Shown: positions 1 through 4,557 of the stretch, in pieces
How the letters are laid out: each line of letters begins with the position of its first letter
Numbering within the stretch: position 1 is the first letter of the stretch
IMG/VR virus record: IMGVR_UViG_2531839232_000006
Coordinates: 1 to 4,557 of that record
Source: a virus
Taxonomy: Duplodnaviria; Heunggongvirae; Uroviricota; Caudoviricetes
Length of the DNA stretch: 4,557 nt
Reading direction: 5' to 3' (one strand)
The notes under the pieces: generated by a model
Seen by the model: only the letters and a program-made list of their open reading frames with translations
Told to the model about the DNA's origin: nothing
The model's database searches: none
Position numbers and translations under genes: made by a program

Positions 1-60
1 ACCCAACCGACGGTTTACCTGTTGGATGTAAGGTTAACACATCAAATGCGCCGGAGTTGA
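1..60 (+). CDS. 3' end of an upstream gene (partial, runs off the left edge); possibly the Cro/YdaS-like partner of the following ydaT-like gene
   Basis: Frame 1 is open from the window edge to TGA at 58-60, 3 nt before the ydaT-like ATG at 64. Only 19 codons are visible (…TQPTVYLLDVRLTHQMRRS*), so no identification is possible. Frame 3 is also open here, so even the frame is uncertain. Confidence 0.25.
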   Translation, partial: TQPTVYLLDVRLTHQMRRS

Positions 61-74
61 TTCATGAAAATCAA
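57..74. promoter_or_regulatory. Perfect inverted repeat TTGATT-catgaa-AATCAA (6+6 bp arms, 6-bp spacer) spanning the ydaT-like start codon; candidate operator for the YdaT/CII-like regulator
   Basis: Read directly: TTGATT at 57-62, spacer 63-68, AATCAA at 69-74; the ATG at 64-66 lies in the spacer. As I recall, the published recognition site of CP-933P YdaT is TTGATT-N6-AATCAA; I cannot verify that here. This is the only perfect copy in the window. Confidence 0.5.
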
Positions 75-489
75 GCATGAACACATCCGCATGGCGATGA
101 ATGCCTGGGCGCATCCGGACGGCGAAAAAGTACCGGCTGCGAAAATTACCAAAGCGTATTTCGAGCTGGGAATGACGTTCCCGGAACTGTATGACGACAG
201 CCATCCGGAAGCCATGGCTCGCAATACTCAGAAAATTTTCCGCTGGGTGGAGAAAGACACTCCTGATGCGGTTAAAAAAATTCAGGCGTTGTTACCAGCG
301 ATCGAAAAAGCGATGCCGCCTCCGCTGGTGGCCCGAATGCGCAGCCACAGTTCCGCTTATTTTCGGGAGTTGGTAGAGACGAAGGAACGGCTGGTGAAAG
401 ATATTGATGATTTCGTTGCATCAGCGATCGTTCTGTTCGATCAGATGAATCGTGGTGGCCCGGCAGGAAACACTCTGGCTGTGCATTAA
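64..489 (+). CDS. ydaT: YdaT-like prophage regulator (functional analogue of lambda CII), 141 aa
   Basis: ATG at 64 with GGAG at 53-56 (7-nt spacing); stop TAA at 487-489. The N-terminus MKIKHEHI… and the size match my recollection of the Rac/CP-933P YdaT family. Position immediately upstream of a replication module fits the cII slot of lambdoid phages. Confidence 0.75.
   Translation: MKIKHEHIRMAMNAWAHPDGEKVPAAKITKAYFELGMTFPELYDDSHPEAMARNTQKIFRWVEKDTPDAVKKIQALLPAIEKAMPPPLVARMRSHSSAYFRELVETKERLVKDIDDFVASAIVLFDQMNRGGPAGNTLAVH
324..331 (+). other. Chi octamer 5'-GCTGGTGG-3' (RecBCD hotspot motif) inside the ydaT-like gene
   Basis: Exact octamer read at 324-331 on the + strand; I found no reverse-complement copy (CCACCAGC) in the window. 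Activity depends on the host being E. coli-like. Confidence 0.5.
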
Positions 490-502
490 TTGGGTAATAA
501 AT

Positions 503-1012
503 ATGAGTAATGACAAAAAATTGACACTGAGCGTTTACGAAAACAGTCCGCACATCTGGCGTGGCGGTTTATCTGATGTGGAGCTGGCAGAGTGGTTGAT
601 ACATAAAGCTAATGCGCTGCTCTGGCGTTTGTCAGCCAGAGAACAGCGCAAGGAAACCAGAATAAAGCTGGCTGATGCAGAAGCGTGTGCCGGGCTTATT
701 GAGGATTATACAAATCTTGGTATTTCTTCAGCAGAGAGTGATCCCATTCAGCCTCTGAGCAGGGAGTCAATCCAGCACGCTGGTTGTATGGCACATCTTG
801 TAACTGCTCGTCAACATGAGGTGGGTATTGGATCACTTCCGGCGGGATATTCGCTGATTCCAGAGCTGGTTGAAGCAAGAAAATCAGTTCAGAAAAAGAG
901 AGATGACGCACTTCAATTATTGAGAGAGCACTATGGCGCGATACCAGAATGCGAACAGCGTCGATACCCTGAAGGTTATGAATGGATGCAGTCTCTTTTT
1001 GAAGTTCGCTAA
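503..1012 (+). CDS. Hypothetical protein, 169 aa, function unknown; extra gene between the cII-like gene and the replication initiator
   Basis: ATG at 503, 13 nt after the ydaT stop, with only a weak GGGT upstream; stop TAA at 1010-1012. Co-directional with the operon and E. coli-like codon choice, but several rare AGA/ATA/AGG codons. No motif I recognise. The six-frame ORF begins at GTG 452, which would overlap ydaT by 38 nt and is less likely. Confidence 0.55.
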   Translation: MSNDKKLTLSVYENSPHIWRGGLSDVELAEWLIHKANALLWRLSAREQRKETRIKLADAEACAGLIEDYTNLGISSAESDPIQPLSRESIQHAGCMAHLVTARQHEVGIGSLPAGYSLIPELVEARKSVQKKRDDALQLLREHYGAIPECEQRRYPEGYEWMQSLFEVR

Positions 1013-1016
1013 TCAA
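999..1016. promoter_or_regulatory. Degenerate second copy of the operator-like inverted repeat (TTGAAG-ttcgct-AATCAA, 10 of 12 arm positions, same 6-bp spacer)
   Basis: Read directly at 999-1016, overlapping the stop codon of the 169-aa gene at the start of the 217-bp gap before rep. Only a partial match, so it could be chance. Confidence 0.2.
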
Positions 1017-1229
1017 TATGTCGAGACGAAGGTATGTTTCGGCGCGCAGCCAGGCTCTGTAATCCGGGAGCATTTCGGGGCTGTTACACCAGCGGTTTGT
1101 TGCTGCAACATTTAATACATGAGCCTGATAAAGGCTTTTCAAAAAATACATGTCGAACCTCCTCTGGTTCTGTCGATTGGGAACCACAGATTATATCCGG
1201 AGGAAGGTTCGGCACCAGATGAGGTAGCC

Positions 1230-2321
1230 ATGCGTGATTACGCAAAAGTTTCTCCGCGATTCTGGCTGGGAGAAACGGGGAGAGAACTTAGAAAGGCGGG
1301 TGCAGAAGCGCAAGTTGTTGCTTTTTACCTGATGACATCCCCTCACGCAAATATGCTGGGTTTGTATTACCTGCCAGTTTTATACCTTGCTCATGAAACC
1401 GGGCTTGGTCTGGAAGGGGCTTCAAAGGGGCTTAAAAGGGCTGTTGAAGCTGGTTTTTGTAGCTATGACCATGATGCAGAGATGGTCTGGGTCCATGAAA
1501 TGGCAGCCTGGCAGGTTGGGGAAACGTTGAAGCCTGGCGATAACCGTTGTGCAGGTGTCAGGAATGAGTATGCATCATTACCTGAAAACGCTTTTCTGTC
1601 AGTGTTTTACGACAGATATAAAACGGATTTCCATCTGGATGTGAGGCGGAATAATAGCCGAAATTCGGTAAGGGGCTTCGAAGGGGCTTTTAAGGGGCTT
1701 CGAAGCCAAGAACAGGAACAGGAGCAGGAGAAAGAACAGGAACAGGACAAAAACACTATGGTTCATGGCAAAAAAAACACCACGAACCAGGCAGGGGATG
1801 TTCAGACCGTCAATCCTGGTCAGCCAGCAGGCACGACACCGGAAGCCGATTCGGGCGCTGTGCAGCAGGTGATGACCGCAGGGTCGGAGCAATCACACCA
1901 ACTGCAGCAGCCTGAAGCCGATTCCGCCATTCAGCGGGAAGCCGATCGGGTAGTCCCGGAAAGCACCGGGCAGTCTGTGGGACGAGTGGATTATCCGGAT
2001 GTGTTCGAACAGGTCTGGCGGGAATACCCGTTGCGTGCTGGGGCAAACCCGAAGAAATCCGCTTTCAGTGCCTGGAAGGCCAGATTGCGCGAGGGGGTGC
2101 CACCAGAGACCATGCTGGATGGTGTGAGGCGTTACGCGAGATACCTGGCGGCGACCGGGAAAGCGGGAACGGAATTTGTTCAGCGAGCGACGACGTTTTT
2201 TGGGCCGGACCGGAATTTTGAAAACCCCTGGTTGCTCCCGGTAAGCGGCACGAACAACCAGCGTTGTGTGAATCATATTTCTGAACCGGATACCGAAATT
2301 CCGCCGGGATTCAGGGGGTGA
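1230..2321 (+). CDS. Phage replication initiation protein: N-terminal DNA-binding domain, acidic QE-rich linker, and DnaT-like (primosomal protein I-like) C-terminal domain; 363 aa
   Basis: ATG at 1230 preceded by GAGG at 1221-1224 (5-nt spacing); stop TGA at 2319-2321. The C-terminal tail …ISEPDTEIPPGFRG closely matches the C-terminus of E. coli DnaT as I remember it (…SEPDSQIPPGFRG). It is followed 6 nt later by a DnaC homologue, mirroring the host dnaT-dnaC operon. The alternative start at ATG 1119 has no SD and adds 37 rare-codon-rich residues. Confidence 0.85.
   Translation: MRDYAKVSPRFWLGETGRELRKAGAEAQVVAFYLMTSPHANMLGLYYLPVLYLAHETGLGLEGASKGLKRAVEAGFCSYDHDAEMVWVHEMAAWQVGETLKPGDNRCAGVRNEYASLPENAFLSVFYDRYKTDFHLDVRRNNSRNSVRGFEGAFKGLRSQEQEQEQEKEQEQDKNTMVHGKKNTTNQAGDVQTVNPGQPAGTTPEADSGAVQQVMTAGSEQSHQLQQPEADSAIQREADRVVPESTGQSVGRVDYPDVFEQVWREYPLRAGANPKKSAFSAWKARLREGVPPETMLDGVRRYARYLAATGKAGTEFVQRATTFFGPDRNFENPWLLPVSGTNNQRCVNHISEPDTEIPPGFRG
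1414..1443. repeat. Iteron-like direct repeat cluster A: AAGGGGCTT at 1414-1422 and 1425-1433, plus imperfect AAGGGCTG at 1436-1443, 11-bp period
   Basis: Read directly. The 11-bp period makes the copies fall in all three codon phases of rep (encoding EGA, KGL, KRA), which argues the repeat is selected at the DNA level. Confidence 0.55.
1670..1707. repeat. Iteron-like direct repeat cluster B: three perfect AAGGGGCTT copies at 1670, 1681 and 1692 (exact 11-bp period), ending in the 12-bp palindrome GGCTTCGAAGCC (1696-1707)
   Basis: Read directly. The copies again occupy three different codon phases (encoding RGF, EGA, KGL). Five perfect copies of a 9-mer in 4.5 kb is far beyond chance. Confidence 0.6.
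1708..1786. other. Purine/A-rich tract next to iteron cluster B: (GAACAG)-type hexamer repeats and an A8 run (1770-1777); candidate DNA-unwinding element of an origin embedded in rep
   Basis: The 14-mer GAACAGGAACAGGA occurs at 1710-1723 and 1734-1747, and the top strand is almost all purine, encoding the QEQEQEQEKEQEQDKN linker. The iterons-then-A-rich layout inside the initiator gene parallels lambda ori inside gene O. Confidence 0.35.
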
Positions 2322-2327
2322 TGTGGC

Positions 2328-3074
2328 ATGAAAAACATTGCGGCAGCCGGGGTTCTTGAACGTATTCGCAGACTTGCACCACAGGCGTCGGTTCCACCGT
2401 ACCGGACGGTGGAGGAGTGGCGGGAATGGCAACTTGCTGAAGGACGAAAACGCAGCGAGGAGATTAACCGCCAGAATCACCAGTTGCGGGTGGAAAAAAT
2501 CCTGAATCGTTCGGGCATCCAGCCTCTGCACAGCAAATGCTCGTTTGCGAATTATCAGGTGCAGAACGACGGGCAAAAATACGCGCTGAGCCAGGCCAAA
2601 TCCATAGCTGACGAACTGATGACCGGGTGCACGAATTTTGTGTTCAGCGGTAAAACCGGCACCGGGAAAAATCACCTTGCAGCGGCGATGGGTAACCGGC
2701 TGATGGCGAAGGGGCGCAGCGTGATTATCGTCACCGTGTCTGATGTCATGAGCGTGTTGCATGACAGCTACGACAACGGCAAATCCGGGGAAAAATTTTT
2801 ACAGGAGCTTTGCAGTGTTGATTTGCTGGTCCTGGATGAAATAGGCGTTCAGCGGGAGACGAAAAACGAGCAGGTGGTATTACACCAGATAATTGATCGC
2901 CGGACAGCATCACTGTGCAGTGTCGGGATGTTAACAAACCTGAATCATGCCGCAATGAGTACACTTCTTGGTGAGAGGATTATGGACCGCATGACCATGA
3001 ACGGTGGTCGATGGGTGACGTTTAACTGGGATAGCTGGCGTCCAAATGTCAGCAATATGAGGGTTGTGAAGTAA
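2328..3074 (+). CDS. dnaC: DnaC-like replicative helicase loader (AAA+ ATPase), 248 aa; prophage paralogue of host DnaC
   Basis: ATG at 2328 with a G-rich SD at 2314-2320; stop TAA at 3072-3074. Walker A GKTGTGKN is encoded at 2649-2672 and Walker B LLVLDEIG is present (about 2822-2845). Sequence is near-colinear with E. coli DnaC across the NRSGI…CSF…NY and FNWDSWR regions. Confidence 0.95.
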   Translation: MKNIAAAGVLERIRRLAPQASVPPYRTVEEWREWQLAEGRKRSEEINRQNHQLRVEKILNRSGIQPLHSKCSFANYQVQNDGQKYALSQAKSIADELMTGCTNFVFSGKTGTGKNHLAAAMGNRLMAKGRSVIIVTVSDVMSVLHDSYDNGKSGEKFLQELCSVDLLVLDEIGVQRETKNEQVVLHQIIDRRTASLCSVGMLTNLNHAAMSTLLGERIMDRMTMNGGRWVTFNWDSWRPNVSNMRVVK

Positions 3075-3095
3075 TTTTGTCCGGAGGAAATTTTA

Positions 3096-3812
3096 ATGGA
3101 AACCGTATCTGACGCACTGAAAGCACTGAAAAAAGCCTCTTCACATGTGGTGGCAGCTCGCCTTGGAATTAGTCGTGAAGAGGCTGTCAACGAACTGTGG
3201 AAACTGAAACGCCGTGGAGAAGCGGATAACAAGGGGGCGATATGGTGGCTGACTCAGGCTGGTGAAAGTGAACCGGTGTCACCGGTACCGAAAGTGACGG
3301 CGCAAATGCTGACAGAGGCGATTGAACAACATGGCCCACAAACGGCGGATGAACTGGCATTGATGTTCGGAATTACCTCCCGCCGGGCGAATTCATCGCT
3401 GGCAATGGCAATCAGCAAAGGGTGTCTGATTCGCGTGAATCAGGATGGTAAATTTCGTTACTGCATACCGGGCGTTGATTTACCGGCAGAGCCGAAAGCA
3501 GCATCCGTAGCTGAAACGGAGGGTAAAGCCCTTCCTCAGCCAGCTGGTGTTGCGTTACCAGTCCAGGAAACGGCTGCACAGGAAGAAATTAAAACAGAAG
3601 CGGTGGAGGACATTGTGAAGTTGCAGCAATCGTTCACTGAAGCGAAAGCAGATGACCTGATTCTACCATCGCTGCATGTGGCTAACCGCGAGCTGCGCCG
3701 GGCGAAAAGTAATGTTCAGAAGTGGGAGCGAGTCTGTGCTGCGCTACGGGAACTGAACAAACACAGGGATATTCTCCGGGATATTACCGCCACCAGAGAG
3801 CAGCAGCGGTGA
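3096..3812 (+). CDS. Hypothetical protein, 238 aa: two tandem winged-helix-like repeats followed by a Pro/Ala-rich linker and a C-terminal coiled-coil-like region; possibly a DUF1627-type prophage protein
   Basis: ATG at 3096 with GGAGG at 3083-3087 (8-nt spacing); stop TGA at 3810-3812. Internal repeat by eye: residues about 3-56 and 68-126 share the pattern L..A…(A/E)L(A)..(G)I(S/T)..A…L…G. The family name is from memory and unverified. Confidence 0.75.
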
Positions 3813-4126
3813 GTGGCTGGAAGAAGTGGCGCTGGGCTGAAATCCTGATACTCCGGCAGTGTGCGGGAACGATGAGAGTCGAAAGCATCGGTTATCTGAT
3901 TGGCCGTAGTGAGTCAGCCGTCAGGACGAAAGCGCGGGAACTGGGTATCAGCATGATGTTACGGGGTGATTATCACCAGTCAGCCAAATGTTCACAGCGT
4001 GATATTGAGCTGGCGTGGCAACTGCATCAGCGTGGTGTACCCCGACGGGAAATTGCCGAAAAGTTTGGGATGAAGTTGGGCGCAGTGAATAACTACGTTT
4101 ATTTCGACAGGAGGGTTCAGGAGTGA
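3809..4126 (+). CDS. Small putative DNA-binding protein, about 105 aa, with two HTH-like repeats (the first resembles the GcrA N-terminal / sigma-70 region-4 type of HTH)
   Basis: GTG at 3809-3811 overlaps the upstream stop TGA at 3810-3812 (GTGA junction); stop TGA at 4124-4126. Repeat 1 is [41 protein letters not shown] and repeat 2 is [32 protein letters not shown]. The alternative ATG at 3872 would cut off the first helix, and the six-frame start at 3722 lies inside the upstream gene. Confidence 0.6.
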
Positions 4127-4425
4127 GGGTGAGGGTTTATATCGCCGGTCCGATGACGGGATATGAAAATTTTAACCGCGAGGCATTTCACAAAACGGAA
4201 GAGGTGCTGAAACGGGAAGGGCATACCGTTTTAAACCCGGCAGTACTTCCGGACGGGCTGACTCAGCCACACTACATGGATATTTGCATGGCAATGCTCC
4301 GTTGCGTGGATGCGGTTTACATGCTGAAAGGCTGGCAGCAGTCGGCAGGTGCAGGGGCTGAGCTGGCACTGGAGGAGAAACCGGGCCATGCGGTGATTTT
4401 TCAGGAGGTGGGCAGTGAATATTGA
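4123..4425 (+). CDS. DUF4406-like small protein (nucleoside 2-deoxyribosyltransferase-like fold), 100 aa
   Basis: GTG at 4123-4125 overlaps the upstream stop TGA at 4124-4126 (second GTGA junction), with AGGAGG at 4109-4114 (8-nt spacing); stop TGA at 4423-4425. The N-terminal VYIAGPMTG motif and the later GW..S.GA..E block are what I recognise as characteristic of the DUF4406 / NDT-like superfamily. An alternative GTG start lies at 4129. Confidence 0.8.
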   Translation: MRVRVYIAGPMTGYENFNREAFHKTEEVLKREGHTVLNPAVLPDGLTQPHYMDICMAMLRCVDAVYMLKGWQQSAGAGAELALEEKPGHAVIFQEVGSEY

Positions 4426-4557
4426 CCCGGCGATAACGATTGATATGGCCCTGAACGCCGGCCTGGCACTTCTTGGTTATTTCTACATTATGTTCTGCAG
4501 CGGACGATGGCTGTCACTGTTGTTCATGAAAAAATGGAATAAACGCCGTAAGCAGGA
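4415..4557 (+). CDS. 5' part of a small putative membrane protein (runs off the right edge)
   Basis: GTG at 4415 with AGGAGG at 4403-4408 (6-nt spacing), overlapping the DUF4406 stop by 11 nt; an alternative ATG lies at 4445. The frame is open to the window end and encodes VNIDPAITIDMALNAGLALLGYFYIMFCSGRWLSLLFMKKWNKRRKQ, with a roughly 25-residue hydrophobic stretch followed by a basic patch. It is absent from the supplied ORF track, presumably because it is truncated. Confidence 0.4.
   Translation, partial: MNIDPAITIDMALNAGLALLGYFYIMFCSGRWLSLLFMKKWNKRRKQ

Follow-up and report, generated by a model that had tools for sequence, protein, structure and literature searches.

A YdaT operator spanning the start codon of a prophage ydaT gene, and the leftward promoter predicted beside it

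The window analysed here is a stretch of 4,557 nucleotides, corresponding to positions 1 to 4,557 of the Caudoviricetes record IMGVR_UViG_2531839232_000006 in IMG/VR. It opens within the 3' end of a cro/YdaS-like gene (3..80, plus strand, frame 3, with its TGA stop at 78-80), which overlaps the following gene, ydaT (64..489, plus strand), by 17 nt. At this junction lies a perfect inverted repeat (57..74, assigned to neither strand), in which direct reading gives TTGATT at 57-62, CATGAA at 63-68 and AATCAA at 69-74, the two arms being exact reverse complements of one another. The 6-nt spacer contains the ATG (64-66) that opens the open reading frame (ORF) of ydaT, and the GGAG Shine-Dalgarno sequence of this gene, read directly at 53..56 on the plus strand, abuts the left side of the repeat. 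A previous sequence-only reading had reported this repeat with the ydaT start codon inside its spacer, as the letters bear out, but had also placed the stop codon of the upstream gene within the left arm. The latter was a matter of the wrong frame, as the TGA at 58-60 terminates only a 28-aa ORF in frame 1, and the true cro-like gene traverses the entire palindrome before stopping at 78-80. In many relatives, the upstream gene instead terminates at an ATGA overlap within the spacer.

The whole of the upstream gene can be seen in a 99.9% identical Escherichia coli O157:H7 locus (L001), where it is a 90-aa helix-turn-helix (HTH) ORF (5808..6080) annotated as a 'transcriptional regulator'. The 90-aa protein matches PHROG 35 (E 4e-28), and its PTDGLP motif is common to homologues in other loci. 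To the left of the sequence corresponding to the window, the same O157:H7 locus carries a divergent HTH repressor gene, followed by genes for a RelB/ParE-type toxin-antitoxin pair, a layout that is also that of paaR2-paaA2-parE2 in prophage CP-933P, itself from E. coli O157:H7. Positions 1-3209 of the window are 99.9% identical to a prophage found in several O157:H7 genomes, and none of the complete E. coli genomes searched covers at least 80% of the window; hence the right part of the window belongs to a different mosaic. The high identity to the O157:H7 prophages stops at 3209, with divergence (3210-4557) beginning within the DUF1627 gene, inside which there is, judging from this alignment, a second mosaic joint.

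Two further features of the window lie between ydaT and that joint. Across 503-1187, two long ORFs on opposite strands overlap, each of which matches a curated family: 503..1012 on the plus strand corresponds to PHROG 8304 (E 4e-120), and 696..1151 on the minus strand, the one annotated by RefSeq, corresponds to the 'ECs1072 family' (NCBIfam NF033230, E 2e-30). One of these two is probably a shadow ORF. Further right, within the DnaD-like replication-initiator gene (1230..2321), there are five exact copies of AAGGGGCTT with an 11-bp period, in two clusters at 1414-1440 and 1670-1705, a count that was reached in none of 200 shuffles; these are followed by an array of GAACAG hexamers at 1710-1755. 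By analogy with lambda O, the AAGGGGCTT repeats look like origin iterons embedded in an initiator gene.

The 141-aa product of ydaT is predicted to be a CII-like transcriptional activator of the POU-type HTH class, and the protein that binds the palindrome. Its sole match among Pfam families is PF06254 (YdaT_toxin, E 1.2e-9), and it also matches PHROG 163, the 'CII-like transcriptional activator' family (E 4e-46), as well as both of the solved YdaT structures (PDB 3c4r and 8bt1, E ~1e-83). It is 86% identical to the crystallised YdaT of CP-933P, and ~31% identical to that of the Rac prophage. The residues contacting DNA have been identified as E21, R53 and R60 in CP-933P YdaT, and H56/R57 in Rac YdaT (PMC9986795, PMC11879457). 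The first three of these are retained in the window protein, as is the complete recognition helix, ARNTQKIFRW, and R60 is invariant in an alignment of 26 family members. When aligned to 8bt1, residues 15-50 and 52-61 are identical, leaving A14V and M51L as the only N-terminal differences.

The site these residues contact has been characterised in two related prophages. EMSA, DNase I footprinting, ITC and SAXS have been applied to the tetrameric CP-933P YdaT, whose HTH domains are of the POU type; the 25 bp that it protects at the ydaS/ydaT junction, termed the operator OM, include 5'-TTGATT-N6-AATCAA-3' (PMC9986795). This published motif confirms the match of the arms to the YdaT recognition sequence stated in the sequence-only reading. 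The correspondence extends beyond the arms, as window positions 53-80 are, base for base, the reverse complement of the OM oligonucleotide (PMC9986795 Table S5), on which the DNase I footprint and ITC with CP-933P YdaT were obtained. Only one strong YdaT site was found in CP-933P; at higher protein concentrations, weaker sites flanking OM fill, and the footprint spreads to ~95 bp (PMC9986795). One of these, 'OL', which is protected in CP-933P only at the higher concentrations (PMC9986795), has a counterpart inside the window's ydaT gene (93..118, assigned to neither strand), which differs from the published oligonucleotide by 1 mismatch in 26. No counterpart of the 'OR' oligonucleotide, located in the CP-933P ydaS gene, was found in the window, as the upstream gene differs from CP-933P ydaS.

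In the Rac prophage of E. coli K-12 (locus L082), the equivalent 'YdaT-box', ATGATTCATGAAAATCAA, is footprinted over the ydaT ATG; YdaT raises leftward transcription 29-fold, along with the expression of racR, and mutating the box removes this activation (PMC11879457). Further targets of Rac YdaT are operators between racR and ydaS, and the promoter of the host gene rcsA (PMC11879457). The window palindrome satisfies the YdaT-box formula, 5'-(T/A)TGATT-N6-AATCAA-3', without mismatch. Although the Rac and CP-933P proteins are only ~30% identical, each recognises the other's site in vitro and in vivo, with CP-933P YdaT cross-activating the Rac box (PMC11879457). As the window protein is 86% identical to the latter activator, it very likely binds the box at 57-74. 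The element is therefore not new: it is an already characterised YdaT operator, the equivalent of OM. In CP-933P, a leftward PRE933P-gfp reporter that is otherwise silent is switched on by YdaT (PMC8630535).

The conservation of the box was assessed at 220 loci encoding YdaT relatives with 27-100% identity, from sources including IMG/VR and GTDB genomes. Besides the window type, these covered the Rac type (31%), a distant type (~27%) and two types in between. The peptide patterns by which most loci were gathered contained the N-terminal MKIKHEHI, which inflates the apparent conservation of the right arm, but leaves the left arm, the flank and the -10 unaffected. As 26 diverse YdaTs had no conserved stretch, contigs were scanned by N-terminal peptide only, which yielded 13 loci; scans with P0167 and P0159 returned no relatives. 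Two of the loci (L271 and L281) lie on metagenome-assembled contigs labelled Collinsella sp. and Candidatus Nanosynbacter sp., yet carry E. coli-type ydaT loci (92% and Rac-identical, respectively), and these labels are likely due to binning contamination.

The box has no mismatch at 70 of the 220 loci, one at 125, two at 24 and three at a single locus. Columns 2-6 (TGATT) and 13-17 (AATCA) are essentially invariant, whereas any base occurs in column 1, A or G in column 18, and the spacer is variable. The box begins 7 nt before the start codon (offset -7) at 203 of the 220 loci, and in most junction classes it is preceded by GGAG or a similar purine-rich stretch (GGGG, AGGA or AAGA). The sequence further left falls into at least 24 unrelated families among the first 190 loci and 35 across all 220, these families being not fully independent of one another. 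Phages become homologous to one another from 53-59 onwards, exactly where the left arm starts, the cro-like genes to the left of this point being unrelated. Hence the left arm is retained despite the upstream genes having nothing in common, and cannot be conserved for coding reasons. In the right arm, the third base of codon 2 of ydaT is A and codon 3 is ATC in every case, while codons 4-8 vary synonymously (AAG/AAA, CAT/CAC, GAA/GAG, and ATC, ATT or ATA for the isoleucine at codon 8). The box and ydaT travel as a single recombination module, whose left boundary coincides with the box. There are 24 distinct junction sequences among the 80 closest loci, and three phage records match the window over 53-87 only, an island consisting of the box and the first codons of ydaT.

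The distant subfamily (L284-L300, ~27% identity) separates the box from the start codon altogether. In these loci, ydaT mostly starts with GTG and encodes a different N-terminus (VEQSI...), and the box, CTGATT-N6-AATCAA, is found 32-46 nt upstream of the start. As the box persists when detached from the start codon, it is the box that is conserved, and its overlap with the ATG elsewhere is incidental. The sequence-only reading had proposed that homologous prophages be aligned to look for covariation of the arms: the arms are indeed conserved across the 220 loci, but as sequence, rather than through covariation.

A second element is retained on the left side of the box, at a fixed distance. In 34 of the 35 upstream families, the minus strand carries a TAnnnT hexamer whose first base is 21-23 nt past the box, compared with a mean of 2.8 families, and a maximum of 10 in 2000 trials, when the flanks were shuffled. 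Over the first 54 positions past the box, no other 3-nt window scores above 5, except the two that overlap the TAnnnT window. For example, this -10 reads TATGAT in Rac and TACAAT in CP-933P. The distant subfamily has TATATT or TAATAT, and keeps the spacing of 20-21 nt to the box. The extended TGn motif accompanies 8 of the 10 hexamers matching TATAAT at 3/6 positions, 6 of the 18 matching at 4/6, and none of the 6 matching at 5/6; this concentration of TGn on weak hexamers is how real promoters would be expected to compensate.

In the window, the predicted extended -10 is TGtTAACCT (31..39, minus strand), with the TG at 39-38 and the hexamer at 36-31. TAACCT begins 21 nt past the box, after a 20-nt gap, and matches TATAAT at only 3/6 positions. 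Hence the sequence-only reading, which saw no strong -10 hexamer 20-30 bp to the left, was correct as to strength, but a weak hexamer with an extended TG is present at the expected place. Setting this hexamer at -12 to -7 predicts a leftward start at around position 24 (22..26, minus strand), which would centre the box (65.5) near -41.5, with the box occupying -50 to -33, and its promoter-proximal arm covering the -35 region, in a class II-type geometry. Simple sigma-70 consensus scans of window positions 1-1300 and of L001 5650-6250 found no promoter; as an activator-dependent promoter is expected to escape such scans, this outcome is uninformative, while offering no positive support either.

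The published reporter constructs bear on where the activated promoter lies. The PRE933P-gfp fragment, as bounded by its authors' primers, is only 120 bp long, extending 18 bp to the right and 84 bp to the left of the box; therefore the YdaT-responsive promoter must adjoin the box. This assignment disagrees with two published ones, as OM has been placed downstream of PRE933P, or as containing its start (PMC9986795), and the promoter activated in Rac has been assigned to PracR4, ~190 bp from the box (PMC11879457). Nevertheless, the spacing between box and -10 is fixed despite unrelated flanks, and even where the start codon is detached, which argues that a proximal class II-type promoter is the general target of YdaT. 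It is this conserved spacing that is the new part of the present work, and it represents a modest refinement of a known element.

Together, these observations favour, with a probability of roughly 0.8, the palindrome at 57-74 being a high-affinity YdaT operator that activates an adjacent, leftward, repressor-directed promoter. YdaT would be produced from the rightward early transcript, and bind the palindrome as a tetramer, using two of its HTH domains of the POU type, thereby activating an otherwise silent leftward promoter directly beside the box. This promoter would have no usable -35, relying on the TGtTAACCT at 39-31 of the minus strand as its -10, with the centre of the box ~41.5 bp upstream of a start near 24, as for a class II activator. 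The transcript would run antisense through the cro-like gene towards the divergent repressor and linked toxin-antitoxin genes just left of the window, and would act in the role of the lambda pRE transcript, establishing or maintaining repression. The repressor gene itself is outside the window, and known from related loci; in L001 it is ~325 nt to the left of the predicted leftward start. Binding to the exact sequence of 57-74, and box-dependent leftward activation, have been demonstrated in related prophages, from which we infer that the same occurs at the window locus.

The alternative with the best claim to survive, although improbable, is that YdaT acts from the box at a distance, stimulating a leftward promoter 150-200 bp away inside the cro-like gene, in the manner of Rac PracR4. 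It is to PracR4, ~190 bp from the box, that YdaT-dependent activity was assigned (PMC11879457), and the second, free pair of DNA-binding domains in the YdaT tetramer could bridge two such sites. Yet the spacer between the PracR4 hexamers (L082 1483-1488 and 1456-1461) measures 21 nt, far from the optimum, whereas a minus-strand -10 matching consensus at 5/6 positions, TATGAT, is present 20 nt past the Rac YdaT-box (L082 1652-1657; NC_000913 1420651-1420656). As the Rac reporter also held this proximal hexamer, it cannot distinguish an adjacent promoter from a distant one, and the assignment of the promoter that YdaT activates in Rac may be wrong. Furthermore, the YdaT-responsive CP-933P reporter has just 84 bp to the left of the box, and activation at a distance leaves the 20-22 nt between box and -10, fixed in 34 of 35 families, unexplained. 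This suggests the 190-bp "activation at a distance" assigned in Rac merits re-examination.

There is similarly little probability that the box is mainly a repressing operator, with YdaT blocking rightward transcription into ydaT and the replication genes, whether as autoregulation or as a roadblock. The box does span the ribosome-binding region and start codon of ydaT, and YdaT has been termed the equivalent of a 'repressor', with a footprint that grows to ~95 bp as the protein concentration rises (PMC9986795). However, expression of Rac ydaT is the same whether or not YdaT can bind the box (PMC11879457). In addition, the distant subfamily, with its box 32-46 nt from the start codon, keeps the -10 spacing but not the overlap with the ATG, which argues that the link to the promoter is the conserved feature. 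A repressing role could nevertheless coexist with activation.

Far less probable is that the inverted repeat functions as an RNA hairpin presenting the ydaT AUG in its loop, thereby tuning translation, or coupling it to that of the upstream gene. Although the 6-nt spacer does hold the AUG, and ydaT is overlapped by the upstream gene, the predicted fold of positions 40-95 leaves the repeat unused, with a z-score of -0.65, and the hairpin was rejected on this basis. It is also at odds with the conservation of the arms as sequence, rather than as mere pairing, with the outermost pair varying on one side without compensation, and with the retention of the box sequence where the start codon is no longer inside it.

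Equally hard to credit is that the palindrome arose by chance, or as a by-product of the conserved N-terminal peptide (MKIK) and ribosome-binding region: as an anonymous 6-N6-6 palindrome it is unremarkable, there being two in the window against a mean of 1.0 in base-shuffled versions, and its right arm does fall within codons 2-4 of the conserved N-terminus, but the published 12-nt motif, matched perfectly at 57-74, is expected only ~2e-4 times per window, making a chance match very unlikely, the left arm is non-coding for ydaT and conserved across unrelated upstream genes, the synonymous positions of the right arm are frozen while their neighbours vary, and the identical sequence has been footprinted (PMC9986795), which effectively refutes this explanation.

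Other sequences resembling the box are also present in the window, where three matches to the motif with up to two mismatches are found, compared with 0.30 expected. One is a second perfect palindrome, CTGATT-CGCGTG-AATCAG (3426-3443), inside the DUF1627 gene. This contains the YdaT-box core, TGATT-N6-AATCA, of which there are two copies in the window against 0.02 expected, a number reached in none of 200 shuffles. It is unchanged in 80 of 80 DUF1627 homologues, all of which are at least 86% identical, and the DUF1627 variant of O157:H7 lacks it; no -10 was found at the spacing typical of the box. It is conceivable, but unlikely, that a single YdaT tetramer bridges 57-74 and 3426-3443, looping the 3.4-kb replication module, or else that 3426-3443 is a further target of YdaT, for which lambda offers a parallel, in that CII also serves pI and paQ. 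Another candidate, TTGAAG-TTCGCT-AATCAA at 999-1016, differs from the YdaT-box at two positions, and is followed on the minus strand, 20 nt past it and hence at the spacing of the main box, by TAACCT (973-978). This was discounted as probably a chance occurrence, as both the box and the TAACCT degrade in one diverged variant, represented by 3 loci.

This regulatory layout is most similar to that of CP-933P. The 28 bp around the box are identical, the site is likewise at the junction of a cro-like gene and ydaT with the ATG in its spacer, the activators share 86% of their residues, and the OL site is retained with 1 mismatch; in addition, related loci place an HTH repressor with a RelB/ParE-type toxin-antitoxin pair in the neighbouring immunity module. 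Conversely, the cro-like gene upstream in CP-933P is unrelated, and its OR site and strong TACAAT -10 are absent from the window, in which the predicted -10 (TGtTAACCT) is weaker, and one base nearer the box, and in which the upstream gene crosses the box, stopping at 78-80. Rac differs from the window by only one base in the box (ATGATT-CATGAA-AATCAA), with the same spacer containing the ydaT ATG; the activated promoter in Rac was put ~190 bp away (PMC11879457), whereas the present comparison favours the TATGAT 20 nt from the box. The regulatory layout of this prophage's immunity region can be fixed as the same switch as that dissected in CP-933P and Rac, made up of a cro-like gene, ydaT, the YdaT-box and a predicted leftward promoter directed at the repressor gene.

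The resemblance to lambda pRE extends to several levels. Firstly, the gene for the activator is immediately to the right of cro. Secondly, the site overlaps the start of the activator's own gene. Thirdly, the lambda site covers the -35 region of a weak promoter pointing left, an arrangement that the predicted geometry would reproduce in the window. Fourthly, the lambda transcript opposes cro and supplies the repressor gene, as the transcript predicted here would. However, the lambda CII site is a direct repeat, TTGC-N6-TTGC, which does not occur within the window, whereas the site at 57-74 is an inverted repeat. The window activator has no homology to lambda CII, PF06254 being the only Pfam family it matches, and the POU-type domain and tetramer architecture of YdaT are unlike those of CII (structural papers including PMC9986795). 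The analogy with pRE drawn in the sequence-only reading is therefore upheld by the PRE933P-gfp reporter of CP-933P and the box mutant of Rac, but the likeness is functional, and not one of homology.

In its arrangement, the predicted promoter instead recalls the class II promoters of unrelated bacterial activators. The palindromic dimer site would be located ~41.5 bp upstream of the start, replacing a usable -35, and paired with a -10 or extended -10. Sites for activators such as CRP or FNR are centred at -41.5 in class II promoters. The YdaT family is unrelated to these proteins, and the geometry predicted at this locus is derived from hexamer spacing.

What the first reader, a model, noticed from the sequence alone, without database searches (positions are those of the whole stretch)
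1414..1707. Two clusters of 11-bp-phased AAGGGGCTT iterons inside the rep gene: candidate origin of replication
Five perfect and one or two imperfect copies of AAGGGGCTT occur as two triplets (1414/1425/1436 and 1670/1681/1692) about 255 bp apart, each with 11-bp (about one helical turn) spacing. Because 11 is not a multiple of 3, the same 9-mer is translated in all three codon phases, so the repetition is maintained at the DNA level rather than for the protein. Cluster B ends in the palindrome GGCTTCGAAGCC. This matches the lambdoid design in which the origin iterons lie inside the initiator gene and are bound by the initiator's N-terminal domain. The iteron sequence differs from lambda's 19-bp iterons, so this would be a distinct origin specificity.
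Basis: partly seen in the sequence, partly recalled or inferred. Interest (0 to 1): 0.6.

Follow-up and report, generated by a model that had tools for sequence, protein, structure and literature searches.

The report
Replication origin inside prophage initiator gene
Short 11-base-spaced DNA repeats inside the replication-initiator gene of an E. coli O157:H7 prophage are kept by selection on the DNA itself and most likely mark the phage's replication origin; the same 9-base site sits at the same two places in related genes from many bacterial phyla.

Summary
AAGGGGCTT occurs exactly five times, at 1414, 1425, 1670, 1681 and 1692 (0.03 expected by chance), as two 11-bp-period arrays inside the initiator gene rep (1230-2321), upstream of a DnaC-like loader gene. 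The origin interpretation is supported by comparison, not by experiment.

- **Conservation:** In 64 homologous genes (34-67% GC, Enterobacterales to Planctomycetes) the site AAG-SSS-CTT recurs at the same two gene offsets. It is 42-fold enriched over flanking DNA, and 98 of 112 close neighbour pairs are 11 bp apart.
- **Selection on the DNA:** Synonymous codons are fixed to the site (GGG 53/54, CTT 52/61, GAA 51/51). The centre switches between GGG and CCC, turning EGASKGL into EAPSKPL. So the DNA is what is conserved, not the peptide.
- **Co-variation:** E. coli alleles that share the C-terminal half of Rep but have a different N-domain carry different repeats (TGTCACG; GATGTTCAA in K-12 ydaU) in the same two-array layout. 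The exchanged cassette ends right after the repeat tract.
- **Binding domain:** The N-domain models as a winged helix.
- **Array B:** It always abuts a half-site AAGCC and a (CAR-GAR)n tract.

This is the known design of an origin inside the initiator gene (lambda, P22, L, SPP1), here in an undescribed, widespread family with split arrays. I rate it a new variant of a known kind, of moderate interest.

The parts
1230..2321 (+). rep: 363-aa replication initiator (replisome organizer) with an N-terminal winged-helix domain, a low-complexity linker and a C-terminal DnaT-like partner domain
   Evidence: PGAP annotates a CDS at these bounds. Full-length match to phrog_1701, E 9e-149. No Pfam family at E up to 5 for the N-domain. 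The C-terminal tail gives a weak DnaT hit. The downstream gene is a DnaC-like loader.
1230..1640 (+). Coding region of the N-terminal winged-helix domain (about aa 1-137), the presumed iteron-binding domain
1414..1444 (.). Iteron array A: AAGGGGCTT at 1414 and 1425, plus a degenerate third copy at 1436 (AAGGGCT). Period 11 bp. Encodes E62-L68 in the predicted recognition helix H3.
   Evidence: In the family, sites sit at gene offsets +182/185 and +193/196 in most of 64 genes. Synonymous codons are fixed to the site.
1445..1669 (.). Spacer of about 225 bp between the arrays. Contains the locally lowest G+C (0.37-0.42 at 1560-1640). An alternative candidate for the unwinding region or the apex of a loop.
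   Evidence: Composition profile. Family-wide G+C dip of about -0.10 at 60-105 bp upstream of the tract. The dip may simply reflect the amino-acid composition.
1670..1700 (.). Iteron array B: three perfect AAGGGGCTT copies at 1670, 1681 and 1692. Period 11 bp. Encodes part of a predicted disordered linker (aa 147-158).
   Evidence: Relatives have 1-8 copies at +411 to +550, with centre GGG, CCC, GCC or GGC. pLDDT is below 50 for aa 141-175.
1703..1707 (.). Conserved half-site AAGCC joining array B to the tract. With the last iteron it forms the palindrome GGCTTCGAAGCC (1696-1707).
   Evidence: 'AAGC' lies directly before the tract in 63 of 65 genes. The Ser codon is AGC in 59/59 in-frame cases, against a background share of 0.21.
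1707..1748 (.). (CAR-GAR)n hexanucleotide tract, seven units here, encoding QEQEQEQEKEQEQD. Candidate strand-opening or loading tract, or simply a linker. Its length is polymorphic.
   Evidence: TRF period 6 at 1710-1747. Present after array B in about 60 of 64 genes, 18-96 nt long, and read in a different frame in 6. AT-skew peak of +0.82 at 1700-1759. 18-nt indel in E. coli strain 7784.
488..1749 (.). Exchangeable specificity cassette: N-domain, both iteron arrays and the tract, plus an extra upstream ORF. In other E. coli prophages and phages a different N-domain with different repeats replaces it.
   Evidence: blastn against L004, L005 and L006: homology stops at window 487 and resumes at 1750. 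Klebsiella L081 matches only window 1223-1741. Megablast hits start at query 651, which is window 1750.
2328..3074 (+). DnaC-like AAA+ helicase loader, the presumed partner recruited by the Rep C-terminal domain
   Evidence: Pfam IstB_IS21 and Bac_DnaA. NCBIfam PRK12377 at 509 bits and DnaC at 299 bits. phrog_50.

Best explanation
The two AAGGGGCTT arrays are iterons: double-stranded DNA sites bound by the winged-helix N-terminal domain of the Rep protein whose gene contains them. Together with the adjacent half-site AAGCC and the (CAR-GAR)n / A-rich tract they form the origin of theta replication of this Rac/Qin-like lambdoid prophage.

Proposed mechanism, with the status of each step:
1. Rep molecules bind the 9-bp pseudo-palindromic sites AAG-SSS-CTT, which are spaced 11 bp apart and so lie on one face of the helix. 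That the sites are selected as DNA and that they co-vary with the N-domain is shown. Binding itself is inferred.
2. The arrays are 256 bp apart, and Rep-Rep contacts bring them into one looped or wrapped nucleoprotein complex, like the lambda O-some (inferred).
3. Under negative supercoiling, torsional stress opens DNA next to array B. The preferred location is the purine-rich tract at 1707-1790; the lower-G+C spacer at 1560-1660 is the alternative (inferred, location uncertain).
4. The Rep C-terminal domain, which is DnaT-like and ends in PD..IPPGFRG, recruits the phage DnaC-like loader (2328-3074) carrying host DnaB onto the opened strands (inferred from gene order and family annotation).

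Because the sites overlap coding sequence, they dictate the peptide EGASKGL in helix 3 and in the linker.
For: - **More than chance, and periodic.** There are 5 exact copies against 0.03 expected, and TRF reports period-11 arrays.
- **Deep positional conservation.** Across 64 homologous genes from many phyla, exact AAGSSSCTT occurs at 4.29/kb inside +150..+800 and at 0.10/kb in 346 kb of flanks, a 42-fold difference. 98 of 112 close neighbour pairs are 11 bp apart, and 54 of 64 genes have sites in both zones.
- **Selection acts on DNA, not protein.** Codon choice is fixed to the site: E62 GAA 51/51 (background 0.50), G63 GGG 53/54 (0.24), A64 GCT 45/57 (0.17), K66 AAG 54/54 (0.66), L68 CTT 52/61 (0.12). 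Meanwhile the N-domains are a median 59% identical in nucleotides elsewhere and span 34-67% G+C.
- **The peptide changes while the site stays.** The centre of the site alternates GGG/CCC, changing the peptide from EGASKGL to EAPSKPL. Genes without array A have ordinary, variable H3 peptides.
- **A double-stranded DNA site, not an RNA signal.** It works in either orientation.
- **Co-variation with the N-domain.** Alleles that share the C-half at about 92% nucleotide identity but have another N-domain carry TGTCACG at 10-bp spacing, again in two arrays 260-270 bp apart followed by a codon-repeat tract. K-12 Rac ydaU (DUF1376) has GATGTTCAA repeats in its gene. The swapped cassette ends exactly after the tract.
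- **The N-domain is the only constant neighbour.** No other window protein recurs across the 73 loci, except the DnaC-like protein in 12 of them.
- **The N-domain models as a winged helix**.
- **Initiator context.** A DnaC-like or DnaB-like gene lies immediately downstream in 9 of 10 relatives tested, and the same module is present in the Stx1 phage 75/02.
- **Precedent.** Lambda O, P22 gp18, L gp18 (six 11-bp repeats) and SPP1 G38P/oriL all carry their iterons inside the initiator gene (PMC8022706, PMC7466680, PMC5737612). Rac has an active origin, oriJ (PMC3945230).
Against: - There is no experimental evidence here for Rep binding or for origin activity.
- No clearly AT-rich unwinding element adjoins the iterons. 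The tract is 40-45% G+C here and up to 67% G+C (GAGCAG) in high-G+C hosts.
- In frame 0 the tract is fully explained by a (Gln-Glu)n linker, because CAR and GAR exhaust the synonyms. Its role as DNA therefore rests only on 6 out-of-frame cases and on the cassette boundary.
- No DnaA box is present.
- The structure model has only moderate confidence: mean pLDDT 61, from 26 sequences.
- The p-values treat related sequences as independent.
- Genes that lack the EGASKGL helix still keep AAGCCCCTT in array B, so which residues read the site is unknown.
- Plasmid and literature searches gave no independent functional support.
Confidence: 0.75

Rival explanations
1. The sites are bound by Rep, but mainly for regulation rather than initiation. 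Possible roles are autoregulation or a roadblock to transcription of rep-dnaC, copy-number control by handcuffing the two arrays, or exclusion of related phages. The true initiation site would lie elsewhere.
For: The sites are selected as DNA and are linked to the N-domain. The arrays are split, and array A is far from any unwinding tract. No strong AT-rich DUE adjoins the iterons. Plasmid iterons are known to act in both initiation and control (general knowledge; Chattoraj 2000, cited in PMC2647930).
Against: Array B is invariably coupled to the half-site and tract at the domain boundary, as in ori-lambda. No other repeat cluster in the window or the loci could serve as the origin. The cassette is exchanged as one unit with the N-domain. 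The two roles are not mutually exclusive.
Confidence: 0.12
2. The repeats are a by-product of a repeated peptide motif (EGASKGL / EGAFKGL) needed by the protein, with no function as DNA.
For: The peptide E-G-A-x-K-G-L is nearly invariant in close homologues and occurs twice in the protein.
Against: The 11-bp period puts the 9-mer in all three frames. Synonymous codons are fixed far beyond background. The GGG/CCC switch changes the peptide to EAPSKPL while keeping the DNA site class. Array B lies in a predicted disordered linker. Genes lacking array A have unrelated H3 peptides. By contrast, a true peptide repeat in the same gene (GAAGCCGAT x3) is spaced in multiples of 3 and stays in one frame.
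Confidence: 0.02
3. The sites are recognised by a conserved host factor or another phage protein rather than by Rep. Examples are a nucleoid protein or recombinase, or an mRNA signal such as Shine-Dalgarno-like AAGGGG ribosome pausing.
For: AAGGGG resembles a Shine-Dalgarno core. The site is conserved across very different hosts, as a universal factor might require.
Against: An RNA signal is excluded because the CCC-centred form is equally common. None of the neighbouring window proteins co-occurs with the motif in the 73 loci. The motif is at background level outside these genes. Repeats change when the N-domain changes in the same host. No Rfam family matches.
Confidence: 0.06
4. The repeats are recombination-prone or slippage-generated sequence that marks a mosaic junction, with no binding function.
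For: The cassette boundary lies just after the tract. Tract length is polymorphic among E. coli strains.
Against: Slippage products would not stay at 9-bp identity, 11-bp phase and two fixed positions across phyla at saturated synonymous divergence. Array A is 300 bp from the junction.
Confidence: 0.03

Closest known systems
Bacteriophage lambda ori-lambda within gene O (and the Stx-phage variants with six iterons)
   Same: The origin lies inside the initiator gene. The iterons sit at the boundary between an N-terminal DNA-binding domain and a C-terminal partner-recruiting domain and are followed by a strand-asymmetric tract. Extra iterons add residues to the protein. The specificity cassette is exchangeable among lambdoid phages (PMC7466680, PMC8022706).
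   Different: Lambda has four to six contiguous iterons of about 19 bp, each an inverted repeat, and a truly AT-rich region. Here the sites are 9 bp in 11-bp units, split into two arrays 256 bp apart, and one array lies inside the DNA-binding-domain coding region. The tract is not AT-rich. Rep matches no Pfam family at all, so not the lambda O N-domain family (Phage_rep_O, named from memory). The partner is a DnaC-like AAA+ protein, not lambda P.
P22 gene 18 and phage L gene 18 origins
   Same: Iterons lie inside the initiator coding region. Phage L has six imprecise 11-bp repeats (TGTCCAACGGA) predicted as its origin, so the unit is equally short (PMC8022706). Many relatives of this Rep are followed by a DnaB-like helicase, as P22 18 is followed by 12.
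   Different: The repeat sequence differs. No sequence similarity to those proteins was tested or found here. P22 and L repeats are described as a single array.
Bacillus phage SPP1 oriL embedded in gene 38 (replisome organizer G38P)
   Same: A non-AAA+ replisome organizer binds repeats (AB boxes) inside its own gene, next to an unwinding element, and then recruits a loader and a helicase. For SPP1 this is shown in vitro (PMC5737612). Some members of this family carry the Phg_2220_C domain that PMC5737612 assigns to G38P (P0118).
   Different: The window's Rep has no Phage_rep_org_N or Phg_2220_C hit. The repeat sequence and host range differ. SPP1 has an AT-rich DUE.
Rac prophage oriJ / ydaU-ydaV module of E. 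coli K-12
   Same: The gene order is the same (cro-like, ydaT, rep, DnaC-like ydaV). ydaV is 78% identical in nucleotides to the window's loader gene. ydaU shares the C-terminal tail and carries its own in-gene repeats. Rac has an active origin (PMC3945230).
   Different: The YdaU N-domain is DUF1376 and its repeat is GATGTTCAA / TGTTCAAACA. I found no source in the library that places oriJ at the sequence level.
Iteron-type plasmid replicons (RepA, pi, TrfA with winged-helix domains)
   Different: Plasmid iterons are 17-22 bp, lie outside rep, and are bound by two tandem WH domains. Here a single WH domain faces an 11-bp unit inside the gene. No plasmid context was found.
DnaA-trio / basal unwinding system of bacterial oriC (Richardson et al. 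2016, from memory)
   Same: Initiator boxes are followed directly by a short G+C element and a trinucleotide-periodic repeat. Here that is AAGCC followed by (CAR-GAR)n.
   Different: The initiator here has no AAA+ domain. The resemblance is a lead only and was not tested.

Membership tests
Origin embedded in the phage initiator gene (lambda / P22 / SPP1 design) | Repeated initiator-binding sites located inside the initiator's own coding sequence | tested here: met
   Five exact and one degenerate 9-mers lie inside CDS 1230-2321.
Origin embedded in the phage initiator gene (lambda / P22 / SPP1 design) | Repeats maintained as DNA, independently of the encoded protein | tested here: met
   Synonymous codons are fixed. 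All three frames are used. The GGG/CCC switch changes the peptide.
Origin embedded in the phage initiator gene (lambda / P22 / SPP1 design) | Repeat sequence co-varies with the initiator's DNA-binding domain (specificity cassette) | tested here: met
   Three N-domain types carry three different repeats. The cassette boundaries are at window 487/488 and 1749/1750.
Origin embedded in the phage initiator gene (lambda / P22 / SPP1 design) | AT-rich DNA-unwinding element adjacent to the repeats | tested here: inconclusive
   An A-rich, purine-skewed tract at 1707-1790 has 40-45% G+C. In high-G+C relatives the tract is GAGCAG. A modest G+C dip lies upstream of array B.
Origin embedded in the phage initiator gene (lambda / P22 / SPP1 design) | Initiator binds the repeats and the fragment supports initiator-dependent replication | not testable with these tools
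   Needs EMSA or footprinting and a trans-complementation replication assay.
Lambda O protein family | N-terminal domain homologous to lambda O, with iterons of about 19 bp that are inverted repeats | tested here: not met
   No Pfam hit at E up to 5 for aa 1-175. The unit is 11 bp with a 9-bp site. PGAP and submitter labels of 'replication protein O' on relatives are names only.
Phage replisome organizer (Phage_rep_org_N, PF09681; SPP1 G38P-like) | Match to PF09681 in the N-terminal domain | tested here: not met
   The window's N-domain has no hit. The Tritos-type allele hits weakly (E 0.017, below cutoff). Profile comparison between the two N-domain types gives probability 0.1%.
Initiator plus helicase-loader replication module (IL type; Weigel and Seitz 2006, from memory; the related ILH type is cited in PMC9144972) | Initiator gene immediately followed by a DnaC-like AAA+ loader gene in the early-right operon | tested here: met
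   rep is at 1230-2321 and the DnaC-like gene at 2328-3074. The pair lies downstream of a cI-like, cro-like and ydaT gene set.
Winged-helix DNA-binding domain | H1-beta-H2-H3-beta-hairpin topology with structural matches to known wHTH domains | tested here: met
Plasmid iteron replicon (RepA/pi type) | Iterons of 17-22 bp outside rep, an initiator with two WH domains, and a plasmid context | tested here: not met
   The unit is 11 bp and lies inside the gene. A single WH domain is modelled. The plasmid hits are prophage-bearing, chromosome-sized or very large records.

The most novel reading that the evidence does not exclude
This is a previously unrecognised class of replication origin that spans several phyla. 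A non-AAA+ winged-helix initiator binds 9-bp pseudo-palindromic sites (AAG-SSS-CTT) in two looped arrays. It opens DNA not at an AT-rich element but at a sequence-specified, trinucleotide-periodic tract, AAGCC-(CAR-GAR)n. That tract would be functionally analogous to the DnaA-trio unwinding system, and its sequence also doubles as the protein's Gln-Glu linker.
Probability: 0.15. Interest if true: 0.75.

Novelty: new variant of a known kind. Interest (0 to 1): 0.5.

Why it matters
- **Origin prediction.** It gives a concrete, testable origin for an uncharacterised but very common replication module. The module has more than 1190 protein clusters, including Stx1-converting phages such as 75/02, O157:H7 prophages, and Klebsiella, Acinetobacter and Burkholderiales prophages.
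- **Annotation signature.** AAGSSSCTT pairs at 11 bp, followed by AAGCC-(CARGAR)n, could annotate origins and initiators across thousands of prophages that are now labelled 'hypothetical' or 'DNA-binding protein'.
- **Overlapping codes.** It is a clean natural example of overlapping codes. A protein-binding DNA site fixes synonymous codons and even dictates the residues (EGASKGL or EAPSKPL) of the protein whose gene contains the site.
- **Unusual stability.** It shows an iteron specificity that has stayed constant across phyla, whereas lambdoid iterons are usually regarded as fast-diverging specificity determinants.

Tried and rejected
- **Same-allele comparison.** Three E. coli rep alleles at 97-100% identity are identical throughout the N-half, so they give no test.
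- **Literature search for the 9-mers.** It returned only unrelated primer or oligo hits. Searches on oriJ, iterons, replisome organizer and Eru types found precedents for the design but nothing on this family or motif.
- **Plasmid collection.** I looked for an autonomous replicon using this Rep. The hits are prophage-bearing fragments, chromosome-sized or very large records, so they are uninformative.
- **Viral-contig scan with the Tritos-type N-domain.** All 80 loci are 100% identical, so there is no divergence to test conservation of TGTCACG.
- **Homology between the three N-domain types.** None was detected by hhalign. Only the C-terminal part aligns.
- **PDB sequence search.** It gave only a weak DnaT (6aep) match in the C-part.
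- **DnaA box.** None above chance.
- **Rfam.** No match.
- **Promoter and terminator scan.** Counts are at chance level.
- **Compensation idea, rejected.** I considered that genes lacking array A make up for it with a larger array B. The six such genes have 0, 1, 1, 2, 5 and 6 sites, so the idea is not supported.
- **'Evolutionary lock' idea, rejected.** I considered that the iteron stays frozen because it encodes the recognition helix that reads it. This is weakened because genes with unrelated H3 peptides still keep AAGCCCCTT in array B.
- **Family-wide AT-rich DUE.** Only a modest G+C dip lies upstream of array B, and amino-acid composition could explain it.
Full report
**Where the window comes from and what it encodes**

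Window 1100-2330 is 100% identical to a prophage in E. coli O157:H7 chromosomes, for example NZ_AP018488.1. The annotated context there is a Rac/Qin-like lambdoid early region. It runs: exonuclease, dicB, ydfB, relBE, a cI-like repressor, a cro-like regulator, ydaT, an ECs1072-family ORF, a 363-aa 'hypothetical protein', an 'ATP-binding protein', then DUF1627 and DUF977 genes.

In window coordinates:
- ydaT is at 64-489.
- rep is at 1230-2321. It matches phrog_1701 full length at E 9e-149 and has no Pfam family.
- A DnaC-like AAA+ loader is at 2328-3074 (IstB_IS21 and Bac_DnaA; NCBIfam PRK12377 509 bits, DnaC 299 bits).
- DUF1627 is at 3096-3812 and DUF4406 at 4123-4425.

AAGGGGCTT occurs exactly five times, at 1414, 1425, 1670, 1681 and 1692, all on the + strand. 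Dinucleotide-preserving shuffles give 0.03 copies on average. Tandem Repeats Finder independently reports period-11 arrays at 1414-1440 and 1670-1705, and a period-6 array (GAACAG) at 1710-1747. The third copy of array A, at 1436, lacks one G. Counted from the start codon at 1230, the copies begin at codon positions 2, 1, 3 and 3, 2, 1, so the 9-mer is read in all three frames. The palindrome GGCTTCGAAGCC lies at 1696-1707.

**Homologues provide a decisive test**

E. coli alleles of the same type are identical in the N-half and say nothing. The N-terminal 175 residues, however, have more than 1190 homologous protein clusters. A scan of one genome per species returned 73 loci. They come from Enterobacterales, Proteus, Acinetobacter, Burkholderiales, Xanthomonadales and alpha-proteobacteria, and from Acidobacteriota, Planctomycetota and Bacteroidota MAGs, at 30-80% amino-acid identity.

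In nearly all of them the 9-mer, with at most one mismatch, recurs at the same two gene offsets: about +182/185 and +193/196, and about +411 to +550. Counting exact AAG-SSS-CTT gives 4.29 sites per kb inside +150..+800, against 0.10 per kb in 346 kb of flanking DNA. That is a 42-fold difference. Close neighbour sites are 11 bp apart in 98 of 112 pairs and 12 bp apart in 9. Of 64 genes, 54 have sites in both zones.

**Selection acts on the DNA**

Outside the iteron codons, the 63 other N-domain sequences are a median 59% identical in nucleotides to the window and range from 34 to 67% G+C. In the six iteron codons the median identity is 94%. Among sequences that keep the amino acid, the codon is the iteron codon far more often than the same codon is used elsewhere in the same genes:

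| Codon | Iteron codon used | Background share |
|---|---|---|
| E62 GAA | 51/51 | 0.50 |
| G63 GGG | 53/54 | 0.24 |
| A64 GCT | 45/57 | 0.17 |
| K66 AAG | 54/54 | 0.66 |
| G67 GGG | 37/47 | 0.22 |
| L68 CTT | 52/61 | 0.12 |

The binomial p-values overstate significance because the sequences are related, but synonymous sites elsewhere are saturated.

The central triplet is almost always G/C only: GGG 90, CCC 56, GCC 22 and GGC 9 of 197 sites. In most non-enteric genes, and also in the Shigella Stx1 phage 75/02, array B is in the CCC form. That turns the peptide EGASKGL into EAPSKPL. Genes that lack array A have ordinary, variable helix-3 peptides.

It also excludes an mRNA-level signal. For contrast, a true peptide repeat in the same gene, GAAGCCGAT x3 at 1842, 1914 and 1938, is spaced by multiples of 3 and stays in one frame.

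**The repeats go with the N-domain**

In the phage and E. coli collections, most hits to rep cover only window 1750-2320, at about 92% identity. Those alleles (phage Tritos; strains C325 and cS100a) have an unrelated N-terminal 160 residues (hhalign probability 0.1%). They also have a different repeat, TGTCACG at 10-bp spacing. It again forms two arrays 260-270 bp apart, and the second array is followed directly by a codon-repeat tract, (ACAGATAAAGAT)n.

K-12 Rac ydaU is a third type, with a DUF1376 N-domain. It has GATGTTCAA / TGTTCAAACA repeats confined to its N-half.

The exchanged cassette is sharply bounded. Homology to the Tritos-type loci ends at window 487, the end of ydaT, and resumes at 1750, just past the hexamer tract. 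A Klebsiella relative matches only window 1223-1741. None of the other proteins encoded in the window recurs in the 73 loci, apart from the DnaC-like protein in 12 of them.

**The protein and its context**

So array A (aa 62-68) is encoded within the predicted recognition helix, and array B (aa 147-158) within the linker.

In ten diverse relatives, the gene immediately downstream is a DnaB-like helicase in six, a DnaC-like AAA+ protein in three, and a DUF6475 protein in one. This matches the initiator position in lambda-like and P22-like modules. The C-terminal domains differ with the partner. The tail PD..IPPGFRG is shared with YdaU and weakly with DnaT.

**The junction next to array B**

Array B is followed by a half-site and a hexamer tract with striking regularity. 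'AAGC' directly precedes the tract in 63 of 65 genes. The Ser codon there is AGC in 59 of 59 in-frame cases, against a background share of 0.21.

The tract (CAR-GAR)n is 18-96 nt long and encodes (Gln-Glu)n in 54 genes. In 6 genes it is read in another frame, as (Ala-Gly)n, (Thr-Gly)n or Arg/Thr-rich runs.

A caution applies here. CAR and GAR exhaust the synonyms of Gln and Glu, so in frame 0 the tract shows no constraint on the DNA beyond the peptide. Its role as DNA rests on the out-of-frame cases and on the cassette boundary.

In the window the tract and the following A-rich stretch have the strongest AT skew of the region (+0.82) and 40-45% G+C. They are flanked by two hairpin-forming inverted repeats. 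No DnaA box is present. A family-wide G+C dip of about 0.10 lies 60-105 bp upstream of the tract, but it may reflect amino-acid composition. The site of strand opening therefore remains uncertain.

**Comparison with what is known**

The design, with iterons inside the initiator gene next to an unwinding tract, is classical. Lambda has four iterons of about 19 bp plus an AT-rich tract in the middle of O, and Stx phages have six (PMC7466680). P22 gene 18 has four repeats of about 20 bp, and phage L gene 18 has six imprecise 11-bp repeats (PMC8022706). SPP1 oriL, with its AB boxes and DUE, is embedded in gene 38 and has been reconstituted in vitro (PMC5737612). Rac carries an active origin, oriJ (PMC3945230).

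What differs here:
- a winged-helix N-domain family with no Pfam model;
- a 9-bp pseudo-palindromic site in an 11-bp unit;
- two arrays about 255 bp apart, one inside the DNA-binding-domain coding region;
- an adjoining tract that is not AT-rich;
- conservation of the same site across phyla.

I found no paper describing this motif or family. The Stx1 phage 75/02, the 'Eru4' representative in PMC8951638, carries the module. That paper does not discuss origins.

**Verdict**

Rep binding and origin firing remain inferred.

My confidence in each step:
- the sites are DNA-level protein-binding sites: about 0.95;
- the Rep N-domain is the binder: about 0.8;
- the region is the replication origin: about 0.7-0.75.

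This is a new variant of a known kind, of moderate interest.

Noticed in passing
window 503-1012 (+) and 696-1151 (-): Two long ORFs overlap on opposite strands between ydaT and rep, and each matches a family. The + ORF (169 aa) matches phrog_8304 full length at E 4e-120. The - ORF (151 aa) matches NCBIfam 'ECs1072 family phage-associated protein' at 105.7 bits, above its cutoff of 70, and is the one PGAP annotates. At most one is likely real. This 740-bp segment is absent from the Tritos-type loci.
   Followed up: partly
window 1842-1850, 1914-1922, 1938-1946: GAAGCCGAT occurs three times (0.01 expected by chance), always in the same codon phase (Glu-Ala-Asp) and spaced by 72 and 24 nt. It is a peptide-level repeat (PEADS / READR) in the Rep linker. 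E. coli strain 03_3469 has a 24-nt insertion that adds another copy.
   Followed up: partly
window 1707-1748; L002 (E. coli 7784): The length of the (CAR-GAR)n tract is polymorphic among otherwise identical E. coli alleles (18-nt insertion in strain 7784). Across the family it ranges from 18 to 96 nt, like a microsatellite.
   Followed up: partly
window 1759-1789: An inverted repeat, TGGTTCATGG...CCACGAACCA, surrounds an A8 run just right of the cassette boundary. The scan scores it as terminator-like on the - strand, and it folds in the single-strand DNA prediction (z -4.1 for 1660-1800). A similar, longer inverted repeat is present in the Tritos-type allele. Its position recalls the palindrome to the right of the AT-rich region in ori-lambda (from memory).
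   Followed up: partly
L004 2654-2692 and 2913-2962 (phage Tritos rep); also L005 and L006: A different initiator N-domain carries TGTCACG repeats at 10-bp spacing. They form two arrays about 260 bp apart, plus one inverted copy at 2717, followed by (ACAGATAAAGAT)n. This is a second candidate in-gene origin with the same architecture.
   Followed up: partly
L080 2266-2579 (E. coli K-12 Rac ydaU, NC_000913.3 about 1421265-1421578): ydaU (DUF1376) contains six GATGTTCAA-like copies (10 in the 6-kb locus against 2.3 expected) and the inverted pair TGTTCAAACA / TGTTTGAACA. This may be the sequence-level location of the Rac origin oriJ.
   Followed up: partly
C-terminus of Rep, window 2285-2318; L080 ydaU C-terminus: The C-terminal tail S-x-PD-x-x-IP-x-GFRG is shared by Rep proteins with three unrelated N-domains. 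It also matches the last 24 residues of the NCBIfam DnaT model (E 0.002). It is probably the contact with the DnaC-like loader or with DnaB.
   Followed up: no
L012, L015, L020, L021 (Acinetobacter), offsets -37 to -15 from the rep start: Acinetobacter homologues carry two or three extra AAGGGGCTT / AAGCCCCTT copies, 11 bp apart, just upstream of the rep start codon. This looks like a third array, which could be an autoregulatory operator.
   Followed up: no
L001 9028-11464 (NZ_AP018488.1): In strain PV15-279 the DUF977 gene downstream of the replication module is split by an IS66-family (ISEc8) insertion. The window carries an intact ORF there (3722-4126).
   Followed up: no
H60, NZ_CP124741.1 (E. 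coli O157:H7 EDL933 'plasmid', 286,775 bp): A record in the plasmid collection holds a 100% identical copy of the Rep N-domain. Its size and content suggest a chromosomal or prophage segment labelled as a plasmid.
   Followed up: no

Follow-up and report, generated by a model that had tools for sequence, protein, structure and literature searches.

Organization of the locus

The window, i.e. the whole analysed stretch of 4557 nt, ends with four densely packed genes, here called g1 to g4, which lie downstream of a replication module (Table 1). As read directly from the sequence, the stop codon of the upstream dnaC-like reading frame is located at 3072–3074, and the GGAGG in the following spacer is separated by 8 nt from the ATG start codon of g1 (3096). 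The start codon of g2 and the stop codon of g1 share a GTGA at 3809–3812, and those of g3 and g2 share a second GTGA at 4123–4126. The GTG start codon of g4 (4415) lies inside g3, giving an overlap of 11 nt (4415–4425). A preliminary description of this DNA had listed the 21-bp gap with its good Shine-Dalgarno (SD) sequence, both GTGA overlaps, and the 11-nt overlap, and it was exact in all of them. The last gene, g4, exceeds the window end; its complete version in prophage Sp6 of Escherichia coli O157:H7 Sakai encodes 105 aa.

Table 1 Features in and directly upstream of positions 3096–4557 of the window
Feature	Position	Strand	Evidence
DnaC/IstB-like helicase loader, last gene of the replication module	2328–3074	+	Pfam IstB_IS21 3.9e-19; phrog_50 2.9e-83
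21-nt spacer with SD sequence of g1, GGAGG (3083–3087)	3075–3095	+	read from sequence
Segment common to two O157 prophage types	3096–3209	.	parent switch point
g1, DUF1627/YdaW family, 238 aa	3096–3812	+	Pfam PF07789 1.6e-81
g2, 105 aa, two helix-turn-helix units	3809–4126	+	phrog_323 1.8e-24
g3, DUF4406, 100 aa, minimal NDT/DNPH1-type fold	4123–4425	+	Pfam PF14359 2e-33
g4, 5′ part, DUF4752	4415–4557	+	Pfam PF15944 1e-16 (partial protein), 7.5e-39 (full)

Strong SD sequences of their own were found for g1, g3 (GGAGGG at 4110–4115), and g4 (AGGAGG at 4403–4408). Since the SD sequence of g2 is weak and its GTG start codon overlaps the stop codon of g1, translation of g2 probably depends on that of g1 (termination-reinitiation). 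The start of g2 at 3809 is supported because the N-termini of its homologues align with it; those of Salmonella, Pantoea, and Enterobacter begin with M-(S/N)-K-W. A longer version starting from GTG 3722, where the reading frame is open, was rejected: the homologue N-termini fit 3809, and the upstream frame is open also in loci devoid of g2 (e.g. L118). For g3, GTG 4129 is an alternative start codon, with SD spacing favouring 4123. RefSeq annotators picked the identical four starts for the Sp6 genes ECs_1511–ECs_1514. In all four frames, codon position 3 carries 56–65% of the differences between homologues, i.e. the frames behave as real coding sequence. Promoter and terminator scans of the stretch gave no site above shuffle expectation, Rfam and repeat searches detected nothing in or near g1–g4, and none of the four had a match in NCBIfam.

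Positions 3096–4557 are 99.9% identical to ECs_1511–ECs_1514 of Sp6 (NC_002695.2, 1547732–1549368), where the calls for all four genes and their overlaps are the same. The replication genes upstream differ: Sp6 carries a DnaT-domain initiator and a lambda-P-like loader, whereas another initiator and a DnaC-like loader precede g1 in the window. Positions 1–3209 match one parent and positions 3096–4557 are Sp6-like; the switch, which may be a true recombination or an assembly join, lies at the beginning of g1 (within 114 nt). Past g4, the Sp6 genes keep overlapping through ECs_1515–ECs_1518 towards Q, and hok/mok, DUF968, an endonuclease gene, and Q come next. The stretch is an already annotated piece of a well-studied O157:H7 prophage.

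Predicted gene products

Three of the four proteins (g1, g3, and g4) passed Pfam thresholds. For g1, the PF07789 score was 272.1 bits (cut-off 28.1). Its two winged helices (residues 1–53 and 66–124) are followed by a disordered acidic and proline-rich linker (approximately residues 130–190) and a long C-terminal helix (residues 193–237). The AF2 model of g1 had a pLDDT of 81.8, and its best Foldseek matches were tandem winged-helix proteins (ScpB, ESCRT-II, and SelB). Together with the Pfam match, these results confirmed the earlier designation of g1 as a tandem winged-helix/coiled-coil protein. Such a protein would bind DNA or another protein, and its C-terminal helix may serve oligomerization or partner binding. 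In the Rac prophage of E. coli K-12 (ydaU-ydaV-ydaW), the family member YdaW likewise comes after the loader. Over residues 1–139, its identity to g1 is 58%, but the protein is truncated (186 aa) and lacks the C-terminal helix. The homologue search with g1 returned only relatives of at least 79% identity, and the family diversity was taken from a search of representatives, in which DUF1627/YdaW proved very small (145 cluster representatives among 1.84 billion).

The slot occupied by g1 is that of lambda ren. The N-terminal winged helix of g1 may be related to that of Ren-like proteins, but g1 as a Ren homologue was dropped, since the weak similarity is confined to this generic fold. The alignment of the g1 family (A1) reached a probability of 37% (E = 3.5e-4) against the Ren-like alignment (A6) in hhalign, and the match of g1 to phrog_142 was weak (E = 2.7e-4, no qualifying stretch). 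The motif N-x-x-x-x-E-C-R-x-S-x-x-M-x-R-V-x-A-x-Y is invariant in A6; the C-terminal motif of Ren (ECRxSxxMxRVLAxY) is absent from g1, and BLASTP of Ren against g1 found nothing there.

For g2, sub-threshold Pfam helix-turn-helix matches (Sigma70_r4_2, HTH_23, and HTH_7) covered residues 61–98 only, and the first unit was deduced from the repeat pattern in the alignment of its homologues (A5). With the phrog_323 match, this agrees with the description of g2 as a double helix-turn-helix protein, and the predicted role is that of a small DNA-binding protein.

The DUF4406 assignment of g3 scored 115.1 bits (cut-off 22). Its AF2 model (pLDDT 85.2, pTM 0.80) has the three-layer alpha/beta fold of nucleoside 2′-deoxyribosyltransferase (NDT) and DNPH1, and the top 46 Foldseek matches in the PDB all belonged to the NDT superfamily (TMq 0.65–0.76), comprising NDT, DNPH1/Rcl, and two uncharacterized structural-genomics proteins. 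A single-sequence search of the PDB with g3 gave a chance match only. A profile of four g3 sequences reached NDT with marginal similarity (2a0k, E = 0.01) and aligned motifs: YxAGP, DA, and SxGxxxE align with the Trypanosoma brucei enzyme, where Tyr6 and Glu80 of g3 fall on KIYIAGP and GTAFE. An NDT-like protein, as initially proposed, is borne out by these data. Both the predicted catalytic Glu nucleophile and the positioning Tyr of NDT/DNPH1 are present; Tyr6 and Glu80 are invariant in all 36 sequences. Asp63, the putative counterpart of the catalytic Asp at the end of strand 3, is found in the window protein and is shared by 29 of 36 relatives; Q, E, or T replaces it in the other seven. The mutant entries Y7F, D62N, and E88Q/A of Chroococcidiopsis NDT correspond to Tyr6, Asp63, and Glu80 by order and spacing only, and the same holds for the g3 counterpart of D80A, the DNPH1 mutant named in PDB titles. 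In contrast to NDT and the 2′-deoxynucleoside-5′-phosphate N-hydrolases DNPH1/Rcl (125–158 aa), g3 has 100 aa and lacks the C-terminal part. By its modelled fold, g3 may be an NDT/DNPH1-type N-glycosidase or transferase with deoxynucleosides or deoxynucleotides as substrates. With some confidence, DUF4406 can be called a minimal catalytic domain of the NDT/DNPH1 type, found widely among phages.

The 47 aa of g4 inside the window scored 61.2 bits against PF15944, and the full Sp6 protein scored 132.1 bits (cut-off 27). A hydrophobic N-terminal segment precedes a Lys/Arg-rich stretch; the hydropathy maximum was 1.54 (residues 11–29), compared with 2.06 for the homologue in phage BTP1. DUF4752 membership and hydropathy fit the proposed small membrane protein, as g4 is a small hydrophobic protein and probably membrane-associated. 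Literature searches on DUF1627, DUF4406, DUF4752, DUF977, and lygF found no functional study.

Distribution and linkage of the four genes

The co-occurrence of the genes was analyzed in locus sets from IMG/VR. As each set consisted of the 80 closest relatives per query, many of them from clonal O157 isolates, the following proportions are rough: (i) among 58 g3-anchored loci, 23 contained all four genes, 13 had g3 without g1 and g2, and seven had g1 and g3 without g2; (ii) among 61 g1-anchored loci, 21 contained all four, 16 only g1 and g2, and five only g1; and (iii) g1–g3 were found upstream of g4 in 16 of 76 g4-anchored loci and were missing in 60. Complete E. coli genomes carried g1 in 1516 cases, g2 in 768, g3 in 1110, and g4 in 570, and at most 457 contained at least 80% of the whole stretch. 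Homologues occurring singly and in varying contexts, named in the preliminary description as what would speak against a module, are largely what was seen. The four-gene boundary drawn in the preliminary description also proved arbitrary. The Sp6 chain continues beyond it, and g4 is linked to ECs_1515 in 54 of the 76 loci vs. 16 for g3.

Because the trio g1-g2-g3 was present in 72 of 73 loci of close g2 relatives (at least 79% identity), it can be regarded as one linked unit in the prophages of E. coli and Shigella. The gene order is kept behind DnaC-like and lambda-P-like helicase loaders, which are unrelated to each other; on this point the preliminary description is supported. Within the four genes, linkage is limited to this trio and to close E. 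coli relatives. Farther away, relatives of g2 at 64–68% identity lie in the early-left operons of Salmonella and Pantoea by xis/int, with no DUF1627, DUF4406, or DUF4752 gene near them. A 271-aa protein upstream of the Salmonella homologue was considered as a diverged DUF1627 and rejected (hhalign probability 0.2%). Similarly, g4 homologues are found near int/xis in Stx2 phages (91% identity) and, in the P22-like phage BTP1, within the nin region (44% identity). Relatives of g3 were detected in 521 phage records, led by phages of Arthrobacter, Vibrio, Gordonia, Mycobacterium, and Pseudomonas; most of these genomes belong to hosts without the other three families. The g3 family counts more than 7,251 proteins vs. 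the 145 DUF1627 cluster representatives.

The steady neighbour of g1 across divergence is the replication module, the only stable partner of DUF1627/YdaW. All 61 close loci have g1 immediately behind the loader, whichever type is present. Among distant DUF1627 members, those of L158 and L300 follow a P-like loader and that of L301 a Phg_2220_C replication protein, and one lies upstream of a DnaT-like initiator (L160). In L159, another distant member (28% identity) is followed at 470 nt by a DUF4406 gene, and in L150 a g2 homologue (62% identity) lies two genes further on.

Exchange at gene boundaries was seen among related phages (e.g. L044, L038, L095, and L119). A Ren-like DUF977 gene swaps with g1 and g2 together or with g2 alone. 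In L044, the g3 start overlaps the stop codon of this different gene by 4 nt; in L095, the g2 stop overlaps the start of an unrelated 75-aa gene. The DUF4406 genes of Vibrio phage H188 and Pseudomonas phage phi297 likewise have 4-nt overlaps with unrelated neighbours. In the Rac-SA53 prophage (ydaW-lygF-rac19-ead), rac19 corresponds to g3 at 87% identity, whereas the Ren-like LygF (DUF977) takes the place of g2, and g4 is absent.

Comparison with the ren-nin region of lambda

According to the Sp6 map and the junction table, the four genes are short overlapping reading frames that share the strand of the replication genes and Q and lie in the interval separating them, like genes of the ren/nin type. 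In lambda (P, ren, ninB–ninI, Q), this region likewise occupies the part of the early-right transcript that separates the helicase loader from Q, and its packing is the same: among 11 junctions of O/P/ren/nin there are seven 4-nt overlaps (O/P, P/ren, ninB/C, ninC/D, ninE/F, ninG/H, and ninI/Q) and one 11-nt overlap (ninF/G). Both regions have a mosaic, dispensable character; deletions have shown the nin region of lambda to be dispensable. The earlier argument that coupling implies a co-expressed system fails on this comparison, as the unrelated ren and nin genes overlap alike and the overlaps of g2 and g3 survive neighbour swaps. GTGA/ATGA overlaps alone give no basis for scoring a system in phage early operons. 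The genes had also been said to match no canonical ren or nin function. This stands insofar as Pfam and PHROG scans gave no match of g1–g4 to any NinB–NinI family, unlike the lambda genes, but not for ren, since the Ren-like DUF977 gene alternates with g2 or with g1 and g2, and g1 occupies the ren slot.

Interpretation of the locus

We consider it likely that positions 3096–4557 are the start of the accessory stretch between replication genes and Q, the late-gene antiterminator, in a Rac/Sp6-type lambdoid prophage, with four real genes that assort independently. The stretch would be the counterpart of the lambda ren-nin region in the early-right operon of an E. coli O157:H7 prophage, and g1–g4 would be transcribed by read-through from an upstream early promoter. 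The 4-nt and 11-nt overlaps would then reflect normal operon packing and sites of mosaic exchange, not the mark of a multi-protein machine. The preliminary description was right to view g1–g4 as non-core accessory genes of an early operon with no known function; its proposal of an undescribed early-expressed system is largely refuted by the distribution data, each gene occurring without the others. The idea that the four genes form one dedicated accessory system, co-expressed in stoichiometric amounts and serving counter-defence, superinfection exclusion, or manipulation of the nucleotide pool, had in its favour that the overlaps are real, that all four stand behind two unrelated loader types in 21–23 loci per g1- or g3-anchored set and recur with the whole stretch in up to 457 complete genomes, and that one 169-aa gene call (P0392) fuses DUF4406 and DUF4752. 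However, this fusion comprises three member sequences and would be explained by a one-base indel in the 11-nt overlap, g4 mostly occurs without g1–g3 and is paired with ECs_1515 instead, and its frameshift in L017-type loci leaves g1–g3 in place. Moreover, g3 is widespread in phages of hosts with none of the other families, other phages carry g2 and g4 in their opposite early operon, lambda has equal overlaps between unrelated genes, and the overlapping chain continues beyond g4. PADLOC defence models were not matched by g1–g4 or DUF977 proteins at E ≤ 0.1. We regard such a system as extremely unlikely.

A functional cassette restricted to g1-g2-g3, in which the two DNA-binding proteins control or neutralize the NDT-type enzyme or all three act jointly against host defence, is somewhat less remote, yet improbable. 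The trio's linkage behind both loader types and the DUF4406 gene or g2 homologue near distant DUF1627 members are consistent with it. The sole find in literature searches on ydaW was a screen by overexpression in which K-12 YdaW scored as a blocker of RcaT, the toxin of retron-Sen2 (bioRxiv 10.1101/2020.06.22.160242), and this hit also speaks for the cassette. Against it stand the loci with g1 and g2 but no g3 (16 of 61) or g1 alone (five of 61), those with g3 but neither g1 nor g2 (13 of 58) or with g1 and g3 but no g2 (seven of 58), the substitution of DUF977 for g2 or for g1 and g2, the Salmonella and Pantoea operons with g2 but no g1 or g3, where the upstream 271-aa protein is not DUF1627-like, and the far broader distribution of the g3 family; linkage among close relatives is also expected from shared ancestry of a mosaic block. 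The more specific proposal that g1 is a counter-defence factor neutralizing RcaT-type retron toxins and functionally tied to g3 (g1 and g2 restraining g3, or g3 acting as a mimic) is very unlikely. RcaT-type effectors are NDT-like; if the proposal were true, g1-g2-g3 would be an undescribed anti-retron or nucleotide-directed cassette of Rac/Sp6-type prophages. A possible, though on balance unlikely, alternative is that g1 belongs to the replication module as its third component or as a regulator, e.g. binding the origin or the helicase/loader, with g2–g4 as unrelated passengers. Its constant place behind either loader, the replication genes adjoining distant members, the one member upstream of an initiator, and the tandem winged-helix fold point in this direction; this architecture is common among replication proteins. 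The fold matches of g1 are generic, however, and one distant member (L150) follows Exonuc_VIII, approximately 2.3 kb upstream of a gpA-type replicase. Because many prophages with the DnaC-like loader have DUF977 in place of g1 (nine dnaC-g3 loci; L044), g1 is dispensable for that module, and the lambda gene at this place, ren, does not belong to the replication genes.

The region is an ordinary, already annotated mosaic of genes with no known function, and the finding matters little as it stands; dense packing of this kind is usual in lambdoid early operons. Given its tiny family, its partnership with the replication module, and the hit of its K-12 member in the retron-toxin-blocker screen, DUF1627/YdaW could reasonably be followed up as a single gene.

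Gene organization and operon position

For the four closely packed genes (g1-g4) downstream of the gene for a DnaC/IstB-like helicase loader, we established position, gene order, overlaps, ribosome-binding sites, protein folds, and mosaic distribution; within a lambdoid early operon they make up a mosaic segment of the ordinary kind, annotated already, whose individual genes are functionally uncharacterised. Direct reading of the sequence bore out the geometry of the preliminary description, i.e. a 21-nt gap, two GTGA overlaps, and one 11-nt overlap.

Features read in the window
Feature	Position	Strand	Remarks
ORF, phrog_8304 match	503-1012	+	overlaps ORF 696-1187
ORF, ECs1072 family	696-1187	-	overlaps ORF 503-1012
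Iteron-like direct repeats	1409-1450 and 1665-1717		within initiator gene
Duplicated AAGAACAGGAACAGGA	1708-1747		adjoins iteron-like repeats
DnaC/IstB-like ORF	end 3074	+	read from sequence
Spacer, 21 nt	ahead of ATG 3096		GGAGG at 3083-3087
g1 (DUF1627/YdaW)	3096-3812	+	start ATG 3096
g2 (two-HTH protein)	3809-4126	+	GTGA 3809-3812 common to g1 and g2
g3 (DUF4406)	4123-4425	+	GTGA 4123-4126 common to g2 and g3; GGAGGG at 4110-4115
g4 (DUF4752)	start GTG 4415	+	11 nt within g3; extends past window end

The stretch 3096-4557 matches prophage Sp6 of E. coli O157:H7 Sakai, as well as hundreds more O157 genomes, at 99.9% identity. Its Sp6 counterparts, ECs_1511-1514, have in RefSeq the same four start sites as read here. 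Codon position 3 accounted for 56-65% of substitutions in ungapped homologues, and all four frames behave like coding DNA. The g2 frame is already open from GTG 3722; this start was ruled out in favor of 3809, because the N-terminus M-(S/N)-K-W of the Salmonella, Pantoea, and Enterobacter homologues aligns with the latter and the upstream frame is open even in loci without g2. For g3, GTG 4129 is a possible alternative, although the spacing from GGAGGG favors 4123.

In Sp6, the genes are preceded by cro/cII-like ydaS and ydaT, a DnaT-domain initiator, and a lambda-P-like loader. Downstream, the dense packing continues through ECs_1515-1518, first with overlaps of 47 and 14 nt and then with gaps of 1 and 2 nt; hok/mok, DUF968, an endonuclease, and Q come next. 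In position, the stretch therefore corresponds to the lambda ren-nin region.

Read-through from the early-right promoter would serve to transcribe the genes; within the stretch, neither promoter-like nor terminator-like sites exceeded chance, and Rfam gave no match. Translation of g1, g3, and g4 would initiate on their own Shine-Dalgarno (SD) sequences, and that of g2, with its weak SD and overlapping start, by reinitiation after g1.

The window joins two O157 prophage types: positions 1-3209 are 99.9% identical to another type (L298), and the switch lies within 114 nt common to both at the 5' end of g1. Of the 5,426 complete E. coli genomes, not one has at least 80% of the window in a single place; three IMG/VR contigs (L002, L004, L006) carry all of it in one place. 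The hybrid could have arisen by true recombination or through misassembly of short reads. In the left-half type (O157:H7 PV15-279; L298 8382-11245), the gene after DUF1627 is a Ren-like DUF977 gene, broken by an ISEc8 (IS66-family) insertion.

Packing and co-occurrence of the four genes

The preliminary description had proposed the tightly coupled genes as a candidate four-gene accessory system. Lambda, used as a control, has 4-nt overlaps at O/P, P/ren, ninB/C, ninC/D, ninE/F, ninG/H, and ninI/Q, and an 11-nt overlap at ninF/G. The functions of the lambda O, P, ren, nin, and Q genes are unrelated to one another, so that overlaps of the same lengths occur there between functionally unrelated genes. 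Moreover, overlaps survive a change of partner gene: a DUF977 gene overlaps g3 by 4 nt (L044), g2 overlaps an unrelated 75-aa gene by 4 nt (L095), and DUF4406 shares 4-nt overlaps with unrelated neighbors in Vibrio phage H188 and Pseudomonas phage phi297. Tight packing thus does not indicate a system.

Neither was such a system supported by the neighborhood check, which revealed partial linkage that falls with divergence. Proportions in the IMG/VR sets are rough (80 closest relatives per query, many from clonal O157 isolates). Among 58 g3-anchored loci, 23 carried all four genes, 15 g1-g2-g3 without g4, 13 g3 without g1 and g2, and seven g1 and g3 without g2. The 61 g1-anchored loci comprised 21 with all four, 18 with g1-g2-g3, 16 with g1-g2 only, five with g1 only, and one with g1 and g3 without g2. 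The linked block was the trio g1-g2-g3, found behind either loader type in 72 of 73 loci of close g2 relatives, whereas g4 had g1-g3 upstream in only 16 of 76 g4-anchored loci (L161-L233 among them). The most constant neighbor of g4 was the next downstream gene, ECs_1515 (phrog_3126; L001 8591-8908), in 54 of these 76 versus 16 with g3 nearby. Elsewhere, DUF977 (PF06163, 1.8e-31) stands in for g1 and g2 or for g2 alone; this replacement gene matches the PHROG "Ren-like exclusion protein" (1.9e-41), has Ren's C-terminal motif, and is named lygF in phage Rac-SA53. Near-identical DNA occurred in 1516 (g1), 768 (g2), 1110 (g3), and 570 (g4) complete E. coli genomes, and at least 80% of the whole four-gene stretch in at most 457. 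The four genes travel together in part, and less so with distance. That g1-g2-g3 form a functional cassette is a weak possibility. None of the four proteins matched a known defence component, and each product would act alone.

Properties of the individual proteins

All four domain guesses of the preliminary description proved correct, as judged by Pfam and PHROG matches, AF2 models of g1 and g3, the g2 alignment, and the hydrophobic N-terminus of g4.

The g1 protein matches DUF1627 (PF07789, 1.6e-81), a very small family (of 1.84 billion representatives, 145 match at E<=0.001), and is 58% identical to K-12 Rac YdaW over residues 1-139. Its AF2 model, built from an alignment of 38 diverse family members (pLDDT 81.8), places winged helices at 1-53 and 66-124, which a disordered linker connects to a long C-terminal helix (193-237). 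The best PDB matches, the tandem winged-helix proteins ScpB, ESCRT-II, and SelB, are generic. Of the distant DUF1627 genes (26-35% identity), those in L158 and L300 come after a P-like loader and that in L301 after a Phg_2220_C replication protein; the one in L160 precedes a DnaT-like initiator, and the one in L150 lies behind Exonuc_VIII. DUF4406 was nearby only in L159 and a g2 homologue only in L150. Thus, g1 is stably partnered with the replication module and not with g2-g4. We propose that g1 would be a winged-helix factor binding DNA or protein, tied to this module, in the slot of ren.

K-12 ydaW (L299 4253-4813) keeps both winged helices and, owing to the deletion of Rac sequence immediately downstream, has no C-terminal helix. 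For a screen with E. coli gene-overexpression libraries, one paper lists it with the prophage genes that blocked the retron-Sen2 toxin RcaT when overexpressed, with no follow-up there (bioRxiv 10.1101/2020.06.22.160242). Presumably, the truncated form was expressed. This listing is the sole experimental hint of counter-defence and touches g1 alone, in truncated form; the interest that is left concerns DUF1627/YdaW as a single gene, along with the weak possibility of a g1-g2-g3 cassette.

For g2, Pfam gave HTH matches on residues 61-98 only, all sub-threshold, and PHROG matched phrog_323; the family alignment contains two similar HTH-like units, consistent with a small DNA-binding protein. Homologues with 64-68% identity lie in early-left operons of Salmonella and Pantoea (L145-L149), a few genes upstream of xis/int; one small, putatively DNA-binding gene therefore serves in either early operon. 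No DUF1627, DUF4406, or DUF4752 was found near these homologues. The large protein upstream of them was considered as DUF1627 and proved unlike it on comparison.

The g3 protein matches DUF4406 (2e-33). Among the top 46 PDB matches of its AF2 model (pLDDT 85.2, pTM 0.80) were solely nucleoside 2-deoxyribosyltransferases (NDT), DNPH1/Rcl, and relatives (TMq 0.65-0.76). The g3-family profile found T. brucei NDT (E=0.01), in an alignment that matches up the YIAGP, DA, and GxxxE motifs. All 36 relatives have Tyr6 and Glu80, and 29 have Asp63. The protein may be an NDT/DNPH1-type N-glycosidase or transferase acting on deoxynucleosides or deoxynucleotides. The profile matches more than 7,251 proteins, and relatives occur in 521 phage records, most commonly of Arthrobacter, Vibrio, Gordonia, Mycobacterium, and Pseudomonas phages. 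Gene neighborhoods hint that DUF4406 tends to sit amid nucleotide-handling genes. An NTP pyrophosphatase directly follows it in H188 (L154 2495-3204); in phi297 (L155 2001-2815), DUF550 precedes it, with a DNA methylase farther upstream. One protein from the profile search (P0392) is a 169-aa gene call with both DUF4406 and DUF4752 (three member sequences, one contig), probably produced by a single-base indel within the 11-nt overlap and not a true fusion.

In g4, a hydrophobic N-terminal segment precedes a Lys/Arg-rich stretch, as might be expected of a small membrane-associated protein. A homologue with 91% identity in Stx2 phages lies near int/xis and adjoins a DksA-like zinc-finger gene; the P22-like phage BTP1 carries another (44%) in its nin region. 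In several loci (L017, L020-L030, and similar; e.g. L017 2943-3223), g4 is frameshifted into 72-aa and 62-aa pieces, with g1-g3 intact.

Other features of the window

The iteron-like repeats (GAAGGGGCTT...) in the initiator gene are probably the replication origin, since the lambda ori is likewise located within O. The adjoining duplication encodes a QEQEQ run. Farther left, two long ORFs overlap on opposite strands; the minus-strand ORF carries the RefSeq name 'ECs1072 family phage-associated protein', and the plus-strand ORF matches phrog_8304 at 4e-120.

Follow-up and report, generated by a model that had tools for sequence, protein, structure and literature searches.

The DUF4406 protein encoded in the window (the whole stretch of phage DNA that was analyzed, 4,557 nucleotides) is a member of the NDT/DrHyd superfamily (N-ribosyltransferase clan) and not a standard nucleoside 2-deoxyribosyltransferase (NDT). 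Its family, its fold, its conserved residues and its operon position are established, and from these we infer a chemistry, a substrate and a biological role: as judged from its sequence, the protein may be a deoxynucleotide N-glycosidase or phospho-deoxyribosyl transferase acting in lytic growth, a tentative reading that we consider plausible, if somewhat short of probable.

Reading frame and operon position

The DUF4406 reading frame, its translation start and its immediate neighbours are the following.

4123..4425, + strand: DUF4406 coding sequence with a GTG start, 100 aa, stop codon included in the range, from the list of open reading frames
4109..4131, + strand: translation-start region, read from the sequence
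3809..4126, + strand: upstream helix-turn-helix (HTH) gene, 105 aa by the RefSeq start, a RefSeq CDS in identical DNA
4415..4557, + strand: downstream DUF4752-family gene, of which only the start is present before it exits the window, from the RefSeq annotation of identical DNA

The reading frame at 4123-4425 is confirmed as real, far beyond chance. Many E. coli O157:H7 genomes contain prophage DNA that matches the final 858 bases of the window (3700-4557) at 100% identity, and this prophage segment is found in 276 complete-genome records at an identity of at least 99%. In the DNA-identical prophages, RefSeq places the CDS WP_001310212.1, a “DUF4406 domain-containing protein”, at the same coordinates. 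The DUF4406 annotation is right but ordinary; both the sequence and the DUF assignment are already in public databases.

The sequence AGGAGGG (4109-4115) stands 7 nt ahead of GTG 4123. An alternative in-frame GTG at 4129 has an AGGAG of its own (4119-4123) 5 nt ahead, and initiation there results in the N-terminus MRVYIAGPM; most DUF4406 homologues begin MKIYIAGPM, M-K-I-Y-I-A-G being the usual N-terminus of the family. Because GTG 4129 with its AGGAG yields this family-typical N-terminus, the start codon is either 4123 or 4129, an uncertainty of two residues. The VYIAGPMTG motif on which the original prediction was built is present at residues 5-13 (nt 4135-4161, + strand), with Y6 and M11-G13 aligned to DNPH1 sites, and SAGAGAELALEE occupies residues 74-85 (nt 4342-4377, + strand).

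The operon in the window runs in the order YdaT/cII-like, ECs1072-like, O/DnaD-like initiator, DnaC-like loader, DUF1627, HTH, DUF4406 and DUF4752. The HTH gene (3809..4126) yielded weak Sigma70_r4_2/HTH matches in Pfam plus PHROG 323, and is translationally coupled since it overlaps both neighbours by GTGA, one of these overlaps being formed by GTG 4123 of the DUF4406 gene and the HTH stop codon. At the other end, the DUF4406 and DUF4752 genes overlap by 11 nt. We found no promoter-like site in 3000-4557, so that the DUF4406 gene has no promoter of its own, and no convincing terminator in the same interval. Given this and the overlaps on both sides, the DUF4406 gene lies inside the early-right operon of a lambdoid prophage and is translationally coupled within it. 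Because this is a replication operon, the protein would act on the nucleotide pool in lytic growth.

Several further features of the window were observed. The genes for DUF1627, the 105-aa HTH protein, DUF4406 and DUF4752 (3096-4557) overlap successively by GTGA, GTGA and 11 nt; in view of these overlaps and the lack of an intervening promoter-like site, they form a tightly coupled accessory string after the replication genes. The window is a mosaic and occurs as a whole in no complete E. coli genome and in no GenBank phage. Its best single place covers 78% at 93% identity (positions 1-3773), and the O157:H7 prophages identical over 3700-4557 are another set with a different replication module. 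Within the gene for the O/DnaD-like initiator (1409-1747) there are two clusters of three (A/G)AAGGGGCTT repeats with 11-nt spacing, at about 1413-1446 and 1669-1703 and 256 nt apart; a duplicated AAGAACAGGAACAGGA comes next and codes for the linker EQEQEQ. The arrangement resembles an iteron-type origin lying inside the initiator gene, of the sort known from lambda O. The first complete gene (64-489) carries conflicting names, matching Pfam YdaT_toxin (E 1.2e-9) and PHROG 163 “CII-like transcriptional activator” (E 4e-46). Searches of Rfam, NCBIfam and PADLOC returned no match.

Family membership and fold

Profile searches, which the original prediction had called for, place the protein in DUF4406 (Pfam PF14359) with an E-value of 2e-33 and 115.1 bits against a gathering cut-off of 22; the match extends over residues 4-92 on profile positions 2-90 of 91. 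The protein also matches PHROG 355, “nucleoside 2-deoxyribosyltransferase”, with an E-value of 4e-43. No match to the DUF4406 protein was found in NCBIfam or PADLOC, and PF05014 (Nuc_deoxyrib_tr) did not match the window protein at E<=0.1. Among 57 close relatives, sub-threshold Pfam matches were obtained to DUF1937 (52/57), DUF7768 (38/57) and Nuc_deoxyrib_tr PF05014 (21/57). DUF4406 is a very large family. Searching with a profile built from close relatives yielded 17,551 cluster representatives (clusters at 50% identity) at E<=1e-3, or 5,968 when the limit was E<=1e-10, and tblastn identified 521 GenBank phage records with DUF4406, mostly Arthrobacter, Vibrio, Gordonia, Mycobacterium and Pseudomonas phages. 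Its median dN/dS, determined over 63 related IMG/VR loci with measurable divergence, is 0.14; therefore the family is under purifying selection.

An AlphaFold2 model built from 57 sequences (mean pLDDT 87.8, pTM 0.82) has the order b1-a1-b2-a2-b3-a3-b4, with four strands only, and ends after strand 4 at residue 93 of 100. Foldseek comparison with the PDB retrieved nucleoside deoxyribosyltransferases (2a0k, 6evs), human and rat DNPH1, MilB and BcmB at a query-normalised TM of about 0.7, and PA1492/DUF1937 (PDB 1t1j) as a further match. On the strength of the confident model and these Foldseek matches, the predicted fold, a flavodoxin-like alpha/beta fold of the NDT type, is a solid assignment, and the claim of an NDT-like fold is thereby upheld. 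TIR and SLOG domains were not the closest fold or family match of the DUF4406 protein. PA1492/DUF1937 is a separate Pfam family and adds no mechanism, because its function is itself unknown.

The residues that are invariant in the family (G9, F22, P43, Y51 and S74, with E80 present in 78/79 sequences) are all kept in the window protein. Other features of NDT/DNPH1 proper are absent: the PF05014 threshold is not reached, the triad Asp/Asn is replaced, and the C-terminal cross-subunit segment is missing together with the fifth strand. All characterised enzymes of the NDT/DNPH1 group are longer than this protein, by 35-60 residues, and the name “nucleoside 2-deoxyribosyltransferase” should not be applied to it.

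Active-site residues and proposed chemistry

PDB sequences searched with the single sequence and with low-diversity profiles gave no relevant match, and hhalign of a shallow alignment (A1) against single Rcl or NDT sequences produced meaningless short matches. An alignment of 79 diverse DUF4406 sequences, down to 39% identity (A2), was therefore the basis of the residue mapping presented here. With the A2 profile, hmmsearch found T. brucei purine deoxyribosyltransferase (TbPDT, 2a0k) over its full length at an E-value of 7.7e-5, and hhalign against a DNPH1 profile placed query residues 1-100 on Rcl 8-113, a weak match (E 1.8e-4, probability 23%). Both alignments, though weak, are in the same register. 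The sequences of rat Rcl and L. leichmannii NDT were verified to be identical to PDB chains 2khz and 1f8x. The mapped sites are listed below.

4135..4161, + strand: VYIAGPMTG, end of strand 1 and Gly-rich loop, from hhalign, hmmsearch and conservation
4138-4140, + strand: Y6, aligns with Rcl Y13, the triad Tyr
within 4135..4161, + strand: M11-T12-G13, align with Rcl I18-R19-G20, the 5'-phosphate-binding loop (backbone amides)
+ strand: P39, aligns with the Pro after strand 2
4273..4287, + strand: Y51-M-D-I-C55, helix 2, from two profile alignments
within 4273..4287, + strand: Y51 (invariant), aligns with Rcl I65 (human I76), base stacking
within 4273..4287, + strand: C55, aligns with Rcl D69 and a TbPDT Asn, the triad acid
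4342..4362, + strand: S74-A-G-A-G-A-E80, from two profile alignments and conservation
within 4342..4362, + strand: S74, aligns with Rcl S87 (human S98), a 5'-phosphate ligand
within 4342..4362, + strand: E80, aligns with Rcl E93 (human E104), the nucleophile

In DNPH1, the Glu is the nucleophile, the Tyr tunes this Glu, Ser98 and loop amides bind the phosphate, and Ser128' is supplied across subunits by the C-terminal segment (PMC10603095, PMC10483697). The catalytic positions of the family can be set against this arrangement (Y6=Y13, C55=D69, S74=S87 and E80=E93 of Rcl). The acidic residue singled out in the original prediction as a candidate catalytic Glu is E80, which falls on the Rcl nucleophile in both profile alignments and stands, within the motif (D/S)-x-G-x-x-x-E, at the start of helix 3. 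By alignment, Y6 is the counterpart of a Tyr that closes strand 1 in NDT and DNPH1 and forms a hydrogen bond with the Glu. Conservation in A2 is complete for S74 and G9 (79/79 each) and high for E80 (78/79) and Y6 (71/79; seven sequences have Phe instead). At position 55, Cys predominates (52 of the 79 sequences) over Asp (12) and other residues (15 together), and 35/79 members have no acid at position 53 or 55. The Tyr-Glu pair is thus retained in the family, and the canonical general acid and the cross-subunit C-terminal segment are missing.

Compared with DNPH1/Rcl (2'-deoxynucleoside 5'-phosphate N-hydrolase; 2khz, 4fyi, 8qhq), the DUF4406 protein is about 60 residues shorter and lacks both the fifth strand and the helical extension that gives the partner-subunit Ser128'; the triad Asp80 is replaced by Cys55, and the lid residues E55/H56 align with Pro39/Ala40. 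In common with DNPH1 it has a Ser at Glu-6, the 5'-phosphate contact, where nucleoside enzymes have an Asp that binds O5' (PMC7308715); this Ser, S74, argues for a phosphorylated substrate, as far as can be read from the alignments. MilB and BcmB, which are CMP (hydroxymethyl-CMP) N-glycosidases with ribonucleotide preference, have Phe beside the Glu, and the choice of Tyr or Phe at this position sets deoxy versus ribo preference (PMC7308715); DUF4406 has Tyr in 71/79. Because of Ser74 in place of Asp, the small Gly-rich loop and Tyr6 in place of Phe, a 2'-deoxynucleoside 5'-monophosphate is a likelier substrate than a free nucleoside.

We propose that the protein would be a minimal NDT/DNPH1 (DrHyd) superfamily enzyme consisting of a single alpha/beta domain with four strands. 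With Tyr6 holding it in place, Glu80 would attack the nucleotide sugar at C1', the base would leave, and a covalent sugar-phosphate ester would form on Glu80 in a double displacement; this intermediate would then be resolved by water in a hydrolase or by an incoming base in a transferase. The 5'-phosphate would be held by Ser74, the M-T-G loop and possibly the conserved N18-R19; Tyr6 would favour 2'-deoxy sugars, and Tyr51 would stack on the base. No published activity for any DUF4406 protein was found in the literature on DUF4406, PF14359 and DUF1937. Several observations stand against an N-glycosidase or transferase: the third triad residue is Cys55, strand 5 and the C-terminal segment that supplies Ser128' in DNPH1 are missing, the solved enzymes are reached by weak alignments only (E 7.7e-5 for 2a0k, and a probability of 23% in hhalign), the neighbours in the window are DUFs and an HTH protein, and the window allele, with G78, E84 and P87 in its catalytic helix, may be impaired.

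The same small size, incomplete triad and lack of a cross-subunit segment would also suit a non-catalytic nucleotide binder that senses or sequesters nucleotides or regulates a partner enzyme, and a nucleotide-sensor role is known for inactive members of the clade (PMC9503650). However, a very large family has kept the nucleophilic Glu together with the Tyr that partners it and the phosphate-binding Ser, a pattern that catalysis and not simple binding requires, and we regard a pure binder as very improbable.

A true nucleoside 2'-deoxyribosyltransferase, swapping bases between free deoxynucleosides for salvage, is what the name of PHROG 355 and of many phage records implies. NDTs (L. leichmannii 1f8x, T. 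brucei PDT 2a0k; PF05014) are indeed the closest solved relatives detectable by sequence, the nearest being the purine deoxyribosyltransferase 2a0k, and they share with DUF4406 the Y-I-A-G-P start, the Pro after strand 2, the D-A-V/I of strand 3 and the nucleophile motif G-x-x-x-E; the Pro after strand 2, to which Pro39 corresponds, is said to be conserved in transferases (PMC12884076). Nevertheless, the O5'-binding Asp at Glu-6 is an invariant Ser, as in the nucleotide-specific DNPH1, DUF4406 lacks the Asn/Tyr-carboxylate segment found at the C-terminus of NDTs, it has M-T-G after strand 1 where NDTs have aromatic loop residues that stack on the base, and PF05014 is not reached above threshold. 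The deoxyribosyltransferase labels themselves are homology transfers and inconsistent, the same domain also being called hydrolase, MazG-like and dCMP deaminase. Free-nucleoside exchange is thus an unlikely function.

A further alternative is a counter-defence or host-manipulation glycosidase (TIR-like or ADP-ribosyl-cyclase-like) acting on NAD+, ADP-ribose derivatives or nucleotide immune signals. Against this role, Tyr6 is associated with the exclusion of 2'-OH sugars, PADLOC gave no match, the informative gene contexts point to dNTP/dNMP enzymes, and a published survey finds viral DrHyd domains predicted for NAD+ to be rare; we consider it improbable.

A deoxynucleotide N-glycosidase or phospho-deoxyribosyl transferase has a phage precedent in DmtZ of Z-genome phages, an NDT-family dAMP hydrolase and deoxyribose-5-phosphate transferase that is adjacent or fused to a Dut-like enzyme (PMC12884076). 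Like DUF4406, DmtZ is a phage-encoded member of the NDT superfamily with mixed features of hydrolases (no Asp for O5') and transferases (Pro). DmtZ differs in having about 145 aa, five strands and a Tyr-Asn-Glu triad, and in serving the synthesis of 2-aminoadenine DNA; the window contains no hint of modified DNA. There is a slight chance that DUF4406 is a widespread phage enzyme of new specificity, for instance an N-glycosidase that destroys modified or alarm-type deoxynucleotides, or a phospho-deoxyribosyl transferase by which dNMPs receive a non-canonical base. Such an enzyme would use the Tyr-Glu pair without the classical Asp, and a possible target of the glycosidase could be methylated dNMPs from degraded DNA, which are sensed by at least one defence system (bioRxiv 10.64898/2026.01.15.699771).

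The window allele and gene context in other phages

Three substitutions set the window protein apart from its relatives.

4354..4383, + strand: lineage-specific substitutions G78, E84 and P87 in the catalytic helix, from 78 related IMG/VR loci and from column counts in the family alignments

The combination (K/R)78-A84-L87 is present in 76/78 related IMG/VR loci, and G-E-P occurs only in the DNA-identical locus L003. Position 84 is Ala in 73/79 members of the family, an Ala that is also found at Glu+4 in Rcl and L. leichmannii NDT, and position 87 is Leu in 51/79; the window protein departs from the near-invariant A84 and from L87 with E84 and P87. These two residues are a peculiarity of the allele and no ground to exclude it from DUF4406. 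Relative to its nearest relatives, the window allele carries 8 non-synonymous and 4 synonymous differences, and its dN/dS of 0.58 against the family median of 0.14 is suggestive of relaxed constraint, a value that rests on twelve differences.

The window copy may thus be a decaying or functionally impaired prophage allele, whatever the function of the family, in view of the G-E-P changes, the raised dN/dS and several pseudogenes in the O157 prophage bearing the identical segment. All three non-conservative changes (R/K78G, A84E, L87P) lie within 10 codons of the catalytic helix, and L87P is unfriendly to a helix. Against impairment, the frame is intact and all invariant residues are kept, the AlphaFold2 prediction of helix 75-85 keeps a good confidence, 276 complete genomes have the allele fixed at an identity of at least 99%, maybe through clonality, and twelve differences are too few for a firm test. 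We regard impairment as possible but doubtful; the window allele is a poor choice for biochemistry.

An IMG/VR scan with the DUF4406 alignment found close enteric relatives only. The neighbours of the gene in enteric prophages are variable, comprising DUF1627, HTH, Ea22-like, Dcm-like and MT-A70-like methylases and DnaB, with no fixed partner. The context was also sampled in 14 non-enteric GenBank phages. A 4-nt overlap joins the DUF4406 gene of Vibrio phage 1.094.O to a dUTPase gene, and Xanthomonas jumbo phage RTH11 has a gene of dCTP deaminase type two positions downstream of DUF4406; Pfam confirmed both enzymes. Mycobacterium phage Ariel has, at the second position downstream, a PRA-PH/MazG-like gene and, at the fourth, a dATP/dGTP diphosphohydrolase (both Pfam-confirmed), and Arthrobacter phage Reedo a Pfam-confirmed dNMP kinase three genes upstream. 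A gene four positions downstream in Gordonia phage GMA7 is labelled “pyrophosphatase” by the depositor; Pfam confirmed neither this label nor “NTP pyrophosphohydrolase” in RTH11, and the two are not counted as established. The other sampled non-enteric records have replication/recombination genes, DNA methylases or unknowns near DUF4406. The pairing with enzymes that make dNMPs from dNTPs echoes DmtZ, which is paired or fused with a dUTPase-like enzyme much as one DUF4406 gene is translationally coupled to a dUTPase; the nucleotide-enzyme neighbours are confined to about 5/14 sampled non-enteric phage records, which weighs against an N-glycosidase or transferase.

DUF4406 is very common in temperate and lytic phages and bears conflicting GenBank names. 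Should its members prove to be dNMP N-glycosidases or transferases, phages would have in DUF4406, besides the recently described DmtZ, a widespread means of reshaping nucleotide pools, and many genomes would gain a correct gene name. The significance of the finding rests on the abundance of DUF4406 in phages and on its variant active site; for the window itself it is modest.

The conflicting labels look like propagated mis-annotations. Proteins whose labels suggested MazG or deaminase fusions are single DUF4406 domains in Pfam, and ten long representatives matched only DUF4406 in Pfam and only DUF4406-type PHROGs; because no true MazG or deaminase fusion was found, a Rosetta-stone fusion argument was dropped. 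PHROG 12019, “MazG-like pyrophosphatase”, matches the DUF4406 domain itself. Among the GenBank phage records (L093 2468-2845, L094 2474-2854, L095 2504-2872), Arthrobacter phage Daob gp55 was deposited as “deoxycytidylate deaminase”, and Mycobacterium phage Ariel gp162 and Arthrobacter phage Reedo gp27 as “MazG-like pyrophosphatase”; Pfam finds only DUF4406 in all three.

Longer proteins were also seen. The metagenomic DUF4406 proteins P0148 and P0164 have N-terminal extensions of 200-240 residues with no Pfam or PHROG match, which contain two or three repeats with the signature ...F(T/I)(K/E)WP ... DGWFW...; in Mycobacterium phage Mufasa gp55 (“hydrolase”, 253 aa), a 150-residue N-terminal part is without assignment.

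Some gene neighbourhoods stand apart from those above. The DUF4406 gene adjoins a PAPS-reductase-family gene in Pseudomonas phage Riah (L104 1999-3537) and lies two genes from a Mom-like gene in a metagenomic phage (L089/L092); with these and the Dcm-like and MT-A70-like neighbours, a link of DUF4406 to DNA modification is possible. In P2-like prophages (L084/L085 5614-7378), the DUF4406 gene is the last of the early operon, preceded by gpA, an exonuclease of RNase_T type and a 241-aa protein without assignment, with ogr and the portal gene following directly; four contigs share the same string of three genes.
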